Shown piece after piece: positions 1 through 64,000 of a stretch of DNA of 64,000 nucleotides. The first letter of the stretch is position 1, and each line of letters opens with the position of its first letter. The notes beneath the pieces were generated by a model. The model saw only the letters and a list, made by a program, of their open reading frames with translations. It ran no database searches and was not told where the DNA came from. The translations under genes were made by a program, and so were the position numbers. The stretch lies in the sequence record NC_048194.1. One strand, 5' to 3'. Source of the DNA: Escherichia phage vB_EcoM_WFH.

Positions 1-726
1 CAACCAAGCCTGCGCATTATCCCCTGATCCTGTGCCACCCATGGAAGTGGGAACGATATTTTGATCAGCGACTTGTCCGAATCCAAAAGCAGATTTCATG
101 CCCTGAATGGTAGTCTGGCCTGTACCACCATTTGTGACTGGGATTACATCTTTGTCGGTGTATATTCGCACCCAATTAGACCAAGCCGATGATGCAGCGG
201 TGTATCTTCTTTGGTGCAGCGTGTTATTGGAATAAGTTGTATATCTTTGGATGCAACTTTCTGTGGCAACGCCTGTTTGTAGCACCTCAAGAACTCCCGC
301 TTGTTCCACAGGGTAGTTAAGGGGTGCCGATGCGCCAGCATTTGCTGATTGGTGATATTGACCAAACCATGAACCAGTCAACGCATTAAGGTTGATGCCT
401 GAGGGAATCTCTCCAAAGTTTCGGACAGTACCCGTCAAAGTCGCAGCAGTTGTTCGAATGGAAAGTAAATCACCAGCCGCCCATGCACGCGCTGCAGTAC
501 CTTCCTGTGCACGCTGCACGGTCAGGACGTTTCCAACCACGGCTGTTACTGTGACTATTTCAAATTGTAGGCCTGTTGCAGCGTCGACGATTGTCGCCAC
601 TACACGCTCGTTTGCGCCCAAGGTCGGAAAGTCTGACCCTGAGCGAATTGTGATTGTGGTGTCTGAAGTTGTCGTTGGTTGAGCCAGCGCGACCTCAAAG
701 TTGTTTTTGAATATTAGCCTTGGCAT
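1..726 (-). CDS. tail fibre-like protein, N-terminal portion (partial; 3' end lies beyond window start)
   Basis: Hand translation of minus strand from ATG at 726-724 is open to position 1 (242 codons): MPRLIFKNNFEVALAQPTTT...; contains GGTG motifs (VTNGGTGQTT, SMGGTGSGD) and N-terminal pattern recalled from phage tail fibres. Not in ORF track because it is truncated. Confidence 0.5.
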   Translation of the reverse strand, partial: MPRLIFKNNFEVALAQPTTTSDTTITIRSGSDFPTLGANERVVATIVDAATGLQFEIVTVTAVVGNVLTVQRAQEGTAARAWAAGDLLSIRTTAATLTGTVRNFGEIPSGINLNALTGSWFGQYHQSANAGASAPLNYPVEQAGVLEVLQTGVATESCIQRYTTYSNNTLHQRRYTAASSAWSNWVRIYTDKDVIPVTNGGTGQTTIQGMKSAFGFGQVADQNIVPTSMGGTGSGDNAQAWL

Positions 727-764
727 TTTACGGTCCTCGTTTTGTCGACAACCGTATTATAGCC

Positions 765-1106
765 TTAATTTCTTTTGAGAGGAATATGACGGTTGCTGTC
801 ATTATTTGGTTTAATAATGAGCATAAAAACGATTAGAAAGATGATGGCTGATATACTTAATTCAATCAGCGCGGCCTGAGATATGGATTGATCTTCATGA
901 TACTGCTTTTGCATTTCTGCTTTCTTCTGAGCGCAAACTTCAGGCGATATATAATCACCTTTTGAGTTGCCATAATAAATCTCGCCATTTTCAGAAATAA
1001 GTCTGCCGCAAATATCCGTATCGGCCTTTGCACTCGACATCATAATAACGGTGCCGATGATAGCAGCAATTGTCCAGATTAGCAGTTGTGATAAAGTATT
1101 GTTCAT
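765..1106 (-). CDS. small membrane protein (two predicted TM segments)
   Basis: Internal ATG of track ORF 765..1313; product MNNTLSQLLIWTIAAIIGTVIMM... with hydrophobic N- and C-terminal stretches; upstream part of track ORF reads as non-coding and holds a stem-loop. Confidence 0.35.
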   Translation of the reverse strand: MNNTLSQLLIWTIAAIIGTVIMMSSAKADTDICGRLISENGEIYYGNSKGDYISPEVCAQKKAEMQKQYHEDQSISQAALIELSISAIIFLIVFMLIIKPNNDSNRHIPLKRN

Positions 1107-1123
1107 GATAACCTCTTTAAATT

Positions 1124-1144
1124 CCCTTCCCATATCGGGAAGGG
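1124..1144 (-). terminator. intergenic stem-loop (CCCTTCCC/GGGAAGGG), terminator or attenuator-like
   Basis: Inverted repeat cccttccc-atatcg-ggaaggg between minus-strand genes; A/T-rich flank on minus strand. Confidence 0.3.
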
Positions 1145-1302
1145 CGAATGTTATTTTAAGCGAAAGAATAGGCGAGTGCCACACAGAGAGTCCCAACGGC
1201 CTTCGCCGTCCCATATCGACCCAACACCAGCGGTGATTGGGCCAGCAGAATTGGCGGCATTGGCCCAGGCGAGACGTTTTAATTTCCAACTGCACCAACG
1301 AT

Positions 1303-1554
1303 TCACAGTTCATCTCCAGACTTCAAAATTAATCCCGCATAGATTATTGCCAAAGCTAAAGGCGCACCGCCGCCAGCCTCTCTATTCTCTTTGATTTGAA
1401 GAGTATCTTTTAGGAATTGAAGCTGAACGTTGAATTCATTTTCAATTCCAAGCACTCCAGCTAATTCTTTTACAGAATCTGCATATGCCTTGTCTATCAC
1501 TTCTTTTGGCACCGTTAAGGTTAATTCATTTGCCATTTTCTTTCCACTCCACAA
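1303..1554 (-). CDS. hypothetical protein (83 aa)
   Basis: Track ORF in co-directional minus-strand array; no recognisable motif. Confidence 0.35.
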   Translation of the reverse strand: MWSGKKMANELTLTVPKEVIDKAYADSVKELAGVLGIENEFNVQLQFLKDTLQIKENREAGGGAPLALAIIYAGLILKSGDEL

Positions 1555-1747
1555 ATGTACTGCTACTTGTTTCTCTATTTAGCAGGTATCTGCCGCGCAT
1601 TCCACGAAGGCTGAACTCAACCGTCGATGGATTAGATTTTGAAAGCCACATCACTTGACCGTCGAACGGTCCGCCAACGCATGTGTATTTGGCCTTTGGC
1701 TCACTCCTTTTGGGCCTCTTTGCCCGCTCTTTGATTGATAGTCTCAT
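1526..1747 (-). CDS. hypothetical protein (73 aa, basic)
   Basis: Track ORF, overlaps neighbours by few codons as in phage operons. Confidence 0.3.
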   Translation of the reverse strand: MRLSIKERAKRPKRSEPKAKYTCVGGPFDGQVMWLSKSNPSTVEFSLRGMRGRYLLNRETSSSTFVEWKENGK

Positions 1748-1962
1748 CAGTCTTCACCTTGAGATTCAAGACAAGTAAGAACAAGCCACGTCATCGGAAG
1801 AATCAAAACCAGAGAAATAAGTGACCAAATGGACCAACACAAGATGACAGACTTGAATGTATGAACGTCGCCAAACACAGCAGTGAAACAAAATCCCATC
1901 ACGAAAGCAAGCGCGGTGGAGTGGTTGTCAATGGCTTTGATGGCACGGTCGATGAGTTTCAT
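1747..1962 (-). CDS. small membrane protein (holin-like topology, function unproven)
   Basis: 71 aa, two hydrophobic segments (ALAFVMGFCFTAVFG and ILCWSIWSLISLVLILPMTWLVL), short charged C-terminus. Confidence 0.35.
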   Translation of the reverse strand: MKLIDRAIKAIDNHSTALAFVMGFCFTAVFGDVHTFKSVILCWSIWSLISLVLILPMTWLVLTCLESQGED

Positions 1963-2043
1963 ATTACCTCCGGTTTTGAGTTAATATGATTATAACGCAG
2001 AGTTTCAGAAAGGCAAACTTTTTGTGAATTTAAATTAAAAAAA

Positions 2044-2064
2044 TGGCCAGATTATTTCTGGCCA
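2044..2064. other. stem-loop TGGCCAG-n7-CTGGCCA flanked by A-run, in divergent intergenic region
   Basis: Perfect 7-bp inverted repeat with A7 upstream on plus strand (U-tract on minus-strand reading). Confidence 0.3.
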
Positions 2065-2109
2065 AAAGATCACCCTTTATCCACTACTAAGCTGGAATCA
2101 CAATTTTAC

Positions 2110-2139
2110 TTGATATAGCTGTCGCAAGCAAACTATAAT
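2110..2139 (+). promoter_or_regulatory. sigma70-like promoter (TTGATA-18-TATAAT)
   Basis: Near-consensus -35 and -10 hexamers with 18-bp spacer; the -10 abuts the annotated ATG at 2140, so the true terminase start may be the downstream Met at 2173. Confidence 0.45.
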
Positions 2140-3600
2140 ATGAATAAAATATTAACACATAATTGGAAAGTCATGTACCAGTTGAATCCTGCTTTAAGAG
2201 AAGTCTGGAAGACGAAAGCGCGATACAAAGTCATATACGGCGGTCGTGCATCTTCCAAATCGCACGATGCCGCTGGTTTTGCTATTTATTTGGCGGCAAA
2301 CTTCAAATTAAAATTCCTTTGCGTTCGACAATTCCAGAACAAGATTTCTGAATCAGTATATACGCTATTAAAAGATAAAATAGAGATTTCTGATTTTAAA
2401 GACGAGTTCAACTTATTAAAAAACTCTATTGAACACAAAAGAACAAAATCTGAATTTTTATTTTACGGTATCGCACGCAACGTTGACGAAATCAAATCAA
2501 CAGAAGGTGTTGATGTTCTTTGGCTTGAAGAAGCGCATGCACTGACTGAAGAGCAATGGGACATTATTGAGCCGACAATTCGTAAGGAAGGGTCCGAAAT
2601 ATGGATCATATTTAACCCTGATGAAGAGGCTGATTTCGTCTACCAGAACTTTGTTATGCGACCGCCGAAAAATGCCATCGTTAAGAAGATTAACTGGCAG
2701 GACAATCCATTCTTGTCGCAAACAATGCTGGATGTTATCGCTGGCATGTATGAGCGCGACCCGAAAAAGGCAGAACACGTTTATGGCGGAGTGCCGAAGA
2801 CAGGTGGCGATAAGTCGGTCATCAACCGTGCATTCGTCAAAGCCGCGCTAAACCTCCACAAACACCCTACGCTGGGATGGAGCTTGTCAGGGTCTAACCG
2901 TATAGGCTTCGACGTGGCGGACGACGGCGACGACTTAAACGCCACAGCGTTTGTCACAGGCAACGTATTACGTGGCATCAAGACATGGGAAGGTCTGGAA
3001 GATGAATTGCTTAAGTCCGCAAGCGGAGTCTGGAAAGACGCATTGACATTCGGCGCATCAATCACCTATGACGCCATCGGTGTTGGTGCATTTGCTGGTT
3101 CAAAATTTGATGAGCTTAATGAGTATGCAATCCATGAAAATCCAACATTCCCAAGAATCGAATTTAATGCGTTCAACGCGCAAGGTGCTGTTGATGATCC
3201 TGATGACGTCTTCCTTGAGTTACCACACGTTGAAATACTCAATAAAGACCATTTCGCAAACATAAAAGCGCAAAAATGGACTGAGATTGCCGAACGATTC
3301 AGAAAGACATATGAGTATGCGACAGGGCAAGCCGTATATCCGACCGATGAGTTGATTTCCATCGACACAGACGGCATCCCAGAACTTGGTATTCCCGCTT
3401 GGTCTGCGGAAGAAATTGAGACGTTTCTTTTTGAGATGTCAGCACCGCGCAAAGACACGTCTGTACTTGGCAAGTTCAAAGTTGAATCGAAAAAGGATAT
3501 GGCAAAGCGTGGAGTCAAATCGCCTAACAAAGCGGACGCAGCAATCATGGCATTGATGAAACCAATTGTTGCAGCATCCGGCTTCTTCTCTAACCTTTAA
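2140..3600 (+). CDS. terL: terminase large subunit
   Basis: 486 aa; N-terminal ATPase Walker A-like KVIYGGRASSKSHDAAGF, Walker B-like VDVLWLEEAH, C-terminal nuclease-like region; first large gene of the morphogenesis block. Confidence 0.85.
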   Translation: MNKILTHNWKVMYQLNPALREVWKTKARYKVIYGGRASSKSHDAAGFAIYLAANFKLKFLCVRQFQNKISESVYTLLKDKIEISDFKDEFNLLKNSIEHKRTKSEFLFYGIARNVDEIKSTEGVDVLWLEEAHALTEEQWDIIEPTIRKEGSEIWIIFNPDEEADFVYQNFVMRPPKNAIVKKINWQDNPFLSQTMLDVIAGMYERDPKKAEHVYGGVPKTGGDKSVINRAFVKAALNLHKHPTLGWSLSGSNRIGFDVADDGDDLNATAFVTGNVLRGIKTWEGLEDELLKSASGVWKDALTFGASITYDAIGVGAFAGSKFDELNEYAIHENPTFPRIEFNAFNAQGAVDDPDDVFLELPHVEILNKDHFANIKAQKWTEIAERFRKTYEYATGQAVYPTDELISIDTDGIPELGIPAWSAEEIETFLFEMSAPRKDTSVLGKFKVESKKDMAKRGVKSPNKADAAIMALMKPIVAASGFFSNL

Positions 3601-3603
3601 CAA

Positions 3604-3843
3604 TTAAAGCATTCCGTGCTGAAGGTCGAGCTTTCTTGCGGCAAACGACCTGGCACGGAATCGCTTACCCGCCCTTACTGCCTGTCGAATTTTCTTTTGC
3701 AAACACTTACGGTCAAAATCGTTGCGGTCGACGGCTTCGAGTAAATCGCGACGCAGTGCACCCAGTGTCGACTTTTCGGAGACTTCAACGCCCAGCGCGG
3801 CTGCAACATCTTTCAAAACATCGAGTTCGGTTAAAGTTCTCAT
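3604..3843 (-). CDS. hypothetical protein with Rho-N/SAP-like N-terminal helix motif
   Basis: 79 aa, MRTLTELDVLKDVAAALGVEV... resembles Rho_N-type helix-extended-helix; basic C-terminus; opposite strand to flanking terL/portal. Confidence 0.4.
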   Translation of the reverse strand: MRTLTELDVLKDVAAALGVEVSEKSTLGALRRDLLEAVDRNDFDRKCLQKKIRQAVRAGKRFRARSFAARKLDLQHGML

Positions 3844-4256
3844 TTGATAATCCCCTTGATGTCTGATTCTGCCATAAAGATTGGAGTGCCGCCGCCAGGA
3901 ACAATCGAGCGCGTGACCTTGTCAAACATATCGTTTTCTTCAACTTGAATACGATAAAATTTATTTTTGGATGAAGATGGGCACAATCCCATAAATTTGC
4001 CGATGCCGCGAACGCATTCATCTTCAAAGTATACTGTTTCACCTTGAATGGAGTCGATGTCGTCTACTGGATAGACCTTGCGACCCAATAGCCACTCATC
4101 CAAAGTCGCCTGCAAGACGTTGCGCGCATCTAAAATCCACGGGTCAATAGTAGCACCTTCATATCGCGCAGCAGTGGCCTTTGCCAGTTCTTCATATTCG
4201 CATACGTTAACGACTTCGCCGTTGTGCAAGACGACAAATACAATTGTTGTGCTCAT
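3840..4256 (-). CDS. hypothetical protein (138 aa)
   Basis: Track ORF with ATG start, overlapping stop of downstream gene (operon pair); no recognised motif. Confidence 0.4.
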   Translation of the reverse strand: MSTTIVFVVLHNGEVVNVCEYEELAKATAARYEGATIDPWILDARNVLQATLDEWLLGRKVYPVDDIDSIQGETVYFEDECVRGIGKFMGLCPSSSKNKFYRIQVEENDMFDKVTRSIVPGGGTPIFMAESDIKGIIK

Positions 4257-4418
4257 TTCAATCTCCTTTCGTTTGGTTAACTAAAATATAACTCAAAATG
4301 ATACAAAAGCAAAATATTTTATGAACTATTTATGATCACCATACATATCATTTGCTTACAAACACATGAATATTTATAATATAGATTGATTCCCTTTCAC
4401 TGTCAGGTGGCGTTAACA

Positions 4419-6794
4419 ATGAAAATTCTTGGCATAAAACTCTGGGAGAAGACGCAACCAGAAGCCGAACCAGCGGAGATGCCGCCAGGCGACCCATTGG
4501 CACCGTTTGAACGCCTTGAAAGGCGCGGCAGCGGTCAACGCTGGGAAAAGACTGAAAGCAATCGACCGACCTTTAAAACGGTTGATGACTTCCCTTTATA
4601 TGAGCCTGATATTAATGGCGATGGTGTTGCAATCATAAAAGGTCGTTCAGTCGATTCCGCAACAGTATCCAAAAAGGTTATGGATAATGCCTTAAAGAAC
4701 ATCAGTTCAGAAGGGCAAGTCAACCCATACACAGTACCTATTCAACTTCAAAACTGGTATTTGTCACAGTCATTCATCGGCTATCAAGCTTGTGCCATCA
4801 TCGCACAGCATTGGCTGGTGAACAAGGCATGTTCCATGGTAGGCCGCGATGCGGTCCGTAAAGGTTGGGAAGTCAAATCCAGTTCTGAGTCAGAATTGTC
4901 AGTACAGGCAAGCGAACGCCTAAAGCAAATTGATAAAGAATTTAATATCAAAGAGCACTTAGTTGAAGCCGAACGATTCAAAAATATTTTTGGTATCCGC
5001 GTCATCATATTTGATGTGCGTAGCGATGACCCAGAATATTACAGCAAGCCTTTTAACATTGATGGCGTGACAAAGGGGTCTTATAAGGGAATCATTCAGG
5101 TTGACCCTTATTGGATGATGCCGTTTCTGACGTCTGAAAACACCGCCGACCCTGCATCACAGCACTTCTATGATCCAGAATACTGGGTGATCAGCGGACA
5201 ACGTTATCATCGCAGCCACCTAATCATCTTGCGCAATGATGAGCCAGCTGATATTCTCAAGCCAACTTATATTTACGGCGGCATTCCTCTGACTCAGCAG
5301 ATTTATGAACGCATCTATGCCGCTGAACGTACCGCTAACGAAGCGCCATTGCTGGCAATGTCCAAGCGTACAACCACGCTGCGGACAGACGTTGACAAGG
5401 CGATTGCCAATGAGCGGTCTTTTGCAGAACGTCTGATGATGTGGATCAAGTACCGCGACAACTATGCAGTCAAAGTGCTTGGCCAAAAAGAAGAGATGGA
5501 CCAGTTTGACATTAACTTGTCAGACTTCGACAGCATCATCATGAACCAGTACCAGCTTGTGGCCGCAATCGCAAAAGTTCCGTCGACCAAACTGCTTGGG
5601 ACTTCGCCAAAAGGCTTTAACGCCACTGGTGAATTCGAGATGGTCAGCTATCACGAAGAGTTGGAAACGTGCCAGCAGCATGACCTGACAAAAATTCTCG
5701 ACCGCCATTACAAAATCCTTCTCAAATCAGAAGGGGTGGATGTCGATGTTAAGGTTGCATGGGAACCAGTTGGCTCACTTACTGCTACTCAACTTGCAGA
5801 AATCAATGATAAGCGAGCCAACACTGGCAAAACTCTTATTGATGCTGGCGTCATTTCTCCTGATGAAGAGCGCGACCGCATCAAAGACGACAAAAACAGC
5901 GGCTACAACCGTCTGCCGGAAGACGCAGCAGAAGAAACCCCAGGGATGTCTCCAGAGAATATGGCATTGCTTGGCAAGTCTGCTGGTGAAGTCCTGCAAG
6001 GTAAGGCCGATATTGAACAGGCGAAAGCTGATGTCGTTAAGATGGGCGGCCAGTTCTATAGCGAAACAGGTATTATGCCAGAGGGTGCCGCGCGTGGTGA
6101 GTTGGCGGAAAACCCTGACAAAGCGCCTGTCGAAATCAACATGGACGATACCGATGATGAATCAAGCCATCAGGTTGATGTCCTAACGCAGTTGAAAGAA
6201 GGGCTGGAGGGTATTGCGGATTACTACCTGAAAGAAGGTCAGGATGTGGATTTTGACCCTCAAAAAGATTCACGGTCGGTGCAACCGTCTACCCTTCCAA
6301 GCGTTAAAGGACACGTCGTCAACTTACGCCACAACGTGGGTAAAATGGACGCAGCATCATTACCTAAGATGAAGTTGCACGGAATGATTCTTGGCATTGA
6401 GAATCCGCGAAACAGCATTCGTAGAGGAAACAGCCTTGACGGTGAATGGGCCGTGAAGATGCCGCACCACTACGGATTCATCAAGGGCACCAAGGGCGCA
6501 GACGGTGATGAAGTCGACTGCTTTGTGGGTCCAAATCTGAAGTCGCCGAAAGTCTTTATCGTGAACCAAAACGATAACTACTCTGGCGAGTTTGATGAAC
6601 ACAAGTGTATGCTTGGATTCGATTCAGCAGAAGAAGCGAAAGAAGCTTATCAAGCATCATTTGGTAACGGTTGGAACGGATTCGACTCAATCCACGAATT
6701 AGATGTGAACTCATTCAAGGAGTGGTTGAAGGGTGATTGCTCTCAAGCATACGGAGCACTCAATAATCCTACTAATTCACCGAAGCAAGGTTGA
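4419..6794 (+). CDS. putative portal protein with C-terminal inorganic-pyrophosphatase-like domain
   Basis: ATG at 4419 with RBS aggtgg (track start 4386 is TTG). Position immediately after terL and size suggest portal; C-terminal ~120 aa carry DGDEVDC (PPase signature pattern) and GFDSAEEAKEAYQASF resembling E. coli Ppa C-terminus. Confidence 0.55.
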   Translation: MKILGIKLWEKTQPEAEPAEMPPGDPLAPFERLERRGSGQRWEKTESNRPTFKTVDDFPLYEPDINGDGVAIIKGRSVDSATVSKKVMDNALKNISSEGQVNPYTVPIQLQNWYLSQSFIGYQACAIIAQHWLVNKACSMVGRDAVRKGWEVKSSSESELSVQASERLKQIDKEFNIKEHLVEAERFKNIFGIRVIIFDVRSDDPEYYSKPFNIDGVTKGSYKGIIQVDPYWMMPFLTSENTADPASQHFYDPEYWVISGQRYHRSHLIILRNDEPADILKPTYIYGGIPLTQQIYERIYAAERTANEAPLLAMSKRTTTLRTDVDKAIANERSFAERLMMWIKYRDNYAVKVLGQKEEMDQFDINLSDFDSIIMNQYQLVAAIAKVPSTKLLGTSPKGFNATGEFEMVSYHEELETCQQHDLTKILDRHYKILLKSEGVDVDVKVAWEPVGSLTATQLAEINDKRANTGKTLIDAGVISPDEERDRIKDDKNSGYNRLPEDAAEETPGMSPENMALLGKSAGEVLQGKADIEQAKADVVKMGGQFYSETGIMPEGAARGELAENPDKAPVEINMDDTDDESSHQVDVLTQLKEGLEGIADYYLKEGQDVDFDPQKDSRSVQPSTLPSVKGHVVNLRHNVGKMDAASLPKMKLHGMILGIENPRNSIRRGNSLDGEWAVKMPHHYGFIKGTKGADGDEVDCFVGPNLKSPKVFIVNQNDNYSGEFDEHKCMLGFDSAEEAKEAYQASFGNGWNGFDSIHELDVNSFKEWLKGDCSQAYGALNNPTNSPKQG

Positions 6795-6795
6795 T

Positions 6796-7647
6796 ATGGC
6801 TTTTAAAGCTTCGAAAAAACGTGAACGCCGCTCACCCGATAGAATCGGGCGCGGCAGTCCGATAATCCCATCAAACGCTATTGCGATGGCCTACCGTCGT
6901 GAGATGAAAGGTCTTTGCTATGCGATGATTGATGACTATCAGGCAGGAATTTCAGAGTGGCTTGAAAAGAAGCAGGTGCAGAAGTTCTTTGCGCAAGACT
7001 CTGCTGATTCAACATTCCAAACTCTTATGAAACGTCTGCAGCTGAAATGGGCAAAGGCGTTTGCTCGTGTTGGGTCGAAGATTGCCGCTGATTTTATCAA
7101 GTCGGTTGAAAAGGGTGCTACTTCTGCTACATTCGCCAGCCTTAAGTCCGCAGGCATAGAAGCGCCAAAGGCCACATATAACAAATTCGTTGAGAACACT
7201 CTTAGAACAAGCGAGACGTTTAACACGACTCTAGTGACTAAGGTCGGCGAGGATATTCACAACAGAGTGTACGAAGCAGTCATGCTTTCGCTGACTTCGC
7301 CCGACCCAGCCCAGCAAGGCACGTCAGGCATTCAGGCGGCGCTGCGAAACGTAAAACACTTCTCTGCAAAGAGAGTCGACTTAATCGCTAAAGACCAGAC
7401 AAGCAAATTGTATTGCGTTCTAAGCGATGAAAGGATGCGCCAGAATGGAGTTGAAGAATTTGAATGGGCGCACTCAGGAGCAGGAAAGGAGCCGCGAATC
7501 TCTCATGAACATGTCGACGGAATGAGATTCAAACTTGATGACAAGCGTCTATGGGAAGTGGGCGGAGAGTTGAAGTTCAAAAAGGGTGACATCGGTCCTC
7601 CTGGATGGGCGATACACTGCAAGTGCAGAAAAATACCAATCATTTGA
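6796..7647 (+). CDS. head morphogenesis protein (Mu gpF / SPP1 gp7-like)
   Basis: ATG at 6796 directly after portal stop (track start 6733 is an upstream GTG overlapping portal); C-terminal ...GPPGWAIHCKCRK motif typical of MuF-like family. Confidence 0.6.
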   Translation: MAFKASKKRERRSPDRIGRGSPIIPSNAIAMAYRREMKGLCYAMIDDYQAGISEWLEKKQVQKFFAQDSADSTFQTLMKRLQLKWAKAFARVGSKIAADFIKSVEKGATSATFASLKSAGIEAPKATYNKFVENTLRTSETFNTTLVTKVGEDIHNRVYEAVMLSLTSPDPAQQGTSGIQAALRNVKHFSAKRVDLIAKDQTSKLYCVLSDERMRQNGVEEFEWAHSGAGKEPRISHEHVDGMRFKLDDKRLWEVGGELKFKKGDIGPPGWAIHCKCRKIPII

Positions 7648-7654
7648 GGTCATT

Positions 7655-8575
7655 ATGACGATACCAATCAGCACGTTTCCTCTATCTGGACAAACGCCAG
7701 TATTGCCTGCTGTATATGCTAACGGTTTGGCGATTGTTTCGGAATTCACATCCGATAAAAACCTGATTGTTCCATTGAGTCCGCCATTGGCGTCTGGATA
7801 CAATTCAGTTGGCCAGTTCTTTATGATCGGTAATGATGGCGATTCTACCAGCAAGCCGAATCTGACACTTTCAGTTCCCAAAATGAACATAACAGACGTG
7901 CAGACTGGTTTAACTGCATCTACGATCACCATCGCTTTTGGAGAAGCAGTGATTATAGGCATGGAGTCTGGAGGGTCCAATAATGCTGTCGCCGTTAAGG
8001 TAGTCAAATCCAGCAGCAACCAATACACACTACCAGCGGCAACGGCTTCTATTCTCGGCGGCGTCAAAATAGGAAGTGGCATAAGCGTTGCAGGTGACGG
8101 TACAATTAGTGTGACTCAATACTCATTACCGATTGCATCAGCATCAACCTTGGGTGGCATAAAGGTAGGAACGACACTATCAATTGATGGTTCTGGCGTC
8201 CTTAATGCTGCTGCAAGTACTGTGCAGAACGCAAGCAACAGCGTAAGCAATCCTCCGACAACTCTGGTGAATCTGGCAACCTTAAACCTGCCTGCAGGGA
8301 AATGGCTTGTGACAGCAAGTCAGTTGACTGTCGCGACAGCAGGAGTTCAAGCGAATACCGGAATTACAGTCAAACTGTCAACAAGTAATTCAGATATTAC
8401 GGATGATGCATTTACAATGTCAGCTGGAATTCGGGCTGCAGGTCGTTTCGGCGGCAATATTCCAACAAAGATAATTACCCTTGCCGCGCCTGGCAACGTG
8501 TATCTAAACTATCAATGCACAGACGCATTGACATCTACCGTTTACGGACAGATCACCGCAATTAAGTTGAACTAA
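7655..8575 (+). CDS. virion structural protein with fibre-like internal repeats
   Basis: ATG at 7655 with RBS gagg; repeated ...ASILGGVKIGSGISV.. / ..ASTLGGIKVGTTLSI.. units, Ser/Thr/Gly-rich. Confidence 0.45.
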   Translation: MTIPISTFPLSGQTPVLPAVYANGLAIVSEFTSDKNLIVPLSPPLASGYNSVGQFFMIGNDGDSTSKPNLTLSVPKMNITDVQTGLTASTITIAFGEAVIIGMESGGSNNAVAVKVVKSSSNQYTLPAATASILGGVKIGSGISVAGDGTISVTQYSLPIASASTLGGIKVGTTLSIDGSGVLNAAASTVQNASNSVSNPPTTLVNLATLNLPAGKWLVTASQLTVATAGVQANTGITVKLSTSNSDITDDAFTMSAGIRAAGRFGGNIPTKIITLAAPGNVYLNYQCTDALTSTVYGQITAIKLN

Positions 8576-8585
8576 AGAGGAAGTT

Positions 8586-8723
8586 ATGCAAAAGATTATT
8601 CAGTCACGTTACGTTAAAGTGCGAAATATTAATTGCAACTCTTTGCTTTCTTGGAAATGGGCTGTTTACGACTCGATGCTGATTGGCGTTTTAGTTGCTG
8701 GAGTGCTTTTTAATATTCACTGA
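8586..8723 (+). CDS. small hydrophobic ORF (45 aa)
   Basis: Good RBS aaagaggaa upstream of ATG; product MQKIIQSRYVKVRNINCNSLLSWKWAVYDSMLIGVLVAGVLFNIH; below track size cutoff. Confidence 0.25.
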   Translation: MQKIIQSRYVKVRNINCNSLLSWKWAVYDSMLIGVLVAGVLFNIH

Positions 8724-8756
8724 ATCGCCTGGCAATGGATTGCCGCAGGATTTTAC

Positions 8757-9040
8757 GCGTATAATGACGTATCATCCGTATCAAGTAAGTAGTTGTTTTC
8801 AAAAGAATCTTACGGATGATACGGATGATACGCGTTGCCGCGATACTTTATAGGAATTCAAATAAATTAATTTAAAATTATATATCTAATTTAATTTTAT
8901 TTTTTTATAAACTCTTATATATGAAAAGTATCCGTATCATCCGTATCATCCGTAGCACACCAGTGATAGCGCGGCTTATACACCGATACGGATAAAAATA
9001 CGCCTCATTTTATCCGTATCATCCGTATCACACTAATTAA
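8757..9040. repeat. iteron module copy A: tandem/inverted 9-mers (CCGTATCAT / TTATCCGTA) flanking an AT-rich spacer
   Basis: gcgtataatgacgta..., cttacggatgatacggatgatacgcg, ~90-bp AT-rich tract, then tccgtatcatccgtatcatccgta and ttatccgtatcatccgtatca; 45-bp core nearly identical (2 mismatches) to 60229-60273. Confidence 0.7.
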
Positions 9041-9145
9041 GGCGCGACTATATCGGTTGTTATACATATTCAAACCATAATTATTGTTTGCCTAAGTTTT
9101 TTTCATTAGATATAATACACAATACTTATTTGAGGGTGGATGCGA

Positions 9146-10558
9146 ATGCAAACGGCACGCGAAATTGACAAAAATGGATTCTTGACGATTGTGGGTTGTC
9201 CCATTTCGTCATTTGGCATTTTTGATTATTCTGCAGGTCAGGTTGGACTTGATGGTGATCCGAATCGCATCGTAAAAGTTTATCGCCCAGAGTCAGCGGT
9301 GAAAGACCCCGAAGCGATAGATTCATTCAAAAATATCCCTTTCATCGACAATCACGAAATGCTTTCTGGATTCGAAGGTGATGAGGATAACACAGCACCC
9401 GAAGAGTATGGCGTTGATGGCGTTCTAACTGGCAATGTTTATTATGACAAGCCATGGATGCGCGGCGACCTTAAAGTTTTTAGCCGTCGTCTGAAGAAGG
9501 CCATCGATTCTGGAAAGGTTGACTTGTCTTTGGGCTATGACTGTGAATTCATCATACAGTCTGGAGAGTTTGACGGGCAGCCGTATGAAGTGGTACAGAC
9601 AACTCTTCGCGGCAACCACATTGCTCTCGTGGACGTTGGTCGAGTACCAGGTGCACGGGTGCTGGATGGTCGTTGCTTTGACCATCTTTGTTTGACGACT
9701 GTAACACCATCCAACGAGGATTTAGACATGCCAAAACCGTTAAAAGGTAAAGCGCGTGATAATGCTGTTGAACAGCTGAAATCACTGATCCCTGCGCTCG
9801 AACAATTTCTGAATGAAGAGAGCACCGAAGCTGCTCATCAGGACGAAGTTGAAGTGAAAGCAGAAGAGAAGGATTCAACCGAAGAACGTGAAGAAGTGAT
9901 GGTTGATCCAGAAGTCAAAGCAGAAGCTGAAGAGACTCCAGAAGGTGAAGAGAAGTTTGAAGTTGAAACTGAATCTCACGCTGGCGGCGAGCTTCCGCAA
10001 CTGATCAGCCAAATCGAAGCACTTATTGCAAAACTGAAAGGTGGCGCGGTAGGTGATGAAGAAGAAGTTGAAGCCGAAGTCAAAGACGAAGAAGTTGAAG
10101 TCAAGGCTGAAGATGTATCACCTTGCGACAAAGCTGAAGATGTGGTTAGCGGCCTGCAAAACAGCAACGTAAAGGGGGCTTCGGTCGAAAAAGATGACAA
10201 ACCGACAAAAGCGGCGAAAGCGTCGCCAGGTCCAGCAAAAGGGGAACACTCAATGGCATCTGATTCAGCAGTTGCTGCTTTCTACGCTGATTCTGCTCGT
10301 AAGAATAGCCTCTACCAGCGCCTGTCTAAAGTTGTTGGTGCCTTTGATCATGCAACTATGGACTCCAAGTCCGTAGCGAAATATGGCGCTAAAAAGTTAG
10401 GCTTGAAGTGCGTTGATGGTGCTGAGTTTGACGTGGTGGATAATTATCTGCGCGGCGTTGAACACGGTCAAAAACAGCGTGTAGTCGCAAAACAAAAGGC
10501 CGCTGCGGATTCTGCAGCAACTGACGAAGCATTTGAAGCTTGGTTGAAAGGGGAATAA
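9146..10558 (+). CDS. putative scaffolding protein (possibly protease-scaffold fusion)
   Basis: Position between MuF-like and capsid genes; long highly acidic Glu-rich central region (EEREEVMVDPEVKAEAEETPEGEEKFEVETE...); RBS gagggtgg. Confidence 0.45.
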   Translation: MQTAREIDKNGFLTIVGCPISSFGIFDYSAGQVGLDGDPNRIVKVYRPESAVKDPEAIDSFKNIPFIDNHEMLSGFEGDEDNTAPEEYGVDGVLTGNVYYDKPWMRGDLKVFSRRLKKAIDSGKVDLSLGYDCEFIIQSGEFDGQPYEVVQTTLRGNHIALVDVGRVPGARVLDGRCFDHLCLTTVTPSNEDLDMPKPLKGKARDNAVEQLKSLIPALEQFLNEESTEAAHQDEVEVKAEEKDSTEEREEVMVDPEVKAEAEETPEGEEKFEVETESHAGGELPQLISQIEALIAKLKGGAVGDEEEVEAEVKDEEVEVKAEDVSPCDKAEDVVSGLQNSNVKGASVEKDDKPTKAAKASPGPAKGEHSMASDSAVAAFYADSARKNSLYQRLSKVVGAFDHATMDSKSVAKYGAKKLGLKCVDGAEFDVVDNYLRGVEHGQKQRVVAKQKAAADSAATDEAFEAWLKGE

Positions 10559-10560
10559 AT

Positions 10561-11178
10561 ATGACTTTCCAAACTAGTGTAGGCCGTCAATATACAACTG
10601 GCTTTCCTGGCGACATCGTTCGCGACGGCCCACAGCGTGGGAAGCCAGGCCGAATTGCCAACGCTAACGAAGGCGCAAACGTAAACGCCATCAGCCGTGT
10701 GTTCGGTTTTAAGACTGACGTATCCTTAATGGGTACTGGTCAAACCAAAACTTTGGGCGCGCAGGACTTTGAAGTTGAGCTGGGCGGCACCAACTACTAC
10801 GGCATCCTCGGCAATAGCAAGCGTTACGCGCTGTATGGCAACTCTACTGGTCCTTTGGGTGCCAGCATGGTTCTGCCTCAATATAGCGAAGGCGAGTTCT
10901 ATGATATGTGCACGGGCCTCGTAGTTGAAGTATTCAACCCAAGCACCAGTCCGCAGACGCTTAACTATGGCGACCTGCTTGCTTATGTACCTAAAGGCAT
11001 TTCCAGCGGTAACAACCCGAACAACTTGCCTATTGGTGCAATTATCGCCTATACTGGCTCATTGCCAACTGGCATGGTTGCCATCCCAGGCGGTATTGTG
11101 ATTGACCCGACGACTATTGCCCTTTCCGGCCCAAGCGTCCAGTCTTCCACTTATACCATTGTACAATTGACTCGTTAA
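10561..11178 (+). CDS. head protein (decoration or minor capsid candidate)
   Basis: ATG at 10561 with RBS aaagggga (track start 10540 is TTG); sits between scaffold and major capsid as decoration genes often do; Gly/Asn/Thr-rich. Confidence 0.35.
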   Translation: MTFQTSVGRQYTTGFPGDIVRDGPQRGKPGRIANANEGANVNAISRVFGFKTDVSLMGTGQTKTLGAQDFEVELGGTNYYGILGNSKRYALYGNSTGPLGASMVLPQYSEGEFYDMCTGLVVEVFNPSTSPQTLNYGDLLAYVPKGISSGNNPNNLPIGAIIAYTGSLPTGMVAIPGGIVIDPTTIALSGPSVQSSTYTIVQLTR

Positions 11179-11192
11179 TAGGCAGGTGAATA

Positions 11193-12332
11193 ATGACTCG
11201 CATTAGCCAAACACACTCTCGCCTCCCAGCGAGCAAGGTGCGCCCTTTTGATATGCAATCCGTGACCGACGCGGCTGTTTCCCAGCTTGCGCGTATCGGT
11301 ATTGTGTTTGATTCCGCGATTGTGCGTGATCAGATTGAGCACTTAAACCGTGCAGGTGCTTTCCGCGTAGGTGACGCCGCATTTACTGCGCCGCAAACCA
11401 CGCCATCAATCCCGACCCCGCTGCAGTTCCTGCAACAGTGGCTGCCTGGCTTCGTCAAAATCATGACCGCTGCCCGTAAAATTGACGAGCTGGTTGGTAT
11501 TGACACCGTTGGTCAGTGGGAAGATGCAGAAATCGTTCAGGGCATCGTTGAACCAGCTGGCACCGCAGTTGAATATGGTGATTTCACCTCTATTCCTCTG
11601 GCAAGCTGGAACGTGAACTTTGAACGCCGTTCCATCGTTCGCGGTGAAATGGGCATGGCAGTCGGCATGCTGGAAGAAGGCCGCGCGTCTGCGATGCGTC
11701 TGAACTCTGCAGAGACCAAGCGCCAGCAGGCTGCTGTATCTCTGGAAATCATGCGTAACGCAATCGGCTTCTATGGTTGGTATAACGGGAACAACCGCAC
11801 GTTCGGCTTCCTGAATGATCCAAACCTGCCAGCGGCAATGACTTCAAACACCACTTCCGGCTGGGCTACTGCGACCTTCCAACAGGTGACTGCAGACATC
11901 CGTTTGATGGTTCGTCAAATCCGTGTCAACTCTCAGGACCAGATTGATCCAGAGAAGGTTGATATGACTCTGGCGCTGCCGACCAACTCTATTGATTGGC
12001 TGTCAAACACCACCGACTTCGGTATTTCTGTACGTGACTGGATCACCCAGACTTATCCGAAGATGAAGATCAAATCTGCACCGGAACTCAACGGCGCACT
12101 TGGCAGTGACCCGACTTTCCTGAACGTGGCATATCTGTACGCTGATCACATCGATTCCTCAATTGATGGCTCAAGCGATGATGGTTCCGTATTCAGTCAG
12201 CTGGTCCAGACTAAGTTTATGACTCTGGGCGTTGAGAAACGCGCTAAGAGCTACGTTGAAGACTACGCAAACGCAACAGCAGGCGTTCTGCTCAAGCGTC
12301 CTTTCGCAGTCGTCCGTATGACTGGTATCTAA
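11193..12332 (+). CDS. major capsid protein (putative)
   Basis: 379 aa, RBS aggtga, follows scaffold, followed by strong stem-loop; size and position typical of HK97-fold capsid proteins. Confidence 0.55.
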
Positions 12333-12357
12333 TTGCTGTGATTACACAGTAAAACAC

Positions 12358-12387
12358 ATGGGGCGTGGTCGAAAGGCTTCGCCCCAT
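12358..12387 (+). terminator. stem-loop downstream of capsid gene (ATGGGGCG...CGCCCCAT)
   Basis: 8-bp GC-rich stem, 14-nt loop; lacks a clear U-tract, so may be attenuator or RNA-stabilising hairpin. Confidence 0.4.
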
Positions 12388-12447
12388 ATCAATAGACCTC
12401 AAGGGCTGTAGGGGCTTATCTGAGGCTTATATAAATAGGACTACAAA

Positions 12448-12912
12448 ATGCCAAAATACATCGTTTCAACTATGTCTATGTCAGTCAACTACACTTTCTA
12501 TACGGAAGTGAAAGAAAACCCGAATGCAAAAGCTGGTTCAGGCGCTCTTCCAAATATTCGCAAACAGATTCTGATCAAGGGCGGTGCTGGTCTTACTTCG
12601 GCAACTTCCGGCTTTGGTGAAATGGCAAAAGGCGCTGATGGTGCACCTTTGTGGACTCCTGAAGGAATCGTCACCGTTGTAAGCGATGCTGATTTTGAAC
12701 ATTTAAAAGATCATCACGTATTCAAGCAGCACCTTGAAAAAGGTCTGGTTAAAGTGGTTAACCACGACATCGTTGGCAATCATAAAGCTGTCGCCAAAGA
12801 AGTGCGCGGCATGTCAGATGACCCGTTCGCACCTATGACGCGTGAGACGGCTGACAAGCGCATCAAGGTTAAATTGAGCGGCGAACAAGAAGATGATTTG
12901 TTCCGCGTTTAA
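12448..12912 (+). CDS. hypothetical virion protein (154 aa)
   Basis: Track ORF with ATG in structural block. Confidence 0.4.
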   Translation: MPKYIVSTMSMSVNYTFYTEVKENPNAKAGSGALPNIRKQILIKGGAGLTSATSGFGEMAKGADGAPLWTPEGIVTVVSDADFEHLKDHHVFKQHLEKGLVKVVNHDIVGNHKAVAKEVRGMSDDPFAPMTRETADKRIKVKLSGEQEDDLFRV

Positions 12913-12926
12913 ATAAGGTGAATGCC

Positions 12927-13382
12927 ATGTCATTAGATTACGAAAAGTTCAGAATAAAATTTCCACAGTTTGCTGATCAGGTAAAATTCCCTGACACAAC
13001 GCTTCAAGTATTCTATGACATGGCATGTGAATTTATTGAATCACAAGACAGTCCTTGTCGTGTTTTAAATGGCAGTAAATTGGAGCTGGCATTGGAATAT
13101 ATGACGGCTCATCTTTTATGCATAGCCACAGACCAACAGGTGTCTGTGTCTTCTGGTGACGGAGTTGAACAAGGCGGCTTCGTGACTGGTGCAACAATCG
13201 GTGACATCACCGTGAATAAGGTAGCGCCGCCTGCAAGTGATGGTTGGGAATACTGGCTTTCAAGCACTCCTTATGGCATGGCGCTTTGGGCGCTTCTGCA
13301 AGCACTGGCTGTCGGCGGCTTGTCGTTTGGCGGTCTTCCAGAGCGCGAAGGATTTCGTAAAATTGGTGGGGTATTCTGGTGA
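12927..13382 (+). CDS. head-tail connector/adaptor-like protein
   Basis: ATG at 12927 with RBS aaggtgaa (track start is GTG 12918); MSLDYEKFRIKFPQF... N-terminus recalled from DUF4054-type head-tail joining proteins. Confidence 0.4.
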   Translation: MSLDYEKFRIKFPQFADQVKFPDTTLQVFYDMACEFIESQDSPCRVLNGSKLELALEYMTAHLLCIATDQQVSVSSGDGVEQGGFVTGATIGDITVNKVAPPASDGWEYWLSSTPYGMALWALLQALAVGGLSFGGLPEREGFRKIGGVFW

Positions 13383-13738
13383 GGATTCCTGGCGTAAACT
13401 TATATCGAGTTGCGACAAAGGTCATCGGTCGCCAACCGATTCAATATTACATGTACAAGGGGCGCACTCTTGATAAAATGCGCAACTACGTTACCACTTA
13501 TGAAGAACCAATCACGCTACTTGCTTCGGTGCAGGCTGTTCTTCGAAATCAATACGTCGAGCTTGGATTGGAGCTTCAAAAGAACTATGTCAAAATCTGG
13601 GTAGACAAAGACATTGTTGACCTTGACCGCGACGCTTCCGGCGACTATTTGTGTTTGGTGGGAAAACGTATAAAATGGAAGATGAAACGACATGGTTTGA
13701 CCAAGATGGTTGGACGACTTGCCTTGCCGTGGAAATAA
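13379..13738 (+). CDS. hypothetical head-tail joining protein (119 aa)
   Basis: GTG start overlapping upstream stop; co-directional structural array. Confidence 0.35.
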   Translation: MRIPGVNLYRVATKVIGRQPIQYYMYKGRTLDKMRNYVTTYEEPITLLASVQAVLRNQYVELGLELQKNYVKIWVDKDIVDLDRDASGDYLCLVGKRIKWKMKRHGLTKMVGRLALPWK

Positions 13739-13956
13739 AACAAAGCTTTCCAGTGTCTACTTGAGGTGTATATGACAGATGTCGACCTGATTGAACATGC
13801 TGGCAACGCGAATTGAAGAAGGTCTGGCGGCGTATAGTCGTGCAGACCTTTCTGCTGTTCCGGTCCAGAAAAAGTATCAACCGACTCAACAGGGTATTCC
13901 GACTGGTGACCAAATTTGGTTTAACCTTTTATTCTCAGTTCCGTTTTGGATGGTCC

Positions 13957-14349
13957 ATGAGGAAAAGTGAATTTGTCAATGATGAGTCTCAATTTGTAAA
14001 CGGAAAATTCAGAGATATTGAAGATCAAATATACGCTACACGTTTTCAAATCAGCGGCTTATTTCCAGAAGTTCCTGGCAATCCAGAAAAGCCTACTGCT
14101 AATGACGTATTGACTTATTTGGCAAGATTCATAACTCATAAAGCGAATTTGAGGGATTGGTTCAAAAAGCATCAGGCATCAGTATATCGAATCGACATGA
14201 ATAATAATGAAAAGTTTTATGATGACATGTCGCAATTTGAATCATTCCCTTCTTTTGATTTGGTAATACTTCACAGAAACGCAATTTCAATTGATACTCC
14301 TGCTGTTGCAAGAGCTGTTAATAATGATTTGGGTGATATTCCGGTGTAA
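13957..14349 (+). CDS. hypothetical protein; start uncertain
   Basis: Downstream, natural-looking part of track ORF 13813..14349 from ATG 13957; upstream part of that ORF looks out of frame, and a separate 57-codon ORF (13797-13970) in another frame overlaps. Confidence 0.3.
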   Translation: MRKSEFVNDESQFVNGKFRDIEDQIYATRFQISGLFPEVPGNPEKPTANDVLTYLARFITHKANLRDWFKKHQASVYRIDMNNNEKFYDDMSQFESFPSFDLVILHRNAISIDTPAVARAVNNDLGDIPV

Positions 14350-14350
14350 T

Positions 14351-14500
14351 ATGACAAAATCAAAAATGATAGAAAAACAGATTAAGGCGCTTCAGTCTAT
14401 GAAGGGGCTTACTGTTGAGGCAGGATGGTTTGATTCTACCAGATACCCTTCAGAAACTGGTGGAGAAGGAAATACTGGTGTCAGAAGTCGCGCGGCTTAA
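14351..14500 (+). CDS. small ORF, possibly N-terminal piece of a virion morphogenesis gene
   Basis: ATG at 14351 (track start 14291 upstream); product MTKSKMIEKQIKALQSMKGLTVEAGWFDSTRYPSETGGEGNTGVRSRAA. Confidence 0.3.
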   Translation: MTKSKMIEKQIKALQSMKGLTVEAGWFDSTRYPSETGGEGNTGVRSRAA

Positions 14501-14556
14501 CGAGTTTGGTCACATAGCCGTTTTGAAACTTTGGACAAGGACCAGTCAGGGTAGAA

Positions 14557-14799
14557 GTGCCACCCAGACCATTCATGAGATATGCCTATGAATTATTCGT
14601 TAGTGAGCGCAGTGAAATAGAGAATAAAATTGCTAAAAAGATTTTTTCCGGTAAAATAGACGCTAGACAGGCATTGGGTCAAATTGGGCTTGCGATGGAA
14701 GCAAAGATTGTCGAATCAATTAAAAACGGACCGTGGCAACCAAATGCCAGATATACTGTACGTGTGAAGGGGATTCGACAAGCCTTTGATTCACACTAG
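14557..14799 (+). CDS. virion morphogenesis-like protein (C-terminal part)
   Basis: GTG start; product begins MPPRPFMRYAYELF..., resembling the conserved PaRPF motif recalled from Mu gpG-type virion morphogenesis proteins. Confidence 0.4.
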   Translation: MPPRPFMRYAYELFVSERSEIENKIAKKIFSGKIDARQALGQIGLAMEAKIVESIKNGPWQPNARYTVRVKGIRQAFDSH

Positions 14800-14851
14800 C
14801 CTCATGTGGCAATCTGTCAGCAGCCAAGTCATTAAATAAGAGGACACCGAC

Positions 14852-16390
14852 GTGATCAGTCAATCTCGTTATATTAAAATTGTATCAGGGGTCGGAGCAG
14901 GCGCGGCTGTTGCAGTTCGCAAACTGTCGCTTCGCGTCATGACTTCTAATACAGTTCTGCCGCCGGGCATTGTAGCAGAATTTTCAACGGCTGATGCTGT
15001 TGGATCATATTTCGGTTATTCTTCCGAAGAATATAAGCGCGCAGCATTATATTTTGGATTCATCAGCAAGCAAATTAACTCGCCTGATTCAATCAGCTTC
15101 TCGCGTATTGTTTCAACTGCGATTCCAGCAATGGTCATCGGTGATACTGAGCCTAAAGTGCTTGCTACGTTTCAAGCATTCACTGGCGCTATTTTAAGCA
15201 TCACTTATGATGGCACAGACTACCTGACTGACGCAATTAACCTTTCAGCGGCAACAAGTCTGGCGAATGTGGCTGAACTTCTGGAAACGGCAATCAATAC
15301 TAAATTTGCAGCAGAAGGGGGCACGTCGGTGCCTGCACTTGCTGATGCAGAAGTGTATTGGAACGCTAATACTCAGCAGTTCACGCTGGAAGCAGCGCCG
15401 TCGACCGCTGGCGCAGGCAATCTGTCTATCAACGTCACAGGCCAACCGACCGACCCGTCTCAAGCATTAGGTTGGACCACCACTGGCACCGTAACCGTTG
15501 CAGGCCAGGGCGTTTCAAGTCCGGTAGAAGCCATCGCGGCATCTGTGGAAATCTCCAACAACTTTGGCTCATTCCTTTTTGCTGGGGCTGACCGAACTCT
15601 GGAAGAAATTACCGCTGTGGCAGCGTGGACTCATTCGCAGAATAATATGTACATGTATTTATTCTCGACTTCGTTCGCTAATATCGGGTCATACTACACC
15701 GCTCTGAAAGGGTACTCAGGCGTTGGCATGATGATTCGCGCAACTAACCTTGCAAACGATTACATCGACCAAGCACCTGCTGAAATCCTTGCGGCGACAA
15801 ACTATAATACTGTGAATGCGACTCAAAACTACATGTATTATCAGTTTGATACTCGCAACGTGACTGTTTCAACTGACTCTCGTGCAGACACTGCTGATCA
15901 AAACCGTGCTAACTACATCGGTGCAACTCAGCAGGCCGGACAAACCTTGGCATTCTTCCAGCGCGGCGTATTGATGGGCGGGTCTACCGCAGCAGTTGAC
16001 ATGAATACTTATGCCAACGAGATGTGGCTTAAATCTGCTATCACTTCTCAGCTGTTCAGCATGTTCTTGAATCTTGGTCGCGTGCCTGCAAACGAAGAAG
16101 GTAAAGCGACTGTACAAGCCATGATTCAAGTTGCTGTTGACAATGCGAAGGTTAACGGCACCATCTCTGTTGGTAAGGCGCTGACTGAGATTCAGAAACA
16201 ATACATCACGCAAACTTCCGGTGACAACACTGCTTGGCGGCAGGTTGAAACTATCGGTTACTGGCTGACTGTAGATTTTGATACTGAAACCACTTCAGAT
16301 GGGCGCACCGAATACTATGCAACATACACGCTAATCTACTCTAAAGATGATGCTGTGCGTCGCGTTGAAGGTCGTGACGTCCTTATCTAA
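14852..16390 (+). CDS. tail sheath-like structural protein
   Basis: 512 aa, GTG start with RBS aagagga; large protein immediately upstream of two tube-like paralogues; baseplate J/V-like genes downstream imply contractile tail. Confidence 0.45.
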   Translation: MISQSRYIKIVSGVGAGAAVAVRKLSLRVMTSNTVLPPGIVAEFSTADAVGSYFGYSSEEYKRAALYFGFISKQINSPDSISFSRIVSTAIPAMVIGDTEPKVLATFQAFTGAILSITYDGTDYLTDAINLSAATSLANVAELLETAINTKFAAEGGTSVPALADAEVYWNANTQQFTLEAAPSTAGAGNLSINVTGQPTDPSQALGWTTTGTVTVAGQGVSSPVEAIAASVEISNNFGSFLFAGADRTLEEITAVAAWTHSQNNMYMYLFSTSFANIGSYYTALKGYSGVGMMIRATNLANDYIDQAPAEILAATNYNTVNATQNYMYYQFDTRNVTVSTDSRADTADQNRANYIGATQQAGQTLAFFQRGVLMGGSTAAVDMNTYANEMWLKSAITSQLFSMFLNLGRVPANEEGKATVQAMIQVAVDNAKVNGTISVGKALTEIQKQYITQTSGDNTAWRQVETIGYWLTVDFDTETTSDGRTEYYATYTLIYSKDDAVRRVEGRDVLI

Positions 16391-16396
16391 ATAATT

Positions 16397-16414
16397 GCCG
16401 CCGTAACTGGCGGC
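16397..16414 (+). other. intergenic stem-loop (GCCGCC-GTAACT-GGCGGC) between sheath and tube genes
   Basis: Perfect 6-bp GC stem; no U-tract. Confidence 0.35.
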
Positions 16415-16437
16415 CATCTCTCTGAGAGGAATCTGTA

Positions 16438-16905
16438 ATGATTAACGTTTCCGGTTTTGGCGCTTCGATTCGTTTAGTGGCATCAAACACTTTTCCAAAT
16501 GGTGTAACTCTTTCTGATTTCGCAGATGATGCTGATCCGATTGACGCGCCTGATCTTCAAATCTCTGAAGCGGCAATGGGATTGAACGGTGACTTGGTAG
16601 TCTGGAACCGTGCCAACCCTCTTGAAGTAGGCGTCAACATCATCCCTACTTCTGAAAGCGATGTAAACTTAGATGTTCTGGCAGCGGCTAACCGTGTAGG
16701 CAAGCGCAAGAACTCTGCGAAAGACGTGATCACCCTTATTCTGACCTACCCTTCTGGCATGGTCATCACACTGAACAAGGGAACTTTGACGACTGGTTCA
16801 GTGATTCCTGGCATCCAGTCTCAGGGTCGTGTAAAAACACGTCAATATCGCTTTAAGTTTGAGAACGTAGTCAAAACTGGCGTGAGCAACCAAGAGATTT
16901 TATAA
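16438..16905 (+). CDS. tail tube-like protein (paralogue 1)
   Basis: 155 aa; MINVSGFGASIRLVA... N-terminus shared with 17856..18353 (MVNISGFGTSIRIVA...). Confidence 0.45.
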   Translation: MINVSGFGASIRLVASNTFPNGVTLSDFADDADPIDAPDLQISEAAMGLNGDLVVWNRANPLEVGVNIIPTSESDVNLDVLAAANRVGKRKNSAKDVITLILTYPSGMVITLNKGTLTTGSVIPGIQSQGRVKTRQYRFKFENVVKTGVSNQEIL

Positions 16906-17234
16906 TGTATCAAATACCACTTGACAGCGTACCTAACCAGAATATCAGCTTTAACGTTGACGGTGCTTATTGGCAGCTGCACATATTCGCCGCAATTGAG
17001 CACATGTGCGCAGATGTTTACCGCAATGGCGAATTGTTGATTCAGGGGGTACGTTGTTTTGGTGGTATACCAATGGTGCCTTATAAATATCTCATGATTG
17101 GGTACGGCAACTTTATTTTTGACAGCGTACCAGATTATGAGCATTTTAACTCTGGCGGCTGTAATTTATATTACATGTCAGAATCTGAGTTGGCTGAATT
17201 CCAGAAAACTGCTGAAGCGGAGTTTGCAATTTGA
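16905..17234 (+). CDS. hypothetical tail protein (109 aa)
   Basis: ATG overlapping upstream stop; structural array. Confidence 0.35.
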   Translation: MYQIPLDSVPNQNISFNVDGAYWQLHIFAAIEHMCADVYRNGELLIQGVRCFGGIPMVPYKYLMIGYGNFIFDSVPDYEHFNSGGCNLYYMSESELAEFQKTAEAEFAI

Positions 17235-17587
17235 CAACTCTAACGATTGAAGTTAATGATAACAATGACCTGTTTCTGCCTGATGGAAGAAATTTGAATA
17301 TCCTGTCAGGAGAAAAGGCCATGGTACAAGTTATCAAGGCGGCGCATCAAATGCGACTTGGTGAAGACTTGTACGATGTTGAAAACGGAGTCGATTATTT
17401 AGGCACTGTTTTCAAATCGCCCGTTGATGAAGACGGTGCGAGAAAGTCGATTGCAGATGCTATTCTGAAGAAAGCAGACGTTGCCGGAATCGACTCATTG
17501 ACTGTCACCATCCAAAACGGTATTCTTGGATTCACCGCTGAAGTGGTGACTATTTATGGCGAACGTATAAAGGTGAGTAATCAATAA
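17231..17587 (+). CDS. hypothetical tail protein (118 aa)
   Basis: TTG start overlapping upstream stop; alternative in-frame ATG lies 30 codons in. Confidence 0.3.
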   Translation: MTTLTIEVNDNNDLFLPDGRNLNILSGEKAMVQVIKAAHQMRLGEDLYDVENGVDYLGTVFKSPVDEDGARKSIADAILKKADVAGIDSLTVTIQNGILGFTAEVVTIYGERIKVSNQ

Positions 17588-17853
17588 TGGCACAAGTAAT
17601 TCATTTTGCTAATGGCGTCATGAAATTTGGCGAAAAATTTGAAGACGCATCGGAATTATTCAAAAAGACTTCAAACCCTGTTGCGGAGAAGAAAGAACAG
17701 GTTGAAGAGAAGGCAGTAGAATCGAAAGTTGATTTCGATTCAATGAGCGTCTCTGAATTGAAGGCTTATGCAAAGGAACATGAGATTGACATTAAAGGTC
17801 TTTCTTATAAGGATGAAATTCTTGCAGCAGTTAAATCTGCATCTGCGGAGTAA
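17587..17853 (+). CDS. hypothetical protein with C-terminal SAP/HeH-like motif
   Basis: 88 aa; ...SVSELKAYAKEHEIDIKGLSYKDEILAAV resembles helix-extended-helix DNA-binding motifs. Confidence 0.35.
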   Translation: MAQVIHFANGVMKFGEKFEDASELFKKTSNPVAEKKEQVEEKAVESKVDFDSMSVSELKAYAKEHEIDIKGLSYKDEILAAVKSASAE

Positions 17854-17855
17854 AC

Positions 17856-18353
17856 ATGGTCAATATTAGTGGATTTGGCACAAGCATTAGAATTGTCGCT
17901 CTCCAATCTTTTCCTGTTGGGCTGAATATCAGTTCTTTGTCTGATGACCAGGATTCGCTAATTATTGAGGAAGTTGAATCAGTAGGCTATCAACTTACTT
18001 ATGACGGCGGCATTTGTATTTATGACAAGGCCGCCGTCGTTCGCGTATCCATTGCAGTGATCCCAAACACTGAAGACGACATAAACCTAAAGCTTTTGCT
18101 TTCCGCTCGTAAAGGCGGATTCAAGTGGCTTCCTATACAGGATGTCACATCAATGCTTATTACATATCCTGATGGCGGCAGAGTAGCATTTTCGAACGGG
18201 ACCATCATCAGCGGTCCGCTTGGCGACTCCATTGAGCAATCAGGTCGTCGCAAGACAAACAGATACACATTCGTGTTTGCCAGCTACGGCGGCGCACAGA
18301 GTACATCGCAAATTGCAAAAGGCGTGGTGCAGAGCATATTGGGGTCAATTTAA
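17856..18353 (+). CDS. tail tube-like protein (paralogue 2)
   Basis: 165 aa, paralogous to 16438..16905 over N-terminus and overall length. Confidence 0.45.
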   Translation: MVNISGFGTSIRIVALQSFPVGLNISSLSDDQDSLIIEEVESVGYQLTYDGGICIYDKAAVVRVSIAVIPNTEDDINLKLLLSARKGGFKWLPIQDVTSMLITYPDGGRVAFSNGTIISGPLGDSIEQSGRRKTNRYTFVFASYGGAQSTSQIAKGVVQSILGSI

Positions 18354-18886
18354 TGGCTATCGATTTATTGTCATATAGTCTTTCAAACAGAAGCTTCAAA
18401 ATAAGAAGCTTCAACCTTGGGGAAGTGTCAACGCTTGGTTGGGCTATTGTTAACGTAAAAATAAGACTCCAAGCAAAGATATTCAAAAACCAAAGGGAAG
18501 ACGGAAGCTATATCGTCGATGGCAGAGTCAAAATGCCTAGAATATTGACTGTGACTGTAATAGCACAGACAAAAAGCGCGTCCGACGCAATCACAAAGAT
18601 GTTGCAGAACAGGTCCACGATATACACAATAAATTCTCGTGGGCTAATCTTTGAACGTATGGTGCTGCAAAATAACAATTTCAGCCAAGATGCTGACAAT
18701 ATAACCTCACAACCCATACAACTGGTCTTCCATGAGATATTAACACAGCAGGATGTGTCTATTCAAACAGCGCAAGCAGCCGACTCCACTGTCATTGAGC
18801 GCGGCATCGCTTATATAAAAGAGACTACTGCCAGCGTCACTGGCGTTGCAACAAAGGTGATGAATGGCATCAAGGGGATGTTCTGA
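18353..18886 (+). CDS. hypothetical tail protein (177 aa)
   Basis: ATG overlapping upstream stop. Confidence 0.35.
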   Translation: MAIDLLSYSLSNRSFKIRSFNLGEVSTLGWAIVNVKIRLQAKIFKNQREDGSYIVDGRVKMPRILTVTVIAQTKSASDAITKMLQNRSTIYTINSRGLIFERMVLQNNNFSQDADNITSQPIQLVFHEILTQQDVSIQTAQAADSTVIERGIAYIKETTASVTGVATKVMNGIKGMF

Positions 18887-19446
18887 TGGACTTTGTTTCG
18901 ATTCTGCTCTCTGGTCAATCTCTGACCATAACGAATGAGTCAACAGGGATTCCTGTATGGGCAAAGCTTTCTCCAGTGTCTGCAGAAATAACATCACCAG
19001 CAGAAACTACTCAATTTCCACTTGCTGGAACGGCGATGCAGGTTGTGGAAGTATCAAGCACATCCTCAGTAAGCAATTTACAGGCGGCAAAAGTAATAAT
19101 GCCAGCGCACATGGCGCTAAACGTAATTTGCAATGACCAATCGACTATTGAAAACATAATTAATACATTCGACAATGATGAAGTTACATTTTCAATAACT
19201 TCTCGAAGCATAATTGCAAGCAAAATGTCGATGTCTGATGTCGAAATAACTCAGTCAGAAGAAAACCTGAATGGAGTCTCAATTGTAATAACATTTGAAC
19301 AGACGTCATTTAGTATTCAGGGAAGCTTTGACCCTAAACAGTCCGCAGATGAATCGTCAAATGGCGTGGCTATTAAAGAGCCAGTCAGTTTGACTACAAC
19401 TGTGAGTTCGTTATATAATAAAATAAAATCAACAGTAGGAATATAA
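18886..19446 (+). CDS. hypothetical tail protein (186 aa)
   Basis: ATG overlapping upstream stop; Ser/Thr-rich. Confidence 0.35.
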   Translation: MDFVSILLSGQSLTITNESTGIPVWAKLSPVSAEITSPAETTQFPLAGTAMQVVEVSSTSSVSNLQAAKVIMPAHMALNVICNDQSTIENIINTFDNDEVTFSITSRSIIASKMSMSDVEITQSEENLNGVSIVITFEQTSFSIQGSFDPKQSADESSNGVAIKEPVSLTTTVSSLYNKIKSTVGI

Positions 19447-19447
19447 A

Positions 19448-19864
19448 ATGAAGATCACCAATAAACAAACTGGTCGCAAAGTAGAAATTAAAATCAGCAA
19501 AATGACTGCGATGGAAGGTTGGAACATACAGCGCCGATTCATCGAATTTGCAATGTCAAAAGACCCTGCATTTCGTTCAGAATATACAATGGAAGTATTA
19601 AGCTTTGCAAAGGTTGAACTTGATGTAGGGCAAGAAATTCCTCTGAGCACTGGCGCACTTATTGACAACCATCTTGGCGACTGGGAAAACTTGAAATTGG
19701 TTTTCGAAGCGGTGTTGATGGAAAACGGAATAAACCCAGAGACTCACGCTGAACGTGAAGGATACTGGGAACAGGCTGGCGGCGAAATGGCTGCAGCATT
19801 TATTGGCGAATCGATGCGATTAATCGCGCCATTCCTCAGCGGCGAGACTCCAAACAAGGGGTAA
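19448..19864 (+). CDS. putative tail assembly chaperone
   Basis: 138 aa acidic protein immediately upstream of tape measure gene; assignment by position only. Confidence 0.3.
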   Translation: MKITNKQTGRKVEIKISKMTAMEGWNIQRRFIEFAMSKDPAFRSEYTMEVLSFAKVELDVGQEIPLSTGALIDNHLGDWENLKLVFEAVLMENGINPETHAEREGYWEQAGGEMAAAFIGESMRLIAPFLSGETPNKG

Positions 19865-19867
19865 ACT

Positions 19868-22048
19868 GTGTCTGACTCATTAGAAAAATTTGTTCTTCAA
19901 TATACGGTGGACTTGAAAGAGTCCATCAATCGTCTTGAGCAATTGCAAGATAAGGTTGATCAGACAAACAAAAAGGCAAAGTCAGCTGGCAAAGACTTCA
20001 CTGGAGCATTCAAGGATGTGTTTGGGGAGTTGAAGCCTCTCACAGCTGAACTGGGGTCTATTGACGGAATCCTTGCGCGGCTTACTTATCGCTTTGCCGC
20101 GCTCGTCCCTGTTGTCGCAGGATTGGCTGTCGTAGTCAAATCTATCGTTGATGTTCGAAAAGAATACGAAGCGCAAAGGAAGCTTGGATTTGAAGCAGGT
20201 CTTTCACCAATTGGCGTAGAGCAATTACAGCGACAATTGAATGAAAGTTCAGGCGGAGTTCTTGGTGCGCAAGGGTCAAGGGATTTAATCAGCAAGGCTT
20301 CTAATCTCGCATTCAACGCATACACCAACCCCGATGTGATGAACAAGGATAACTTGCTGCTGAACAAGATGGGGACCAGTCCTTTCAACAGTAACGGCGG
20401 CATCAAAGACACAAACCAGCTGCTTGATGAAATTGGCACAAAGCTGAGAAGTGTGAATGAGCAAACCGCTCGTGCTATTGGTGCTCTGGCAGGTTTTACC
20501 GCCGATGAAGTCCGTGCGCTTCGTGAGCGAAATCAATCAGTCAAAGAAAGCACCCGTATAAGCGACGAAGAAACGGCGAAGCTGCAAAGACAGCAGGCTG
20601 CGCTTGAAACGATACGAAACAGCATGGGCCAAATTCAAGAAGACTGGCGACGCATTGAACTGGTAATCGGTGAGAACGTGATGCCTGCATTCTCGACGCT
20701 TGTCAGCAAGACTGCCGATACAGTCGAAGGATTCCAGATGATGTTCCAAAGGATGTCTGATGGATGGTCTGAATTTGTCGACAATTTCATCGCTGATTTG
20801 AAACACCCGTTCGATAAACAGGCAGCTGTTAACGAGCGTCACGAGCGTGCCGTTGATAGATGGATCACTCAGATGGCTGACGGCGATGTGAAACGCCAGA
20901 GGAACCAGGAGCAAAACGCGGCTGAGCAACGTTCTGCTCAAGCACTTTTCACTCGCGATATAAACCTGTTTTCAAGCGCCGTTTCAACCTTTGCTGGTGT
21001 TATTGATGAGCGACAAGCGTGGGCTGCATGGGCTGGTGAGATAGGACGAAGCGCAGGCCAATCCGCAATGCCTGGCACGCCAGCACTAAGCACTGGCGCG
21101 ACCGTAGGCAACAACTTGGGGTCAGGAAATCCGACTGCATATGACTCAATCTATGAGGAAGCCTCCAAGCGTTATGGAATCCCTGTTGCGATGATGAAGG
21201 CCGTCACAGAAGTCGAATCTGGATTCAACCCTAATGCCGTAAGCGGAGCAGGCGCGACCGGATTGATGCAAATAATGCCTTCCAACTTCAAGGGACTTGG
21301 CATCACAGACGGTAACGACCCAAGACAAAACATTATGGGCGGCGCTCAACTTCTCAAGGAATATTTAACTGCTGCCAATGGCGATTGGAATCTTGCGCTG
21401 ACTATGTATCACGGCGGATATGACCGCAGCGGATGGGGAAAGAACACCCGCGCATACCCTGGCAAGGTGATGGCCGCTCTCGAACGACAGGCGAATGGAG
21501 AATACGCCACGGGAGCGCCGCAAGGTGCACCAGTTACTCCAGTGCTTAGCGGTAGCGGAGCAGAAGCGCCGAAAGGAAGCTATGCACCAGTACAAGGCCA
21601 ATCCCGCCAAACGGTGCAATACAGACAGTTGCAAGAAGCCATTGCAGGATACCTAAACGTGCCAGTTGAGCAGCTGATGCAAGGGCAAGTTAACAAAGGT
21701 GATATTGACTTTGCTCAAACTTACCTTAAACTTGGAACGCAAAGGGATTATATTAAAAACATGCAGCTGGCTTCAACTCCAGGCGTAAGACCGAACATTC
21801 AGGCCGAAGCGATGAAGAATGCTCGTCTTGCGGCATTCCAGCTTGAGGCGTTCCAGAAATACGGCGGCGACCTCTCCGCGAATAGTCGACCTGGTGGGCG
21901 TGATATTACTGTGGGTCAGAAAAACGTTGTCATCAACGTCAACGGCGCTCAAGACCCACGAAGCACGGCTATTGAGACTAAGCGCGTGCTTGAACAAGAT
22001 GATATCAACGACATAAACAACCTTACTGCTACACCTTTGAAGTGGTGA
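19868..22048 (+). CDS. tape measure protein with lytic transglycosylase (SLT) domain
   Basis: 726 aa, coiled-coil-rich N-half; C-half contains AMMKAVTEVESGFNPNAVSGAGATGLMQIMPSNF, the classic SLT catalytic-region motif (E-S ... GLMQ). Confidence 0.6.
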   Translation: MSDSLEKFVLQYTVDLKESINRLEQLQDKVDQTNKKAKSAGKDFTGAFKDVFGELKPLTAELGSIDGILARLTYRFAALVPVVAGLAVVVKSIVDVRKEYEAQRKLGFEAGLSPIGVEQLQRQLNESSGGVLGAQGSRDLISKASNLAFNAYTNPDVMNKDNLLLNKMGTSPFNSNGGIKDTNQLLDEIGTKLRSVNEQTARAIGALAGFTADEVRALRERNQSVKESTRISDEETAKLQRQQAALETIRNSMGQIQEDWRRIELVIGENVMPAFSTLVSKTADTVEGFQMMFQRMSDGWSEFVDNFIADLKHPFDKQAAVNERHERAVDRWITQMADGDVKRQRNQEQNAAEQRSAQALFTRDINLFSSAVSTFAGVIDERQAWAAWAGEIGRSAGQSAMPGTPALSTGATVGNNLGSGNPTAYDSIYEEASKRYGIPVAMMKAVTEVESGFNPNAVSGAGATGLMQIMPSNFKGLGITDGNDPRQNIMGGAQLLKEYLTAANGDWNLALTMYHGGYDRSGWGKNTRAYPGKVMAALERQANGEYATGAPQGAPVTPVLSGSGAEAPKGSYAPVQGQSRQTVQYRQLQEAIAGYLNVPVEQLMQGQVNKGDIDFAQTYLKLGTQRDYIKNMQLASTPGVRPNIQAEAMKNARLAAFQLEAFQKYGGDLSANSRPGGRDITVGQKNVVINVNGAQDPRSTAIETKRVLEQDDINDINNLTATPLKW

Positions 22049-22052
22049 TCAT

Positions 22053-22925
22053 TTGAAAAAGAGAATCCTTAAAGTCACCTTATCCATGCCGGATGGCACA
22101 AGCCAAGTGCTTGACGAAGGATTGATGCTTAGATGCCGAATCAAAAAGGCAGCACTTTCCGTTCAGAATAAGGCCACGATTGAAGTCGCAGGATTAACAG
22201 GGTACTTGAGAGAGTACCTGCTTTCCAACTTCACGGCATTCAACAAACGTCTGCGTGATCAAGGCCAGCTGGCGGCGAACTACGTCAACGTGACTATTGA
22301 AGCTGGATACAGAGAAGGGAATGTAATCAGCAGCAACTTGGTATACAAGGGACAGGTGACGACAGTTGAGATAACAGCGCCGCCGCCGAATATTGTCATC
22401 AGAATCACTTGCTACACCAACCAAATAAACAGAACTAAGTTCATCACTCAAGCTGCGCCATCCAACCCGACTTTCAAAGAGTTTGTGGAATGGTCTGCAA
22501 AACAAATGGACATCGATACTGTTATTTGTGATACGTCGATTAACAATCAGCGACTTGTGAATCCAGGAAGGACGACATATGTTGCTGCTGCGCTGCTGCT
22601 TGAGATCCAGAACTATCAACGCAACTCCATCGCGGCATACATTGATGACGATACGTTAATTGTCAAGGATAAAGACAAAATTCTAAATCCAGACCAGATT
22701 ACGGTCATTGAGGAATTTGTCGGAATACCGATGTGGAATGAGTGGGGTGCAGACTTCACTTGTATGTATAACGCAGATTTGAAGCTTGCACAAGGTGTTA
22801 AATTCAAATCAGTCTTAAACCCAAGCTTGAACGACACTACATTTGTCATCATGCAACTTGAATATGATTTAGCAAGTCGTGATGATATATTTACGGTGAC
22901 GGGCGGCGTTGCACCATCGGCATAA
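22053..22925 (+). CDS. hypothetical tail/baseplate protein (290 aa)
   Basis: TTG start (first in-frame ATG at codon 12); follows tape measure. Confidence 0.35.
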   Translation: MKKRILKVTLSMPDGTSQVLDEGLMLRCRIKKAALSVQNKATIEVAGLTGYLREYLLSNFTAFNKRLRDQGQLAANYVNVTIEAGYREGNVISSNLVYKGQVTTVEITAPPPNIVIRITCYTNQINRTKFITQAAPSNPTFKEFVEWSAKQMDIDTVICDTSINNQRLVNPGRTTYVAAALLLEIQNYQRNSIAAYIDDDTLIVKDKDKILNPDQITVIEEFVGIPMWNEWGADFTCMYNADLKLAQGVKFKSVLNPSLNDTTFVIMQLEYDLASRDDIFTVTGGVAPSA

Positions 22926-22927
22926 AT

Positions 22928-23449
22928 ATGAGAAAGAATAAAGTAATTGACTTGTTTGGCGTTACTTATGAAATTCATCAATTCAGCGCAATAGATGCAT
23001 TCGAAATGGTGGACGACATAAGCATATTAACTCCACTTGAATTATTGAGTGAATGTTATGTCATCAAATATGACGGGTCCAAAGTAAGGCTTAATTCTGA
23101 AAAAGTAATTAGTGAGGAAGTGAAAAGCATACCTAATCACTTGCCGCCTAATCTTGTGTTGAAAGTATTAATGGAAGCCGTTAAAAAGCACAACTTTGGA
23201 TTCCTTAGCGATTGGAAAGGCACCAAGATTCCAAATAGATTCTTGGCGGATGCACCGACAGTAGAGCCTAATTATCTTGAGCCAATGGTTGCAAGTCTAA
23301 TAAATAACGGCCTTGCCTCTTTAAAGGAGTTGGAAGAATACTATTCATTGCGTGATGCATTTGCCATGTTTGATGGTTTAATAGCAAAATCACTTAATGA
23401 AGCCTACTCAAACGAAGCTGCCATTAAAGAATCAAAGTCAAATCGCTAA
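22928..23449 (+). CDS. hypothetical tail/baseplate protein (173 aa)
   Basis: ATG start; structural array. Confidence 0.35.
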   Translation: MRKNKVIDLFGVTYEIHQFSAIDAFEMVDDISILTPLELLSECYVIKYDGSKVRLNSEKVISEEVKSIPNHLPPNLVLKVLMEAVKKHNFGFLSDWKGTKIPNRFLADAPTVEPNYLEPMVASLINNGLASLKELEEYYSLRDAFAMFDGLIAKSLNEAYSNEAAIKESKSNR

Positions 23450-23459
23450 AATATTGCTT

Positions 23460-23508
23460 ATAGACTCCTTATAGATTATAATTTGTTGATCAGATATAAG
23501 GAGTCTAT
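23460..23508 (+). promoter_or_regulatory. perfect 14-bp inverted repeat enclosing the RBS and start of the next gene
   Basis: ATAGACTCCTTATA (23460-23473) and TATAAGGAGTCTAT (23495-23508), loop contains TATAAT; 3' arm contains AGGAG and first bases of ATG 23507. Confidence 0.5.
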
Positions 23509-24235
23509 GATGGCAGAAAAGTTAACCCAACTTACAAGCCCCAACCAAACTGACAAATCAAGTATGTTTGCCGCGCTTCAGGGAATGCTGGACCGTGGCA
23601 AGTATACCACTGATGGCATGATTCCTGCGCAAGTAATATCTTATGACCGCAAGAAAAATTTAGCAGTCATAAAACCTGTTATTCATTTCGTAAGTCTTGA
23701 TGATAAGCCAGTGGAGCGTCAACCTTTGGTGTCAATTCCGGTACTGGCAATCGGCGGCGGCGGATTCGTGATCAACTTCCCTTTGAAGGAAGGCGACTTG
23801 GGCTGGATATTCGCTGGCGACCGCGAGTTGTCGACATTCCTTGAAGAATTGAAGCCGACCGCGCCTACCAATGGCCGTGTAAAAACTTTCGCTGATGGAC
23901 TGTTCATACCGGATGTATTCCGAAAATACACCATAAGCGGAGAGGATGCAGGGTCAATGGTAATTCAATCCCTCAGCGGCGCTGTGAGAATTGCACTAAG
24001 CGATGACTCAATAAACATAACTGCGTCTGCTGGAGTAAACGTCAAGACCCCGATAACCACTATCGATCAACAATTGATAGTAAATGGAAAGGCAACATTC
24101 AATGGTGGGATAGAAGGCAAAGAAGGAACGACGGCAACGCTTCCGACTGGCACAACGGTCGGCGGCATTGATGTATCCACTCACGGGCATATCGGTAACG
24201 GGCCTGGAAACAGAACTGGGAATATGATAGAATGA
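23507..24235 (+). CDS. baseplate spike / gpV-like protein (putative)
   Basis: ATG at 23507 after RBS aggag (track start 23483 is TTG); OB-fold-like N-region pattern and Gly-rich C-terminus recalled from baseplate assembly protein V family. Confidence 0.4.
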   Translation: MMAEKLTQLTSPNQTDKSSMFAALQGMLDRGKYTTDGMIPAQVISYDRKKNLAVIKPVIHFVSLDDKPVERQPLVSIPVLAIGGGGFVINFPLKEGDLGWIFAGDRELSTFLEELKPTAPTNGRVKTFADGLFIPDVFRKYTISGEDAGSMVIQSLSGAVRIALSDDSINITASAGVNVKTPITTIDQQLIVNGKATFNGGIEGKEGTTATLPTGTTVGGIDVSTHGHIGNGPGNRTGNMIE

Positions 24236-25503
24236 GTGCACAATATTCTTACATAGTAAGCACTGGTGTGATCACCATTGACACGGCAGATTTATTGGCT
24301 GATGTTCAAGATGAATGGATTGAGTCTTTAGGGGTCGGGCTTGATGTTGATGCTTCGACGCCGCAAGGCACGCTAATCGCAACAGAAACGTTGGCAAGAA
24401 CTTCAGTGATGAAGAACAATGCCGAATTGGGAAGTCTCATCAACCCTAACTACTCATATGGAGTATATCTTGATGCAATCGCGGCGCTTCTTGGTATCGA
24501 GCGCACAAAGAACGTAAGCACGATGTTGAAAGGTGTGACTGCAGAGGGAGTGCCGCTGCTGGAAATTCCTGCTGGAAGTCTTCTTACTGATTCAAATGGT
24601 ACATACTGGTATGTTCTGGAAGACGTTCAAATCACTTCGACTGGCAAGACAAGCAATATGACTCTTGCGTCAAAAGATTATGGATCATTCACTGTTGCGC
24701 CTGATGAAGAGTTTACAGTGGTGCAAGGTTATGATGTCATCGGATGGTCAAGAACTTATTCAACGTCGGCAACAACGACCGTGCCAGGAACACAATACAT
24801 GAGCGACGGAGCATTAAAGGCCGCTCGTGTTAAGCGTCTTTACCAGCAGGGCATTGCATCGCTTGGTGCCATTCGCGCTCGCGCCATGTCGGTCGACGGT
24901 GTAGAATCTGTGATGGTCGTTGAGAACGACACAGGAGCGCCTGGAACGGTGCGCGGCATCACCTTCTCAACGCCTAACGGTGTTTGGGTGTGCGCAAGCG
25001 GAACATTTGACAAGCAAGTGTTTGCGGAGACGATATTCAAGGCGAAGATGGGCGGTCAACCTTGGGACTTTGGCGCTGCTAATCAAGGTGATCCGGTAAA
25101 CTCGCCTGATGGAATCGAAGTGGTCGATGCAGAATCACAACTGTCTTATTTCGTCAAATTCAACACTGCAGTGATATATGATTTGTATGTTGATATAACC
25201 GTTTCAAGAGGAACGGCTACCGCTGATGCTGAGTCTATTATTGCCGCTGTACTGAATTACGGCAATGGCAATTTTAACGGTGAGCAGGGGTATACAGTAG
25301 GGCAATCTCAATCTTCTTTTGAAATTGCTTCAGCAGTATCCTGCGAATATCCAGGACTTTACATCAAAGATTGCAAAATTGCAGCAGTCAAAAGCGGACA
25401 GGCAGCGCCAACTTATCCTTCCGATTATGGCAGCGAGTGGATTGCCAATCCATGGGATAAGGCCAATACCATGCGCGGCTTCATCAACGTTAAATTTGTG
25501 TGA
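24232..25503 (+). CDS. baseplate J-like protein
   Basis: 423 aa, ATG overlapping upstream stop; N-terminal pattern recalled from baseplate_J family; position after V-like gene. Confidence 0.45.
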   Translation: MSAQYSYIVSTGVITIDTADLLADVQDEWIESLGVGLDVDASTPQGTLIATETLARTSVMKNNAELGSLINPNYSYGVYLDAIAALLGIERTKNVSTMLKGVTAEGVPLLEIPAGSLLTDSNGTYWYVLEDVQITSTGKTSNMTLASKDYGSFTVAPDEEFTVVQGYDVIGWSRTYSTSATTTVPGTQYMSDGALKAARVKRLYQQGIASLGAIRARAMSVDGVESVMVVENDTGAPGTVRGITFSTPNGVWVCASGTFDKQVFAETIFKAKMGGQPWDFGAANQGDPVNSPDGIEVVDAESQLSYFVKFNTAVIYDLYVDITVSRGTATADAESIIAAVLNYGNGNFNGEQGYTVGQSQSSFEIASAVSCEYPGLYIKDCKIAAVKSGQAAPTYPSDYGSEWIANPWDKANTMRGFINVKFV

Positions 25504-25509
25504 GGAACT

Positions 25510-28248
25510 ATGCAAAAGTTTGACACAAACCTGTTGCAAAACCTTAAGTGGATGCAGAACAACGCGCCAAACATCACATCTTTGGTTCAGAAGAAGAGCG
25601 ACTGGTATGAGCGATATCAAGATCAGTTTTGGATTGACTGGTACAAGAACATATTCAACATTGATACTTGTGATGCAATGGGCATCTATATTTGGTGTGA
25701 CATCCTATGCATACCAAGGGATTTTGTTGACTTAAGCAACTATGAGCACAACTGGGCGTTTGGACCCACACGCGACAACTTCGAAGGGCCGGACAATATC
25801 GGCGGCAACTTCTTTGGTGCTGGCGGAAAGGTTGTGAAAAACATCGAAGAAGCCCGCATCCTTCTGAAGCTTCGTTATCTGACGCTTACAAGTGATGGCC
25901 GCATAGAAAGCATCAACCGTATGCTTAAGTGGATTTTCAACCGTGGAGAAGATTGGGATTACTCTTCATCGCGCTACGCATATGTGACAGATAATACTCA
26001 AGGCGCGGTGTCTTCTTCTGAAGCCACAAACGGCTCATTCCTTCTGTACGACTGGCAGGGGTCAACTGAGATTCAGCACGATTATAAACAAGTTCTTTTG
26101 AGCCACGGCAACAACGCAGGACTTACCATAAGTGGGGTGGCAGGGACCGTTTCGCGAATGGCACACCCAGACTGGTATTCATGGGGCAATGGTTCCGGCG
26201 CTGGTATTGTCGGCGGCGATACACGACAATATGGCGGCCCTGACTATTACGGCCAACTGTGCGGTGACTACCCAGGAGAGGCCATAGAGAATTTCGCCAA
26301 CGCAGTACGGGTCATCAAGACCGCTTCCAGCGGCGAGCCTGTGTATTCTTTGGCCAATAATCCAAGCGCCCAATCTATTGCGCTTCCTTCTCAGGCTGGT
26401 GTCAACGTTTGCTATAGCTTCTACATAAAAGTGCTTTCTGAAAACGTGGCTTCTGTTTCCGTAACAGAGAACAGTGATGCATCGAGTAATGGAAAACTTT
26501 TCGACCCAGTGACTGGGCAGTTCAATCTTGACTCTTCTTTGAGTTATTTCATCACAGGCAAGTTCGACGGTGTGAGAAGGGAATCAAACCGTGGTGGCAT
26601 CAAGGCAATCGGCGGCGATTGGTACAGAATCTGGATTGTAGAGCAAACTGCAAACGCGACGGCTGGGGTGAAAACAAGCTTTTCAATTGAGTTGAAAGCA
26701 ACTGCCGCTGGATCAACCCAGACTCGCGAATTGCCTGAAGGGTCTGATGCGCTTCTTTTTGGATACTCCATTTGTGTTTGCGACCCTGTTCAAAATCCTA
26801 ATGGGCCTGAGCCTTATTTCTATGGGACTCAAAATCCTCCTGCAGATGGAACGGCAATCCTGTCTGTTACGGCAGGAACGCTCAACAACATATCTTGCGC
26901 AAACGGTCCGTTGACCACAAGGGATGGCGTGGTAGGTGAATCATTCATGCAGCCTGGTTCATCGCTTGCATACTCTGGTTCAATCGGCGGCTACCCGTAC
27001 CCAGGAAACGCAACATTGATTGCAGAGACAGATGGAATCAGACGCTCATGGAACGTTAGCCGACTGGACGGCGTACCGCCGCCGCCGACCGCTGACTATT
27101 ACATGGAATATGTCATCGGGCCTTATTTCGCCAACAACTTATCCGACAACTTTAAGACGCTAGTTGGCGACAGGAATGAAGGATTCTTGCCAGCAAATGC
27201 CGGAATACGTTGGCAGCTTTACCAAGAAGTCGCAGACTTATCTGATATTGATTTGACCGTCAGCAACATAACAGACACGCGAGTAGGATTCGAAACGGAA
27301 GGTGTCGCATGGATTAACACTGACGGCATCATCAGAGTTGGCGGCATAAACGAGTGGCCGTTAAACAACTTCAAAGGTGTTATACGACAGCTTGAATCTT
27401 TGAAAGGTGTGAACCAAGTTATCGACGGCGCACTTGTCAACGACTATTCAATCTCAAAAGCATCAAGAGATGACTTTGGTCGTGAAATCCCACGTGCTGC
27501 GATCACAAACTACTGGCGATACACACAGCCCAATGACGGCACATCTTTTGGAAATATCGTCAAGGACGGAGATAACACGGTAACGGCGACGCCAATCAGC
27601 GGTGTGCCCAACCAGTTCCCATCATTCAAGCTTTCCGCTACAATAGGGACTGTGCCAGCGTCCGGCTATGCACGTGCTGTACTTGCTACTAAATACACTG
27701 GCAACCTGACTGGTCCTTTGTCATTTATCGCAATAGTTAAAAACAACACGGTAAACGGTCAAAAACTTTTCGTAACCGTACCGGATGGTATGGGCGGCTA
27801 TATCCCTAAATTCTACAGCATAGGCGCAGGTGATTTGCAACGCATCGAAATTGACCTTGCCGCTGAGATTGTTGCAGGAACGACTTGGGATGGTTCGACA
27901 GGTGGAATCAGCATTGGTTTGATATCAGGGAAAGACTTGCCGACCGAAGTCGGTACGACTCTTGAACTTGATATTTTAAGCTTGATGCTTGTTTCTGGTA
28001 ATACGATGAATGCGCTTGCGATTTCAACAAGCGAAGACTTTGCAAAGAAAACTGCAACTTCTATATACATCAAAAACCCAGGGTCACTGGCGACTGGAGT
28101 TCAATTGATAGCTTCGAATGGGGATGTTGTAGCGACAGTAAACTTTCCAAGAAGTGCTGCTGGCGGTTATGTCTCAAGCATGAATATAACTGACTTAACT
28201 GGTGATTGGGCATCAACCCTTTTATCAAAAATTAAATACATCGTGTAG
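25510..28248 (+). CDS. large tail fibre / baseplate wedge protein
   Basis: 912 aa, Gly/Ser/Thr/Asn-rich with repetitive beta-rich character; located between baseplate J-like and distal fibre genes. Confidence 0.45.
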   Translation: MQKFDTNLLQNLKWMQNNAPNITSLVQKKSDWYERYQDQFWIDWYKNIFNIDTCDAMGIYIWCDILCIPRDFVDLSNYEHNWAFGPTRDNFEGPDNIGGNFFGAGGKVVKNIEEARILLKLRYLTLTSDGRIESINRMLKWIFNRGEDWDYSSSRYAYVTDNTQGAVSSSEATNGSFLLYDWQGSTEIQHDYKQVLLSHGNNAGLTISGVAGTVSRMAHPDWYSWGNGSGAGIVGGDTRQYGGPDYYGQLCGDYPGEAIENFANAVRVIKTASSGEPVYSLANNPSAQSIALPSQAGVNVCYSFYIKVLSENVASVSVTENSDASSNGKLFDPVTGQFNLDSSLSYFITGKFDGVRRESNRGGIKAIGGDWYRIWIVEQTANATAGVKTSFSIELKATAAGSTQTRELPEGSDALLFGYSICVCDPVQNPNGPEPYFYGTQNPPADGTAILSVTAGTLNNISCANGPLTTRDGVVGESFMQPGSSLAYSGSIGGYPYPGNATLIAETDGIRRSWNVSRLDGVPPPPTADYYMEYVIGPYFANNLSDNFKTLVGDRNEGFLPANAGIRWQLYQEVADLSDIDLTVSNITDTRVGFETEGVAWINTDGIIRVGGINEWPLNNFKGVIRQLESLKGVNQVIDGALVNDYSISKASRDDFGREIPRAAITNYWRYTQPNDGTSFGNIVKDGDNTVTATPISGVPNQFPSFKLSATIGTVPASGYARAVLATKYTGNLTGPLSFIAIVKNNTVNGQKLFVTVPDGMGGYIPKFYSIGAGDLQRIEIDLAAEIVAGTTWDGSTGGISIGLISGKDLPTEVGTTLELDILSLMLVSGNTMNALAISTSEDFAKKTATSIYIKNPGSLATGVQLIASNGDVVATVNFPRSAAGGYVSSMNITDLTGDWASTLLSKIKYIV

Positions 28249-28258
28249 AGGAACGGCA

Positions 28259-30043
28259 ATGCCAACACTTATTAACAGACCTTTCGCGCAAAGCGGTGAT
28301 GTATCCGTGGTGCCGGATGCAAGCCCAAGCGGTTATGTGAACTTCCAGCGCGGCTACACACCTGACTATGCGCTTGCCCTGGAGGCTGGAAACGTCGCCG
28401 CGAAAGCTGTTGAGCGCGAATCCATGAACTGGTTGCTGAATTTGATTACAGACAACCTTATGTTTATTCAAGATCATGGCGCTCAACAATATTTCTCTTC
28501 TGACTTGAAGCCGGATGGATACCCGAAAAACGCCATCGTAGTAAGCAACTCTGGAACGCCTTCAGCGCCTGAGTGGCGCATCTTTCAAAGCGTGGTCGAC
28601 GGCAACACAAGCGCCGTACCAGCCAACGGAGAAACGGAATCTTGGCAGGAATTAACGCTGCCCAGCGAAGCGCGAAAATACATTCCGATGCCTGCTGGCG
28701 GCGATGCGCAAAACCCGTACTTTGTTCGTGGATTGATTTCAAGTTTTGTGGACTTCGATAATATCACGACTTCCACAACTATCGTGATTCAATCCGATTC
28801 CGTCGCCGCTCTGTGCTCTAACATCCCGAATGCGGTTGGCGCAACGAAGGTTGCAGGTCGGCTGCAGGTCTGCGCTTGGCAGGTCGATGCGCAGACCTTT
28901 GCCTTGCAGCAATATACATCAATGAATGGCTATTTGTTTACTCGCTCTTATGCTTCTGGTGCTTGGAGTGCTTGGATTCAAAATGCCACTGTTCAAGACG
29001 TGCAAATTGGAACGCCGAATCTTGCATCAGGTAAAGGAGCGCAAGACATAATCCTTACCGTCCCAGCAGGTTATTCATGGCCTCCGTCAGCAGGTAGTCG
29101 CCTGACAATCGTCAATGATGTAACGACTACCGGACCTGTCACAGTGACCATTGGTGTAAACAAAGTTGCCGTTCTTGGATTCGACGGCAGCGAGTTGCCA
29201 GCTGGCGCTATCGTAGGCCTGTTGCCATTCACCATCATCTATGACGGCACTGTTTGGCGTCTTCTTCAGGCATTCGGCGCGGCGCAAATCGGCGTTGATG
29301 CTACGGAGCCGCAGCAGTTTGTTACCAAAAGGCAACTTGACGCGCTTGCCGCGAAGTTGATTACCATGGGCGACGTATTCGAAGTTGGTGAGACTCGATT
29401 CCTTACCAACGGTACTAACCCAAACACTAAACTGGGCGCTTACGGTCAGGTATGGACAAGGTTGCCTGATAACATGGTGATTCGCACGTCTGGCACGGCG
29501 CGAAACGGTCTTGATACAGGCGGTGCAGACTCTGTTACTCTTACCGCTGCAATGCTTCCACTCCACAATCACAGTGTGAACATTACCACGCGACAAAGTG
29601 GTCCATGGTCAAATACCACTGGAGACGCAGGCAACCATAACCATATAGGTGATACAAGCCAAAACGGTGCTCACTCTCACGGTATGGATGCGGCTGGCAA
29701 CCACCATCACGACAGTGGATGGGGCGAGGCGTTTGCCGACCAAGCTCGATACGGAGTTTATGATGGAACAAACAACAACATTGGAAGCAGAAAGACGGAT
29801 TATGATAACTACAAGTTCAACACTTCAACTAACGGCAACCATGTCCACAATATTCAATCTTCTGGTTCACACACCCATGGCTTGAATATTCAATTTTCCG
29901 GCAATCACAGCCACAGCTATACACTTCCCGCTCACACTCACGATGTGGTCGGTAACACTGGCGATGCAGGACAGTCCGTGCCGACGGCTGTTGCTACTTT
30001 GCCGCGATACGTTGTTTTGAATGGCTGGTACAGAAGCGCATAA
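28259..30043 (+). CDS. tail fibre protein with His-rich HxH repeat tip
   Basis: ATG at 28259 with RBS gaggaa; N-terminus MPTLINRPFAQSGD..VPD typical of fibre proteins; C-terminal region has repeated HNH/HSH/HTH/HVH triplets as in T4 gp12/gp37 metal-binding tips. Confidence 0.6.
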   Translation: MPTLINRPFAQSGDVSVVPDASPSGYVNFQRGYTPDYALALEAGNVAAKAVERESMNWLLNLITDNLMFIQDHGAQQYFSSDLKPDGYPKNAIVVSNSGTPSAPEWRIFQSVVDGNTSAVPANGETESWQELTLPSEARKYIPMPAGGDAQNPYFVRGLISSFVDFDNITTSTTIVIQSDSVAALCSNIPNAVGATKVAGRLQVCAWQVDAQTFALQQYTSMNGYLFTRSYASGAWSAWIQNATVQDVQIGTPNLASGKGAQDIILTVPAGYSWPPSAGSRLTIVNDVTTTGPVTVTIGVNKVAVLGFDGSELPAGAIVGLLPFTIIYDGTVWRLLQAFGAAQIGVDATEPQQFVTKRQLDALAAKLITMGDVFEVGETRFLTNGTNPNTKLGAYGQVWTRLPDNMVIRTSGTARNGLDTGGADSVTLTAAMLPLHNHSVNITTRQSGPWSNTTGDAGNHNHIGDTSQNGAHSHGMDAAGNHHHDSGWGEAFADQARYGVYDGTNNNIGSRKTDYDNYKFNTSTNGNHVHNIQSSGSHTHGLNIQFSGNHSHSYTLPAHTHDVVGNTGDAGQSVPTAVATLPRYVVLNGWYRSA

Positions 30044-30051
30044 GGTGATTT

Positions 30052-30696
30052 ATGATTAATGCAAACGTAATATCTAAAGGGACCGGATGCAGCATGGATG
30101 TTGCAGAGAAATGGGTGGACCATTTCAAGCAGGCTTGTGAGCACTACGGAATCAAAAGCAAGAATGCCATCGCGGCATTCCTTGCAAACGTAGGAGTAGA
30201 GACGGGCAGCTTGAAGACCTTTGTGGAAAATCTCAACTACTCTGCTCAAGGTCTTGCCAATACATGGCCTAGTCGTTACAGCGTCAACGGTCGCTCTGGA
30301 AGTGCCCCGAACTCATTGGCCCTGTCGATTGCCCGTAAACATGTGGAAATCGCCAATAATACATATGCAAACCGCATGGGCAACGGTTCAGTAGCATCTG
30401 GCGACGGTTGGAAGTACCGTGGCCGTGGTGCCATTCAGCTGACTGGAAAGGCCAACTATGCGGAATATACGCGTCAATCAGGCTATGATGCATTGAACAA
30501 TCCTGATATTCTGACTGAACCAAAATACATTGCTGACAGCGCGGCATGGTTCTTTAAGAATAGCGGCTGTATTCCTCTTGCGGATGCAGGAAATTTTGAT
30601 TCAACCGTTAAGCGGATTAACGGGGCCGCGCCGAACGCAGCAAACCACGGCGAGTTGCGAAGAAAGCGTTACAAGGATGCATTAGCAGTTATGTAA
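30052..30696 (+). CDS. endolysin, glycoside hydrolase family 19 (chitinase class I-like)
   Basis: 214 aa; motifs ...FLANVGVETG..., ...YRGRGAIQLTGKANY... match GH19 signature regions; no signal peptide. Confidence 0.8.
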   Translation: MINANVISKGTGCSMDVAEKWVDHFKQACEHYGIKSKNAIAAFLANVGVETGSLKTFVENLNYSAQGLANTWPSRYSVNGRSGSAPNSLALSIARKHVEIANNTYANRMGNGSVASGDGWKYRGRGAIQLTGKANYAEYTRQSGYDALNNPDILTEPKYIADSAAWFFKNSGCIPLADAGNFDSTVKRINGAAPNAANHGELRRKRYKDALAVM

Positions 30697-30699
30697 GAA

Positions 30700-30719
30700 A
30701 AAGGCCCATATGGGCCTTT
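30700..30719. terminator. bidirectional intrinsic terminator (perfect 20-bp palindrome AAAGGCCCATATGGGCCTTT)
   Basis: GC-rich stem flanked by A-run upstream and T-run downstream; sits where plus-strand late block and minus-strand block converge. Confidence 0.7.
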
Positions 30720-30721
30720 GT

Positions 30722-30934
30722 TTATTTTACGGCTTCAACTTGGACGGGCGGAGCGGAACTTGTATCAATGTCTGGCAAGTCGAAGTAATACCCCGCCATA
30801 CCAATTGCACCCACAATCGCGGCCCGTGCCACCTTGTTGCTAATTGACTCCCCAATAAGCTTTACCAACAGGGATAAGATTTGAGACGTCAAAGCCTTTT
30901 TCAGCCTTTTGTTTTCTTCCAAATCTTTCTGCAT
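30722..30934 (-). CDS. small single-TM protein (70 aa)
   Basis: ATG at codon 7 of track ORF with RBS gggtgg; hydrophobic segment AAIVGAIGMAGYYF. Confidence 0.3.
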   Translation of the reverse strand: MQKDLEENKRLKKALTSQILSLLVKLIGESISNKVARAAIVGAIGMAGYYFDLPDIDTSSAPPVQVEAVK

Positions 30935-30948
30935 AACTACCACCCATG

Positions 30949-31491
30949 TCAACGCACTTCCTGTGTCTTAACATTACCTGAAGCATCTCTCAAGGGCAGT
31001 GGATAGTAGGCCATTTGGTAGTCTGATACGCCTTCAATGTGATAAAACACGATTACGTCTTTGCTGTTGATGAGCATGTTAACGACATCTGATTTATCTT
31101 CTGGAGTGAGTATTAGTGCGCCGCCTGTCCTGCTGTCTACTGCAACAGGGTATGTCTTGTCGACAAGGCCGCTGTCCAATGTATTATACCTGACAACGAT
31201 TTCAGGGGCATCAACTTTTGCCATTGACATTCCGAACACAAACGACACGACCTGCCGACCGCGATCATTCATTACGCACATCTTTTCTTTGTCAAATCTT
31301 TCTTTTATTACGTCGTATTTATTCCAGCAAAACTCAAATGACTGCCCATTGTTAAAATATCTTGTCAAAACTTTTGCACTTCCATTCGGCGGCGTAAACA
31401 TATTTTCAGCCGATGCAGTCTTGGTGAAGAATATAACTGTCAGCATAGCCATGATGATGATCAAAACAATCTTTAATTTGTTCGCTTTCAT
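30949..31491 (-). CDS. secreted/periplasmic protein with N-terminal signal peptide
   Basis: 180 aa; MKANKLKIVLIIIMAMLTVIFFTKTASA-EN signal-peptide-like N-terminus. Confidence 0.45.
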   Translation of the reverse strand: MKANKLKIVLIIIMAMLTVIFFTKTASAENMFTPPNGSAKVLTRYFNNGQSFEFCWNKYDVIKERFDKEKMCVMNDRGRQVVSFVFGMSMAKVDAPEIVVRYNTLDSGLVDKTYPVAVDSRTGGALILTPEDKSDVVNMLINSKDVIVFYHIEGVSDYQMAYYPLPLRDASGNVKTQEVR

Positions 31492-31573
31492 TATAATTCA
31501 CCTTTTGATTATGAATATTAATAGTATAGGCTTAAGGTTTTGAAAGTAAATACGCCGAAAGTAAATAAAAGAA

Positions 31574-31593
31574 AAGCCGGAAATTTCCGGCTT
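31574..31593 (-). terminator. intrinsic terminator (perfect 20-bp palindrome AAGCCGGAAATTTCCGGCTT)
   Basis: On minus strand the stem is followed by TTTTCTTTTATTT; located just downstream of the ligase gene. Confidence 0.65.
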
Positions 31594-31666
31594 TATGTAT
31601 ACACTGTATATTAAATTCTAGAAAACGGCGCGATAGATTATACGCAACAATTATTTATCCAGTGTG

Positions 31667-32641
31667 TTAAAAATACTCCATATCGGTAATATCACGGAAG
31701 CACTTATACAAGGCAGAGCGCGGCACGTCAACTATGCCAAAGTTAAAGAATTTATATGTCAAATACTTGTTTCGATAATTCTCGCGATTCTCCCAAAGCA
31801 TTTTTCTCTCTGCCATAGGCATTGAACCAGCGGAGACGCGGAAGGGAATCATTTCACCTTTCTCATCAACATATTTTGGATTGACAACCACAAATGATCC
31901 AAGGTATCCTTTTGCAACTAAGCCTTCAGCCTCTTTCGAACGCTTAGTGCGACCCAACTCATCAATGAATGCTTCGTTGTTATTCTCCATCATCTCAACG
32001 AAGTCTATGATCAGTCCTTCTTCATCGGTCCACGGCTTGTCCTTCCACACATCACGTGACTTTGGCGTCGCGCGGCCATGCTTGTATTTGCCCGTCCAAG
32101 ACTTGCCATACAAGCCTTCATAGCCAAGCTGGTCTGCTTCGATTTGCATCGCCGCGTACTGTTCCATATTTTCGATGTTTCGATATTCGAGAGCGCGAAG
32201 GAATGGGCGTCGACCATGGTTGATGAGGTGCTGATTGACTTCAGCAACTCTAGCGCGATAGTTTGCATAACGCTTTTCAAAAGGCAAATCAGGGTCGCTG
32301 AAGTCATCAAACACCCACCATGTAAAGTTAGTGATTGCATCAGTGTTCATGCATGCAGTATAGGCCTGTTGCATGACGTTCTTGTCATTCGGATTACCGT
32401 CAATTAGCTCTCCATCAAGTCCGTGAATCAATTCACCCAAGAATAGGAACTCTTTTTTGATTTGAATGTTGCGCAGTGCCATGCCGGATGTGCCCATTGG
32501 CAAGTTGTCATACGCCATCGCGCGTATTCCATCGACCTTGAAGGATAATCCGCAAGGCAGCGGCACATCTTCGCCGCGCTCGATGATTTGTTTACGCTGG
32601 CAACCTTTCATTGGTTTTAATGCTTTGATTTCTCCTGCCAT
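31667..32641 (-). CDS. ATP-dependent DNA ligase
   Basis: ATG at 32641 overlapping upstream stop (track start is GTG one codon earlier); nucleotidyltransferase motif I KVDGIR near N-terminus, further DG/ELDGE-type motifs; size as T7-type ligases. Confidence 0.6.
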   Translation of the reverse strand: MAGEIKALKPMKGCQRKQIIERGEDVPLPCGLSFKVDGIRAMAYDNLPMGTSGMALRNIQIKKEFLFLGELIHGLDGELIDGNPNDKNVMQQAYTACMNTDAITNFTWWVFDDFSDPDLPFEKRYANYRARVAEVNQHLINHGRRPFLRALEYRNIENMEQYAAMQIEADQLGYEGLYGKSWTGKYKHGRATPKSRDVWKDKPWTDEEGLIIDFVEMMENNNEAFIDELGRTKRSKEAEGLVAKGYLGSFVVVNPKYVDEKGEMIPFRVSAGSMPMAERKMLWENRENYRNKYLTYKFFNFGIVDVPRSALYKCFRDITDMEYF

Positions 32642-33234
32642 CACTCAAACTCCTTATTCATCACTTGTTCCAGCGCATAGGCATAAGCCTGATCAGTCGA
32701 TTTAATAAACGTTCCGTTGTACATCACACCTTTACGGTCCTTGATGTCTTCATAGGCGGCTTGAGCGCAATCAGACAGTCGAAGTCCATAATCATGCGCT
32801 ACGCCGGAAAGATAATCGACTGCGGCCATGATAGTGACATCAATATCCATGCTTTGATTTTTAGCAATGGCGTCACCAAGCCGTCCGAGAGTCTTCGCCA
32901 AGCGAAGGATAAAGGAATGAGGGTGAGCGCCTTTGTCAGCGCAACCGCCTCCGTTGATGTCTTCGATTTTTGCACCATTTTGCGCGGCAAGAATAGTTAA
33001 CACAACAAGGCAATCACCGATGTCGTCCTTGATTGCGGCTTGCAAATCACAAATGGCCTGCTCTGTATATCCGATTTCAGGGTCAAAGAACACAAGGTCA
33101 TGGAGTTGATCCACGTGGTCGGTCAACTCCCCAAACTCGCTAATAAGCTTCGGGTATTGGTCTTTAAGGCCGCAACCTTTGATGATGTTACGGTCAGAAG
33201 CCCATTGGCGAATGTTTGCATAAATCTGGTTCAT
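32641..33234 (-). CDS. MazG-like nucleoside triphosphate pyrophosphohydrolase
   Basis: 197 aa; EFGELTDH ... DDIGDCLVVLTILAAQNGAKIED pattern matches MazG/HisE-type EExxE...D motifs. Confidence 0.5.
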   Translation of the reverse strand: MNQIYANIRQWASDRNIIKGCGLKDQYPKLISEFGELTDHVDQLHDLVFFDPEIGYTEQAICDLQAAIKDDIGDCLVVLTILAAQNGAKIEDINGGGCADKGAHPHSFILRLAKTLGRLGDAIAKNQSMDIDVTIMAAVDYLSGVAHDYGLRLSDCAQAAYEDIKDRKGVMYNGTFIKSTDQAYAYALEQVMNKEFE

Positions 33235-33749
33235 TTATTTTCCTTTGATGCGTTGAATTGGTCGATTTTAATTTTAGCCTGATTATAAGTATCAATCAAG
33301 CTATTAACTTTCTCTTTTAATCGGTTCGTTTCTGCGGCGAACTGAACAAGAAATCGGACATCCTCTTCTGATAGTCCACAGTTTCCTTCTGGGATAGAGA
33401 GGCGTCCAGTGGTCGCAGAGTAGGGCACACTCCTGAGTAATTCACGGGAACAGCTGAGTTGCTCGCGCAGCTTGATATTCCCAGACTTGTAACGAGCAAT
33501 AGTGTCATCAGCAACCAGTTGCGCTTCCTGGCGACCCTTCTCATATGCCGATGCCGATTCAACCTGTAAAGATGCAATTTGCTCTTCGAGTGCATTTATC
33601 TTGTCCTTACGCTCATTAAGCGATGTCAGATATTGATTGTCCTTGGCCAGTGATGCGTTGGTTTGCTGAAGGTCTTCAACGTATGATCCAGCGGCGAACG
33701 CGCCAACAAGGGCCAGAATCTTCAGTAGCGGTACAATTCTTTCTATCAT
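33231..33749 (-). CDS. i-spanin (Rz-like): N-terminal TM anchor plus coiled coil
   Basis: 172 aa; IVPLLKILALVGAFAAGSYV TM segment then heptad-rich region; contains an embedded out-of-frame lipoprotein ORF. Confidence 0.55.
   Translation of the reverse strand: MIERIVPLLKILALVGAFAAGSYVEDLQQTNASLAKDNQYLTSLNERKDKINALEEQIASLQVESASAYEKGRQEAQLVADDTIARYKSGNIKLREQLSCSRELLRSVPYSATTGRLSIPEGNCGLSEEDVRFLVQFAAETNRLKEKVNSLIDTYNQAKIKIDQFNASKENK
33317..33544 (-). CDS. o-spanin (Rz1-like) lipoprotein embedded in the Rz-like gene in another frame
   Basis: From internal ATG: MRRVARKRNWLLMTLLLVTSLGISSC-ASNSAVPVNYSGVCPTLRPLD...; positive n-region, hydrophobic core, lipobox ISSC, Pro-rich mature part. Confidence 0.5.
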   Translation of the reverse strand: MRRVARKRNWLLMTLLLVTSLGISSCASNSAVPVNYSGVCPTLRPLDASLSQKETVDYQKRMSDFLFSSPQKRTD

Positions 33750-33806
33750 GATGCACCAGATAAATAAAAGGCCGCCAATCGGCAGCCTTGTTGATTTGAT
33801 TGTCGA

Positions 33807-34667
33807 TTAAAACTCTTCTGCGTCGGTCGGAGTTTCATTGACAGGACCAGCGGCACCACTTGCTTCTTCCTGCTTGCTGCGGTCAATGTTAACGTTGCCG
33901 CCAACCACGTCGTTGTGGAATGCTTTGGCGACTTCGTACAGGCCTTTGTCCTGCACCAGACCTTCCAGCTCAAACTTCAGGACGGACCAGGTGTTGCCGT
34001 CTTTGGACTGAGACGCAGTACCCATGCGAACGATGTTCATGAAGGTCGGCGGCGTTTTCAGGCCCTGCGGAGTCTGAACTTTCTTCTGCTGCAGAGCGGT
34101 CATCAGCATGCGAGACGGCTTGATCATGGAAGAAGTCAGAGACAGCATTGCACTACCAAATTCACCAGTTTCTTCGTTCAACAGAATCACGAAGTGGTTA
34201 CGTGTATCTGCGTAGTAAGGTGATTTCTTCTCGTGCACCTTGCCGTTTTCGTCTGGCACAAACACCTTACCGTTGATCTCAACAGCGCGGCCTGCCGCGA
34301 CTTCTGCATCAACGTGCTCTTTGGTGAATTCACCTTTAAAGCCTTTATCGTCGGACTCGCGACCGCCCCAAAGGATGAAGGTGCGTTTGAATGCGCAAGG
34401 GATGATCTGCACGCCCTTCTTGCCGTCATACAATTCACCAGTAACGGTGTTGTACAGCATACCAGCTTTTGCGCCAGGAACGTGTTTTGGATCATCTTCG
34501 TCGACCATCGGAGACATCTTTTGCAGTACGACGATAAAAGGAATGGCATAAGCGTCGGCATCGGCACCTTCAAAACCAGCGCCAAAATCGGTCATATCGA
34601 CAAAATCAGCCATAGCGGACATCTGGGTGTTTTTTGCTGCAACTTCGGTAGTTTCTTTCTTAGACAT
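33807..34667 (-). CDS. single-stranded DNA-binding protein (T7 gp2.5-like)
   Basis: 286 aa; acidic C-terminal tail ending ...ETPTDAEEF (acidic tail with terminal Phe as in gp2.5-type SSBs); position in replication block. Confidence 0.45.
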   Translation of the reverse strand: MSKKETTEVAAKNTQMSAMADFVDMTDFGAGFEGADADAYAIPFIVVLQKMSPMVDEDDPKHVPGAKAGMLYNTVTGELYDGKKGVQIIPCAFKRTFILWGGRESDDKGFKGEFTKEHVDAEVAAGRAVEINGKVFVPDENGKVHEKKSPYYADTRNHFVILLNEETGEFGSAMLSLTSSMIKPSRMLMTALQQKKVQTPQGLKTPPTFMNIVRMGTASQSKDGNTWSVLKFELEGLVQDKGLYEVAKAFHNDVVGGNVNIDRSKQEEASGAAGPVNETPTDAEEF

Positions 34668-34726
34668 TTGGTGTTTTCCTATAGTATCAAGTTTCGTGGC
34701 AACCTGATTTCAAGATAAAGGTTAAA

Positions 34727-35284
34727 TTACTTTTTGCTTTTAGGCAAGGTTATTTTAGCTTCTTTATACTCAAAAACGCTAATATCTTCACTAACTGGAT
34801 TACCCGCTTCCAGCTGTTCTTTAACAAATGACTTCAGTGTAGCAGAATGAACGCCTTGTTTCAACGTGGCTTCAACACCGTCTTCACGCAGCGCGGCAAC
34901 AATCTCTTGCGCTTGCTCGATTTCTTCGCGACCGAACTCAGCCGTGACGCTGGACTTGATCAAGCCGCCGTAACCGTTGTTGACGAGCCAATCGAATACC
35001 TTCAATTCATTTTCTTTCTTGATTGAAGCATTTACTTTTGACTCGACCTTGATTTTGGTCTTGTCTTCAAGCTTGATTTCGGACACGCCAAGCTCATCCA
35101 TGACGCCAGGAAGCAGAACAGTTTTGATTTCACTGATGCGCTGCTTTTGCATATCAGCTTCATCTTCAAGCTCTGTCAAAGCTTCTTGGCGTTCTGCCAA
35201 TTCCGATACTAAGCGCGCAAGGCGCTCTTGAATGCTCTCAGGAGCGACCTGCGGCAAATCATCTTCCCAATTAATATTGCTCAT
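34727..35284 (-). CDS. hypothetical protein (185 aa, acidic, coiled-coil N-region)
   Basis: ATG overlapping upstream stop; no recognised motif. Confidence 0.4.
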   Translation of the reverse strand: MSNINWEDDLPQVAPESIQERLARLVSELAERQEALTELEDEADMQKQRISEIKTVLLPGVMDELGVSEIKLEDKTKIKVESKVNASIKKENELKVFDWLVNNGYGGLIKSSVTAEFGREEIEQAQEIVAALREDGVEATLKQGVHSATLKSFVKEQLEAGNPVSEDISVFEYKEAKITLPKSKK

Positions 35285-35544
35285 ATTTTACCTTCTTGCA
35301 TTAGCCCTTCAACACGGGTCATTTGATAACGTTCAGGTTTCCAAGCCGCCAAAGCCTTCTCAGCGCCTTTTAAAGTCTTATATGCCTTGATGCCAGGCAT
35401 AATTACGGTATTCACCCCAGCACCGTTGCCATAATCAAACTCTTTTACAACGCGGAACATGCCGTCAATTTCTTTGACCAAAAGACGTTTGAACGCGATT
35501 GCGCCAGTAGCTTCATTTTTGTAACGTTCAAGGATGCGTACCAT
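35281..35544 (-). CDS. hypothetical protein (87 aa)
   Basis: ATG start, operon context. Confidence 0.35.
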   Translation of the reverse strand: MVRILERYKNEATGAIAFKRLLVKEIDGMFRVVKEFDYGNGAGVNTVIMPGIKAYKTLKGAEKALAAWKPERYQMTRVEGLMQEGKI

Positions 35545-35618
35545 TTTGTATTCCTCTATTTCGTTTCGATGAAGTAATTATGACTCATCTTCCGTGACAA
35601 GTCAAATTATTTTTGATA

Positions 35619-37142
35619 TTAATTCATCTTTTTGCCGTCGAGGATGTGATCAGCAAGCATTGACTTCATACTGAGTGAACGCTGAATTTCTTCGTCGATG
35701 GTATCAACACCAATAAAATCAACATACAACACGCTTGATTTGGTGCCGATGCGGTGATTTCGGTCTTCGGATTGTTTGCGCAGCTCGTTGTCGTAGTTGC
35801 AAGAATAATAAATTGCCAAGTCAGCGGCGGTAAGCGTGATGCCGATGCCTGCCGCTGCAGCGTGGCAAACCAATACCTGTGTTCCACCATTCGCGACTGT
35901 GTTCTTCTGGAAGTCATCAATTAAGAACTCGCGCTGCTCTTTGGACGTTTCACCGTTGTATACACCAGTGACCACGCCTTCAGACTCAAGCCAGTCCTTA
36001 ATCTGGTTCATCTCTTCCTTAAAGATGGCCCAAACGATGAATTTGCGCTCTGGGTCGTCTTCCAGCACCCCTTCCACATAATCCTTAAAGGCCGTGAATC
36101 GTGGGTTGTCTTCCATGTAGACCATCTCATCATACACCTTAACAAAACCGGATGTCACCTGCTTCATCTTAGTGCGCGACGCGATCATCTCAAACTTGAC
36201 GTTTTCTTCTTCGCCCTTGTATTCCATCAAATAGTTGTACTCATTCTTGAGTTCATCGTAAACATCGCGTTGTTTAGGCGACAACTCGAAGTCAATAAAC
36301 TTGTACACCTTCTCTGGAAGGTCAGGCAAGTATTCTGCTTTTGTTGCACGAAAATAGTGCGGTTCCATCAGCCGGATAAGCTTGTCAAGGTTCTTGTACA
36401 TCGGTCGGCCAAACTGGTCTTTGCGCGGCACTTGCGGAATCCCATAGCCATTGCCGCCGATTTTCTTGAGGATGGCTTGCATCTCTGGGTCGTGCGCTTC
36501 AAGCAGCACAGTGAATTCAGAGTTAAAGGCACGGAATGATTTGGTGCCGAGCAATCCTGCTTCAAGGAAGTGGTATTGCATGTAAATATCCGCAGGCGAG
36601 CGCGGCAACGGCGTGCCAGAAAGGATTCGACGGGCCTTTGCCAGCCGTCCCAATTCCACAACCTTGATGGAGCGTTTGGCTGTGTTATTCTTGATGCGCG
36701 TTGATTCGTCGATGATCATCAGGCAGCGGTACTTCTTCAAGACCGACTCGATGTGTTGATAACCGACTGGTGTGTTGACAGTATCGATGTTGAATGAGAA
36801 GATGCGCGCAGGCACTTCGCCTTCGGGGTAGTGATCAGCAAACATCTTCTCCCAAAGCGCCTTGCCCTTTTTAGTTTTCATCTTGTCGTTGCCGCGCCAG
36901 TAGTGCCCAATCCACTTGATGGAAAGGTGCTCTGGCGCTTCACGACGAATCCAGTTTGAGTGGACACCGTTTGGAGCGATGACTACCATGGCATCGAACG
37001 CGCCAGCGTTGAAGTGCTTTTCAAACTCTGCCAAAGCGGTCCAAGTTTTACCAAGACCCTGTTCCATGAAATAGGCAAAGTATTTTCTGCGGCCTGCTTT
37101 ATCAAGCGCCAGAAGCTGGTGGCGCATCCCTTGTGTTTTCAT
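35619..37142 (-). CDS. SNF2-family (SF2) DNA helicase
   Basis: 507 aa; N-terminal ATPase region with GLGKT-type P-loop context (FMEQGLGKTWTAL), DEAH-like box (IIDESTRIKN), SNF2 motif ILSGTPL, C-terminal helicase domain. Confidence 0.75.
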   Translation of the reverse strand: MKTQGMRHQLLALDKAGRRKYFAYFMEQGLGKTWTALAEFEKHFNAGAFDAMVVIAPNGVHSNWIRREAPEHLSIKWIGHYWRGNDKMKTKKGKALWEKMFADHYPEGEVPARIFSFNIDTVNTPVGYQHIESVLKKYRCLMIIDESTRIKNNTAKRSIKVVELGRLAKARRILSGTPLPRSPADIYMQYHFLEAGLLGTKSFRAFNSEFTVLLEAHDPEMQAILKKIGGNGYGIPQVPRKDQFGRPMYKNLDKLIRLMEPHYFRATKAEYLPDLPEKVYKFIDFELSPKQRDVYDELKNEYNYLMEYKGEEENVKFEMIASRTKMKQVTSGFVKVYDEMVYMEDNPRFTAFKDYVEGVLEDDPERKFIVWAIFKEEMNQIKDWLESEGVVTGVYNGETSKEQREFLIDDFQKNTVANGGTQVLVCHAAAAGIGITLTAADLAIYYSCNYDNELRKQSEDRNHRIGTKSSVLYVDFIGVDTIDEEIQRSLSMKSMLADHILDGKKMN

Positions 37143-37561
37143 GACAATTCCTCTAAATACTTGATGATGTGATGAATAGTGCCCTTCACGATTATCTCAC
37201 GTTGAACGTCTGCAATATTATAACGCTTTAATTCAATCGAAGGGTGGACTAAATAAAACATCTTCTCAGAATCGACTTTAAGCAAAACAAATGATGGGTA
37301 TTTCCAATCATTCCACGAAGAAAGAAAGCTGCACTGACCTTTCTCAAATGCATTTCTGAAAGGTGCAGTGGTGGCCCTTGCAGGCCACGATTCAAAGAAC
37401 TTCATTTCAAGCCAAAAGCCGCGCCCTTTCCGGTTGGTGCCGATTACGTCCGGCACACCATCACCCGTCATTGATTCGATTCTTTGAAGCTTCAAGATTG
37501 ATTCTGAATGCTTCTTCAAAGGCACGAATATGTATTTCTGTTCACGGTTATTTGTTGCCAT
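37139..37561 (-). CDS. VRR-NUC domain nuclease
   Basis: 140 aa; GVPDVIG...GRGFWLEMK core resembles the VRR-NUC PD-(D/E)xK pattern; gene immediately precedes and overlaps the SNF2 helicase gene, a common pairing. Confidence 0.5.
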   Translation of the reverse strand: MATNNREQKYIFVPLKKHSESILKLQRIESMTGDGVPDVIGTNRKGRGFWLEMKFFESWPARATTAPFRNAFEKGQCSFLSSWNDWKYPSFVLLKVDSEKMFYLVHPSIELKRYNIADVQREIIVKGTIHHIIKYLEELS

Positions 37562-40445
37562 CTGGATACACCTGTTTGATCACGTCGACGATAAACATGT
37601 CAATACCTTCAAGCTTGCGGCCTTTCATCAGAAAGAATGCGCCGTTCCCGACGTTCTCTGCAATGTACTTACCGTATTTCTGGAACTTCTCTGGGCGAAT
37701 CCTGAAGCGCATTGGCGAGTCGGTCGAATCGTCCTTGCACATAAGGTCAATGAACTGAGTCTCAAGCTTGTTTCCATACTGGTCAAACTCTGCGTAGCGG
37801 CCATCAGCTTGAAGACCCTTTTTAAGTTTGCCGTGCTTTGTATAAATGCCGCGCTCAAGACGTTTACGGATGCGTGTCGCTTCGTTCTCGTCAGCCAGCA
37901 CTTTCTTGGTCAACTTGCCGATTACTATTGCACGCTCGTCATCGCCGACTTCCTTCATCTGGCGTATTGAAGCACCGGAAGTAACGCCAATCAGATAGGG
38001 GTCATTATACGCCCAGCCAAACTTGGTGTGCATCTCTGTAAGGTCGCCGTATTTGACTTCAGCATTGGCCAATGCATCCTTTTGTTTTTGCGTTAAGGTT
38101 CCGGCTTCACGCGCTTCGATGTACTTCATCGCCTTCACCATTCCGTACCCTTTGGCGTTCATTATGCCGCCGATTAGCTTTCCGTTAGCGATGGTCCAGT
38201 TCATTGAAGAGTGATCAGGGTCGATTGGCACATAATCCACGCCTTCCTTTGCAAGTTCACGTAATATCGCAATCGTCTGGTCTTCGTCCTTAGCAGCGCG
38301 TAAGCAAGCAGCGGCAAATTCCAACGGGTAGTGTCGTTTAAGCCACAAGGTCCAGTAAGTCACGACCGCGTATGACACGGAGTGTGACTTGTTAAAGCCC
38401 CATGACCCGAACGTCGCCATCGCCTGCCAAAGCTTTCTTGCATCCGCTTCCGGTACGCCGTTATTTATTGCGCCTGCAACGAAGTCTTCGCCAAGCTTGT
38501 TAAAGTATTCCTCACCCTTACGACCTGACATCGCCTTACGCACAGCTGACGTTTTCGCCCAGTCGAATGAACCAATCTCTTTAACCACGGCCATGATTTG
38601 CTCTTGGTAAAGAAACACGCCATAAGTCTCTTTTAAGTACGGCTCAAGCTGCGGCACGTCGTACTCAATCGGCGCACGTCCTGCCGCGCGTTCAATGTAT
38701 TTCTGGGCCATACCGGACGACAACGGGCCAGGTCGGCCAAGTGCTGTCAGGTTATCGATTTTGTTAAAGTTATCAACGTGCACAAAGTTGGTCACTGAGC
38801 GTACAGCGTCGCCTTCAAACTGGAAGATGCCTGACATCTTGTTTTCGTTAAGGATGTCAAGGACGCTTTGGTCATCAAGCTTGATTCCGTACAGCGTTTC
38901 AGCATCTATCACGCCAGTATCAGAAATGATTCCGAGGGTGCGAAGACCCAATGCATCAAGCTTCAAAAGGTTAAGGTATTCGCTGTCAGGCTTATCAATT
39001 TGTGCAATCCCTTCCGCCGTTACCGTACAGTAATCAGAGATTGGGTCATTACAAACGATGATTCCCGCTGCGTGAACGCCAGTGTGGGAAGGGTGAATCT
39101 CAAGGTCACCCATGCATCGCGCGGCATCGGGATATTTAGCCACAAACTCTTGGCCCGTGGTCGTTGTTGCAAAGGTGTCCTCCAGGCCGTGGCCATAACG
39201 GGCGTCACCGGATGAGTATTCAAGCAATGCGTTTTTAATGTTGGCCGTTTCGTGATATCCAATGTTGAATTTCTTACCAACCTGAGCCATTACTGAGTTG
39301 GCCTTAAGCGTGTTGATGTTGCCAAGTTTTGCAACGTTCATTTCGCCGTATTTTTCTTTAAGGTAATCAAAAACCATATAGCGTTTGGTATCCTCAAAGT
39401 CAATATCAATATCAGGAAGGTCTGCGCGGCTTACGTCAATGAATCGGGCAAACAGTAGCTTATACGGGATTGGGTCAACCTCCGTGATGCCGAGGCAATA
39501 ACAAACCAGTGAACCAGCCGATGAGCCGCGAGCGGGTCCGACGAGCATTTTTGTTTTTGCGAATCGTACAAGGTCCGCTACCACCAGAAAGTATGAGTCG
39601 AAATCTTTCAGCTGAATCTGGTGAATCTCTTCGTTGAATCGGTCCTCATATTCCTGAGTCCATTCTTTGATGTGACCTGCCTTAAGGCGGTACTCCATCC
39701 CCTCACGAGCAAGCTTTACCATGTCACCAGCAAGGTGGATAATCGGTGCCTTGCGCAGCTTCAGGTCAAGCCCAACGATTCCATTTGCAATATCAACCGC
39801 ATTGGCCGTTGCTTGATTCAACTCGTCTTCGGTCAGGATTCCTTTAAGCTGTTTGCGCAAGTCTTCCGCGTCAACGATGCAGTGCGGCTTAACCGTGTCT
39901 CGAACTTCCCATGCATAAGCAAAGTCAACGTGCTCAGGTGAAGGCATGTGGTTGTATCCGGTTAAAACCAGCGGCCTTCCGTTGCTGCGGTGAGCCAATA
40001 CCTGGCGCTTGGCCAAAAGGAACGATGATGGGTTGACGTCTATATAATCATAGTCCTCTGGCCGCAGCAGCTCCACGGCCCCGCCACAGAATTTAACGAC
40101 GCCATCGAGCGCCCCGAACTCTGCACGGGTCAGTCCGCCGCGCTGTGTTGCAAGCGTGGTCGCGTTGTAAAAGGATTTCAGGTCAAGCGCCAATATCCAA
40201 GCCTTCGGTTTGAATCCCTTTTTCGGGTCCGCATCAGGGTCAATGATTGGAATCTCCATACCGAACATAGGCTTGATATCATTCTTCTGACATTCCTTTT
40301 CCCATCGAACGTGACCCCATGTATTGTTATCAACTAATGCCGCGACTTCGCAGCCCAACTCTTTGAGCCGTGCTATAATTTCAGGATGCCGTCCATATAC
40401 TTCTTTGAACGTGTAACCGCTGCGAACTCTCAATTGTGGAAACAT
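37548..40445 (-). CDS. dnaE: DNA polymerase III alpha subunit (DnaE-type replicative polymerase)
   Basis: 965 aa; N-terminal PHP-domain pattern; hallmark motif GFNKSHSVSYAVVTYWTLWLKRHYPLEFAAACL matching DnaE palm region. Confidence 0.9.
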   Translation of the reverse strand: MFPQLRVRSGYTFKEVYGRHPEIIARLKELGCEVAALVDNNTWGHVRWEKECQKNDIKPMFGMEIPIIDPDADPKKGFKPKAWILALDLKSFYNATTLATQRGGLTRAEFGALDGVVKFCGGAVELLRPEDYDYIDVNPSSFLLAKRQVLAHRSNGRPLVLTGYNHMPSPEHVDFAYAWEVRDTVKPHCIVDAEDLRKQLKGILTEDELNQATANAVDIANGIVGLDLKLRKAPIIHLAGDMVKLAREGMEYRLKAGHIKEWTQEYEDRFNEEIHQIQLKDFDSYFLVVADLVRFAKTKMLVGPARGSSAGSLVCYCLGITEVDPIPYKLLFARFIDVSRADLPDIDIDFEDTKRYMVFDYLKEKYGEMNVAKLGNINTLKANSVMAQVGKKFNIGYHETANIKNALLEYSSGDARYGHGLEDTFATTTTGQEFVAKYPDAARCMGDLEIHPSHTGVHAAGIIVCNDPISDYCTVTAEGIAQIDKPDSEYLNLLKLDALGLRTLGIISDTGVIDAETLYGIKLDDQSVLDILNENKMSGIFQFEGDAVRSVTNFVHVDNFNKIDNLTALGRPGPLSSGMAQKYIERAAGRAPIEYDVPQLEPYLKETYGVFLYQEQIMAVVKEIGSFDWAKTSAVRKAMSGRKGEEYFNKLGEDFVAGAINNGVPEADARKLWQAMATFGSWGFNKSHSVSYAVVTYWTLWLKRHYPLEFAAACLRAAKDEDQTIAILRELAKEGVDYVPIDPDHSSMNWTIANGKLIGGIMNAKGYGMVKAMKYIEAREAGTLTQKQKDALANAEVKYGDLTEMHTKFGWAYNDPYLIGVTSGASIRQMKEVGDDERAIVIGKLTKKVLADENEATRIRKRLERGIYTKHGKLKKGLQADGRYAEFDQYGNKLETQFIDLMCKDDSTDSPMRFRIRPEKFQKYGKYIAENVGNGAFFLMKGRKLEGIDMFIVDVIKQVYPDGNK

Positions 40446-40987
40446 TATTTACTCCAGATGTCATATACGCCAATTTGTTGGCAGACTTTGTGCAGTAATA
40501 TTACGTCGTCTAATGCACGGTGTTTCTGTTCATATTTTCCGAAATATAATTCATACAGCTCTTGAAGCTTAACTCTTCGGCCAAAAATAGGCAAGGTTTG
40601 CTCGACTGTACAAATGTTTATTTCTGGAAAATTAACATCACCAAGTGTAAGACCTTCGCGCTGTAGTGCATAATCAAGAATGTTCTTATCGAACGCATGG
40701 TTGTGCGCGATAGTTGCATCAGTCTTCTTGAAGATTTCTTTTAGCTGCGGAACGAAATTGATGAATGGTGGATTGCACTCAAGGTCTTCATTTGTTAATC
40801 CGGTAATCTTTGTGATGATTTCTTCAATCACAATTTCAGGATTAATTATGAACTCGAAAGTTTCAAGAATCTCTTTTCCATCCGTCAACAGGCCTGCAAA
40901 TTCAATAGGGCGCGGCTGCATCCCAAGCGGCGCTTTCGGGTGCACGGTTAATCCGGTTGTTTCGAAGTCATAAGGGAGAAATAACAC
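40445..40987 (-). CDS. DnaQ-like 3'-5' exonuclease (DEDD family)
   Basis: 180 aa, GTG start with RBS aggagg; Exo I motif YDFETTGL; gene directly upstream of dnaE. Confidence 0.75.
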   Translation of the reverse strand: MLFLPYDFETTGLTVHPKAPLGMQPRPIEFAGLLTDGKEILETFEFIINPEIVIEEIITKITGLTNEDLECNPPFINFVPQLKEIFKKTDATIAHNHAFDKNILDYALQREGLTLGDVNFPEINICTVEQTLPIFGRRVKLQELYELYFGKYEQKHRALDDVILLHKVCQQIGVYDIWSK

Positions 40988-40998
40988 ATTAGCCTCCT

Positions 40999-41025
40999 AC
41001 AAAAAGGCCGCCCATTAGGACGGCC
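40999..41025 (-). terminator. intrinsic terminator downstream of the enzyme cassette
   Basis: GGCCG..CGGCC stem; on minus strand followed by TTTTTGT. Confidence 0.45.
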
Positions 41026-41041
41026 ACAGATTCACGATTCG

Positions 41042-41593
41042 TTATACAGTGTACGGAGTACCGTCTTGATTCAACCGCACGATGAACTTAAGGTCGACAC
41101 CAATGATTTCACGCGTATCAAAGATCACATAGTTGTAACGACGCTGACCAGCAATGTTTGGGTTGGTGTGAGAGTCGGTCACAACTTCCTGCGCAACCTG
41201 AATGCCTTCTTCTTTAAAGAACTTGCGCCATTCAGCAAGTTCAGCGGCAGTCACGTGCATACCAAGATGGCTAACCTGATTGTCGTGCGCATCGATGTAT
41301 TCGATGTTTTCGTGAATCCAGTTGCAACCTTTTGTATAGTCAAGAATTTCAAGCTCAAGAGGCTTACCAGCTCCGCCATCGGTGCCGTTGCCAGCCTGAT
41401 AGTTGAAGCGCAAGTCAGCTTCGTTGGTGCAATCGCCGCGCTGACCCTTAAAGACATCAGCTTCAAATACGCGACCAGTAGCAACAACGTGATCATGGAA
41501 CCATTCTGTCAGGCCGATTTTAGCCAGGAAATTCTGTGCGCGCTGAGCACCTGGAATTGACAGGGCGATTTGTTCAATTTTAAAATGTGGCAT
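41042..41593 (-). CDS. VOC (glyoxalase/bleomycin-resistance-like) family protein, putative
   Basis: 183 aa; two-module hydrophobic beta-alpha-beta pattern (KIEQIALSIP...FLAKIGL and VSHLGMHVT...EEGIQV) suggestive of VOC fold; weak. Confidence 0.3.
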   Translation of the reverse strand: MPHFKIEQIALSIPGAQRAQNFLAKIGLTEWFHDHVVATGRVFEADVFKGQRGDCTNEADLRFNYQAGNGTDGGAGKPLELEILDYTKGCNWIHENIEYIDAHDNQVSHLGMHVTAAELAEWRKFFKEEGIQVAQEVVTDSHTNPNIAGQRRYNYVIFDTREIIGVDLKFIVRLNQDGTPYTV

Positions 41594-41683
41594 TTTGTTT
41601 CCTTAATTAAATATTATTGATTAATTACTGTGTTGTCTTCGTCCTGTTTTTCAGGAGCAGCGACAACTTCAAATGTTCTTGAT

Positions 41684-42367
41684 TTATTTACCAAATGGAA
41701 TATCAGTACCAGACATAAAGCGCCATGCGCCCGTAATTAAGATATGGCGAATGAAGTCAGCAATTACTTGCGGCTCAGTCTCCAATCCATTCATCAGCGC
41801 CTTTTTCTGGTATTCAGCAGCATACTCAGGAGTCCAGCCGCGAGTCGCGCAAACAGCATCTTCAATCTGTTTGGACATGCCAGTACCACGTAGCTTGTTA
41901 GGACTAATAGAGAATACCGTGATCCCGTATTTAGGCGTAAGCTCGTGAGCCATCTGCTTGCTAATCATGAGCGCAGCAGCCTTGGAAGCATTATAACACA
42001 AGCTGGACGTCATAGGAATATGCGCAGCGTTGGAAACGATGTTGATCACAAAACCTTTGTTGTCAATAAGACTTTTCAGCGCGGCCTGAGTCGTGTTGAC
42101 GAAAGAGAAGGCGTTGGTGTGCATAACGCGATTGAACTCTTCGTAGTTAACATCTTCGAACCAGTTGTTGGAGTTGACGCCAGCGCAGTTGATCAAGCCT
42201 TCTACGTCGTATTGAGAGAGAAGCTCTTTCATCTGTTTCGCGTTACGGATGTCATAGCCGTTCTCCAAATCAATACCGACAACTTCATGACCGTAAGCGC
42301 CAAGGGTGTCAAAAATGGATTTACCAAGACCGGAATTGCAGCCAGTTACAACAATTACTTTTTTCAT
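41684..42367 (-). CDS. short-chain dehydrogenase/reductase (classical SDR)
   Basis: 227 aa; Rossmann motif VTGCNSGLG, NCAG, catalytic Y-x3-K (YNASKAA). Confidence 0.85.
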   Translation of the reverse strand: MKKVIVVTGCNSGLGKSIFDTLGAYGHEVVGIDLENGYDIRNAKQMKELLSQYDVEGLINCAGVNSNNWFEDVNYEEFNRVMHTNAFSFVNTTQAALKSLIDNKGFVINIVSNAAHIPMTSSLCYNASKAAALMISKQMAHELTPKYGITVFSISPNKLRGTGMSKQIEDAVCATRGWTPEYAAEYQKKALMNGLETEPQVIADFIRHILITGAWRFMSGTDIPFGK

Positions 42368-42432
42368 TTATTTATCCTTTTTGGACTTCGTTTCGATGAG
42401 ATAAATATAACTCATCGAAACGCACAAGTAAA

Positions 42433-43305
42433 CTATTTATTGAAATTAATATTATGGGTGTTGACAAGACGTTCACACATGGCGCTGTAAACACCATCAT
42501 CGTGTATTGAGTCTTCGTGCTTCAGGCCGCTGATTGCGAAGCGTGTAAGCTTGACAATCTTAAGCTCGAACAGATGCCACATGTGGTAGTCTTCCGGCGT
42601 TTTCAACGTCACGCCATTAGGGAAAAGCACCTGCATAACCTGACCTACCATCACAGCGTTATCGCCATAGACAGCGTTGCGCTCACGGAAGGTTGCTGCC
42701 ATCGCATCAAGAATATCGGCGGCAGTTGCCGGAGATTGTTCAACTTCCACAGCCTTAGTCTCTTCTTGCCCTGTTGCACTTGGATCAATTGCTAATTGTT
42801 GCACCACTTCACCTGCCTTGCAAAGATTAAATGTAAAAGCGATTTTATTTTGAGCAACGGAATTATAATACAATGCTTCATCTTGCATCCGCGCGAGTAC
42901 GTCTTGTCGGTCGTCGAATACATTGATGATTCGATAATCGCCGTGCCGCAATGCGTGCGACAGCCATGCAGATTTCATAATAGTTGATGGACGTTTGTCG
43001 CCATAGTCTCTCATCTTGATTGTAAATTCATCAAAAGGGAAAACATTGTCCAGACGTTCAAAAGTCACTTGTCTGTATTTTTCTGGCCTTGCAGTCCAAT
43101 ATTCAACCGCCTCACCGCGAAGAGATGCCGACTCTACTGCTGATGCAATGTGAGGATAGAACTGATCATAACCAATACCGCTGTGATAATCATCATAGTC
43201 TGACAACGGACCTGCCACCTTGATGCGGTCTAAGCGCCAACGGTCATCAAACAGCGTTCCGTCAAGGTCGAATACGTTTAAGATTTCGCTGTTTTTAATG
43301 CTCAT
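42433..43305 (-). CDS. HAD-superfamily phosphatase fused to a C-terminal domain of unknown function
   Basis: 290 aa; HAD motif I FDLDGTLFDD at N-terminus; C-terminal ~120 aa unrelated. Confidence 0.55.
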   Translation of the reverse strand: MSIKNSEILNVFDLDGTLFDDRWRLDRIKVAGPLSDYDDYHSGIGYDQFYPHIASAVESASLRGEAVEYWTARPEKYRQVTFERLDNVFPFDEFTIKMRDYGDKRPSTIMKSAWLSHALRHGDYRIINVFDDRQDVLARMQDEALYYNSVAQNKIAFTFNLCKAGEVVQQLAIDPSATGQEETKAVEVEQSPATAADILDAMAATFRERNAVYGDNAVMVGQVMQVLFPNGVTLKTPEDYHMWHLFELKIVKLTRFAISGLKHEDSIHDDGVYSAMCERLVNTHNINFNK

Positions 43306-44105
43306 CCTTTTGATACTCCATCTTTAGCAACTGGATTGTTGGTGATTGGCATCGCACTCCAAAACTGGATGCGCAACTCTTCTTGCTGTGCCGTGGTATC
43401 CATCCAATCACGATACCAAGGGCAATGGGCTTTACCGTGACGAGGAAATGCGCACTTACCCATACCAATGCATTGCGGCTGCAGTAATGGATTCGCCCAA
43501 GGGTGCACCTTGAGGACTTCCGCAACCATTGCGCGGAATACTTCTTGATACTCTCCTTGCGTGCGCGTGCACAAGCGGTTTGACGCCATCTGCTGCAGCG
43601 TGCGCAAGTTGAACTTTGCCATGATATGCGTTTGCATATTAGAAGGCAACACGGCACGTGCATCTTGAATCTCTGCGCCAGCCGCGCGAAGCTCTTGATA
43701 CAAAGCGTCGATAGTCGCCATCGCATCATCCCACTTCTCTGCCAGTTCAGCTGCCTTCTCGTCATGGCGAGTCCATCCCTTTGGATCATCCTCTGGGTAA
43801 GTGAATTTAGCAGGACGAATCGCATCAAATGCAGACGACTCCTGAGCGCGGCTGGTGCGTTCTTGATATGCGCCTGTGCGTGTGCGTACCATCTGATGGG
43901 TCATGTTCTTTGATACAGCTGTGATATCAAAGATATAGTCCACAAAGTCAAAAGGCGACTTGATTGTATCAAGCATGTAGCGCCAATGCTCTTGCTTCTC
44001 TGATTCCGTCATCTCAGAGACAGGCTTACCAGTCATGCGCGTGTTCTTTGTTTCCAGCAAAAGGTCAAGTGCATCTTGGGTGTATCGAATTAATTCAACT
44101 TTCAT
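43302..44105 (-). CDS. ThyX-like (flavin-dependent thymidylate synthase family) protein with non-canonical motif
   Basis: 267 aa; segment QMVRTRTGAYQERTSR aligns to ThyX RHR-x7-S signature but with Thr in place of His; Cys/His cluster near C-terminus (CIGMGKCAFPRHGKAHCPWY). Confidence 0.5.
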   Translation of the reverse strand: MKVELIRYTQDALDLLLETKNTRMTGKPVSEMTESEKQEHWRYMLDTIKSPFDFVDYIFDITAVSKNMTHQMVRTRTGAYQERTSRAQESSAFDAIRPAKFTYPEDDPKGWTRHDEKAAELAEKWDDAMATIDALYQELRAAGAEIQDARAVLPSNMQTHIMAKFNLRTLQQMASNRLCTRTQGEYQEVFRAMVAEVLKVHPWANPLLQPQCIGMGKCAFPRHGKAHCPWYRDWMDTTAQQEELRIQFWSAMPITNNPVAKDGVSKG

Positions 44106-44118
44106 TTTAATTGTCCTA

Positions 44119-44565
44119 TTAACGGTAATTCACTAGTTGCTGATCACCAGAGAAGGTGCAATGATAAACGAATTGTGCGTTATAAAGCAACTGAAAACTT
44201 TTCTTTGGTTCATTATTAGAACTCATTGATGTAAAGATTTCTGCACCAGAACGGTTTTCACCAATCAGATTGATAAAGCCGCCAGTTGAACGAGGTTGAA
44301 CGAAAGTGAAACGTTGCATCCACGGAGTCCGGTTGACACCTTTTCCGGTGAATCCTTGAATCTGAATATTCAGACCTTCTTGCTCATTCACACCGATGTA
44401 AGTGGTAATCTTCGCACCAGTCGTTGCTGCGGTCTTACCGTCCATCGCTTCGCAATCGTAAACAGCGATTGAATCGGAAGTACGGATGGCGGCTTCAGTC
44501 GCTTCCATATACATGGTGCCGAGAATAGCAGTTGCGGCAAGCGCGATTCCAGTGATTCGTTTCAT
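44119..44565 (-). CDS. secreted protein with signal peptide (148 aa)
   Basis: MKRITGIALAATAILGTMYMEA... N-terminal signal-peptide-like sequence. Confidence 0.45.
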   Translation of the reverse strand: MKRITGIALAATAILGTMYMEATEAAIRTSDSIAVYDCEAMDGKTAATTGAKITTYIGVNEQEGLNIQIQGFTGKGVNRTPWMQRFTFVQPRSTGGFINLIGENRSGAEIFTSMSSNNEPKKSFQLLYNAQFVYHCTFSGDQQLVNYR

Positions 44566-44585
44566 TTTCGTTTCCTCTATGAGTT

Positions 44586-44622
44586 CTGCTTCAATGATTA
44601 AAGTATACGCCCATTGAAGCAG
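44586..44622 (-). other. intergenic stem-loop (11-bp inverted repeat CTGCTTCAATG / CATTGAAGCAG)
   Basis: Between FAD-oxidoreductase stop and next gene's RBS; possible processing or regulatory hairpin. Confidence 0.35.
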
Positions 44623-44630
44623 AAAGCAAA

Positions 44631-45626
44631 TTATTTATTAGCAATATAAGCAAATTTTTGATAGTTATTTGCTTTGATGAGTTTTTCGACTTCAACAAGG
44701 TCATGAGCGACGTCATCAAGCAAGATATTGCGCCAGGTCGCGAATCGACCGACACTAAACACGTTTAAATCCATAGTCAGCTGCAGGAGTAGGGCGTGTC
44801 GCAAGTCTTTCGGAATGTCGACAATCTTGCCATATTTCTGGTCGACCTTTTCAACTTCTTCAAGAGCAATGTCACTCCATGAAAGGCCAAAGGCCGTCAA
44901 CACTTCGTCGACTTCTGCGCGCAGCTTCATGTCACGGTAACGAGTGATGCCGCCTGCGGCTTCAACTGCAGCTTCACTCACGCTGACCAAAGGAATTGTT
45001 TCAATGATAAGCGTGTCACCAGTAATTGATGCGCGGTAAGTTCTGACGGAGTAGTCAGGGAAGTAAATTGTCTGATACAAATCACACTTACGTTTAATCT
45101 TAAAGCGGTAAACGCGAATGTTTGCTTTATCAAATGAGAAATCAAGCTTTTGATCAATTCCAGCAAGCTTCATCATGACTGGCAGCGGCGACGTGTTGAT
45201 GATTGGCGTCTCGCTATAGCCGCAAAGAGTATCAACCGGAGTATTAAAGAATATGCGGTCACCCAGTTTGTCGACAAGCTGATCATAAAAGTCATCAGGC
45301 GCAATATAACGCGTTGCAGTCTTAAGCTTCATGATTGAACGGCTGCCAAATTGATTGGTGACCTTCATGGAATACATATTGGCAAGGTTGATTGGGCAAT
45401 GGTCGTGATAGTAGTTGCCGCGAAAATACACAGCCTTGTCAACTGTCACGGCCTTAAAAGGGATTCCGGTAATACGGCTTACTTCTTCGCCGCGAAAGCG
45501 TAGCAGCGCCTTGTGCTGTTGCGCTCGTTCCCCTGCTTCGTACACAATAGAGTTCGGGAAGTGACACGCGGTGATAAGTCCTGCCAATCCGCCGCCGATA
45601 ATCATTACAGGTTGTTTCATGTTCAT
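44631..45626 (-). CDS. FAD/NAD(P)-binding oxidoreductase
   Basis: 331 aa; N-terminal dinucleotide-binding fold MIIGGGLAGLITA; C-terminal GRFATWRN...DD reminiscent of flavoenzymes such as UDP-galactopyranose mutase or amine oxidases. Confidence 0.55.
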   Translation of the reverse strand: MNMKQPVMIIGGGLAGLITACHFPNSIVYEAGERAQQHKALLRFRGEEVSRITGIPFKAVTVDKAVYFRGNYYHDHCPINLANMYSMKVTNQFGSRSIMKLKTATRYIAPDDFYDQLVDKLGDRIFFNTPVDTLCGYSETPIINTSPLPVMMKLAGIDQKLDFSFDKANIRVYRFKIKRKCDLYQTIYFPDYSVRTYRASITGDTLIIETIPLVSVSEAAVEAAGGITRYRDMKLRAEVDEVLTAFGLSWSDIALEEVEKVDQKYGKIVDIPKDLRHALLLQLTMDLNVFSVGRFATWRNILLDDVAHDLVEVEKLIKANNYQKFAYIANK

Positions 45627-45711
45627 TTGTCCTTTGTGGGTGATATGAGAAGTATAATAGCTAAATTATTTTACAGCAACAAGTCATTTTATTTAGTACA
45701 GATGAAAAAAA

Positions 45712-45732
45712 GACCCACAACAAGTGTGGGTC
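45712..45732 (-). terminator. intrinsic terminator (GACCCACA-n5-TGTGGGTC)
   Basis: On minus strand the 8-bp stem is followed by TTTTTTTCATC; directly downstream of the K/A/E-rich gene. Confidence 0.65.
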
Positions 45733-45759
45733 AATTACCGCTGCATAACCGTCCTAAGG

Positions 45760-46599
45760 TTATTCCGCTTGATCACCGTCTTCGGCATCTTCGTTGGGTT
45801 CAACATCGACAAACTCGATGTGGCCCATCTCTTCCAGCTTGCTCAGGTAGGAGCGAACGGAAGCGCCAAACAGTTGATCTTTAACTTTTTCGCCCAGCTC
45901 ATCGATAGACTGCGCCACGCCAACTTCGCCTTCTTTGATCGCCGCCAGAACGCGTCCACGGGTGGAATGCTCTTGCGGCTGGCTCAGGCCATTGCCAGTG
46001 TAGATGAAGTGAGTAGCTTTTGCACGACGTTGACCGTTTGCCTTTTTAGCGGCCTTACGTTCTGCGATGGCTTTGCGACGTTCTTCAGCTTCTTTCTTAC
46101 GCTGTTCTTTCTGTTGTTCTGCAGCTTCTTTCGCCGCAATCTTAGCAGCTTCACGCTCTGCCTTGCGTTTCGCTTTAGCTTCTTCTTTGGCCTTCTCTTT
46201 TTCGGCCTTCGCTGCAGCACGGGCTTGATCACGCTCTGCTTTCTTAGCAGCAGCTTGTTCAGCTTTCAGGCGCTTGGCTTCTTCTTTAGCCTTTGCCTTT
46301 TCGATTTCTTTTGCTGCTTTAGCGGCTTCACGCTCTGCTTTCTTAGCAGCAGCCTTTTCTGCACGCTCTTTAGCTTTCTTAGCTGCTTCTTCAGCACGCT
46401 TCTGAGCCTTCTCATCAGCAGCCTGCTTGCGTTTCAGGGCAGCTTCTTCACGCTTGGCTTGTTTTTCCTGCTCACGCTTCTGGCGTTTTTCTTCGGCTTC
46501 TTTCTTTTTAGCCAGACGTTTTTCTTCAGCCACGCGACGGCGTTCTGCTGCAGCTGCTTGCTTTTCTTCTTTAGATAATACTTTGATTGCTTCGGCCAT
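45760..46599 (-). CDS. K/A/E/R-rich coiled-coil protein with C-terminal globular domain
   Basis: ATG at 46599 (track start is GTG two codons earlier); ~200 aa of low-complexity charged helix (AEEKRQKREQEKQAKREEAALKRK...), then ~80-aa domain (..GRVLAAIKEGEVGVAQSIDELGEKVKDQLFGASVRSYLSKLEEMGHIEF..). Confidence 0.6.
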   Translation of the reverse strand: MAEAIKVLSKEEKQAAAAERRRVAEEKRLAKKKEAEEKRQKREQEKQAKREEAALKRKQAADEKAQKRAEEAAKKAKERAEKAAAKKAEREAAKAAKEIEKAKAKEEAKRLKAEQAAAKKAERDQARAAAKAEKEKAKEEAKAKRKAEREAAKIAAKEAAEQQKEQRKKEAEERRKAIAERKAAKKANGQRRAKATHFIYTGNGLSQPQEHSTRGRVLAAIKEGEVGVAQSIDELGEKVKDQLFGASVRSYLSKLEEMGHIEFVDVEPNEDAEDGDQAE

Positions 46600-46758
46600 A
46601 TTCACAGTCCTTAAATAAATTAGTTTATTTTATATTCCCCTTTTGGGATAACTTAATTATGCCTTCAGTCGCCGCCAGTAGCAACTAAAAACTCTGGCGG
46701 CAATGCCACTTTAATTAAACTGATTTTCAGTTTTATTTTTCGTAAATTTACGTCAACA

Positions 46759-47943
46759 TTAACGCGCTTTCAAATCACGGTACACGGTCAGATTCTTCTT
46801 AGCGCGGGTGATGGCTGTGTACATCATCTTGGCATACGGAACGCCGCGCAAGATTTCTTCTAGCACGCACACATTGTCCCACTCGCTGCCTTGCGATTTG
46901 TGCACCGTTATGACATAGCCATAGTCCATGCCTCCAACAGCGCGTTGAGCCTCTTTGCGCACTTCCTGATCAGTAGAGAAGGAAAGAGGATTTATCTTCA
47001 CCTTTATATCTTTGCCATCGGTAAGCGAGCGCAAATTGACATACATGATTTCATTAGACTCGTCTTCATCCCTTTCAAAGTCCGGTACTGGCTCATAACT
47101 AATAACAATCCCTTGCTCGCCATTACAGAATCCTGGACCGTGTTGATTGAATGTGCAAATAACTTTCTCGCCGATTCCTGGCATTGGCGTTATACGTCCG
47201 CTCACTTGGCGCAATAATGAATTCCATTTATCTTTGGTGCTATTATAAGAGCAAATAATTTGATCATCTTCGCCCATGAATTTCTTCAGTGCGGTAACGC
47301 GCGGCGATTCAGCCAACACCTTTACGTCATCGTATTCACGCGGAGGAAGTCGGTTGCCCTGTCGCACGAAGAAGGAAGCGCGGATTATGTTTGACTCTTT
47401 CCCCTGCCGCATGATTTCGGTTAACAGTACGTCAACGGCATCTTCAGTGAAGTAGGCGGCGGCTTTTACCGGAGGGACTTGTCCAATGTCGCCTAATGCC
47501 AGGACAGGGATGCGGTGATCAAGAAGGCGCTCTGTGTCCCACTCACCGACCATTGAAGCTTCATCAAGGACGACAAGGTGCGGCCTTTCATCAAGCGTTG
47601 ACTTTCTTGCGAAGATTGGTTCATTGTCATCGTTAACGCCGCGCACGTTATAGATGAACTGGTGAAGGGTCTTAGCGCCACGACAACCTTTTTGCTTTAA
47701 TCGGCTGGCGGCCTTTCCGGTCGGCGCAATATAAATGGCACCGTACTCACCGACACAACGGCGCACAATCTCACGCGCAATAGAGGTTTTACCTGTTCCT
47801 GCATAGCCAGCGATGAAAAACACGCGCTTCGTCGTTTTACCGTCCTGCAATCGCTTGTACCATGCAACGGCCTTTTCGATGGCATCAATCTGTTGCGCGT
47901 TGAACTGAATCACTGGCTCATTATTAAATTCTGGAATGTTCAT
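46759..47943 (-). CDS. Dda/RecD-like SF1 DNA helicase
   Basis: 394 aa; Walker A GYAGTGKTS, Walker B VVLDEASMV, C-terminal TVHKSQGSEWDNV motif. Confidence 0.75.
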   Translation of the reverse strand: MNIPEFNNEPVIQFNAQQIDAIEKAVAWYKRLQDGKTTKRVFFIAGYAGTGKTSIAREIVRRCVGEYGAIYIAPTGKAASRLKQKGCRGAKTLHQFIYNVRGVNDDNEPIFARKSTLDERPHLVVLDEASMVGEWDTERLLDHRIPVLALGDIGQVPPVKAAAYFTEDAVDVLLTEIMRQGKESNIIRASFFVRQGNRLPPREYDDVKVLAESPRVTALKKFMGEDDQIICSYNSTKDKWNSLLRQVSGRITPMPGIGEKVICTFNQHGPGFCNGEQGIVISYEPVPDFERDEDESNEIMYVNLRSLTDGKDIKVKINPLSFSTDQEVRKEAQRAVGGMDYGYVITVHKSQGSEWDNVCVLEEILRGVPYAKMMYTAITRAKKNLTVYRDLKAR

Positions 47944-48269
47944 TATAACTCCACTACGCTTTCAAGGTCCAGATATACTGGAATAAAATGGCAATCTTCT
48001 TTTCGTTCAAACATCTCACCGTCAACGTGACTGAAGAAAACAGTCGTGTTTGGTATCTTCCACCCTTTCTCGTCGCGCACCAGGTACGCCATGGATTCAA
48101 CAGGGATGTAAAGCGATACCGGATTTGCGGCAAAGATGAATTTGATTCTGTCTGGTTGACCCAGGAATCGCATAATTGTAAGACTTGAATTCAGTCTTGT
48201 ATTAAGAAAGGACTCAACGATTCCGACGTGTGTCGCACGTTCGCGTTGCTTCGTATCTTTTTCGTTCAT
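47943..48269 (-). CDS. hypothetical protein (108 aa)
   Basis: ATG start; first gene of the minus-strand block next to divergent promoter region. Confidence 0.4.
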   Translation of the reverse strand: MNEKDTKQRERATHVGIVESFLNTRLNSSLTIMRFLGQPDRIKFIFAANPVSLYIPVESMAYLVRDEKGWKIPNTTVFFSHVDGEMFERKEDCHFIPVYLDLESVVEL

Positions 48270-48372
48270 TTCAGGCGACCTTTGTTAGTGCGGAAATATT
48301 TTCTGATAGTATAATTGCAGATATAGTATAAAGCAAAGTAAATCGAAATTGTGAACTAAATGGTAAATATTG

Positions 48373-48400
48373 TTGACTTTGTATCACTCAATATTATACT
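48373..48400 (+). promoter_or_regulatory. sigma70-like promoter (TTGACT-16-TATACT)
   Basis: In AT-rich divergent intergenic region about 30 bp upstream of primase-polymerase ATG. Confidence 0.45.
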
Positions 48401-48429
48401 GCAGGTATTGATCACCGAAGGAAAGAAAG

Positions 48430-49512
48430 ATGGCTAGTTTAAGAGAAGAAGCAAAAATAATCGAAGAGTTTTTGACGGAACTCCAAAGAGGCATTCCAGA
48501 AGATGAACGCGTCATGACCGTGTTTGCTCCTGAAGCAACAGTGCAGACTGACGAGCGCGGCAAAAAGATTAACAGCAGCTTCTGGCCTAAGCCTTGGAAG
48601 CTTGGCAAGCCGCTGATGCAACATCAGAACGGTTACGCCTGCATAAGTTCAATGCGTAAGTCTCCCAACCCAAAGACAGGCGAGATGCGATACTGGCGCA
48701 CGGAATCGGCTTTCGGTCATGGCATGGCGATGATGGTCGACGACATCGGACACGGTAAAGGGTCCAAAGGCGATTTGGATTTGGAGTTCTTTTTCGAGCG
48801 CCTAAAACCAACCGTCATTGTCGAGACTTCGCCGAACAACCACCAGCTGTGGTACTTCTTTAAAGACCCGATTGACCATCTTATCCAGTTCAAGGCATTT
48901 CTTGGGTCTTTCGTAAACATGGTACTCAAGAAGGGCGGCGACAACACGATTAAAGATGTGACGCGCGTTGGCCGTGTTCCTGGGTGTATCAACAACAAAC
49001 GTGTGACTCACGACGGACCTTACAAATATGTCGATGAGAACGGCGACCCGTTCCGCTGCCGACTTGTTCATGCAGACTACTCTTTGCGCTACACAATCGA
49101 AGAGATTTGCCAAGCCTTCGGTTTCCACGTCGTTATGCCGCAAAAGCGTGAAATTCAAATCGACGTTGACGAATACAAATATGACGCTGTTTGGTATAAG
49201 ATAGCCCAGCAAATCCTTGCGCGCAATAAGATGGGCGAAGGGTCCGATGGCGATGTGGTTGAAAACATGTCAGGTAAATGCCGCATCATCTGTCCTTGGG
49301 GTGAAGAGCACACCAACGGCGACCCATACGGCGCTTATTTTCGCGGCCCAATCCCTGGCGCTGAACATGAATTCGTTTTCGGTTGCGCTCACGACTGCCA
49401 CCGGAAAGGGGAAGGCAAGAAAGGATGGACCGCTTTTGTTGAAGCAGTAGTTATGCCTTATATTGAGAATCAACTTGATATGATAAATCGTCGCGCAGGT
49501 GGCATAAAATAG
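48430..49512 (+). CDS. primase-polymerase (archaeo-eukaryotic primase superfamily) with C-terminal zinc-binding region
   Basis: 360 aa; AEP-like motifs MVDDIGHG (DxD), ETSPNNHQLWYFF (His motif), TRVGRVPGCINNKR (motif III-like); C-terminal CRIICPWGEEH...FGCAHDCH cysteine/histidine cluster. Confidence 0.55.
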   Translation: MASLREEAKIIEEFLTELQRGIPEDERVMTVFAPEATVQTDERGKKINSSFWPKPWKLGKPLMQHQNGYACISSMRKSPNPKTGEMRYWRTESAFGHGMAMMVDDIGHGKGSKGDLDLEFFFERLKPTVIVETSPNNHQLWYFFKDPIDHLIQFKAFLGSFVNMVLKKGGDNTIKDVTRVGRVPGCINNKRVTHDGPYKYVDENGDPFRCRLVHADYSLRYTIEEICQAFGFHVVMPQKREIQIDVDEYKYDAVWYKIAQQILARNKMGEGSDGDVVENMSGKCRIICPWGEEHTNGDPYGAYFRGPIPGAEHEFVFGCAHDCHRKGEGKKGWTAFVEAVVMPYIENQLDMINRRAGGIK

Positions 49513-49570
49513 TTTGCTTTTATTTTTCTAGCAACTATAATCATTTTATGAACTGAAGCAGAGGTGATTT

Positions 49571-49716
49571 ATGCAAAGCGAAGAATTGAACATCGAGCTT
49601 GAAGGTCTGTTAAATTCGTTAGAACCTAAGCACGTAGAGCTTCCCACCCTTGAAGGTGTCATGGCTCACCACCAATCGGCTGCGGCCAAACACTACTCTG
49701 AATTTGTTAAGGAATA
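49571..49716 (+). CDS. small ORF (48 aa)
   Basis: ATG with RBS gaggtga; below track cutoff. Confidence 0.3.
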
Positions 49717-49718
49717 AA

Positions 49719-50009
49719 ATGAACGAACCAAAAATGATGACCACTGAAGAAGCACAAAAACTTCGCGTGGAGAACGAGCTGAAGCTTGTCAATGAAATTC
49801 TTCCTCTGTTTAAAGGCTATGCGGTTGAAGAAGTCGTTGGCGCAATCCTTAATGTGTCGACTCACGTGGCGATGAATCTGAATGCAGAGCGTTTCAATAC
49901 TTTGCTGACGATCAACAACTTTACTGTCAGTGCGACATTTACCGTTGAGCCAGTCAATTTTGAAGAGGCTGCAGCCGCGATTCAACAACAGAGAAATCAA
50001 GAGGTGTAG
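49719..50009 (+). CDS. hypothetical protein (96 aa)
   Basis: ATG at 49719 with RBS aaggaa (track start 49650 upstream in frame). Confidence 0.4.
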   Translation: MNEPKMMTTEEAQKLRVENELKLVNEILPLFKGYAVEEVVGAILNVSTHVAMNLNAERFNTLLTINNFTVSATFTVEPVNFEEAAAAIQQQRNQEV

Positions 50010-50274
50010 CATTGGCGCTTTCCGCAACGAGTTCATTTGGAACGTTACAAGCAGTCTTTCGACTTGTCCTAACTGTACGAGCGATGTTATCAAGGTGCGG
50101 CAGCATCGCAATGCAGAGGAAGGTGCCTGGGAGGACGGCGACCTTGTAGAGTGCCAGTGCTGCTCTCACGAAGGCGTGGTGGAGCTTTACGCCGGAGAAG
50201 GTTGCCCACCAGCAGACCGTTCAGCACGCGTTGAATGGGATGCGACAGACTCCATCGGTGATACTCAACAGTAA
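49930..50274 (+). CDS. cysteine-rich (zinc-ribbon-like) protein; start uncertain
   Basis: C-terminal part CPNC...CQCCSHEG suggests a Zn ribbon; annotated start overlaps the preceding gene by about 80 nt. Confidence 0.3.
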   Translation: MRHLPLSQSILKRLQPRFNNREIKRCSIGAFRNEFIWNVTSSLSTCPNCTSDVIKVRQHRNAEEGAWEDGDLVECQCCSHEGVVELYAGEGCPPADRSARVEWDATDSIGDTQQ

Positions 50275-50292
50275 ATTTAGGTATAGATACAT

Positions 50293-50397
50293 ATGAAAGC
50301 CGTAAAGAAATACACATTAATCATTTCCCTTGTAATCATCCTGGGGCTATTATATGTATTGGATATGGCATATTATTTGGCAGGGGTGAGTAAATGA
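50293..50397 (+). CDS. small hydrophobic peptide ORF (34 aa)
   Basis: MKAVKKYTLIISLVIILGLLYVLDMAYYLAGVSK; stop overlaps next ATG (ATGA). Confidence 0.25.
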   Translation: MKAVKKYTLIISLVIILGLLYVLDMAYYLAGVSK

Positions 50398-50684
50398 ATA
50401 TTGTAATTCTTTATGGTGAGAATATCAGCGATGACGACATCGAAGTTGCCGTTGATGTTTACGGTATCGATGAGGTGAAACGTGTTGAAGAAATTAATGG
50501 CTCAAATCTTAATGAGATTGCCAAAGAAGCTGGTTGCCCTTCTGAAGAGATTCTGGTGGTTACTAACGATGACCTGTCTTCTATGGATTGTTTGCGCCGC
50601 ATCTTCACCGATTGCCAATACCTTCATTCTGTTCAGTCAGTAAACAAATTGAGAAAGGCATACGCTGACCAATTTCCTTGCTGA
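50394..50684 (+). CDS. hypothetical protein (96 aa, acidic)
   Basis: ATG with RBS gggtgag. Confidence 0.4.
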   Translation: MNIVILYGENISDDDIEVAVDVYGIDEVKRVEEINGSNLNEIAKEAGCPSEEILVVTNDDLSSMDCLRRIFTDCQYLHSVQSVNKLRKAYADQFPC

Positions 50685-50820
50685 TAGTTCACCAGTTATA
50701 TTGCTTTAAACTGAGTTTTACTATATTAATATACAACGCCAGATTTCTGGCGTTTATTTACCGCACCCTGAAAGGATATATCCATGCAACAATATAACAA
50801 AGCCGTATCAGGAGGATTAA

Positions 50821-52491
50821 ATGTCAATTGAACATGACAATCTTCCAGAGGATACAGGTGATGAATTTGGTGCAATCTTTGACGAAATTCAAGACGCTGG
50901 TGTTTCAGAAGAAATGCAAGCGGCAGAGCAGCAAGGCACCAGAGCTAAAATCAGCCTACAGCACAAGGCTGTTGAGAAAGATGCAGAGCGCATGGAATGC
51001 TACGGTGAAGAAGACTTGGTTGAAAGAGCACGTTTGCTCGCCTCACTTCAGGTAATCAAGTTCCCTCATTATAAACCGACGAAAGATGATTTTGTTCTTC
51101 AGGCGGACCGGACGAGTGACATGAACCGTTATGCGGTTTTCGACGCGTTGTTTGATAAGGGAAGCGGCATCGTCCCATTCCCTCACAAAGATACTTTTCG
51201 TGGACGCTTAGTCGACCATCGCGGCGAAACATTCACCGACCGGACGTTGGAAGTCACAGAGATAGTTGCCGCTGTCGATGCAGCAGGCCTGTCCAACCCA
51301 AACTCACGTCAGGTCGCTCAATCCTATAAGGAATGGGCCATGCGTTATCAGCGCGACGACCTGATGGACTTCTTCTACAAGAAGCTTCCTGAATGGGACG
51401 GTACTGCGCGCATTGAGAAATACCTTATCGAGCTATTCCGACCGTTCGATACAGAGTTAAACCGACAAATCGGTGTGTATTTTTGGCTATCGCTCTATAA
51501 CCGCCTGACCAACCCTGGCTGTCAAGCGCCAATCTCCATCGCGCTCATCGGCGGCCAGAACGCAGGGAAGAGTTATTTTAGTAAGCTGCTTTGCGAAGCT
51601 ATTATGAACGACCGCCACGCAACACCGATTCCGTTGAACTTGGCCGCGCAGAACTTCAACCCGTTCTTGCGAGCTATTACGGGTCGCTCAATTATCGCGA
51701 ACGTTGGCGAGATGACGGGCTTTAAAAAGGCCGACATCGAAAACATGAAGGCATTCCTGACTAAGACGGAAGATGACCTGGACTTCAAATTTGAAGACAC
51801 GCAGGTCAAACCACGCCAGTGGATTGCTATCATGGACGGCAACGAATACGCAGGCATGCAGCGTGACGATACGGGCAACCGTCGTGTGTATCCTATCTTT
51901 GTTGGCCAACTCGCCGACAAGGACGGGCAACCGAACTGGTCAAAAGACTTCCAAGCTGACCTTTCCACTTTGAAAGAAGACGTTTGGCAACTGATGGCTG
52001 AGTGTGCTGCGTGGATGGAGAAGCACGGCGAAGCAGGTTACAACGCGTTTGTCGGTGAAACGTCTCGCATGCTTACTGAGTTCAGTAAGAACGAAATGGA
52101 ACGCGCTCGCGGCGTTATCCGTGATGAGATGGTCGACAACGACCTTGTTGAAGTCGTCATTACCGCGCCTTATGACCGACATCACAGCGGACGCTGGCAC
52201 ATCACCAGTGGTGCAATCGCTATGGGATTCAGAGCTAAGTGCGGCAAGTCGCCTTTCTCACGTACCCTTGCGCCGCACATGTCGAAGCTTGGATTTGAGC
52301 CTGCAACCTATCGCAACCAGCGCGGCTACTTTACGCCGCTGATTAAGAATGAAGCAGGGGAATACATTTCTGACTTGATGACTATCTTAGCGTATCTTAT
52401 TCGCGACGAGTCTGACCCTGAAGATATTGAATTCTTGAAGAAGGTTATTGAACGCAAACGTTCTTTAGGAAGAGATAAGGATGAATTCTGA
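50821..52491 (+). CDS. P-loop NTPase, primase-associated helicase-like (D5/VirE-type)
   Basis: 556 aa; Walker A IALIGGQNAGKSYFSKLL in central region with upstream primase-C-terminal-like segment; RBS ggagga. Confidence 0.45.
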   Translation: MSIEHDNLPEDTGDEFGAIFDEIQDAGVSEEMQAAEQQGTRAKISLQHKAVEKDAERMECYGEEDLVERARLLASLQVIKFPHYKPTKDDFVLQADRTSDMNRYAVFDALFDKGSGIVPFPHKDTFRGRLVDHRGETFTDRTLEVTEIVAAVDAAGLSNPNSRQVAQSYKEWAMRYQRDDLMDFFYKKLPEWDGTARIEKYLIELFRPFDTELNRQIGVYFWLSLYNRLTNPGCQAPISIALIGGQNAGKSYFSKLLCEAIMNDRHATPIPLNLAAQNFNPFLRAITGRSIIANVGEMTGFKKADIENMKAFLTKTEDDLDFKFEDTQVKPRQWIAIMDGNEYAGMQRDDTGNRRVYPIFVGQLADKDGQPNWSKDFQADLSTLKEDVWQLMAECAAWMEKHGEAGYNAFVGETSRMLTEFSKNEMERARGVIRDEMVDNDLVEVVITAPYDRHHSGRWHITSGAIAMGFRAKCGKSPFSRTLAPHMSKLGFEPATYRNQRGYFTPLIKNEAGEYISDLMTILAYLIRDESDPEDIEFLKKVIERKRSLGRDKDEF

Positions 52492-53138
52492 TGAATAAAG
52501 CAATCAACATCGCTAAATTCTTTCAACATCTCGGTGAACTGAACAAAGAGAGTGACGTTCACGGAGAAGAAATGAACCGGATGATTTCAACCGTGTTGCG
52601 TGGTTTTGGTTACGATAAGGACTCAATCACCTGTAAGCGCACGAAGCTTGTCGATGAGACATACCTTTACTACGTTGAATTGCGCGTAGGCAAAGATTTG
52701 ATGATCATCGACCCTAAATTGGAAGGGGCGCACTGTTTTGGCGCTCACCCTCGTGCGAGTGAATTCAAGGGTCGCGGTCGCAACCGACTCCAGAAGCTTG
52801 ATGATGCAGGCGACCTGAACATCTCGATGTTCCTCAAAGAGTTCCTTGCTCTGCCGAAGGTTGCATCTTCAACGGGCCGTGATGACCTGTGCAAGATTGG
52901 ATTCAGAACTAAAGATTTGCGCAATGCGCTACGCAAGAAGGGATTTGTGCCTTCTTATGATAACGTCGCCGCGCTGATGGCTTCCATGGAGGAAGCTGAA
53001 GCAATGGACAAGGTGCGCGGCTATTTCCTGAATACAGGCTACACAATGTATGAGTGGCACACCAAAGGATTGACGGTCGCCGACTTCATCTATTCATTAG
53101 AGCAGAAGTATGTACGCAATATGCAGGCCACAGGATAA
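52491..53138 (+). CDS. hypothetical protein (215 aa)
   Basis: ATG overlapping upstream stop. Confidence 0.4.
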   Translation: MNKAINIAKFFQHLGELNKESDVHGEEMNRMISTVLRGFGYDKDSITCKRTKLVDETYLYYVELRVGKDLMIIDPKLEGAHCFGAHPRASEFKGRGRNRLQKLDDAGDLNISMFLKEFLALPKVASSTGRDDLCKIGFRTKDLRNALRKKGFVPSYDNVAALMASMEEAEAMDKVRGYFLNTGYTMYEWHTKGLTVADFIYSLEQKYVRNMQATG

Positions 53139-53177
53139 TTATCATCAAAATATTTGCTTTTCTGACGAGGTGATATT

Positions 53178-53402
53178 ATGATTAATTTAGACAGGATTGA
53201 GTTAGCACTTAGTACCTTAATCAAATATTACCAGTTTGCTTTTAAGGCTAGTTTATTTGGCTTGTTCAATCCTCATCAAGCAGCAAAGGCGCGAAGCAAT
53301 GCCAACCGCCTGCGCTGCACTGGTATAGTCATCCACGACCGGATATTGACAGAGGGTAGATTCAGCCATGAATACACAAGGGAGAATAACAAAGCAACGT
53401 AG
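53178..53402 (+). CDS. hypothetical protein (74 aa)
   Basis: ATG with RBS gaggtga. Confidence 0.35.
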   Translation: MINLDRIELALSTLIKYYQFAFKASLFGLFNPHQAAKARSNANRLRCTGIVIHDRILTEGRFSHEYTRENNKAT

Positions 53403-53577
53403 GGCTTTACAAGTCCTCACCCACTACCTGACACGCCTTTATCCTACGGCGCACGAGCAGAATCCATCAACTGGTCACCTGTTTAAGCGCCGTAACCTTT
53501 CGTTGAAAACATTCGCTTTAATCCAATACGACCGATACCTGGACGGGCGCTACTGCGGCCCGAAGGACTCACTATGA
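53368..53577 (+). CDS. hypothetical protein (69 aa)
   Basis: Track ORF overlapping neighbours; basic. Confidence 0.3.
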   Translation: MNTQGRITKQRRALQVLTHYLTRLYPTAHEQNPSTGHLFKRRNLSLKTFALIQYDRYLDGRYCGPKDSL

Positions 53578-53852
53578 TTTCTACATACAAAGTGTTCTTT
53601 GTCAAGTGCACGTCATCGATTGATGACCAGTTTACTGCTGGAAAGAATTATCCCGTGATTTCTGAGTCAAGACTAGATATAATCTTGAACGATCATGAAA
53701 TCTATGAGCCGATGCCGGCAACTGCGTTTGATGTTATCGGTCACGTTCGGATTAAGACGAATGTTGGAACGATGCATGACCCGTTGTTCAAGAAGCAAAT
53801 TAAGAATGCCATGCAAGACTTTTGCTCGGCTATGTTTAAATACTATAAGTGA
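53574..53852 (+). CDS. hypothetical protein (92 aa)
   Basis: ATGA overlap with upstream gene. Confidence 0.4.
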   Translation: MISTYKVFFVKCTSSIDDQFTAGKNYPVISESRLDIILNDHEIYEPMPATAFDVIGHVRIKTNVGTMHDPLFKKQIKNAMQDFCSAMFKYYK

Positions 53853-53859
53853 GTTGAAG

Positions 53860-54081
53860 ATGAGAAAGAAAACTCTTAAGGCTGGGGACCGCATCCGTTG
53901 GATGTCAGGACAGAATATGCGAGCAGGCACCATCCTTGAGCTGGATCAATACCTTACTGATTCGCGTGGTCGCAATCACTATCGCGTTCGAATCGATACG
54001 GTAAAAGAAGATGACAAGTCACTGGTTGGTGAAGTGGTCATCGTTACTCCACGTCAAATTAAGGCGGCTTGTGAAGCATGA
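53860..54081 (+). CDS. hypothetical protein (73 aa)
   Basis: ATG at 53860 (track ORF 53695 starts upstream in frame). Confidence 0.4.
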   Translation: MRKKTLKAGDRIRWMSGQNMRAGTILELDQYLTDSRGRNHYRVRIDTVKEDDKSLVGEVVIVTPRQIKAACEA

Positions 54082-54233
54082 ATAAATTTCAGTTTAACGA
54101 TAACAAAATCAATAAGGCAGATGCAATCAAGCAGCTTCGGCGCGTACTTGAAGCCAGCGGCCACACGAAAGAGCGTGCACGCGTCTTAGCCAAAGAACAT
54201 TATAAACGTTTTGTGTCACAAATCAGAGGTTGA
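54078..54233 (+). CDS. small ORF (51 aa)
   Basis: ATGA overlap with upstream gene; MNKFQFNDNKINKADAIKQLRRVLEASGHTKERARVLAKEHYKRFVSQIRG. Confidence 0.3.
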   Translation: MNKFQFNDNKINKADAIKQLRRVLEASGHTKERARVLAKEHYKRFVSQIRG

Positions 54234-54235
54234 CC

Positions 54236-54583
54236 ATGGCTCATGTTAAAGACGAAGTGTTGTTTGGCGCAGAGATTAAGAAGCGTGTCAGAGAAATGGC
54301 AGGAGAAGAAAGAATGAAACCGCTGCGAAAAGGTTTTGATCACATCAATGGCGTATCCGGCACGAAGGAGATGGGCGTGTTGGTAAAAGACATTCGCATT
54401 GGGGATGTCATGGTCATCGACCGACAAGCGCGAGTTGTTATCCAGGTGCAACCGAACGATGATGAAGGATGTGTCCTATTGAAGCTGAAGAAGCTTTCAT
54501 CCAGCCCAGCAAAGGCCGTCATTAAGAAGGTCTGGCCCGAAGGATTACGCAAACTCATTCGTCGACCCGTGGAGAATGTATGA
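54236..54583 (+). CDS. hypothetical protein (115 aa)
   Basis: ATG at 54236 (track start 54230 is TTG). Confidence 0.4.
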   Translation: MAHVKDEVLFGAEIKKRVREMAGEERMKPLRKGFDHINGVSGTKEMGVLVKDIRIGDVMVIDRQARVVIQVQPNDDEGCVLLKLKKLSSSPAKAVIKKVWPEGLRKLIRRPVENV

Positions 54584-54819
54584 TGGAAGATTATATCAAC
54601 GCAATGTACATGGCATTCTATGTCGTACAACTTCCCAATGGCGCGGTATTTTATGGCGAGTATACCTTTGACGTTCAATATGACGTCTCAGAGCGTACAG
54701 TGTTAACAAGGGAGTTGATTGCGGACCTTAAGGACGACATCAAGCGCGTCGCGCGGCAGCAGTTCAATTTGGATGACACCGTCATCGTTCGAATTACCGG
54801 AATAACAGAGGTGCAGTGA
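54580..54819 (+). CDS. hypothetical protein (79 aa)
   Basis: ATGA overlap. Confidence 0.4.
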   Translation: MMEDYINAMYMAFYVVQLPNGAVFYGEYTFDVQYDVSERTVLTRELIADLKDDIKRVARQQFNLDDTVIVRITGITEVQ

Positions 54820-55148
54820 TGACCCGTGATCAGATACTCGCCGCGCATGAGCGTGGGTTGATAAAGGAAGTGTGGAAGAAGGCCAATGCCTTTGCTGATT
54901 CTTATTACTTCTTAAAGAAGTGCATCAAGCAAAACGCAAAGATGGATAACACTGTATTGACATTCAACCTTTTGTCTAACGGAGCGAAGCTTGATGCAAT
55001 ATGCGGTTGCAGAATTGCCAGTGTGATGTTTGAACGAGGTGCTCACAAAGACTCTTTCTTCTATCAATTCTCTCACCGGACGGGTGATACAAAGATAACA
55101 AGGACGCGTGAAGAGCTGGAGATTGACCTACTCCACTATGTAAAATGA
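54816..55148 (+). CDS. hypothetical protein (110 aa)
   Basis: GTG/ATG start overlapping upstream stop. Confidence 0.4.
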   Translation: MMTRDQILAAHERGLIKEVWKKANAFADSYYFLKKCIKQNAKMDNTVLTFNLLSNGAKLDAICGCRIASVMFERGAHKDSFFYQFSHRTGDTKITRTREELEIDLLHYVK

Positions 55149-55153
55149 ATATC

Positions 55154-55185
55154 AAAAAGGTGAGCTAAATGCTTGCCTTTTCTTT
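55154..55185 (+). terminator. intrinsic terminator, copy 1 of a duplicated element (AAAAAGGTGAGC-TAAAT-GCTTGCCTTTT)
   Basis: Hairpin with G:U-tolerant stem followed by TTTTCTTTT; near-identical copy at 56692-56725. Confidence 0.55.
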
Positions 55186-55233
55186 TATCAATACTTATAC
55201 TCTTTTCATCAAGACTAACAAGTGAGGTGAATT

Positions 55234-55551
55234 ATGATTTACTTAGGCATCGACAAGGAACAAGACGAGCGGTTAGGAAGCGTGTTAAACGTAGACTTGA
55301 ACACAGCTGTACATATCAAGCCTTGGCCAGATGGCCACCCCGACGTAGTTGTACCCGTTGCACCTTGGACGCGTTACGTGGCCATTGACGATGATGGCCT
55401 TGTCCATTGTTATTCAGAAAGGCCAACGTATTTCGAGCTTCACCGCGAATGGCTGATGACTGGATGGGCAAAGGTGCGCTGTTGCGGCGAAGTCGGTCTG
55501 GAATGCTGGGGATTCAAGGCTAGTGAATCGTGTGTCGAGGTGCAATTATGA
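55234..55551 (+). CDS. hypothetical protein (105 aa)
   Basis: ATG with RBS gaggtga after terminator-promoter spacer. Confidence 0.4.
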   Translation: MIYLGIDKEQDERLGSVLNVDLNTAVHIKPWPDGHPDVVVPVAPWTRYVAIDDDGLVHCYSERPTYFELHREWLMTGWAKVRCCGEVGLECWGFKASESCVEVQL

Positions 55552-55766
55552 ATGCCGCGCTGGGTAAGCTGTCTTTCAACAAGCGCAATGAGCTGCGCAT
55601 GGTGTCGCGCTTTCAACAAACGTATTCATCACTAATAAAGATTGCAAATAAGGCCGACTCTAGAGCTTGCCATAAAGAAGAATGGGAAGCATTGAACGAG
55701 CGTCGTAAACAATTACAACATGCTGCATTCAAGCTGCAGCAATATGCTATGGAGTATGCAAAATGA
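55548..55766 (+). CDS. hypothetical protein (72 aa)
   Basis: ATGA overlap (track start 55530 upstream). Confidence 0.35.
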   Translation: MNAALGKLSFNKRNELRMVSRFQQTYSSLIKIANKADSRACHKEEWEALNERRKQLQHAAFKLQQYAMEYAK

Positions 55767-56047
55767 AGGTGCAACGCTGCCCACATTGCTTGTCAACTAT
55801 GCGACTTCCTGTTGAAGAATATTTACATCACGTTAACGTTTGTGAAGCTAATCCTGAAAATTCGACGCGTTACTATTATCACTATCACGCAGAAGCGGAA
55901 GATGGATCAGGCGCAACAGGAATCGTTACCACGAAAGAAATGGTGATCACCAAAAAGGCGTATGAAAGCCTGCTGGATACAATAAAGGAAGTATCTGGAA
56001 AAGAAATAATCTGCATTAAATCTTTGTCTTTCTTACACGAGGTGTAA
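55763..56047 (+). CDS. zinc-finger-like small protein (paralogue 1)
   Basis: MKVQRCPHCLSTMRLPVEEYLHHVNVCEANPEN; C-x2-C...H-x3-C pattern; paralogous to next gene. Confidence 0.45.
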   Translation: MKVQRCPHCLSTMRLPVEEYLHHVNVCEANPENSTRYYYHYHAEAEDGSGATGIVTTKEMVITKKAYESLLDTIKEVSGKEIICIKSLSFLHEV

Positions 56048-56048
56048 A

Positions 56049-56432
56049 ATGAGAATGAAACGTTGTCCGTATTGCCACGATGTGATGCATCTTCCACATG
56101 AAGAGTTTGTGCAGCACATGACTAACTGTGATAAGAATCCTAATAGCGAAAGCCAACTTGAAGAAAGAATGTTCTTGGTGTCATTCAAAGCTTCTGCTTA
56201 TGAAGTGCAACGTTCTTACGGCGCACCAAGTACGATTTACTGTCCAACGACATTGAGAAGCGACATCGACTCAATTCAGCTTGCGGCCTGGATTAACGTT
56301 AAGGAAGGAATCACGCCGCACTTTATCGCGCGCATCCAATCCCAGATTCTACAAATCAAGCGCGAATACAACCGTGACATCACTGAAGTGAAGGTGTTGT
56401 CTATCACACCGATGAATAAGGAGTTGCCGTGA
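56049..56432 (+). CDS. zinc-finger-like small protein (paralogue 2)
   Basis: MRMKRCPYCHDVMHLPHEEFVQHMTNCDKNPNS; same motif as 55763..56047, with extra C-terminal region. Confidence 0.45.
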   Translation: MRMKRCPYCHDVMHLPHEEFVQHMTNCDKNPNSESQLEERMFLVSFKASAYEVQRSYGAPSTIYCPTTLRSDIDSIQLAAWINVKEGITPHFIARIQSQILQIKREYNRDITEVKVLSITPMNKELP

Positions 56433-56689
56433 ACAAGGGTCCGATGACTAAGTTAGCCGTTGCCGCGCGGAAGCTTCGACAAGCCGTTAATGGGTCGCGG
56501 CCCGTGGTGTTAACACTCGACGATGCAAAGGCACTGGTAGAGCTACTCGACGAGCACAACCGACGCAAGAATCTGGAGAACACATTACGCTGGCGCGTTA
56601 CTCCGAAAGGGCGGGAGAGCGAGAAGAAAGCTTACTTGCGACGCAAACTAAGGTCAGTCGGCCTCCACGAAGAGGCGAAGAATATTTAA
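56429..56689 (+). CDS. hypothetical protein (86 aa, basic)
   Basis: GTG start overlapping upstream stop. Confidence 0.35.
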   Translation: MNKGPMTKLAVAARKLRQAVNGSRPVVLTLDDAKALVELLDEHNRRKNLENTLRWRVTPKGRESEKKAYLRRKLRSVGLHEEAKNI

Positions 56690-56691
56690 TT

Positions 56692-56725
56692 CAAAAAGGT
56701 GAGCTAAATGCTTGCCTTTTTATTT
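56692..56725 (+). terminator. intrinsic terminator, copy 2 of duplicated element
   Basis: caaaaaggtgagctaaatgcttgccttttt followed by T-rich tract; near-identical to 55154-55185. Confidence 0.55.
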
Positions 56726-56766
56726 GCCTGTATTATACTTAGTTCATCAAGCAAAGGAGAATGATT

Positions 56767-57069
56767 ATGAGTTACGACGAAAGGTTTGGCAGAAGCGGAT
56801 TATTTCATGACGCTGTACACAAAGACAGCAAAGATGTTGTCTGCGCATTCAAGGTTGATTCTTACGGTACACTGAAACCTTTTAAGGTCGGCGAAACATA
56901 CAAGCTGTTTCACGGCTGGTTGACGCGTCGCAACAACTTGCCTGACATGGAAGTCTGGTGGATAGAATACAAGGGTCAGGCTCATCGTTGCAAGGTTGTA
57001 GAGGTGCGCGGCGTGGAATACTATCAATCTGTTATCAGCGGCTTTGTTTTTAAAGAGGGTGAGCTATGA
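56767..57069 (+). CDS. hypothetical protein (100 aa)
   Basis: Second ATG chosen for RBS spacing (aaaggaga); track start 56761. Confidence 0.4.
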   Translation: MSYDERFGRSGLFHDAVHKDSKDVVCAFKVDSYGTLKPFKVGETYKLFHGWLTRRNNLPDMEVWWIEYKGQAHRCKVVEVRGVEYYQSVISGFVFKEGEL

Positions 57070-57371
57070 GTACAGAAGCGATGAAGAAAAAGATTTTGAA
57101 CGCTTTGCAAGAAGCCGTGAACTGTGGTGCAATTAAAACCTTTACTGAAAGGCAAGTCGGTGAGGTGACGGTGCACGGATTCAATAATAACAAAAACGGA
57201 ATTGCTGCCATAATGCTGTTGAAGAACAGCGATGACACATTCATCCTTTACGTCGGCGGATATGAGCTTATCGTTGATGATTTGTTCATCACTTGCGCTG
57301 ACGGCCTTAACCCAATGTTAACGTTCGAGCGGCGCGGCATCCGTGTTGCAACGTTTGGAGGGAAGTTATGA
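57066..57371 (+). CDS. hypothetical protein (101 aa)
   Basis: ATGA overlap. Confidence 0.4.
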   Translation: MSTEAMKKKILNALQEAVNCGAIKTFTERQVGEVTVHGFNNNKNGIAAIMLLKNSDDTFILYVGGYELIVDDLFITCADGLNPMLTFERRGIRVATFGGKL

Positions 57372-57532
57372 CATCAAATCTTAAAGCCCGTTTATTATTC
57401 ATCAAGCCGCATGTGCCGTATAAGATTAGTAAGCGCACCTGGCTTAACATTTACAACCGCAGCGGCGACCGTTGCTTGTACAAGGCAAAGCGACGAAAGA
57501 AGGTTTATTCTTACACGGCATCCATCAAATAA
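57368..57532 (+). CDS. small basic ORF (54 aa)
   Basis: ATGA overlap; MTSNLKARLLFIKPHVPYKISKRTWLNIYNRSGDRCLYKAKRRKKVYSYTASIK. Confidence 0.3.
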   Translation: MTSNLKARLLFIKPHVPYKISKRTWLNIYNRSGDRCLYKAKRRKKVYSYTASIK

Positions 57533-57550
57533 GATTAGGAGAAGACTAAA

Positions 57551-58054
57551 ATGAAAATTGAACAACTCGAAGCAGTATTGGAAATGGCCGTAAAGGCAGG
57601 CGCAATCAAAAGCTATCGTCGCGAGAAGTCAGACGATGATGCGAACTTTTGCCGCAACTTCTATATCGTCGGCAACCTTAACGACCACTACACCATCGAG
57701 TGGTATATCAATATCATGACACTTAAGTCGCGCACAATGGAGCTTTGGTGCGATGACATCTGCTTATCTAACACCCATCCATCCTACGACGTTGCGTTGG
57801 CATTCTATTACGGAAGCCGTCAACCTGTCGCCCACATCGGAGAGAAGCATGAGCACCTTAAGGCACGACCAGAGGAATCAATGGAAGGCTGGATTGAATG
57901 GGCTGGAGGAAAGAATCCGGTGCCTGGTAAGAAGGTCATGTTGATGTGGAGGAATGAAGAAAAGTCGTCGTATTCGTCCAATTCGGAGGGATGGCTATGG
58001 CACCACAACGGAAGCGTTTATGACATCATCGCTTATCGCGTCGTGGAGGAATAA
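57551..58054 (+). CDS. hypothetical protein with C-terminal GGxNPVPGK module (paralogue 1)
   Basis: 167 aa; C-terminal WIEWAGGKNPVPGKKVMLMWRNEEKSSYSSNSEGWLWHHNGSVYDIIAYRVVEE shared with 58938..59369. Confidence 0.45.
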   Translation: MKIEQLEAVLEMAVKAGAIKSYRREKSDDDANFCRNFYIVGNLNDHYTIEWYINIMTLKSRTMELWCDDICLSNTHPSYDVALAFYYGSRQPVAHIGEKHEHLKARPEESMEGWIEWAGGKNPVPGKKVMLMWRNEEKSSYSSNSEGWLWHHNGSVYDIIAYRVVEE

Positions 58055-58395
58055 TGGAAGAGCAAGAAGGCCGTGAGCTAAAGTTCGACGAGCAAATGAA
58101 AGAGCTTCAGCGCACATCGCCGCTGCGCGGTAAGGTTGTTGACATCGAGGCGAGCGATTCCAATCTCACCCAGTGGCGGCTCAAGTGCACCAGCACAAGC
58201 AAGGACATGTTAAGCTTCAAAGTCGGTCAGACTTATTTGCTTTATGAGGCAAAAGGACTTATTATTGATGGAAGGCAAATTGTCTTCACCGTCGTCAACG
58301 GCATGCGTTGGTTTGTGAAGCGTGATGTCGAGGGTCGTGACATGTTTGTCGCAGGCTTTCCAGAAACAAGATTCGAATTGGAGAAGGTTAAATGA
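58054..58395 (+). CDS. hypothetical protein (113 aa)
   Basis: ATG overlapping upstream stop. Confidence 0.4.
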   Translation: MEEQEGRELKFDEQMKELQRTSPLRGKVVDIEASDSNLTQWRLKCTSTSKDMLSFKVGQTYLLYEAKGLIIDGRQIVFTVVNGMRWFVKRDVEGRDMFVAGFPETRFELEKVK

Positions 58396-58724
58396 AATTG
58401 AAATGGTACGTGGACCCTGAGCCAACAGGCCAATACAGGTCATTCCAACGTCGCGGCTGGCCGACTTGTTACAGCGGCAATCCCGATAAAGAAGATTGCG
58501 AGCTGCTTGCCGCTATCGTAAGCCTCGACCATCACGGCTATGAAGGCCACTACGCGAGAGCGACCAACCTTCGGCTCAAGGTGCGCATCCATTTCAAGGT
58601 CGCAGGCGAGGACCGCACCGGACTCTCCAAGGAAGAGTTCAGCAGCATTGCCGACGCAAAGGCATGGCTCAAGGCATTCTATAAGAACAACCCTAAATTC
58701 TATCCAACTAAGGATGCATCATGA
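58392..58724 (+). CDS. hypothetical protein (110 aa)
   Basis: ATGA overlap. Confidence 0.4.
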   Translation: MKLKWYVDPEPTGQYRSFQRRGWPTCYSGNPDKEDCELLAAIVSLDHHGYEGHYARATNLRLKVRIHFKVAGEDRTGLSKEEFSSIADAKAWLKAFYKNNPKFYPTKDAS

Positions 58725-58954
58725 CTGATAAACAATACGCAGTCGGACAACGTGACATCGAGCAACTCGACGAAGGCGGCTATTATACGCGCCACATCCA
58801 TGCCATGACGCATGAAGGACTTTACAGCAAGTCAGACATCGCCGCTGAACTGGCCCACCGTGACTTGCAAATTGACATGTTGCATCTTGCTCTTGAGAAG
58901 CAAACGCAAATCGCTATTGAAATTTTGGAGAAGTTAAATGATACAACGTTATGA
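58721..58954 (+). CDS. hypothetical protein (77 aa)
   Basis: ATGA overlap. Confidence 0.4.
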   Translation: MTDKQYAVGQRDIEQLDEGGYYTRHIHAMTHEGLYSKSDIAAELAHRDLQIDMLHLALEKQTQIAIEILEKLNDTTL

Positions 58955-59369
58955 TTTGACATACGATGTGGCGACAGAAGATTTCGACATCACTCCTGTT
59001 CCAGAAAGTCACGAAGGACGTTTTGTTGCATATGAGGACTACGCCGCGCTGGAAGCGAAATATAGTGAAGCGCAACGCGAGTTGGTTGCATTACGCTCAC
59101 AGGTCCGTGATGCGTCTGCGCTCGTTAAGCAGTTGCATGACGTCGTTGCTACTATAGGCGTGGATGCTGATGCGCCGAAGGAGGAAGCGTGGACCGTGTG
59201 GCATGGTGGAGAGAATCCGGTGCCTGGTAAGATGGTGGTGTTTGAATTGCGTTTCGGATATAAATCTAAATCGCCTGCTCTTTCAGATGATTTGAGATGG
59301 AAACGTAAGATGATTGATTGCCCTTCTGCATCAGACATCATAAAGTATCGCGTTGTTAAGGAGGGGTGA
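58938..59369 (+). CDS. hypothetical protein with C-terminal GGxNPVPGK module (paralogue 2)
   Basis: 143 aa; C-terminal WTVWHGGENPVPGKMVVFELRFGYKSKSPALSDDLRWKRKMIDCPSASDIIKYRVVKEG. Confidence 0.45.
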   Translation: MIQRYDLTYDVATEDFDITPVPESHEGRFVAYEDYAALEAKYSEAQRELVALRSQVRDASALVKQLHDVVATIGVDADAPKEEAWTVWHGGENPVPGKMVVFELRFGYKSKSPALSDDLRWKRKMIDCPSASDIIKYRVVKEG

Positions 59370-59818
59370 TGGGTAAACGCCTTATCGCCGCTGGTTGGGC
59401 CATACCGAAGTGGGGTCATCGTGCGCATTACTTTGACGAAGGAGAAGTGCAAAGCCTTTGTGGTCGCGCAACGTATTTCGGTGATGAGCGCGTCAGCGGT
59501 GATTATATCGACTCGCTTTTAGGTAAAGGTGATTGCAAGAAGTGTCAGAATATATTAAGAGATATTCTTACGCAAAAAGGATTGCTTGAGCTTGATGAAT
59601 CGGAAGAAGTAATTGAACTTAAGCTGGAAGCAAATTACCTTATTTATACGTTCAAGAACTATTACGCAACTAATATGCGCTCAAAAATGAGCGAGGAAGT
59701 AATAGAAAATGTGTTCACCTACAATCCGCTAAGGATGAATAAAACCAAATTGAAGAAGTTTAATATAATGTTAAGGAAAGAATTTAAAAGGCTAGGAGTG
59801 AAGAATTTTATATTTTAA
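59369..59818 (+). CDS. hypothetical protein with CxxC...CxxC pairs and Lys-rich C-terminus
   Basis: ATG at 59369 with RBS aggaggggtg (track GTG 59366); ...SLCGRATYF...GDCKKCQNIL...; last gene before strong terminator. Confidence 0.4.
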   Translation: MGKRLIAAGWAIPKWGHRAHYFDEGEVQSLCGRATYFGDERVSGDYIDSLLGKGDCKKCQNILRDILTQKGLLELDESEEVIELKLEANYLIYTFKNYYATNMRSKMSEEVIENVFTYNPLRMNKTKLKKFNIMLRKEFKRLGVKNFIF

Positions 59819-59834
59819 TAGTGATTAATGTTAA

Positions 59835-59859
59835 GAGGGCCGATTGGCCCTTTTTGTTT
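59835..59859 (+). terminator. intrinsic terminator (AGGGCC-GATT-GGCCCT + TTTTTGTTTG)
   Basis: GC-rich hairpin followed by U-tract, ends the long plus-strand small-gene array. Confidence 0.7.
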
Positions 59860-60115
59860 GTCCATGTGGTGTGAGTCTTTATTATCGGATAAAGCGATTG
59901 ATTTGTGTAAATCTATTAGAGGATTGTGGGAAGTGAGTATTGTGACGTGAATTTTGTGCCTTGGATATGTGTGCGAATTTGGAAGAATATTGTACTGTGG
60001 TGTTGTGGGATTGGAGAGGGAATCACTAGGTTTTGGGGCGTGTACCGTGGTGTGTGGGCCTGTAGGCTGCGCCGTCTCTGGGATTGCCGCTTGAAATTAA
60101 AAAGGAGATATAGTT
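59860..60115 (+). other. strand-asymmetric G+T-rich non-coding tract
   Basis: About 250 bp dominated by GTG/TGG/GGG runs on plus strand (C-rich, G-poor on minus strand); the only ORF is a Cys/Trp-rich artefact. Confidence 0.5.
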
Positions 60116-60143
60116 AGCTGGCTAACCTTACGCATAGAATTTA

Positions 60144-60440
60144 AGCGTATAATGACGTAAGATTTGGACCTATCCGTAGTTCACTCCACACACTTCTATG
60201 GTGCGCCGCGACTGGGTTCAGTGGTACATCTTACGGATGATACGGATGATACGCGTCGCCGCTATACTTTATACAACTTTGAAAAAAACAATTAACTCCA
60301 TTTTGAATTAATTTAAATTAATTTTTTTCTACATCCTCATACTTATACTAAACTTATATTTATACGTATTATCCGTAAGATATAAGTAAAAACAAAGACT
60401 TGCGGCAATACGGATGATACGTCATGATACGCTTCAACCA
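60144..60440. repeat. iteron module copy B (homologous to 8757-9040)
   Basis: gcgtataatgacgta...; tcttacggatgatacggatgatacgcgtcgccgctatactttata (45-bp core, 2 mismatches vs copy A); AT-rich spacer; ttatccgtaag and caatacggatgatacgtcatgatacgc. Confidence 0.7.
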
Positions 60441-60578
60441 GCCAGCAGCGGCTAAGTCATTGATTTGCATAACAAGCGGCGAAAGGGATGGATTTCTTTT
60501 ATGCGTATCAAACAGTACACCACGCACCACGGTCCGATATTCATTCAGCACTATGATTTATGTACTTTTACAGCCAAT

Positions 60579-60605
60579 TTGAACATCAATCTGCACTTGA
60601 ATATA
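60579..60605 (+). promoter_or_regulatory. promoter-like element (TTGAAC ... TGnAATAAT) upstream of TerS-like gene
   Basis: -35-like TTGAAC and extended -10-like TGAATAAT about 50 bp upstream of ATG 60658, followed by two tandem ATTTGCACTATG repeats. Confidence 0.35.
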
Positions 60606-60657
60606 ATGTTCAATCATTGTATAATTCACACTATTAATTTGCACTATGGGATTTGCA

Positions 60658-61133
60658 CTATGAGTCAAGATTATGTAGCAATGCCTGAAGACTTTGAAGA
60701 CCCGCGATTTGCAGAGCATAATCAGGCATTATTCGATGAGTTCATTGACCTTGTTATTCAGGGCCATGACATGCGCGCAGCTTTTGCACTAGTATTTGGC
60801 ATGGAGGTTGCGACCGATAACTACACTGGCCAGCGAATCCTGTGCACTCAGCGCAACCCGTACTACAAGATGCGCTACAAAAAGCGCATGGAAGAAATGC
60901 CATTGAAGGAATTGTGGAGCGTAAAAAGTTCCATCCACAATTTAGTGAAGCTTGTGCGTGATCCAGAAGTCGCGGCGTCAGCCAAGCTTAATGCCATTCG
61001 TGAACTGAATATCATCTACGGCATCACGATGATTGATGAAAATGGCAATAGTAAAATGGGCCGTTCCATGGACGATTTCTACAAGGATTTTGGAGAGGCA
61101 GCCAAAGAGGGTGAGCAATTCTCCCGCCACTAG
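60658..61133 (+). CDS. terminase small subunit-like DNA-binding protein (tentative)
   Basis: ATG at 60658 (track ORF 60465 starts upstream in AT-rich non-coding DNA); 158 aa; ...NQALFDEFIDLVIQGHDMRAAFALVFG...RILCTQRNPYYKMRYKK... resembles TerS N-terminal HTH pattern; start codon overlaps a repeat copy. Confidence 0.3.
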
Positions 61134-61150
61134 CCAATTTGCACTATAAA

Positions 61151-61188
61151 ACGGCCCTAGAACACATTTTCTCCACTTCTAGGGCCGT
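61151..61188 (+). terminator. stem-loop (ACGGCCCTAGAA-n14-TTCTAGGGCCGT) downstream of TerS-like gene
   Basis: 12-bp stem; no strong U-tract. Confidence 0.45.
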
Positions 61189-61561
61189 TGGTAATACGAC
61201 GGGGAAGGCTGCAACCATGAACGCGTTAGAAAGTGTATTATTATAAGTCATCTTTTAGTCACTTTACGTAACAATTTACGACCTTCCGCCGTCCAGTCGA
61301 ACGACTCCACCAGCAGATTTGCACTATAACCTAAGACGATGCGCCCCTTCTCGTTATCGACCCGCCAACAAGTCTCGAATAGCATTCGATTTGCACTATT
61401 AACTATCGCCGCAACGCGCGTTGGGTAAGCGCAATTTGCACTATGGTCGTAAAGGGATAAGGTGCGACCACTGCCGATGGACAACGTAGCGATGAGAATA
61501 AGCGTATTCATAAGCCACCAATTTGCACTATGAAAAGCGACCCCGAAGGGCCGCCATTCGA

Positions 61562-62188
61562 TTAGATAATCTGGAAGGTGTAGGACTTGTTGCCGAACTC
61601 GAAGTTCAAGCGCCCAGCTTCCTTAAGCTTCATGCGGAAGCGAATATGTTTGCTATCCGGTAAGCCCAGCGCGGCGAACGCTACGCGGACCGATTTGAAC
61701 TCGCCTACACCCTCGACCATAACGGCGTTACGGGTGAGACGCTTTTGCGCCACTTCCTTGTTATCCCAACTTTTTGCAATACCTTCGCTATTAGAACGGC
61801 GATGGGAAGGAGTTCCATTTTGCACTACGCAATTTGCACTATCGTTTAGGCCGCTCTTAACGAAGGCTTCATACTCTTCGTCGGTCATCGCGTCGAGTTC
61901 TTCCTGAGTCGGCTCGGCCTTTTTAACGACCGCACGCGCCTTATGCGTTTTTACATCGCTGGACACTTCCTCGCGCGGCTTCGCGTCGGGGATGGGCAAT
62001 TCGTTGGACGGCTCATCGAGCGCGTTTAAGGACTCGATTAACGCGATGACGCGAGTCTCAGCGGTGCGACGGTCCACAAACTTCTTAATCGGTTTTGAGC
62101 CGGAGTTGGCATTATAGAATGCAACGAGGTCGGCGGTCTTAGTTGCGATAACGTCGCCGCTAGTAGAAAAGCGATTTAAGCTAACCAT
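61562..62188 (-). CDS. hypothetical protein (208 aa)
   Basis: Track ORF in CpG-rich block; contains two ATTTGCACTAT-type motifs within its coding sequence (61817-61842); no recognised domain. Confidence 0.4.
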   Translation of the reverse strand: MVSLNRFSTSGDVIATKTADLVAFYNANSGSKPIKKFVDRRTAETRVIALIESLNALDEPSNELPIPDAKPREEVSSDVKTHKARAVVKKAEPTQEELDAMTDEEYEAFVKSGLNDSANCVVQNGTPSHRRSNSEGIAKSWDNKEVAQKRLTRNAVMVEGVGEFKSVRVAFAALGLPDSKHIRFRMKLKEAGRLNFEFGNKSYTFQII

Positions 62189-62268
62189 AATAAACTCCTA
62201 TTTGTTAGGGCGCTAGGCGCGAAAGAATTTTATTAAAGCGCCGCGCACGACGCTCTAAAAATCCTCTC

Positions 62269-62583
62269 TTACTCTTCGTCGTCTTCGATTAATTCGAAGG
62301 CGAAGGCATAAGCTTTGCTATCGTAATTAACTAAAACGGCGAGTTCGAACTCGTTAATAAACGCCGTTTTACCGCATAAATTTAATTCCGCATCGACTTC
62401 GAAGAATCCGTTTTCGTCGCGCTCTAAGCGAGAAGCAGCGAGTTGCTCGATTACCGTCGCGTCGTTAATTTCTTCGCCTAAGCGAACGCCGGAGAATTTC
62501 GCGAGAATTTCGCCGTAAGTAAGCGTAACACCCTGGACTTCGGCGGTTGCGTTTTCGAGGGTGAAGCGGGTAACGATAGCCAT
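62269..62583 (-). CDS. small acidic protein, paralogue C (104 aa)
   Basis: RBS aggag; very acidic (ends ...FELIEDDEE); similar size and charge to 62808..63110 and 63217..63507; driven by minus-strand copy of shared promoter module. Confidence 0.45.
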   Translation of the reverse strand: MAIVTRFTLENATAEVQGVTLTYGEILAKFSGVRLGEEINDATVIEQLAASRLERDENGFFEVDAELNLCGKTAFINEFELAVLVNYDSKAYAFAFELIEDDEE

Positions 62584-62651
62584 TTTAAACTCCTAGTTGG
62601 GAGAGGCGTTAACGACCTATTCGTTAACTCATCCCGTCCCGATATGAGTAC

Positions 62652-62679
62652 ATTATAATATAGTGTAGAAAAAAGTAAA
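62652..62679 (-). promoter_or_regulatory. sigma70-like promoter, minus-strand copy of shared module (TTTACT-16-TATAAT)
   Basis: Reverse complement of 62634-62686 reads AAAGTGCTTTACT...TTATAAT...ATATCGGGACGGG, matching the two plus-strand copies. Confidence 0.45.
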
Positions 62680-62723
62680 GCACTTTTTCGATAAAAATGC
62701 GATAAATTATTTTATCTTTTTTC

Positions 62724-62751
62724 TTTACTTCTTCGTACACTCGCGTATACT
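62724..62751 (+). promoter_or_regulatory. sigma70-like promoter, plus-strand copy 1 (TTTACT-16-TATACT)
   Basis: CTTTACTTCTTCGTACACT core shared with 63121-63149; followed by ATATCGAGACGGG. Confidence 0.45.
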
Positions 62752-62807
62752 TGTTTATATCGAGACGGGCGATGGCCCTTTCTTCTACTAGCATCGGGAG
62801 CTTTATT

Positions 62808-63110
62808 ATGACTACTTTAATCTCTTCCATCCTTACTTACGACGAAGACCGCTTAACCGTTCGCTCTCTTATCGCCGCCGTTAACGCGGAACTAGAATCT
62901 AGCGCCATCAAGGTCCGTGCCGTTGCCTTCGTCGGCCTTTCCTTCGACGATATTAAGTATGCAGAGTATAGCGCCATTCGCGTTGTTACTACCGACGATA
63001 ACGCCGTTACCCTTATCGAGACGGTTACGCCGCGCGGCGAAGCGTTAATTATCGTCGAGTATATCGACGTAGAAGGCGATAAAGCTTATAAATATTTTAT
63101 CGCAGAATAA
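62808..63110 (+). CDS. small acidic protein, paralogue A (100 aa)
   Basis: ATG at 62808 with RBS gggag (track start 62751 upstream); MTTLISSILTYDEDRLTVRSL... Confidence 0.45.
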   Translation: MTTLISSILTYDEDRLTVRSLIAAVNAELESSAIKVRAVAFVGLSFDDIKYAEYSAIRVVTTDDNAVTLIETVTPRGEALIIVEYIDVEGDKAYKYFIAE

Positions 63111-63120
63111 CGAAAAGTGC

Positions 63121-63149
63121 TTTACTTCTTCGTACACTAAGACTATAAT
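63121..63149 (+). promoter_or_regulatory. sigma70-like promoter, plus-strand copy 2 (TTTACT-17-TATAAT)
   Basis: AAAGTGCTTTACTTCTTCGTACACT...TATAAT...ATATCGAGAGGGG. Confidence 0.5.
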
Positions 63150-63216
63150 GTTTTATATCGAGAGGGGATGAGGTAGCGAATAGGTCGCTACCCTCCCGAC
63201 TAACTAGGAGAATATT

Positions 63217-63507
63217 ATGATTACTTTAGCCGCTATCCGTTCCGCTCGCGTCGAAACTTCCGAAAACTCTAACGTATTTGGCGAAAAACTTAAAAACGTT
63301 TATCTCTTTAACGTAGATGCGACTATCGAAGAGCTTCATAGTCCTATCGATTTTAGCGAATTTACGGAACTCGAAGAGGAAGATATTACTACCTTCCGCG
63401 TTACTATCGAAGGTAAGGTTTATTTTGCTACGGAGTTCGGCGGCGAATATCTCGCGGTATCCGAAGGCGAAGGCCGTTACTCTTTCTTTAAAATCGTCTC
63501 CTTATAA
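63217..63507 (+). CDS. small acidic protein, paralogue B (96 aa)
   Basis: ATG with RBS aggag; MITLAAIRSARVETSENSNVFGEKLKNVYLFNVDATIEELHSPIDFSEFTELEEEDITTF... Confidence 0.45.
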   Translation: MITLAAIRSARVETSENSNVFGEKLKNVYLFNVDATIEELHSPIDFSEFTELEEEDITTFRVTIEGKVYFATEFGGEYLAVSEGEGRYSFFKIVSL

Positions 63508-63527
63508 TACCCTTCCGTTACTAATAG

Positions 63528-63553
63528 GCCGCGCTTAGTCGCGGCTTTTCTTC
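63528..63553 (+). terminator. intrinsic terminator (GCCGCG-CTTAGT-CGCGGC + TTTTCTTCG)
   Basis: GC stem plus U-tract directly after paralogue B. Confidence 0.6.
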
Positions 63554-63960
63554 GTCCCTATCTCGATGCGCTTCTCCGCGAAAACTCCTTTATCCTTCCC
63601 TTCGTCGTCGCATAATCTTCGTCGAGATGCGCCTTAGTTCGCATAACAGGTATTACGTTAAATGGAGAACATCGCGTAAGTCCTTGTTTTATATAGACAC
63701 CTATATCGGACCGTTAGGGAGGGTCGCGCAAGTCGTTGTTTTATAAAGGCGCAAAACTTTCCCTTCGTTCCGAACTAAAACGAGAAATATGCCGACCCTT
63801 CGCCCGAAAATAGTACGCATGCGAAATTACATGTATCTAGAATAATCCCCACCGATATTATCCTACACGCAATCATTAGCTTTCGAATCATTATGCTTCA
63901 TACTATTATGCGTCGAATCATTCGCTTTCTAATTGTAACGCTGGAAACTGTAACGGCGAT
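63554..63960. repeat. ORF-free tract rich in short direct repeats at window end
   Basis: No ORF of 60 aa or more; recurring short motifs (AATCATT x3, TTCGAATCATT x2, TTGTTTTATA x2, GATGCGC x2, CGCATAA x2, TGTAACG x2); window ends inside it. Confidence 0.4.
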
Positions 63961-64000
63961 TGATTATTGCGTTCGTGTGGTTTTTAGGGCATGGGTCTTT

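What the first reader, a model, noticed from the sequence alone, without database searches (positions are those of the whole stretch)
45760..46599. Insulated gene for a 280-aa K/A/E/R-rich coiled-coil protein with a globular C-terminal domain
About 200 residues of uninterrupted charged helix-forming sequence (AEEKRQKREQEKQAKREEAALKRKQAADEKAQKRAEEAAKKAKERAEKAAAKK...), reminiscent of TolA domain II or histone H1-like tails but with no TM anchor, are followed by an 80-aa domain with a possible winged-helix-like pattern (SIDELGEKVKDQLFGASVRSYLSKLEEMGHIEF). The DNA carries at least three copies of a roughly 25-bp repeat (CACGCTCTGCTTTCTTAGCAGCAGC-like, near 46150, 46225, 46325), so repeat number could vary. 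The gene has its own terminator (45712-45732) and upstream hairpin, sitting as a single-gene unit between the helicase and the enzyme cassette. Possible roles: DNA-compacting or nucleoid-associated protein, injected protein, or molecular ruler.
Basis: seen in the sequence. Interest (0 to 1): 0.55.

Follow-up and report, generated by a model that had tools for sequence, protein, structure and literature searches.

The report
Abundant phage rod-plus-winged-helix protein
This is a real, strongly conserved and probably very highly expressed gene of a Wifcevirus coliphage (and of its Pseudomonas PB1-like relatives) that encodes a predicted ~26-nm charged single alpha-helical rod ending in a small winged-helix domain and an acidic tail; its function has never been tested, and a DNA-associated architectural role is my best guess.

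Summary
The minus-strand ORF 45760-46599 (279 aa) is a genuine gene. Orthologues occur in 27 Wifcevirus genomes and about 330 other phage records, always beside the Dda-like helicase. Within the genus dN/dS is about 0 in the low-complexity part. Peptides of the near-identical orthologue were detected by mass spectrometry in published work. It has the strongest host-like codon bias of 66 ORFs in the window, above the major head protein, plus a sigma-70-like promoter and a strong terminator.

The DNA repeats are weak imprints of a 33-residue protein periodicity, and copy number does not vary within the genus.

Function is untested. My best guess is an abundant nucleic-acid-associated architectural or adaptor protein of the replication module. 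Virion incorporation is unproven. It belongs to PHROG 4765, an uncharacterised family.

The parts
46656..46684 (-). sigma-70-like promoter candidate (TTGCTA-17 nt-CATAAT), about 57 nt upstream of the start codon
   Evidence: Consensus scan; sequence. The six aligned Wifcevirus differ at only one base across this stretch (a G/A difference in the spacer in Eco4M-7), but the whole region is 99% identical, so this conservation is uninformative. A comparable site precedes the Serratia orthologue. Not experimentally mapped.
46671..46701 (-). upstream hairpin GCCGCCAG-15 nt-CTGGCGGC, overlapping the -35 element
   Evidence: Sequence. Variants in relatives weaken the stem without compensation. A weaker terminator-like stem at 46709-46697 lies just upstream. 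Function doubtful.
46608..46612 (-). ribosome-binding site AAGGA, 8 nt before the ATG
   Evidence: Sequence. An RBS is annotated at the equivalent place in phage Mansfield.
45760..46599 (-). coding sequence, 279 aa plus stop (PHROG 4765)
   Evidence: purifying selection in this frame; peptides of the orthologue detected.
46042..46572 (-). residues 10-186: predicted single uninterrupted alpha helix (~26 nm) with an 11-residue charge periodicity (basic stripe at positions 0, 3, 7, 10; acidic at 2, 5, 8, 9)
   Evidence: AlphaFold2, (pLDDT mostly 85-98). Periodicity and hendecad table. No heptad hydrophobic seam.
45805..46041 (-). residues 187-265: conserved Arg-rich arm (GxRRxKATH) plus winged-helix domain (strand-H1-strand-H2-H3-strand)
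45763..45804 (-). residues 266-279: acidic, predicted disordered C-terminal tail (net -7)
   Evidence: pLDDT below 50. Acidic tails are present in most homologues.
45712..45732 (-). intrinsic terminator (8-bp stem, 5-nt loop, T7)
   Evidence: Annotated in WFC and Mansfield. Terminators at the same position in LMA2, phiKTN6, PB1 and Serratia KKP 3709.
46127..46362 (.). imperfect dispersed DNA repeats at about 99-nt spacing (46127-46161, 46229-46263, 46328-46362), encoding the recurring K-K-A-E-R-[ED]-x-A-[KR] motif
   Evidence: No significant tandem array. They reflect a 33-residue (3 x 11) protein periodicity.

Best explanation
What it is (shown or predicted). The gene is a core gene of the replication module of Wifcevirus, Pbunavirus and related myophages. 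It has its own promoter-like site and a strong terminator, and its codon usage points to very high expression.

Predicted architecture:
- A short N-terminal cap.
- A 177-residue single alpha helix about 26 nm long. It has no hydrophobic seam. Lys/Arg occupy positions 0, 3, 7 and 10 of an 11-residue repeat, forming one continuous basic stripe. Glu and Ala cover the opposite face.
- An invariant Arg-rich arm and a small winged-helix domain.
- An acidic, disordered tail.

How it works (inferred). It is an abundant nucleic-acid-associated architectural or adaptor protein, with linker-histone-like logic but reversed domain order. The winged helix and its Arg arm anchor it on phage DNA or on a DNA-bound partner. 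The rigid two-faced rod lies along or bridges DNA, or spaces partners apart. The acidic tail either folds back on the basic stripe or recruits replisome proteins. Because it is abundant and sticky, part of it is carried into purified virion preparations.
For: Real and constrained:
- 64 synonymous-only versus 8 non-synonymous variable codons among six orthologues.
- dN/dS is about 0 in the helix and 0.07-0.19 in the winged helix plus tail.
- Peptides were detected in vB_Eco4M-7 (7 peptides, score 1197.6, sixth of 33 proteins) and in ECML-117 (PMC7048862).

Abundance:
- Fraction of host-optimal codons is 0.733, rank 1 of 66 ORFs, above the major head protein at 0.709.
- It has an RBS, a promoter-like site and a strong terminator. 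The terminator position is conserved in three genera.

Context:
- It lies directly downstream of the Dda-like helicase in Wifcevirus, Pbunavirus, Myosmarvirus, Tabernariusvirus and an Aeromonas phage.
- It sits among Pol III alpha, RepB primase, a VapE-like helicase and an SNF2-like ATPase.

Structure:
- AlphaFold2 models.
- Invariant basic residues lie in the arm, at the N-terminus of H1 and in H3.
- A basic stripe of 43 positive versus 2 negative residues.
- The 11/3 charge periodicity is significant in most of the K/A/E-type homologues tested, from several genera.
Against: - No nucleic-acid binding has been tested for any family member.
- Outside Wifcevirus the helix is nearly charge-balanced, net +3 to +13 over 100-180 residues. 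A general polyanion-coating role for the helix is therefore not obvious.
- Distant relatives keep the winged helix but replace the helix with an unrelated N-terminal domain.
- AlphaFold confidence in a long isolated helix does not show that the protein is monomeric or rigid in solution.
Confidence: 0.4

Rival explanations
1. It is a true virion component: an internal head protein packaged with the DNA and injected with it, or another minor structural or ejection protein.
For: It was detected in CsCl-purified vB_Eco4M-7 with a score above portal, major capsid and sheath, and also in ECML-117. Pbunavirus orthologues are annotated 'putative structural protein' or 'structural protein' in LMA2, phiKTN6, KPP12, JG024 and others. 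I believe this traces to the virion proteomics of Ceyssens et al. 2009; that attribution is from my own knowledge, because the paper was not retrievable. A basic rod could neutralise packaged DNA.
Against: The same preparations contained clearly non-structural proteins: helicase, glyoxalase and a reductase. Those detected are the most codon-optimised non-structural genes in the window, which fits carry-over of abundant proteins. The score was very low in ECML-117 (3.2, 2 peptides). The gene sits in the replication module, not the structural module. The cryo-EM papers on E217 and Pa193 do not mention it in their main text, although a disordered internal protein would be invisible to averaging. 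I could not read the Pa193 LC-MS tables.
Confidence: 0.2
2. It is a replisome adaptor or hub that does not bind DNA itself. The winged helix and/or acidic tail bind the neighbouring Dda-like helicase or another replication protein, and the rod acts as a spacer or tether.
For: Adjacency to the Dda-like helicase is conserved across at least five genera. The domain is net acidic, and several structural neighbours are protein-binding winged helices such as RPA32C, Scc1 and ScpB. By established knowledge, acidic C-terminal tails are the partner-recruiting element of SSB, T7 gp2.5 and T4 gp32. No SSB is listed among the Pbunavirus replication proteins described in PMC12390725.
Against: The distant homologue on contig L013 lacks the helicase neighbour. 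It is instead translationally coupled to the downstream 317-aa GxGxxG protein. The tail lacks the terminal hydrophobic residue typical of SSB tails. A catalytic-level adaptor would not need the highest expression signal in the genome.
Confidence: 0.15
3. It is a sequence-specific transcription factor for phage middle or late promoters.
For: It has a winged-helix fold with a recognition-helix-like motif, SVRSYLSKLEEMGH. In the related phage 14-1, eleven promoters carry a non-sigma-70 motif and are inactive in reporter assays without phage infection, and the authors propose an unidentified phage factor (PMC10914365).
Against: Capsid-protein-level codon optimisation and a 177-residue rod are atypical of regulators. 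That paper points to gp12 as the candidate factor. I did not look for a candidate operator motif.
Confidence: 0.08
4. It is a TolA homologue or cell-envelope-spanning protein, as several GenBank records label it ('TolA protein', 'putative cell wall associated protein').
For: The composition resembles TolA domain II. The rod length of about 26 nm is of the order of the periplasmic width (the periplasm figure is from my own knowledge).
Against: It has no signal peptide or TM segment, no TolA Pfam domain and a winged-helix C-terminus. The label comes from low-complexity BLAST matches.
Confidence: 0.02

Closest known systems
PHROG 4765 / Pbunavirus PB1 gp69 (ORF66), LMA2 gp66, phiKTN6_066, vB_Eco4M-7_83, ECML-117 gp81
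   Same: These are orthologues. PHROG match E 2e-83. The C-terminal domain is 54% identical to PB1's. Architecture, helicase neighbour and downstream terminator are the same.
   Different: Nothing essential differs. The Wifcevirus helix is more basic (net +24 against +10 in PB1) and lacks the His-rich N-terminus seen in many metagenomic members. No member has a tested function.
Linker histone H1/H5
   Same: Both combine a small winged-helix globular domain with a long Lys/Ala-rich extension. The H1 tail is reported to form a helix with the basic residues on one face when bound to DNA (my own knowledge).
   Different: There is no sequence homology: no Linker_histone Pfam hit, and H1 globular domains appear only as insignificant Foldseek matches. 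Domain order is reversed. The extension is 21% acidic, lacks proline and is predicted to be a pre-formed rigid helix. It also has an acidic tail.
E. coli TolA domain II
   Same: Both are long K/A/E-rich helical rods of low complexity with roughly 11-residue repeats (the TolA repeat length is from my own knowledge).
   Different: There is no TM anchor, no TolA C-terminal domain and no signal peptide. It is a cytoplasmic phage protein.
ER/K single alpha-helix (SAH) domains and designed (EAAAK)n helical linkers
   Same: It has high charge density, an excess of opposite-charge i/i+3 and i/i+4 pairs (z = 2.7 against shuffles), no hydrophobic seam, and is predicted as one uninterrupted helix.
   Different: It is 31% alanine. 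The dominant charge period is 11/3 residues, which segregates the charges onto two faces, rather than the roughly 7-residue block pattern typical of SAHs. Monomeric state is untested.
Bacterial/archaeal winged-helix DNA-binding domains (BlaI/MecI, Fur/PerR, ArsR, Lrp-type HTH)

Membership tests
PHROG 4765 (uncharacterised phage protein family) | Significant full-length match to the family HMM | tested here: met
   E 2.1e-83 over residues 1-279; the C-terminal 96 aa alone gives E 2.1e-46.
TolA | N-terminal transmembrane anchor (domain I) | tested here: not met
   The N-terminus is MAEAIKVLSKEEK, and there are only 8 bulky hydrophobic residues in the first 195.
TolA | C-terminal TolA domain III (Pfam TolA_C) | tested here: not met
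   No Pfam family at E<=0.1. The C-terminus folds as a winged helix.
TolA | Long K/A/E-rich helical domain II | tested here: met
   Composition and predicted 177-residue helix. This is a compositional resemblance only.
Linker histone H1/H5 | Linker_histone (GH1/GH5) domain detectable by sequence | tested here: not met
   No Pfam hit even at E<=10 for nine family members. H1 globular domains appear only at Foldseek E>=6.
Linker histone H1/H5 | Winged-helix fold plus a long basic tail | tested here: inconclusive
   The winged-helix fold is met. The tail is N-terminal, 21% acidic and net +24 here, but only +3 to +13 in other genera.
Canonical (heptad) coiled coil | Hydrophobic residues at a/d positions of a heptad register | tested here: not met
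   The best register has 3 hydrophobic residues among about 51 a/d positions. There is no apolar periodicity at 100 or 102.9 degrees (p>0.5 against shuffles).
Single alpha-helix (ER/K-type) domain | Dense charge with stabilising i/i+3 and i/i+4 opposite-charge pairs, and one continuous helix | tested here: met
   Opposite-minus-like pair score is 23 against a shuffle mean of -5.9 (z 2.7). One helix over residues 10-186, pLDDT mostly above 85.
Single alpha-helix (ER/K-type) domain | Monomeric, stable helix in solution | not testable with these tools
   Needs circular dichroism with thermal melts, SEC-MALS or AUC.
Winged-helix DNA-binding regulators (MarR/ArsR/Fur/BlaI etc.) | Match to a family HMM | tested here: not met
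   None in Pfam. No PDB sequence relative by profile search.
Winged-helix DNA-binding regulators (MarR/ArsR/Fur/BlaI etc.) | H1-S1-H2-H3-wing fold | tested here: met
Winged-helix DNA-binding regulators (MarR/ArsR/Fur/BlaI etc.) | Binds DNA | not testable with these tools
   Needs EMSA, footprinting or ChIP.
NA37 / YejK nucleoid-associated protein | Detectable homology to YejK | tested here: not met
   Weak sub-threshold Pfam hits in 4 of 9 members (best E 0.0075, 16 bits against a cut-off of 24.6). hhalign against E. coli YejK gives 7.8% probability.
Single-stranded DNA-binding proteins (SSB / gp32 / gp2.5) | OB-fold DNA-binding core | tested here: not met
   The only globular domain is a winged helix.
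Single-stranded DNA-binding proteins (SSB / gp32 / gp2.5) | Acidic C-terminal tail | tested here: met
   Residues 266-279 have net charge -7 and are predicted disordered. Acidic tails are seen in most homologues.

The most novel reading that the evidence does not exclude
The family is a phage 'chromatin' or DNA-organising protein of a new type. Two-faced charged 12-30-nm rods are anchored by a winged helix. They coat or cross-bridge replicating phage DNA through the basic stripe and associate side by side through stripe complementarity. This organises the DNA for very fast replication and packaging. The rods could then be stripped off by the phage's own SNF2-like translocase (35619-37142), with a fraction co-packaged and injected.
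Probability: 0.1. Interest if true: 0.75.

Novelty: new variant of a known kind. Interest (0 to 1): 0.42.

Why it matters
Pbunavirus phages are among the Pseudomonas phages most used for personalised therapy (PMC11990801), and Wifcevirus phages are reported to replicate exceptionally fast (same paper). This gene is a core gene of that lineage. It carries the strongest expression signature in the window, yet it is annotated as hypothetical, 'TolA' or 'structural protein', with no experimental work.

If it organises phage DNA, it would add a new architecture to the short list of phage-encoded DNA-structuring proteins. It would also explain why it recurs in virion proteomes.

The helix is of separate interest to protein science. 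It is a natural 177-residue seamless helix whose every residue is under purifying selection within the genus, and whose 11-residue charge striping is conserved between genera while sequence and length are not.

At minimum, the 'TolA' and 'coiled-coil' annotations in public records should be corrected.

Tried and rejected
1. TolA homology. No Pfam domain, no TM segment. Rejected.

2. YejK/NA37 relationship. It was suggested by weak Pfam hits, but hhalign gave 7.8% probability. Rejected.

3. Canonical coiled coil. No heptad seam. Rejected.

4. Variable-number repeat or contingency locus. Length is invariant in 27 genomes and TRF is essentially negative. Rejected within the genus.

5. Antisense 284-aa ORF as the real gene. 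The substitution pattern is incompatible with it. Rejected.

6. Word-indexed homologue searches. The full-length query was swamped by low-complexity words (8 hits). The C-terminal query found only 1 hit. The exhaustive HMM search was needed, and it found 42 clusters.

7. Foldseek against the PDB gave nothing significant. Foldseek against BFVD returned only the protein's own family. The profile search of PDB sequences found nothing.

8. Literature.
- Ceyssens et al. 2009, the presumed source of the 'structural protein' label, is not held.
- The Pa193 and 14-1 supplementary tables are not held.
- The Gabija preprint's 'gp66' belongs to phage D3, and its PB1-family factor is a Mu Gam homologue, not this gene.
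- Pantoea PA1-LRP is an unrelated lysis protein.

9. Distant relatives. The alternative N-terminal domain matches only PHROG 4730, of unknown function, and no Pfam family.

10. Upstream hairpin as a regulatory structure. No compensatory changes, and it overlaps the -35 element. Left as doubtful.
Full report
**Where the window comes from.** The 1.2 kb around the finding is 99.8% identical to Shigella phage CWP003 and Wifcevirus WFH. It is 95.6-98.6% identical to 25 other Wifcevirus records: WFC, FEC19, ECML-117, Mansfield, vB_Eco4M-7 and BASEL phages Bas98-101. These are ~68-kb E. coli/Shigella myophages distantly related to Pseudomonas PB1-like phages (Pbunavirus) (PMC11990801).

**The gene is real.**
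- The minus-strand ORF ends at 45760. The ORF listing starts it at a GTG at 46605.
- The ATG at 46599 has an AAGGA 8 nt upstream and is the start used in all annotated relatives. That gives 279 aa.
- The six Wifcevirus orthologues I extracted are all exactly 840 nt. Of 76 variable nucleotides, 7, 1 and 68 fall on codon positions 1, 2 and 3. Variable codons are synonymous-only in 64 cases and non-synonymous in 8.
- Nei-Gojobori estimates give dN/dS of about 0 for residues 1-195 (0-1 non-synonymous against 13-22 synonymous differences). For residues 196-279 the values are 0.07-0.19.
- A 284-aa ORF exists on the opposite strand at 45724-46578. The same variable sites fall on its first codon position (68 of 76), so it is a low-complexity shadow.
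Necel et al. 2020 (PMC7048862) detected the orthologue vB_Eco4M-7_83, which differs at two residues, by LC-MS/MS with 7 peptides and 25.8% coverage. They also detected ECML-117 gp81.

**Transcription unit and expression level.**
- A strong intrinsic terminator (8-bp stem, T7) sits at 45732-45712. It is annotated in WFC and Mansfield.
- Terminators occupy the same position after the orthologues of LMA2, phiKTN6, PB1 and Serratia phage KKP 3709.
- Upstream, the 160-nt gap after the helicase gene holds a sigma-70-like site, TTGCTA-17-CATAAT, at 46684-46656.
It overlaps the -35 hexamer, and relatives carry uncompensated stem changes. I do not regard it as a demonstrated element.
- Codon usage is the most host-like in the window. 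All 25 Arg codons are CGT or CGC, against 67% elsewhere. Nine of ten Leu codons are CTG, against 21% elsewhere.
- The fraction of E. coli-optimal codons is 0.733, rank 1 of 66 ORFs. The major head protein (11193-12332, identified) scores 0.709. This is indirect but consistent evidence for very high expression.

**The long helix.**
- Residues 16-195 are A 31%, K+R 37% and D+E 21%, with net charge +28. The first 195 residues contain only eight bulky hydrophobic residues.
- AlphaFold2 on an eight-sequence alignment predicts a single uninterrupted helix from residue 10 to 186, with pLDDT mostly 85-98. At 0.15 nm per residue that is about 26 nm.
- It is not a canonical coiled coil. In no heptad register are more than 3 of about 51 a/d positions hydrophobic, and apolar residues show no periodicity at 100 or 102.9 degrees.
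- Opposite-charge pairs at i/i+3 and i/i+4 are enriched (z = 2.7 against shuffles), as in single alpha-helix domains.
- The dominant signal is a charge periodicity of 3.69 residues, equal to 11/3.
- Written in rows of 11, positions 0, 3, 7 and 10 hold 43 basic and 2 acidic residues. Positions 2, 5, 8 and 9 hold 28 acidic residues. Alanine fills the rest. The helix therefore carries one continuous basic stripe and an opposite acidic/alanine face.
- The same periodicity is significant (p<=0.02 against the shuffled maximum, most at p<=0.003) in most K/A/E-type homologues. These include PB1, Serratia, P. syringae and Aeromonas phages and many metagenomic sequences. Their helices differ in sequence and range from roughly 80 to 200 residues.
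- The pattern, not the sequence or length, is the family-level constraint. Within Wifcevirus, however, every residue is conserved.
- The helix net charge is +24 here (residues 1-185 as delimited) but only +3 to +13 in other genera.

**The DNA repeats.** The repeat finder reports families spaced 96-102 nt apart. The best pair, 46229-46263 and 46328-46362, is 91% identical over 35 nt, and the others are 63-90%. Tandem Repeats Finder reports nothing beyond a 30-nt two-copy match. These repeats are the nucleotide imprint of a 33-residue (3 x 11) protein periodicity around the motif KKAER[ED]xA[KR]. With invariant gene length in 27 genomes, there is no sign of copy-number variation.

**The C-terminal domain.**
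- AlphaFold2 on a nine-sequence alignment gives mean pLDDT 76, with the core at 81-91. The topology is strand-H1-strand-H2-H3-strand.
- Foldseek finds nothing significant in the PDB. In BFVD it finds only the protein's own family.
- Invariant residues include two arginines in a basic arm preceding the first strand (GxRRxKATH), an S-x-P-Q loop, S-x-R-G at the start of H1, and R-S-x-L-S-K-L-E-E-x-G-H in H3.
- The core domain is net -4 with an acidic wing. It is followed by a disordered tail of net -7.
- The fold is established. Whether it binds DNA or a protein partner is not.

**Family and context.**
- Pfam gives nothing. PHROG 4765, of unknown function, matches at E 2e-83.
- tblastn with the C-terminal 98 aa finds 355 phage records. 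Of these, 293 are Pseudomonas phages, mostly Pbunavirus at about 54% identity. The rest include Serratia, Burkholderia, Xanthomonas, Pantoea and Aeromonas phages.
- An exhaustive HMM search of 1.84 billion representative proteins finds only 42 clusters, always with the domain at the C-terminus.
- The gene lies directly downstream of the Dda-like helicase in Wifcevirus, Pbunavirus, Myosmarvirus, Tabernariusvirus and Aeromonas phage Gekk3-15.
- In Wifcevirus, Pbunavirus and Gekk3-15 it is followed by a protein of about 330 aa, which carries a GxGxxG motif in this window.
- Distant members replace the helix with an unrelated N-terminal domain (PHROG 4730).
- In one such contig the gene overlaps by 4 nt the homologue (41% identity) of that downstream protein. 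RepB primase, ThyX and PNKP-like genes lie nearby, but no adjacent helicase.
- In the window the neighbourhood is a replication and nucleotide-metabolism module: an SNF2-like ATPase, Pol III alpha, RepB primase and a VapE-like helicase.

**Virion association.**
- In CsCl-purified vB_Eco4M-7 the protein scored 1197.6, sixth of 33 proteins and above portal, capsid and sheath. In ECML-117 it scored only 3.2.
- The same samples contained helicase, glyoxalase and a reductase. The non-structural proteins detected correspond to the most codon-optimised non-structural ORFs in the window: 33807-34667, 41042-41593 and 41684-42367.
- Several Pbunavirus records call the orthologue a '(putative) structural protein'. 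I could not read the source proteomics.
- I therefore treat virion incorporation as possible but unproven. Carry-over of an abundant, sticky protein explains the data equally well.

**Interpretation.**
- Shown or strongly supported: a real, core, highly constrained and probably very abundant protein, built of a seamless charge-striped helix, a winged helix with an Arg arm, and an acidic tail.
- Inferred: it associates with nucleic acid or a DNA-bound partner in the replication/packaging phase and acts architecturally, as a coating, bridging or spacing element (confidence about 0.4).
- Rivals: a genuine packaged or injected protein (0.2), a protein-protein replisome adaptor (0.15), a transcription factor (0.08) and a TolA-like envelope protein (0.02).
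- Membership of TolA, linker histone, NA37/YejK, SSB and heptad coiled-coil families was tested and not met.

**Novelty and score.** The gene is annotated in hundreds of genomes, but I found no experimental study of it in the literature searched. The fold of the globular domain is a known kind. Its combination with a two-faced hendecad single helix and an acidic tail has no described counterpart that I could find, so I rate it a new variant of a known kind. Interest is moderate (0.42). The gene is well conserved, abundant and sits in therapeutically used phages. Nothing in the evidence demands a surprising mechanism, and the more exciting readings remain speculative.

Noticed in passing
window 45724-46578 (+): There is a 284-aa F/L/S/C-rich ORF antisense to the gene. 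It is a shadow of the GCN/GAA/AAG-rich coding strand. Gene callers could mis-annotate it.
   Followed up: yes
window 44631-45626 (-); L013:6732-7685: The downstream 331-aa protein has an N-terminal GGGLAGL dinucleotide-binding motif. It has no Pfam hit and no PDB sequence relative, and belongs to PHROG 4828. The Mansfield annotators call it UDP-galactopyranose-mutase-like on the basis of HHpred. It follows the rod/winged-helix gene in Wifcevirus and PB1. In a distant metagenomic contig the homologue (41% identity) overlaps the rod/winged-helix gene by 4 nt, which hints at a functional link.
   Followed up: partly
window 33807-34667 (-), 34727-35284 (-), 41042-41593 (-), 41684-42367 (-): These non-structural genes have high host-like codon bias: a Pam3 gp34-like protein, DUF7307, a glyoxalase-family protein and a short-chain dehydrogenase. 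By molecular mass or annotated name they appear to be the non-structural proteins reported in CsCl-purified virion proteomes of vB_Eco4M-7 and ECML-117. They are either abundant contaminants or an unexpected packaged set.
   Followed up: partly
window 35619-37142 (-): An SNF2-related ATPase (SNF2-rel_dom plus Helicase_C) lies in the replication module. The Pbunavirus counterpart is described in PMC12390725 as resembling Ino80/CHD1L nucleosome-sliding translocases. That is intriguing next to a possible DNA-coating protein.
   Followed up: no
homologues P0004, P0005, P0007, P0008, P0010, P0019, P0024, P0025; L011:1691-2833: Many family members begin with a His-rich segment, such as MSHGHHHHTQDAGHTHG or HDHQHNHQHNHE. 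The Wifcevirus and PB1 proteins lack it. It could be a metal-binding or pH-sensing N-terminal end of the rod.
   Followed up: no
P0039-P0047; L013:6001-6735: Distant relatives keep the arm and winged helix. In place of the K/A/E helix they have a conserved ~60-aa N-terminal domain (..LVETYNALTGKSIKKFENRSIAEARV..), which matches PHROG 4730 and no Pfam family. This is a domain swap at the same genomic position.
   Followed up: partly
window 44119-44565 (-): This 148-aa ORF has a signal-peptide-like N-terminus (MKRITGIALAATAILGTMY...) and no Pfam or PHROG match. It sits between the GxGxxG protein and the gene at 43302-44105, the syntenic equivalent of Mansfield's ThyX. It may be a secreted or periplasmic phage protein.
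   Followed up: no
window 46042-46572 (-) compared with homologues: The Wifcevirus helix is much more basic (net +24) than those of all other genera examined (+3 to +13), although the stripe pattern is the same. Whether this relates to the very short latent period reported for Wifcevirus is unknown.
   Followed up: no

What the first reader, a model, noticed from the sequence alone, without database searches (positions are those of the whole stretch)
55154..56725. Duplicated terminator element and tandem zinc-finger paralogues in the small-gene array
An approximately 32-bp terminator (caaaaaggtgagctaaatgcttgcctttt) occurs twice (55154-55185, 56692-56725), each followed by a short spacer and a new gene, splitting the array into sub-operons. 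Between them lie two adjacent paralogous genes beginning M(K/R)(V/M)(Q/K)RCP(H/Y)C...H...C (55763-56047, 56049-56432), a C2HC-like zinc-finger signature, suggesting a duplicated small regulator or nucleic-acid-binding factor.
Basis: seen in the sequence. Interest (0 to 1): 0.35.

Follow-up and report, generated by a model that had tools for sequence, protein, structure and literature searches.

The report
Duplicated terminator–promoter cassette, zinc-finger ORFans
Two copies of a short control element (a transcription stop hairpin fused to a restart promoter) bracket five small genes in an E. coli phage of the genus Wifcevirus, and two of those genes share a 35-residue zinc-finger head; this is ordinary phage architecture and part of it is already annotated in a close relative.

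Summary
A 30-nt sequence occurs exactly twice (55152-55181, 56691-56720; none expected by chance). It folds on the + strand only into an 11-12 bp hairpin followed by a T-run. The window is a Wifcevirus (about 96% identical to WFH), and the GenBank record of phage WFC already marks both hairpins as putative terminators.

The repeat is more than a terminator. It is a cassette of about 60 nt:
- the hairpin;
- a sigma-70-like -35 (TTGCCT) inside its 3' arm;
- a -10 (TATACT);
- a conserved TTCATCAAG.

A copy-specific ribosome-binding site and a start codon follow. All 27 Wifcevirus records hold exactly two copies. Across 14 genomes the hexamers and TTCATCAAG never change. The cassette cores are 97-98% identical, against 80-93% for the flanking genes. 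Gene gain and loss occur at all four cassette edges, but also at other junctions. The closest analogue is the PeSL cassette of T4-type phages, though only two copies exist here.

The two "paralogues" share only residues 1-35, an invariant C-x2-C-x13-H-x3-C finger predicted to fold as beta-beta-alpha. Their C-terminal parts show no sequence similarity. The 94-aa gene is present in only 8 of 24 distinct genus members. Function is unknown, and neither protein is basic. Interest is low.

The parts
55155..55181 (+). Hairpin 1 of cassette 1. Stem of 11 bp including two G.U pairs, loop UAAAU, followed by the T-run TTTTCTTTTAT. It starts 6 nt after the stop codon of gene 54816-55148.
   Evidence: The orthologous site is annotated 'putative transcriptional terminator' in WFC.
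55173..55201 (+). Sigma-70-like promoter of cassette 1: -35 TTGCCT (55173-55178, inside the 3' arm of the hairpin), 17-nt spacer, -10 TATACT (55196-55201).
   Evidence: Consensus scan, 9 of 12 matches. Both hexamers are invariant in 14 genomes, while the spacer varies.
55205..55213 (+). Conserved TTCATCAAG, 3 nt after the -10, around the expected transcription start. Role unknown.
   Evidence: Identical in both copies and invariant in 28 copies from 14 genomes.
55224..55236 (+). Shine-Dalgarno GAGGTGA plus the ATG of the first gene of the bracketed module.
55234..55551 (+). 105-aa ORFan, first gene after cassette 1 (phrog_1972, function unknown).
55548..55766 (+). 72-aa basic protein (pI 9.9), no family match.
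55763..56047 (+). 94-aa protein: an N-terminal CCHC finger (C6, C9, H23, C27; DNA 55763-55870), then a predicted beta-hairpin/helix/strand domain. It is accessory, present in 8 of 24 distinct Wifcevirus phages.
56049..56432 (+). 127-aa protein: an N-terminal CCHC finger (C6, C9, H23, C27; DNA 56049-56156), then a larger predicted beta-hairpin/helix/strand domain. Its CCHC module was detected in every Wifcevirus record searched.
56429..56689 (+). 86-aa very basic protein (pI 10.8), last gene of the module.
56693..56721 (+). Hairpin 2 of cassette 2. Stem of 12 bp, same sequence as hairpin 1, followed by the T-run TTTTTATTT. It starts 3 nt after the stop codon of gene 56429-56689.
   Evidence: Annotated as a terminator in WFC.
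56712..56739 (+). Sigma-70-like promoter of cassette 2: -35 TTGCCT (56712-56717), 16-nt spacer, -10 TATACT (56734-56739).
56743..56751 (+). Second copy of the conserved TTCATCAAG.
56754..57069 (+). Shine-Dalgarno AAGGAG (56754-56759) and the first gene after cassette 2. The likely start is ATG 56767, giving 100 aa. In relatives this gene is replaced or absent.

Best explanation
The repeated element is a composite intergenic regulatory cassette of a Wifcevirus phage, present in two old paralogous copies 1,539 bp apart.

Each copy has these parts, in order:
- an intrinsic-terminator hairpin (GGUGAGC-UAAAU-GCUUGCC, extended by A/U pairs) with a U-run, which stops or attenuates host RNA polymerase coming from the upstream genes and gives that mRNA a stable 3' end;
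- a sigma-70-type promoter that restarts transcription, with its -35 (TTGCCT) inside the 3' arm of the hairpin and its -10 (TATACT) 16-17 nt downstream;
- a conserved TTCATCAAG at or just after the start site, of unknown role;
- a ribosome-binding site and the next gene.

The two cassettes bracket a module of five small genes (four in most relatives) inside a long rightward array of ORFans. They give the module, and the block after it, their own transcription input.

Shown here: the sequence anatomy, the strand specificity, the restriction to this genus with a constant copy number of two, the pattern of conservation, and the position of indel breakpoints. Inferred: that termination and initiation actually happen.

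The two adjacent proteins share a roughly 35-residue N-terminal C2HC (beta-beta-alpha) zinc-knuckle module fused to different small alpha/beta domains. They are lineage-restricted ORFans. They are most likely small accessory or host-interaction proteins whose finger is a structural or protein-contact module, not a basic nucleic-acid binder. This part is weakly supported.
For: Repeat and fold:
- The exact repeat has zero chance expectation.
- The fold is significant on the + strand only. The core stem is -8.7 kcal/mol and the extended stem -13.9.
- Both copies sit directly after stop codons and are followed by T-runs.
- The WFC record carries independent terminator predictions at both sites, probably from ARNold, which is in the WFC paper's reference list.

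Promoter:
- Similarity between the copies continues through TTATACT and TTCATCAAG, while the spacer between them has diverged.
- Both copies were called promoter-like, 9 of 12 matches.

Distribution and conservation:
- All 27 Wifcevirus records hold exactly two copies. The element is absent from other phages apart from a generic look-alike terminator, and absent from 5,426 E. coli genomes.
- In 14 genomes x 2 copies no substitution falls in the -35, the -10 or TTCATCAAG. Changes fall in the loop, the spacer, the 3 nt after the -10, the end of the A-tract, and one stem position.
- Cassette cores are 97-98% identical, against 80-93% for the adjacent genes.
- The flanking genes of the two copies are unrelated, so only the regulatory element is duplicated.

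Proteins:
- Homology is confined to the N-terminal module: E 1e-10, z = 14.6, hhalign probability 97%.
- C6, C9, H23 and C27 are invariant in both families.
- The AlphaFold models show a beta-beta-alpha finger with block-mean pLDDT of 74-90.
Against: - No transcript data exist for any Wifcevirus in the papers searched.
- Promoter-like matches are not enriched in this region overall (29 found, 24 expected), so the promoter call rests on conservation, not on the consensus match.
- The -35 matches only 4 of 6.
- The core stem is short (7 bp with two G.U pairs), so termination may be partial.
- No compensatory substitution supports the stem. The one stem change seen (SP13 copy 2, G to T) breaks a pair.
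- For the proteins, no family is matched above threshold (DUF7501 17 bits against a cut-off of 27), there are no PDB fold hits, and zinc binding is untested.
Confidence: 0.62

Rival explanations
1. The element is a terminator only. It is an intrinsic terminator (or attenuator) that happens to be duplicated. The downstream TATACT and TTCATCAAG are conserved for another reason, for example a 5'-UTR or translation signal read from read-through transcripts, and there is no internal promoter.
For: The terminator anatomy is the strongest feature, and it is what the WFC annotators called. The promoter consensus match is modest, and such matches are as common as chance in this region.
Against: The positions conserved between the two old copies, and invariant in 28 copies, coincide exactly with a -35/-10 pair at canonical 16-17 nt spacing, while the spacer itself is free to vary. 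If the terminators are efficient and there is no restart, about 4.6 kb of downstream genes (55.2-59.8 kb) would have no transcription input.
Confidence: 0.2
2. The element is an RNA processing or stability site. The hairpin acts mainly as an RNase III/RNase E processing site or a 3'-exonuclease barrier within one long polycistronic transcript, setting different mRNA half-lives for the sub-blocks instead of terminating transcription.
For: The stable fold is specific to the + strand, with G.U pairs that exist only in RNA. The loop and stem sequence are strongly conserved without covariation.
Against: The T-run directly after the stem, in both copies, is the specific signature of intrinsic termination. 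A 12-bp stem is short for RNase III. No Rfam family matches.
Confidence: 0.08
3. The element is a recombination or gene-capture cassette analogous to PeSLs. On this view the main evolutionary role of the repeats is to serve as homology or microhomology sites for gaining, losing and swapping ORFans. The 5' arm of the hairpin (AAAGGTGAG) would act as a ready-made ribosome-binding site for incoming genes.
For: All four cassette edges are polymorphic among 14 relatives.
- A 195-bp gene in WFC, SP13 and HansTraber is flanked by a 21-nt direct repeat ending in the half-hairpin AAAAAGGTGA, which sits in front of its ATG.
- An 82-aa gene follows cassette 1 in CWP003.
- Three genes in RCIP0319, one of them like a queuine tRNA-ribosyltransferase, have a left junction GGTGAGGTAAAT-ATG that mimics the hairpin arm plus loop.
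- There are at least four alternative first genes after cassette 2.

The PeSL precedent is PMC2839356 and PMC4122927.
Against: There are only two copies per genome, with about 30 nt of exact identity. None of the 27 records has lost the module by recombination between the copies. Ordinary gene junctions in the same array are also polymorphic: the 495-bp gene is absent from the window and from kaset, and the 94-aa gene is variably present. GAGGTGA-type ribosome-binding sites are common in this phage, so the microhomology is not specific to the cassette.
Confidence: 0.1

Closest known systems
PeSL (promoter-early stem-loop) cassettes of T4-type phages (Arbiol et al. 2010, PMC2839356; Comeau et al. 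2014, PMC4122927)
   Same: Both are composite intergenic elements that combine a sigma-70-like promoter with a stem-loop terminator/attenuator. One described PeSL subclass has the stem-loop overlapping the -35. Both end in a Shine-Dalgarno sequence and a start codon, lie among ORFans in a plastic region, and have indel or replacement breakpoints at their edges.
   Different: There are only two copies here, against PeSLs that densely populate the hyperplastic regions of T4-type genomes. Exact identity is about 30 nt, not conservation spread over about 100 bp. The phage lineage is different (Wifcevirus, distantly related to Pbunavirus). The stem is GGUGAGC/GCUUGCC, not the G-run/C-run stems of PeSLs. 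Promoter activity, terminator activity and mini-circles have not been tested here.
Intrinsic (Rho-independent) terminators as annotated in Escherichia phage vB_EcoM_WFC (MK373777.1)
   Same: These are the same two sites, orthologous and with an identical hairpin core in the retrieved locus. Both are labelled 'putative transcriptional terminator, -10.10'.
   Different: The WFC annotation covers only 19 nt of stem-loop. It does not note that the two are copies of one element, or that the promoter-like part is conserved.
Phage 'morons' (a gene with its own promoter and terminator)
   Same: A small accessory gene block is insulated by its own promoter and terminator. The insertion in RCIP0319, which includes a queuine tRNA-ribosyltransferase-like gene, sits next to cassette 2.
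   Different: The bracketed module is conserved in the whole genus and is not a sporadic insertion. The cassette is shared by two positions and is not private to one gene.
C2HC/CCHC beta-beta-alpha zinc fingers (UBZ4/NEMO-type spacing; CCHFV Gn tail fingers, PDB 2L7X; GTSF1 CHHC fingers, PDB 6X46; Pfam ZNF512_C2HC; DUF7501)
   Same: The ligand pattern C-x2-C-x(11-13)-H-x3-C, a hydrophobic residue three or four positions before the His, and a predicted beta-hairpin knuckle plus helix. That UBZ4 and NEMO fingers have this spacing is from my own knowledge, not a test.
   Different: All sequence matches are below significance: 2L7X E 0.047, 6X46 E 0.19, DUF7501 17 bits against a cut-off of 27, ZNF512_C2HC E 0.013. 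The spacing is x13, not x11-12. The proteins are phage ORFans with no shared function implied.

Membership tests
PeSL-type composite promoter/terminator cassette | Sigma-70-like -35 and -10 hexamers at 16-18 nt spacing | tested here: met
   TTGCCT-17-TATACT and TTGCCT-16-TATACT. Both hexamers are invariant in 28 copies. Promoter activity was not tested.
PeSL-type composite promoter/terminator cassette | A stable stem-loop within or next to the promoter | tested here: met
   An 11-12 bp hairpin, z = -4.0 to -4.5. Its 3' arm contains the -35.
PeSL-type composite promoter/terminator cassette | Bounded by an upstream stop codon and a downstream Shine-Dalgarno plus ATG, in an ORFan-rich plastic region | tested here: met
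   The neighbouring genes have no Pfam or NCBIfam match.
PeSL-type composite promoter/terminator cassette | Many dispersed copies per genome, with conservation spread over about 100 bp | tested here: not met
   There are exactly two copies in the 64-kb window and in every one of the 27 records. Exact identity is 30 nt; the rest is patchy.
PeSL-type composite promoter/terminator cassette | Indel or replacement breakpoints between related phages fall at the elements | tested here: inconclusive
   All four edges are polymorphic. Other junctions in the array are polymorphic too. No enrichment statistic was computed.
PeSL-type composite promoter/terminator cassette | Demonstrated promoter and terminator activity, and mini-circle formation | not testable with these tools
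   This needs reporter assays and inverse PCR.
Intrinsic (Rho-independent) terminator | A G+C-containing stem-loop directly followed by a U-run on the transcribed strand, downstream of a stop codon | tested here: met
   The T-runs are TTTTCTTTT and TTTTTATTT. The hairpins start 6 and 3 nt after the stop codons.
Intrinsic (Rho-independent) terminator | Transcripts end there in vivo or in vitro | not testable with these tools
   No Wifcevirus transcript data were found in the papers searched.
C2HC beta-beta-alpha zinc finger | Four invariant ligands, Cys-x2-Cys ... His-x3-Cys | tested here: met
   C6, C9, H23 and C27 are invariant in 6 + 29 sequences and in the distant homologue P0034, which has x11 spacing.
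C2HC beta-beta-alpha zinc finger | Beta-hairpin knuckle plus helix fold | tested here: met
   Both AlphaFold models show E4-5, E12-13 and H17-26. Block-mean pLDDT is 83-90 (127 aa) and 74-81 (94 aa). These are models only.
C2HC beta-beta-alpha zinc finger | Significant match to a curated zinc-finger family | tested here: not met
   DUF7501 is the best hit: 17.3 bits against a cut-off of 27, sub-threshold in 29 of 29 members. ZNF512_C2HC E 0.013. PDB profile hits have E >= 0.047.
C2HC beta-beta-alpha zinc finger | Binds zinc | not testable with these tools
   This needs metal analysis of purified protein.
Tandem full-length paralogues | Significant similarity along the whole length of both proteins | tested here: not met
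   Only residues 1-35/36 align. The C-terminal parts give z = 0.3 against shuffles. Evidence for a shared fold is weak: the same order of secondary-structure elements and overlapping BFVD hit lists at E 2e-4 to 0.3.

The most novel reading that the evidence does not exclude
The cassette is a Wifcevirus gene-capture site. The 5' arm of the hairpin (AAAGGTGAG) is a latent Shine-Dalgarno sequence. Incoming genes recombine into the hairpin by ribosome-binding-site microhomology and are at once translated from the half-hairpin, while a complete terminator-promoter cassette is regenerated on their far side. Two independent insertions fit this: the 195-bp gene in WFC, SP13 and HansTraber, and the block in RCIP0319 that includes a queuine tRNA-ribosyltransferase-like gene. 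This would extend PeSL-like, integron-like modular shuffling to a phage lineage unrelated to T4. A still more speculative variant is that the zinc-finger proteins encoded between the copies bind the invariant hairpin or TTCATCAAG and tune termination or initiation.
Probability: 0.15. Interest if true: 0.45.

Novelty: new member of a known kind. Interest (0 to 1): 0.2.

Why it matters
If the cassettes work as predicted, they define the transcription units of the ORFan array of Wifcevirus phages. This group is reported to replicate unusually fast and was only recently made tractable on E. coli K-12 (BASEL expansion). That would help in designing deletions or insertions that do not disturb neighbouring genes. 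The insertion junctions inside the hairpin arm are a small, concrete example of how accessory genes enter phage genomes at regulatory boundaries, including a likely DNA-modification gene in RCIP0319. The zinc-finger ORFans are candidates for small host-interaction proteins, but nothing here singles them out from the many unknown small phage proteins.

Tried and rejected
- Segmental duplication of genes plus the intergenic region: rejected. The genes flanking the two copies are unrelated.
- Known RNA family: no Rfam match at E <= 1 in 48-64 kb.
- Host origin of the element: no match in 5,426 E. coli genomes.
- Shared cassette with the jumbo phages JNE01 and Turkey5 (38 nt, 87%): rejected. It is a generic perfect-stem bidirectional terminator between convergent genes.
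- More cassette copies with a diverged hairpin: the TTATACT-N3-TTCATCAAG search found only the two, and TTGCCT-N15-18-TATACT gave only one further, unrelated site.
- Full-length paralogy by sequence: rejected. MAFFT's global alignment (27-30% identity) is not supported statistically.
- Distant homologues: the word-index searches found only Wifcevirus proteins. The exhaustive profile search of 1.84 billion proteins added one 161-aa metagenomic protein (P0034, E 3.9e-4) on short uninformative contigs. It also added one 1,676-aa repetitive protein (P0033, 13 weak stretches), which I treat as a repeat artefact.
- Fold search of the 127-aa model against the PDB: nothing at E <= 0.001.
- BFVD searches: only weak similarity of the C-terminal domains to many 50-120-aa phage ORFans.
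- Other CCHC modules in the window: none in a six-frame regex scan apart from the two genes.
- Covariation support for the stem: none available, because the stem is invariant except for one disruptive change.
- Pfam and NCBIfam on the RCIP0319 extra genes: no hits. Only PHROGs matched them.
Full report
**Identity of the window.** A 4-kb segment around the finding matches Escherichia phages of the genus Wifcevirus at 86-96% identity (WFH 96.4%, WFC 94%). These are 66-72 kb myoviruses, distantly related to Pbunavirus, with little known biology (BASEL expansion paper; Korf et al. 2019).

In the window, large ORFs run rightward up to about 31 kb and leftward from 31 to 48 kb. A rightward block then begins at 48430 with a RepB-primase-like gene behind a TTGACT-16-TATACT promoter-like site. 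It continues through a 556-aa gene (50821-52491), annotated as DNA primase or putative P-loop ATPase in relatives. From 52.5 kb it becomes a tightly packed array of small ORFans that ends at a strong hairpin at 59833. Within the array (52.5-59.8 kb) the only intergenic gaps longer than 40 nt are the two that hold the repeat.

**Checking the observation.** The 28-nt core AAAAAGGTGAGCTAAATGCTTGCCTTTT occurs exactly twice, at 55154-55181 and 56693-56720, with none expected by chance. The repeat extends to 35 nt at 94% identity.
- As RNA, the + strand folds into an 11-12 bp stem with a 5-nt loop: -13.7 and -14.7 kcal/mol, z = -4.5 and -4.0.
- The core stem GGUGAGC/GCUUGCC alone gives -8.7 kcal/mol.
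- Two of the pairs are G.U. The complementary strand therefore folds worse, and the DNA inverted repeat is imperfect. This points to a function in + strand RNA.
- Each hairpin starts 6 or 3 nt after a stop codon and is followed by a T-run (TTTTCTTTT; TTTTTATTT).
- The two ORFs with the M-x-x-x-R-C-P-x-C start are real and are annotated CDSs in relatives.

**What was already known.** The GenBank record of phage WFC annotates both orthologous hairpins as "putative transcriptional terminator, -10.10". These are probably ARNold predictions, since that tool is in the paper's reference list. The terminator reading is therefore not new. I found no transcript mapping for any Wifcevirus.

**The repeat is longer than the hairpin.** Aligning the two intergenic regions shows that identity resumes after a diverged stretch. 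TTATACT (7 of 7) and, 3 nt later, TTCATCAAG (9 of 9) are shared. A Shine-Dalgarno sequence and an ATG then follow.
- The consensus scan called both copies promoter-like. The -35, TTGCCT, lies inside the 3' arm of the hairpin. The spacer is 17 or 16 nt, and the -10 is TATACT.
- Such consensus matches are no more frequent than chance in this region (29 found, 24 expected). The argument for a promoter therefore rests on conservation.
- In 14 genomes x 2 copies, substitutions occur at the end of the A-tract, in the loop, in the -35/-10 spacer, and in the 3 nt between the -10 and TTCATCAAG.
- One further substitution is a stem-breaking G-to-T in SP13 copy 2.
- No substitution falls in the -35, the -10 or TTCATCAAG.
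- The cassette cores are 98.4% and 97.3% identical on average. The adjacent coding DNA is 80-93% identical.
- The copy-specific spacers are stable across the genus. The duplication therefore predates the genus radiation and is not being homogenised. The shared blocks are kept by selection.
- The genes flanking the two copies are unrelated, so only the regulatory element is duplicated.

**Distribution.** All 27 Wifcevirus records hold exactly two copies. No other phage holds the element. The only outside hit is a generic terminator in two jumbo phages. An exact-pattern scan of viral contigs found only Wifcevirus contigs. E. coli genomes have no match, and no Rfam family matches.

**Gene-content breakpoints.** Among 14 relatives, all four cassette edges are polymorphic.
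- Upstream of cassette 1: WFC, SP13 and HansTraber carry an extra 195-bp gene. It is flanked by a 21-nt direct repeat, AAATGAATATCAAAAAGGTGA. The left copy of that repeat is a half-hairpin sitting as a ribosome-binding site in front of the inserted gene's ATG.
- Downstream of cassette 1: CWP003 has an extra 82-aa gene between the cassette's ATG position and the usual 105-aa gene.
- Upstream of cassette 2: RCIP0319 carries three extra genes. One is a 275-aa protein matching phrog_887, "queuine tRNA-ribosyltransferase" (E 4e-71). Another is a 158-aa protein matching phrog_4899. The left junction reads GGTGAGGTAAAT-ATG, which mimics the hairpin arm plus loop.
- Downstream of cassette 2: at least four different first genes occur.

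This resembles the PeSL cassettes of T4-type phages. PeSLs are composite sigma-70 promoter/stem-loop elements that act as strong promoters and terminators in reporter assays and mediate ORFan shuffling (PMC2839356, PMC4122927). The resemblance has clear limits.
- Only two copies exist here.
- None of the 27 records has lost the bracketed module.
- Ordinary gene junctions in the array are also polymorphic. The 495-bp gene is absent from the window and from kaset, and the 94-aa gene is variably present.
- GAGGTGA-type ribosome-binding sites are common in this phage.

I therefore treat "recombination hot spot" as a possibility, not a finding.

**The two proteins.**
- *Sequence similarity.* BLASTP aligns only residues 1-36 (39% identity, E 1e-10). 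Profile-profile comparison aligns only residues 1-35 (probability 97%). The N-terminal score is 14.6 SD above shuffles, while the C-terminal parts are at z = 0.3. At the DNA level the shared module has no long identical run, so it is not a recent duplication.
- *Zinc ligands.* C6, C9, H23 and C27 (C-x2-C-x13-H-x3-C) are invariant in both families.
- *Distribution of the two genes.* The 127-aa family was found only in Wifcevirus by the word-index search (31 clusters, 75-99% identity), and its CCHC module was detected in every Wifcevirus record searched. The 94-aa gene is present in only 8 of 24 distinct phages. It is absent from ManiWeber, RCIP0319, ECO71P1, HansTraber, SP13, Bas101, Mansfield, kaset and CWP003.
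- *Distant homologues.* An exhaustive profile search of 1.84 billion representatives added only a 161-aa metagenomic protein with the same module at x11 spacing (E 3.9e-4), plus a repeat artefact.
- *Predicted structure.* AlphaFold models (mean pLDDT 71 and 74) both give a beta-beta-alpha finger followed by a beta-hairpin, a helix and a strand. The 94-aa model was built with 127-aa family rows in its alignment, so the agreement is not independent.
- *Fold searches.* The PDB gives no fold match. Against BFVD, both models weakly match overlapping sets of 50-120-aa phage ORFans. This hints at a common small fold but does not prove paralogy.
- *Family matches.* All are sub-threshold: DUF7501 in 29 of 29 members (best E 2e-4, 17 bits against a cut-off of 27 for the window protein); ZNF512_C2HC; the CCHFV Gn-tail finger 2L7X (E 0.047); and GTSF1 6X46 (E 0.19).
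- *Charge.* Both proteins are neutral to acidic (pI 6.0 and 6.95). Their neighbours of 72 and 86 aa are strongly basic. There is no specific support for nucleic-acid binding by the finger proteins.

**Verdict.** The best explanation (confidence about 0.6) is a duplicated stop-and-restart cassette. It combines an intrinsic terminator and a sigma-70 promoter, with the -35 in the hairpin arm. The two copies bracket a conserved four- or five-gene ORFan module. The anatomy, the conservation and the distribution are shown here. Termination and initiation are inferred.

The "tandem paralogues" are two ORFans that share a C2HC zinc-knuckle module of about 35 residues. One of them is accessory within the genus. 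Their function is unknown. My guess, held with low confidence, is small host-interaction proteins.

This is ordinary phage genome architecture. It is partly annotated already and is closest to PeSL-type cassettes, so I file it as a new member of a known kind with low interest.

Noticed in passing
window 8768-9026 and 60233-60421: The 12-mer ACGGATGATACG occurs 10 times (0.24 expected), in both orientations. The copies fall in two clusters that lie in long non-coding gaps 51 kb apart. They include a 66-nt direct repeat, 8807-8872 and 60228-60293, at 85% identity. These could be binding sites for a regulator, replication or packaging protein.
   Followed up: partly
window 60637-61844, + strand: Eight copies of ATTTGCACTAT(A/G)(A/G), at up to 2 mismatches, all on the + strand within 1.2 kb. 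Window-wide the pattern gave 10 matches against 2.2 expected. This may be a phage-specific promoter or operator family.
   Followed up: partly
window 57551-58054 and 58938-59369: A second paralogue pair lies in the same array. A 167-aa and a 143-aa protein share a C-terminal W..GG.NPVPGK domain. The DNA stretches 57883-57942 and 59183-59242 are 78% identical, and both proteins hit phrog_9174, 11995, 16943 and 26870.
   Followed up: partly
L008 (Escherichia phage RCIP0319) 4770-6198: Three extra genes are inserted directly upstream of cassette 2. One is a 275-aa protein matching phrog_887, 'queuine tRNA-ribosyltransferase' (E 4e-71). Another is a 158-aa protein matching phrog_4899 that looks hydrophobic. 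Together they might form a 7-deazaguanine DNA-modification module (my inference). Pfam and NCBIfam gave no hit.
   Followed up: partly
L001 (WFC) 4618-4860; also L014 (SP13) and L010 (HansTraber): A 195-bp ORFan is inserted inside the 5' arm of hairpin 1 and is flanked by a 21-nt direct repeat, AAATGAATATCAAAAAGGTGA. The half-hairpin serves as its ribosome-binding site.
   Followed up: yes
L014 (SP13), cassette 2, about 4759-4790: This is the only stem substitution seen in 28 cassette copies. GGTGAGC becomes GGTGATC, which breaks a G-C pair and has no compensating change.
   Followed up: no
window 59833-59885: The array ends at a strong hairpin, AAGAGGGCC-GATT-GGCCCTTTT plus a T-run. A promoter-like site, TTGTCC-16-TATTAT, follows directly. 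This is a second terminator-then-promoter arrangement with an unrelated sequence.
   Followed up: no
L007 (ManiWeber) 3496-3588; L015 (Bas101) 4773-5084: CDSs annotated in these records overlap the non-coding cassettes and are probably miscalls.
   Followed up: no
window 54230-54583 compared with L001 (WFC) 3236-3730: The 495-bp gene present in WFC, ManiWeber, RCIP0319, ECO71P1 and HansTraber is absent from the window and from kaset. This indel is not next to a cassette.
   Followed up: no

Follow-up and report, generated by a model that had tools for sequence, protein, structure and literature searches.

Two neighbouring genes of a virulent Escherichia coli phage, here called A and B, end in the same portable, autonomously folding, mostly acidic and beta-rich domain of about 55 aa. 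The result is the definition of a domain and not only of a gene pair; protein clusters of phages and prophages contain it in their thousands, and it has neither a curated family nor a structural neighbour. Within the genus of the source phage, what is new is the replacement of alleles of the central part of the module (the core) between conserved edges, together with a deletion that has produced an A/B hybrid gene.

Genes A and B and their common C-terminal module

The source phage belongs to Wifcevirus and is a virulent myovirus of E. coli, in keeping with the genus, which comprises virulent myoviruses (10.1101/2024.09.12.612763). In the 64-kb stretch of DNA that was analysed (the window), the genes, their modules and the limits of their operon lie as follows.

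57551..58054, + strand: gene A, an ORF of 167 aa with an N-terminal domain, a flexible linker and the C-terminal module
58938..59369, + strand: gene B, an ORF of 143 aa with a short head, a coiled coil and the C-terminal module
57884..58051, + strand: module copy A, aa 112-167 (BLASTP, HMM, PHROG, AF2)
59184..59366, + strand: module copy B, aa 83-143 (BLASTP, HMM, PHROG)
56712..56739, + strand: sigma-70-like promoter, TTGCCT-16-TATACT, heading the A/B operon
59833..59854, + strand: terminator-like hairpin at the end of the A/B operon

Both ORFs singled out in an earlier note on this DNA are present on the + strand at these coordinates, each with a Shine-Dalgarno-like sequence 7-8 nt upstream, and the orthologues of both carry CDS annotation in related phages. 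Gene A orthologues occur at 10 of 12 Wifcevirus loci and in 53 clusters at 90% identity, and syntenic gene B orthologues are found at all 12. The operon runs rightward downstream of primase/helicase genes, and the 'early' expression ascribed to A and B is plausible. Its terminator-plus-promoter cassette is found again at 55155-55201. Two further similarities in this region, between the gene A N-terminus and ORF 57066-57371 and between ORF 56761 and ORF 58054, were set aside as unsupported or marginal (E 12 and E 0.006).

A BLASTP comparison of the two proteins aligns the C-termini only, in line with the claim of unrelated N-terminal halves, and pairs A residues 112-167 with B residues 83-142 at 26 of 60 identical positions (43%, E 9e-12). 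The proposed shared C-terminal module of about 55-57 aa is thereby borne out, and its motif, W-x-x-W-x-GG-x-NPVPGK-x-V ... DII-x-YRVV-x-E, is correct as described. The similarity at the protein level reaches beyond the GGxNPVPGK peptide, as it takes in the conserved R, S and W of the central part along with the DII-YRVV strand. A six-frame HMM scan found exactly two module copies in the window, both scoring 130-147 bits with a two-sequence HMM. Both match the same four PHROGs (phrog_9174, phrog_26870, phrog_16943 and phrog_11995), with E-values of 7e-13 to 8e-5 for module A and 3e-9 to 1e-4 for module B. The AF2 model of module A has a pLDDT of 82, and its invariant or near-invariant residues (W114, W117, G119, G120, P123, W150, I159 and Y162) have equivalents in B. 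Domain sharing between these neighbours is thus real, an autonomous portable domain being carried on two unrelated N-terminal parts, which comprise the following segments.

57551..57856, + strand: N-terminal domain of gene A, aa 1-102 (AF2 model, phrog_21861 match)
57857..57877, + strand: predicted disordered linker of gene A, aa 103-109 (pLDDT <50 in the AF2 model)
59031..59153, + strand: coiled-coil segment of gene B, aa 32-72 (heptad register)

In the AF2 model of full-length gene A (pLDDT 84) the N-terminal domain consists of one helix and eight strands. It is confined to Wifceviruses and matches phrog_21861, a family separate from the four module PHROGs. We found no Pfam match for this domain and no match to a PHROG of assigned function, and a Foldseek search of the full-length model against PDB gave no fold match (best E 0.43). 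The domain also exists as separate 108-aa proteins in AV128-type phages, and gene A is found without the module in the AV128 and Mansfield types as well as in frameshifted clusters, so that some backgrounds can do without the module. The linker differs in length and sequence between alleles. The gene B coil spans five heptads with all 11 a/d positions hydrophobic in one register, and it has weak matches to DivIC/TPR coiled-coil models in Pfam. A second, unrelated coil allele is present in WFC, Bas98, Bas100 and Bas101, and across the 12 loci the gene B orthologues are built from alternative head, coil and core alleles. The suggestion that the N-terminal halves are effectors finds no counterpart in these results, since no match of assigned function or fold was obtained for that of A, and B has a coiled coil there.

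A large uncurated domain family

A profile search with the module, as the earlier note had proposed, returned 5,825 cluster representatives (E<=1e-3), 516 of them with E<=1e-10, and so revealed a large uncurated family. The search was exhaustive (1.84 billion sequences), as was needed to reach this number; a word-indexed search with the two-module profile gave 8 proteins only. The family consensus is GWIEWxGGxCPV(x5)VxVxxRxG(x7)A(x4)WxH(x5)DI(I/V)AYRVV, and its members come from Proteobacteria phages and prophages as well as from metagenomic proteins. Stand-alone members are 59-70 aa long, many family proteins are tandem arrays of 2-5 module copies, and the module is also found behind coiled coils. 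It is repeatedly joined to nucleotide-pyrophosphohydrolase-type domains, and bacterial genomes hold similar fusions. The fusion partners in 145 proteins were dGTP_diPhyd_N (7), DUF3310 (6), DUF6378 (2), PF04447 (1) and HD (1); the 150 best family matches are a sample biased towards multi-copy proteins. The literature on DUF3310 yielded no mechanism. The annotation of one carrier, from Burkholderia phage HN01, as 'polynucleotide kinase' finds no backing in Pfam, the protein having no Pfam match and an N-terminal part that is DUF3310-like by eye.

Scans of A, B, their neighbouring genes and family members against Pfam, NCBIfam and PADLOC gave no match for the module, and the PADLOC-DB defence models matched neither A and B nor six family members. 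PDB sequence searches with two profiles gave non-significant matches only (SRA1, USP7 and, at E 0.096, a WW domain), Foldseek of the module model against PDB returned nothing below E 0.4, and the module motif was not found in the literature. The predicted module fold is nevertheless reproducible, resembling those of 30 independently predicted viral proteins (TM 0.7-0.88; Foldseek, BFVD). The only matching families are PHROGs, labelled 'unknown function'. The four PHROGs named above contain the same module within automatic clusters of different carrier proteins, and differ from the family described here in being whole-protein clusters rather than a domain definition, without name, function or structure.

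Core alleles and conserved edges in Wifceviruses

Comparison of alleles across Wifceviruses delimits an exchangeable core in each module and a block that is identical in the two.

57932..58021, + strand: exchangeable core of module A, aa 128-157 (allele comparison)
59232..59333, + strand: exchangeable core of module B, aa 99-132 (allele comparison)
57912..57932 and 59212..59232, + strand: two identical copies of a 21-nt block, G AAT CCG GTG CCT GGT AAG A, over NPVPGK

Genes A and B are syntenic across these phages and lie between genes of 92-98% DNA identity, whereas the module cores, roughly 30 aa long, form discrete diverged alleles of 45-68% nt identity. For module A the core is only 54-62% identical at the DNA level in 7 of 12 relatives, and for module B it is 45-68% identical or fails to align in all 12. 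Among 46 alleles of gene A the majority-residue fraction is 0.51-0.59 in the module core versus 0.85-1.0 in the N-terminal domain. All core alleles retain the structural positions V, R, G, S and W. Core identity between A and B is 21% in this window and ranges from 19 to 38% across the 10 genomes that have both genes, and the core closest to that of module B (62% aa identity) belongs to gene A of other phages such as P0001. A carrier family from Klebsiella phages, considered for an independent check on whether hypervariability is specific to the core, was dropped, its members being 41-50% identical throughout and therefore uninformative on this point.

The edges of the module are conserved to the nucleotide across Wifceviruses. 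Between the A and B modules of the window perfect DNA identity is limited to the 21-nt block. Among 25 copies from 13 genomes, 20 agree in a 14-nt core of this block (AATCCGGTGCCTGG) even at synonymous sites; five Wifcevirus copies use other codons for NPVPG. Repeated gene conversion is the simplest account of this codon-level identity. In the A/B hybrid P0156, present on two independent contigs, homology to the window stops at 57927 and resumes at 59334, the 1.3 kb between the copies being deleted, and the resulting combination of the A N-terminal domain with the B module is an intact ORF. These sequences show that the 21-nt block acts as a recombination junction, that core alleles pass from one phage to another, and from the A locus to the B locus or back, through recombination at the fixed module edges, and that recombination between the two direct module copies can remove the intervening 1.3 kb.

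Proposed function and comparison with known systems

The role most reasonably inferred for the module is that of a binding or adaptor domain. More specifically, we see an even chance that it is a portable binding domain in which a fixed scaffold presents an exchangeable specificity surface. The invariant W/W/GG/P/W/I/Y residues would build the fold, and the beta2-beta3 hairpin with the loop that follows it would correspond to the exchangeable core and form the surface that binds a macromolecular partner of host or phage origin. Gene A would hold out one module on a flexible tether from its Wifcevirus-specific domain, and gene B would show two or more through a parallel coiled coil, as in lambda Ea22. 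With two different cores in one genome, the two copies probably have different specificities. Allele turnover probably reflects selection by variable host factors, such as targets of defence or takeover, although the replacement of alleles could instead be neutral mosaicism at a recombination hot spot.

The earlier interpretation is supported only in part: domain sharing is, and the single common interaction partner and the effector halves are not. The identities between A and B are the scaffold residues invariant across the family (W, W, GG, P, W, I, Y and R), and with cores this dissimilar within a genome and variable between close relatives, two specificities are likelier than one. We consider it unlikely that both modules dock on one host target to which the N-terminal halves deliver different activities. 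The common scaffold and motif, the single operon and the clear portability of the module, as seen in the intact hybrid of the A N-terminal domain and the B module, would agree with such an arrangement. However, the shared residues are invariant even in phages of unrelated hosts, and are therefore probably structural, the dissimilar cores turn over between near-identical phages, and no likeness to an enzyme or effector is seen in either N-terminal half.

We are similarly doubtful that the module binds a small ligand (a nucleotide or nucleotide-derived signal) in a W/W/W/Y/R pocket, the core then being irrelevant or an immune-evasive surface. The recurrent fusions to dGTP_diPhyd_N, DUF3310, DUF6378, PF04447 and HD domains and the strict conservation of the aromatic residues and Arg speak for such a pocket, and stand-alone and tandem forms of the module resemble a general format of phage 'sponge' proteins. 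Yet fusions of this kind occur in only about 16 of the 145 sampled proteins and no hydrolase domain accompanies the module in A or B, three Trp with Ile, Tyr and Val in a domain of about 55 aa are likelier to be its hydrophobic core, and PDB sequence and Foldseek searches gave no similarity to a known nucleotide-binding fold. Taken by themselves, the nucleotide-hydrolase fusions suit a small-ligand role equally well.

It seems quite improbable that the module is an oligomerisation unit or structural spacer with no specific external ligand, its core varying through neutral drift and hot-spot recombination. Tandem arrays, the association with coiled coils and the absence of the module from some gene A variants would fit a spacer, and in lambda Ea22 the C-terminal domain is a unit of dimerisation (PMC10834534). 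A spacer would not account for core alleles that are discrete and well separated, and keep their structural positions intact, in genomes that are otherwise 92-98% identical, or for A and B cores that differ wherever a genome has both genes, and stand-alone proteins of 59-70 aa would be purposeless as mere spacers. That the conserved DNA blocks are the functional element, as a recombination or regulatory site, with the protein similarity secondary, is very improbable, because despite the perfect 21-nt identity of A and B at synonymous sites and a deletion junction exactly at this block, it is the protein motif and not the DNA that is conserved across the family, in phages of many hosts, and the NPVPG codons vary even among Wifceviruses.

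Returning to the fixed scaffold with an exchangeable surface, we can extend it, at long odds, to a general antibody-like recognition scaffold of phages, each phage carrying a small repertoire of binders aimed at variable host proteins. A tiny fixed beta frame would then hold a hairpin/loop cassette swapped at nucleotide-conserved edges, and gene A, gene B and the tandem arrays would make up the repertoire, with targets such as components of defence systems. If so, a large share of the 'dark matter' small ORFs of phages, in thousands of clusters, would be allele-specific inhibitors or adaptors sharing one fold that has no relative in PDB.

Most early and accessory phage genes are of unknown function. 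For the present family, the subdivision into scaffold and core and the natural allele series are a concrete experimental handle, and existing BASEL Wifceviruses differ mainly in their module cores, Bas98-101 for example having different A and B cores. Should the cores be specificity determinants against host factors, the family would be a new source of small binders made of protein and would mark loci of host-phage conflict; otherwise there remain a depositable domain model and an example of intra-genomic repeats that cause deletions in a virulent phage.

Among known domains, the WW domain is the best PDB sequence match, though a non-significant one (GGxxPVPxx...W.H on the Salvador WW domain, E 0.096), and one weak WW_USP8 match was obtained with Pfam among 88 family modules. 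It differs in that Foldseek found no WW match and the module is about 20 aa longer, with additional conserved strands. Another parallel is DUF551 (PF04448), a small portable C-terminal domain of proteins from prophages and phages, found for example in YfdS, in Ea22 variant V2 and in MazZ-type dATP/dGTP pyrophosphohydrolases (PMC10834534). Like the module it is about 60 aa long, Trp-rich and beta, and it is carried C-terminally on coiled-coil early proteins and on nucleotide pyrophosphohydrolase domains; the two are found next to each other in a single protein of a Pantoea prophage (L016:3641-4210). The motifs differ (W......P ... THWMPLP in DUF551 versus W..W.GG..P ... DIxAYR in the module), and the Pfam DUF551 model matched neither A nor B (E<=0.1) nor any of the 88 family modules (E<=10). 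A comparison by hhalign gave a probability of 0.4% with a DUF551 profile that is thin (two sequences only), and Foldseek gave a single weak match to a DUF551 protein (rank 50, TM 0.49).

Lambda Ea22, one of the Ead/Ea22-like early proteins (PF13935), has a variable N-terminus, a coiled coil and a swappable acidic C-terminal domain (CTD) whose structure was determined by NMR (PMC10834534). Further marks of this class are a full-length protein that is tetrameric and a pro-lysogenic phenotype. Gene B resembles it in its short variable N-terminus, central coiled coil and small, acidic, exchangeable C-terminal domain, and in being a mosaic of alternative alleles per segment. Gene B has no PF13935 match (E<=0.1), and one of the 88 family modules has a weak one (E 0.09). 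The CTD of lambda Ea22 has a mixed alpha-beta dimer fold and not that of the module, and Ea22 belongs to the exo-xis region of temperate phages whereas gene B belongs to a virulent myovirus.

The exchange of cores recalls the variable regions of diversity-generating retroelements (DGR) and the mosaic receptor-binding domains of tail fibres. We rejected a DGR as the explanation here because the window holds no template repeat, blastn of the module DNAs finding only their mutual 21-nt block; the changes are replacements of whole cassettes with indels and not adenine-directed mutagenesis. Unlike tail-fibre domains, the module is carried by proteins that are not part of the virion. What it has in common with both systems is a conserved frame around an exchangeable or hypervariable binding segment, with conserved junction sequences that serve recombination.

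Module sharing and the putatively early gene block

An earlier note had proposed that two neighbouring early genes of phage WFH, here A and B, share a C-terminal module on otherwise different proteins. BLASTP aligns the C-termini only (26/60 identical, E 9e-12), bearing out both the sharing and the unrelatedness of the N-terminal parts; the motif proposed for the module (W-x-x-W-x-GG-x-NPVPGK-x-V ... DII-x-YRVV-x-E) is correct, and the protein-level likeness extends beyond GGxNPVPGK. The sole perfect identity between the two genes at the DNA level is a 21-nt block over NPVPGK (57912-57932 = 59212-59232). A six-frame HMM scan found exactly two module copies in the 64 kb. The features of the locus, together with other repeats and paralogue pairs in the window, are as follows.

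57551-58054 (+), ORF A, 167 aa
58938-59369 (+), ORF B, 143 aa
56712 (+), sigma-70-like promoter TTGCCT-16-TATACT, start of the A/B transcription unit
59833-59854 (+), terminator-like hairpin, end of the A/B transcription unit
55155-55201 and 56693-56739 (+), two-copy intergenic cassette, terminator-like hairpin overlapping a promoter
55763-56047 and 56049-56432 (+), adjacent ORFs of 94 and 127 aa with a common N-terminal 36-aa module
60228-60331 and 8807-8909, non-coding repeat of ~105 nt, 79% identity, E 2e-18

ORFs A and B are both preceded by Shine-Dalgarno-like sequences, have orthologues carrying CDS annotation in related phages, and lie in the final transcription unit of a rightward block opening with primase and primase/helicase genes. 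The position of this promoter-to-terminator unit downstream of the primase/helicase genes makes early transcription by host RNA polymerase plausible. In nucleotide comparison, 27 phage records match 56700-59900 at 86-95% identity; every one is an E. coli/Shigella myovirus of the Wifcevirus type, 67-72 kb in length. The cassettes comprise the hairpin AAAAGGTGAGCTAAATGCTTGCCTTTT directly followed, with overlap, by a sigma-70-like promoter (TTGCCT-16/17-TATACT) and split the block into sub-operons; phage WFC has annotated terminators at the equivalent places.

The adjacent ORFs at 55763 and 56049 are a second case of module sharing between neighbouring genes within this block. Their N-terminal modules (39% identical, E 1e-10; M+xxRCP(H/Y)C...M.LP.EE..(H/Q)H...C..NP) have a CxxC...H...C pattern that is zinc-binding in appearance, their C-terminal parts are unrelated, and neither has a PHROG match. 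ORFs 56761-57069 and 58054-58395 (+) have in common the peptide FKVG(E/Q)TY(K/L)L(F/Y) (pair E 0.006) and may be distant paralogues or a chance pair. The non-coding repeat contains two tandem ACGGATGAT units followed by ACGCGT(C/T)GCCGC(T/G)ATACTTTATA and an AT-rich tract, and may serve as a regulatory element or promoter specific to the phage; its copy at 60228-60331 is in an ORF-poor stretch past the operon terminator, and a weaker inverted match links 60232-60432 with 8954-8757.

An exchangeable core and recombination between A and B

A and B are both syntenic in 12 Wifcevirus loci, and their neighbouring genes retain 92-98% DNA identity in all relatives. Within the modules, DNA identity of the core falls to 54-62% in 7/12 relatives for A, and in 12/12 for B it is 45-68% or the core is unalignable. 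The majority-residue fraction over 46 full-length A alleles is 0.85-1.0 in the N-domain, only 0.51-0.59 at aa 131-160 and 0.98 in the last seven residues (AYRVVEE). About eight discrete core types, in every one of which structural positions V, R, G, S and W are retained, are shuffled with different linker variants, even as sub-core pieces. Gene B is likewise a mosaic: its head exists in three or more alleles and its coiled coil in two unrelated ones, leading to a conserved KEEAWTVWxGGxNPVPG junction, a variable core and a conserved DI(I/V)AYRVVKEG end. Head/coil segments are duplicated in kaset and WFH, and two-module phages occur (ECO71P1, P0013). This core variation may be neutral mosaicism.

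Of 25 copies of A and B in 13 genomes, 20 carry the 14-nt sequence AATCCGGTGCCTGG unchanged even at synonymous positions. In the protein cluster P0156, found on two independent contigs, the A N-domain runs into a core and terminus that match the module of WFH gene B at 100% identity. On both contigs homology to the window ends at 57927, where the 14-nt block also ends, and restarts at 59334; the hybrid is followed by the orthologue of 59366-59818. The direct copies have therefore recombined, removing three intervening genes together with the B head and coil. The nearest relative of the WFH B core (62% identity) sits in gene A of other phages, and on another contig the start of ORF 58392 is joined straight to the B module. 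Module-less forms of gene A, 108 aa long, also occur, and frameshifted forms end within the conserved block. Three gene A clusters on other contigs have a frameshift where the module begins: in P0189 and P0196 it falls within the run of GG codons and the new frame ends ...GAW* at TGG TAA in the conserved block, and in P0185 the shifted frame continues to 146 aa. P0196 and P0185 come from contigs of about 68 kb; the frameshifts may reflect errors in sequencing or a path taken repeatedly to a module-less A.

Family and predicted structure

A, B and other carriers have no match to any Pfam, NCBIfam or PADLOC model, and the module is contained in four PHROG families, all of unknown function. An exhaustive search of 1.84 billion cluster representatives, with a profile built from the window's own two modules and eight first matches, returned 5,825 proteins at E<=1e-3, of which 516 reach E<=1e-10. 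The majority of the best 150 of these 5,825, an ordering by total score that favours multi-copy proteins, have 2-5 tandem copies; stand-alone proteins of 59-70 aa also occur. Across an 88-module alignment three Trp are invariant and GG, P, I and Y near-invariant.

By tblastn, 144 phage records contain the module (Escherichia, Klebsiella, Pseudomonas, Burkholderia, Aeromonas, Sinorhizobium, Salmonella and others), which in every case is annotated as hypothetical or mis-annotated. ORF56 of Burkholderia phage vB_BpP_HN01 (L013:3689-4171), for example, is labelled 'polynucleotide kinase', probably wrongly: it has no Pfam match and by eye appears to comprise a DUF3310-like N-part and the module. 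In bacterial genomes (Pantoea, Sphingomonas, Pseudomonas, Rhizobiaceae, Herbaspirillum, Xanthobacter and others) the module again occurs by itself or in fusion with DUF3310 or DUF6378; in one case it adjoins a DUF551 domain. Several proteins of Pantoea/Enterobacterales prophage loci (L016:3641-4210, L021, L024-L026) have one common N-terminal leader (MNKLTAE..R.I..L....GLS..EE.YLQALEIALP.LEQ; no Pfam match) followed by differing small C-terminal domains, DUF551 plus module or module only, and are another family with exchangeable C-terminal domains.

The AlphaFold2 model of the module is a small beta domain (pLDDT 82) with long strands VxVxxR and DIxAYRV. In BFVD, 30 viral proteins whose structures were predicted independently, all of them uncharacterised, superpose on it (TM 0.64-0.88). 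Against the PDB, the best Foldseek match has an E of only 0.7 and sequence profiles give nothing significant, a WW-domain alignment included. Full-length A (pLDDT 84) is modelled as an N-terminal helix and eight strands, a linker predicted to be disordered (aa 103-109) and the module, with no fold match in the PDB; its N-domain is restricted to Wifceviruses (82-98% identity, one outlier at 66%). Over residues 32-72 of B the 3-4 hydrophobic repeat is perfect, with 11/11 a/d positions hydrophobic, so that a coiled coil is predicted there.

Possible function and comparison with known systems

The sequence comparisons are consistent with a portable domain in which the scaffold is conserved and a surface segment can be exchanged; we infer that it serves in binding or as an adaptor. 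In gene A the flexible tether would hold out a single module, and the coiled coil of gene B would make the display multivalent. A rival role, binding of a small ligand (a nucleotide), is suggested by fusions to hydrolases: among 145 proteins scanned, the recurrent partners are nucleotide-pyrophosphohydrolase-type domains (dGTP_diPhyd_N 7, DUF3310 6, DUF6378 2, PF04447 1, HD 1). The role may instead be purely structural or one of oligomerisation. The common partner, such as a host target, that had been proposed for A and B is not favoured, because they share a family-wide scaffold and differ in the segment varying among near-identical phages; A and B cores are 19-38% identical within each of 10/10 genomes carrying both genes. 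A classical DNA-binding role is argued against by the mostly acidic modules (mean net charge -2.6; 77% negative).

Domain sharing and mosaicism are ordinary in phage accessory genes, and the module falls among the portable small domains of phage early and accessory proteins. What is added here is a very large domain family without curated model or structural neighbour, a sharply bounded exchangeable core whose recombination edges are conserved at the nucleotide level, and direct evidence that the A/B paralogues recombine. A and B match neither the Ea22 nor the DUF551 model, so the likeness of gene B to lambda Ea22 is one of analogy, not family membership. The design is the same: in Ea22 a variable N-terminus leads through a coiled coil to an acidic C-terminal domain that can be swapped, DUF551 being one of its variants (PMC10834534).
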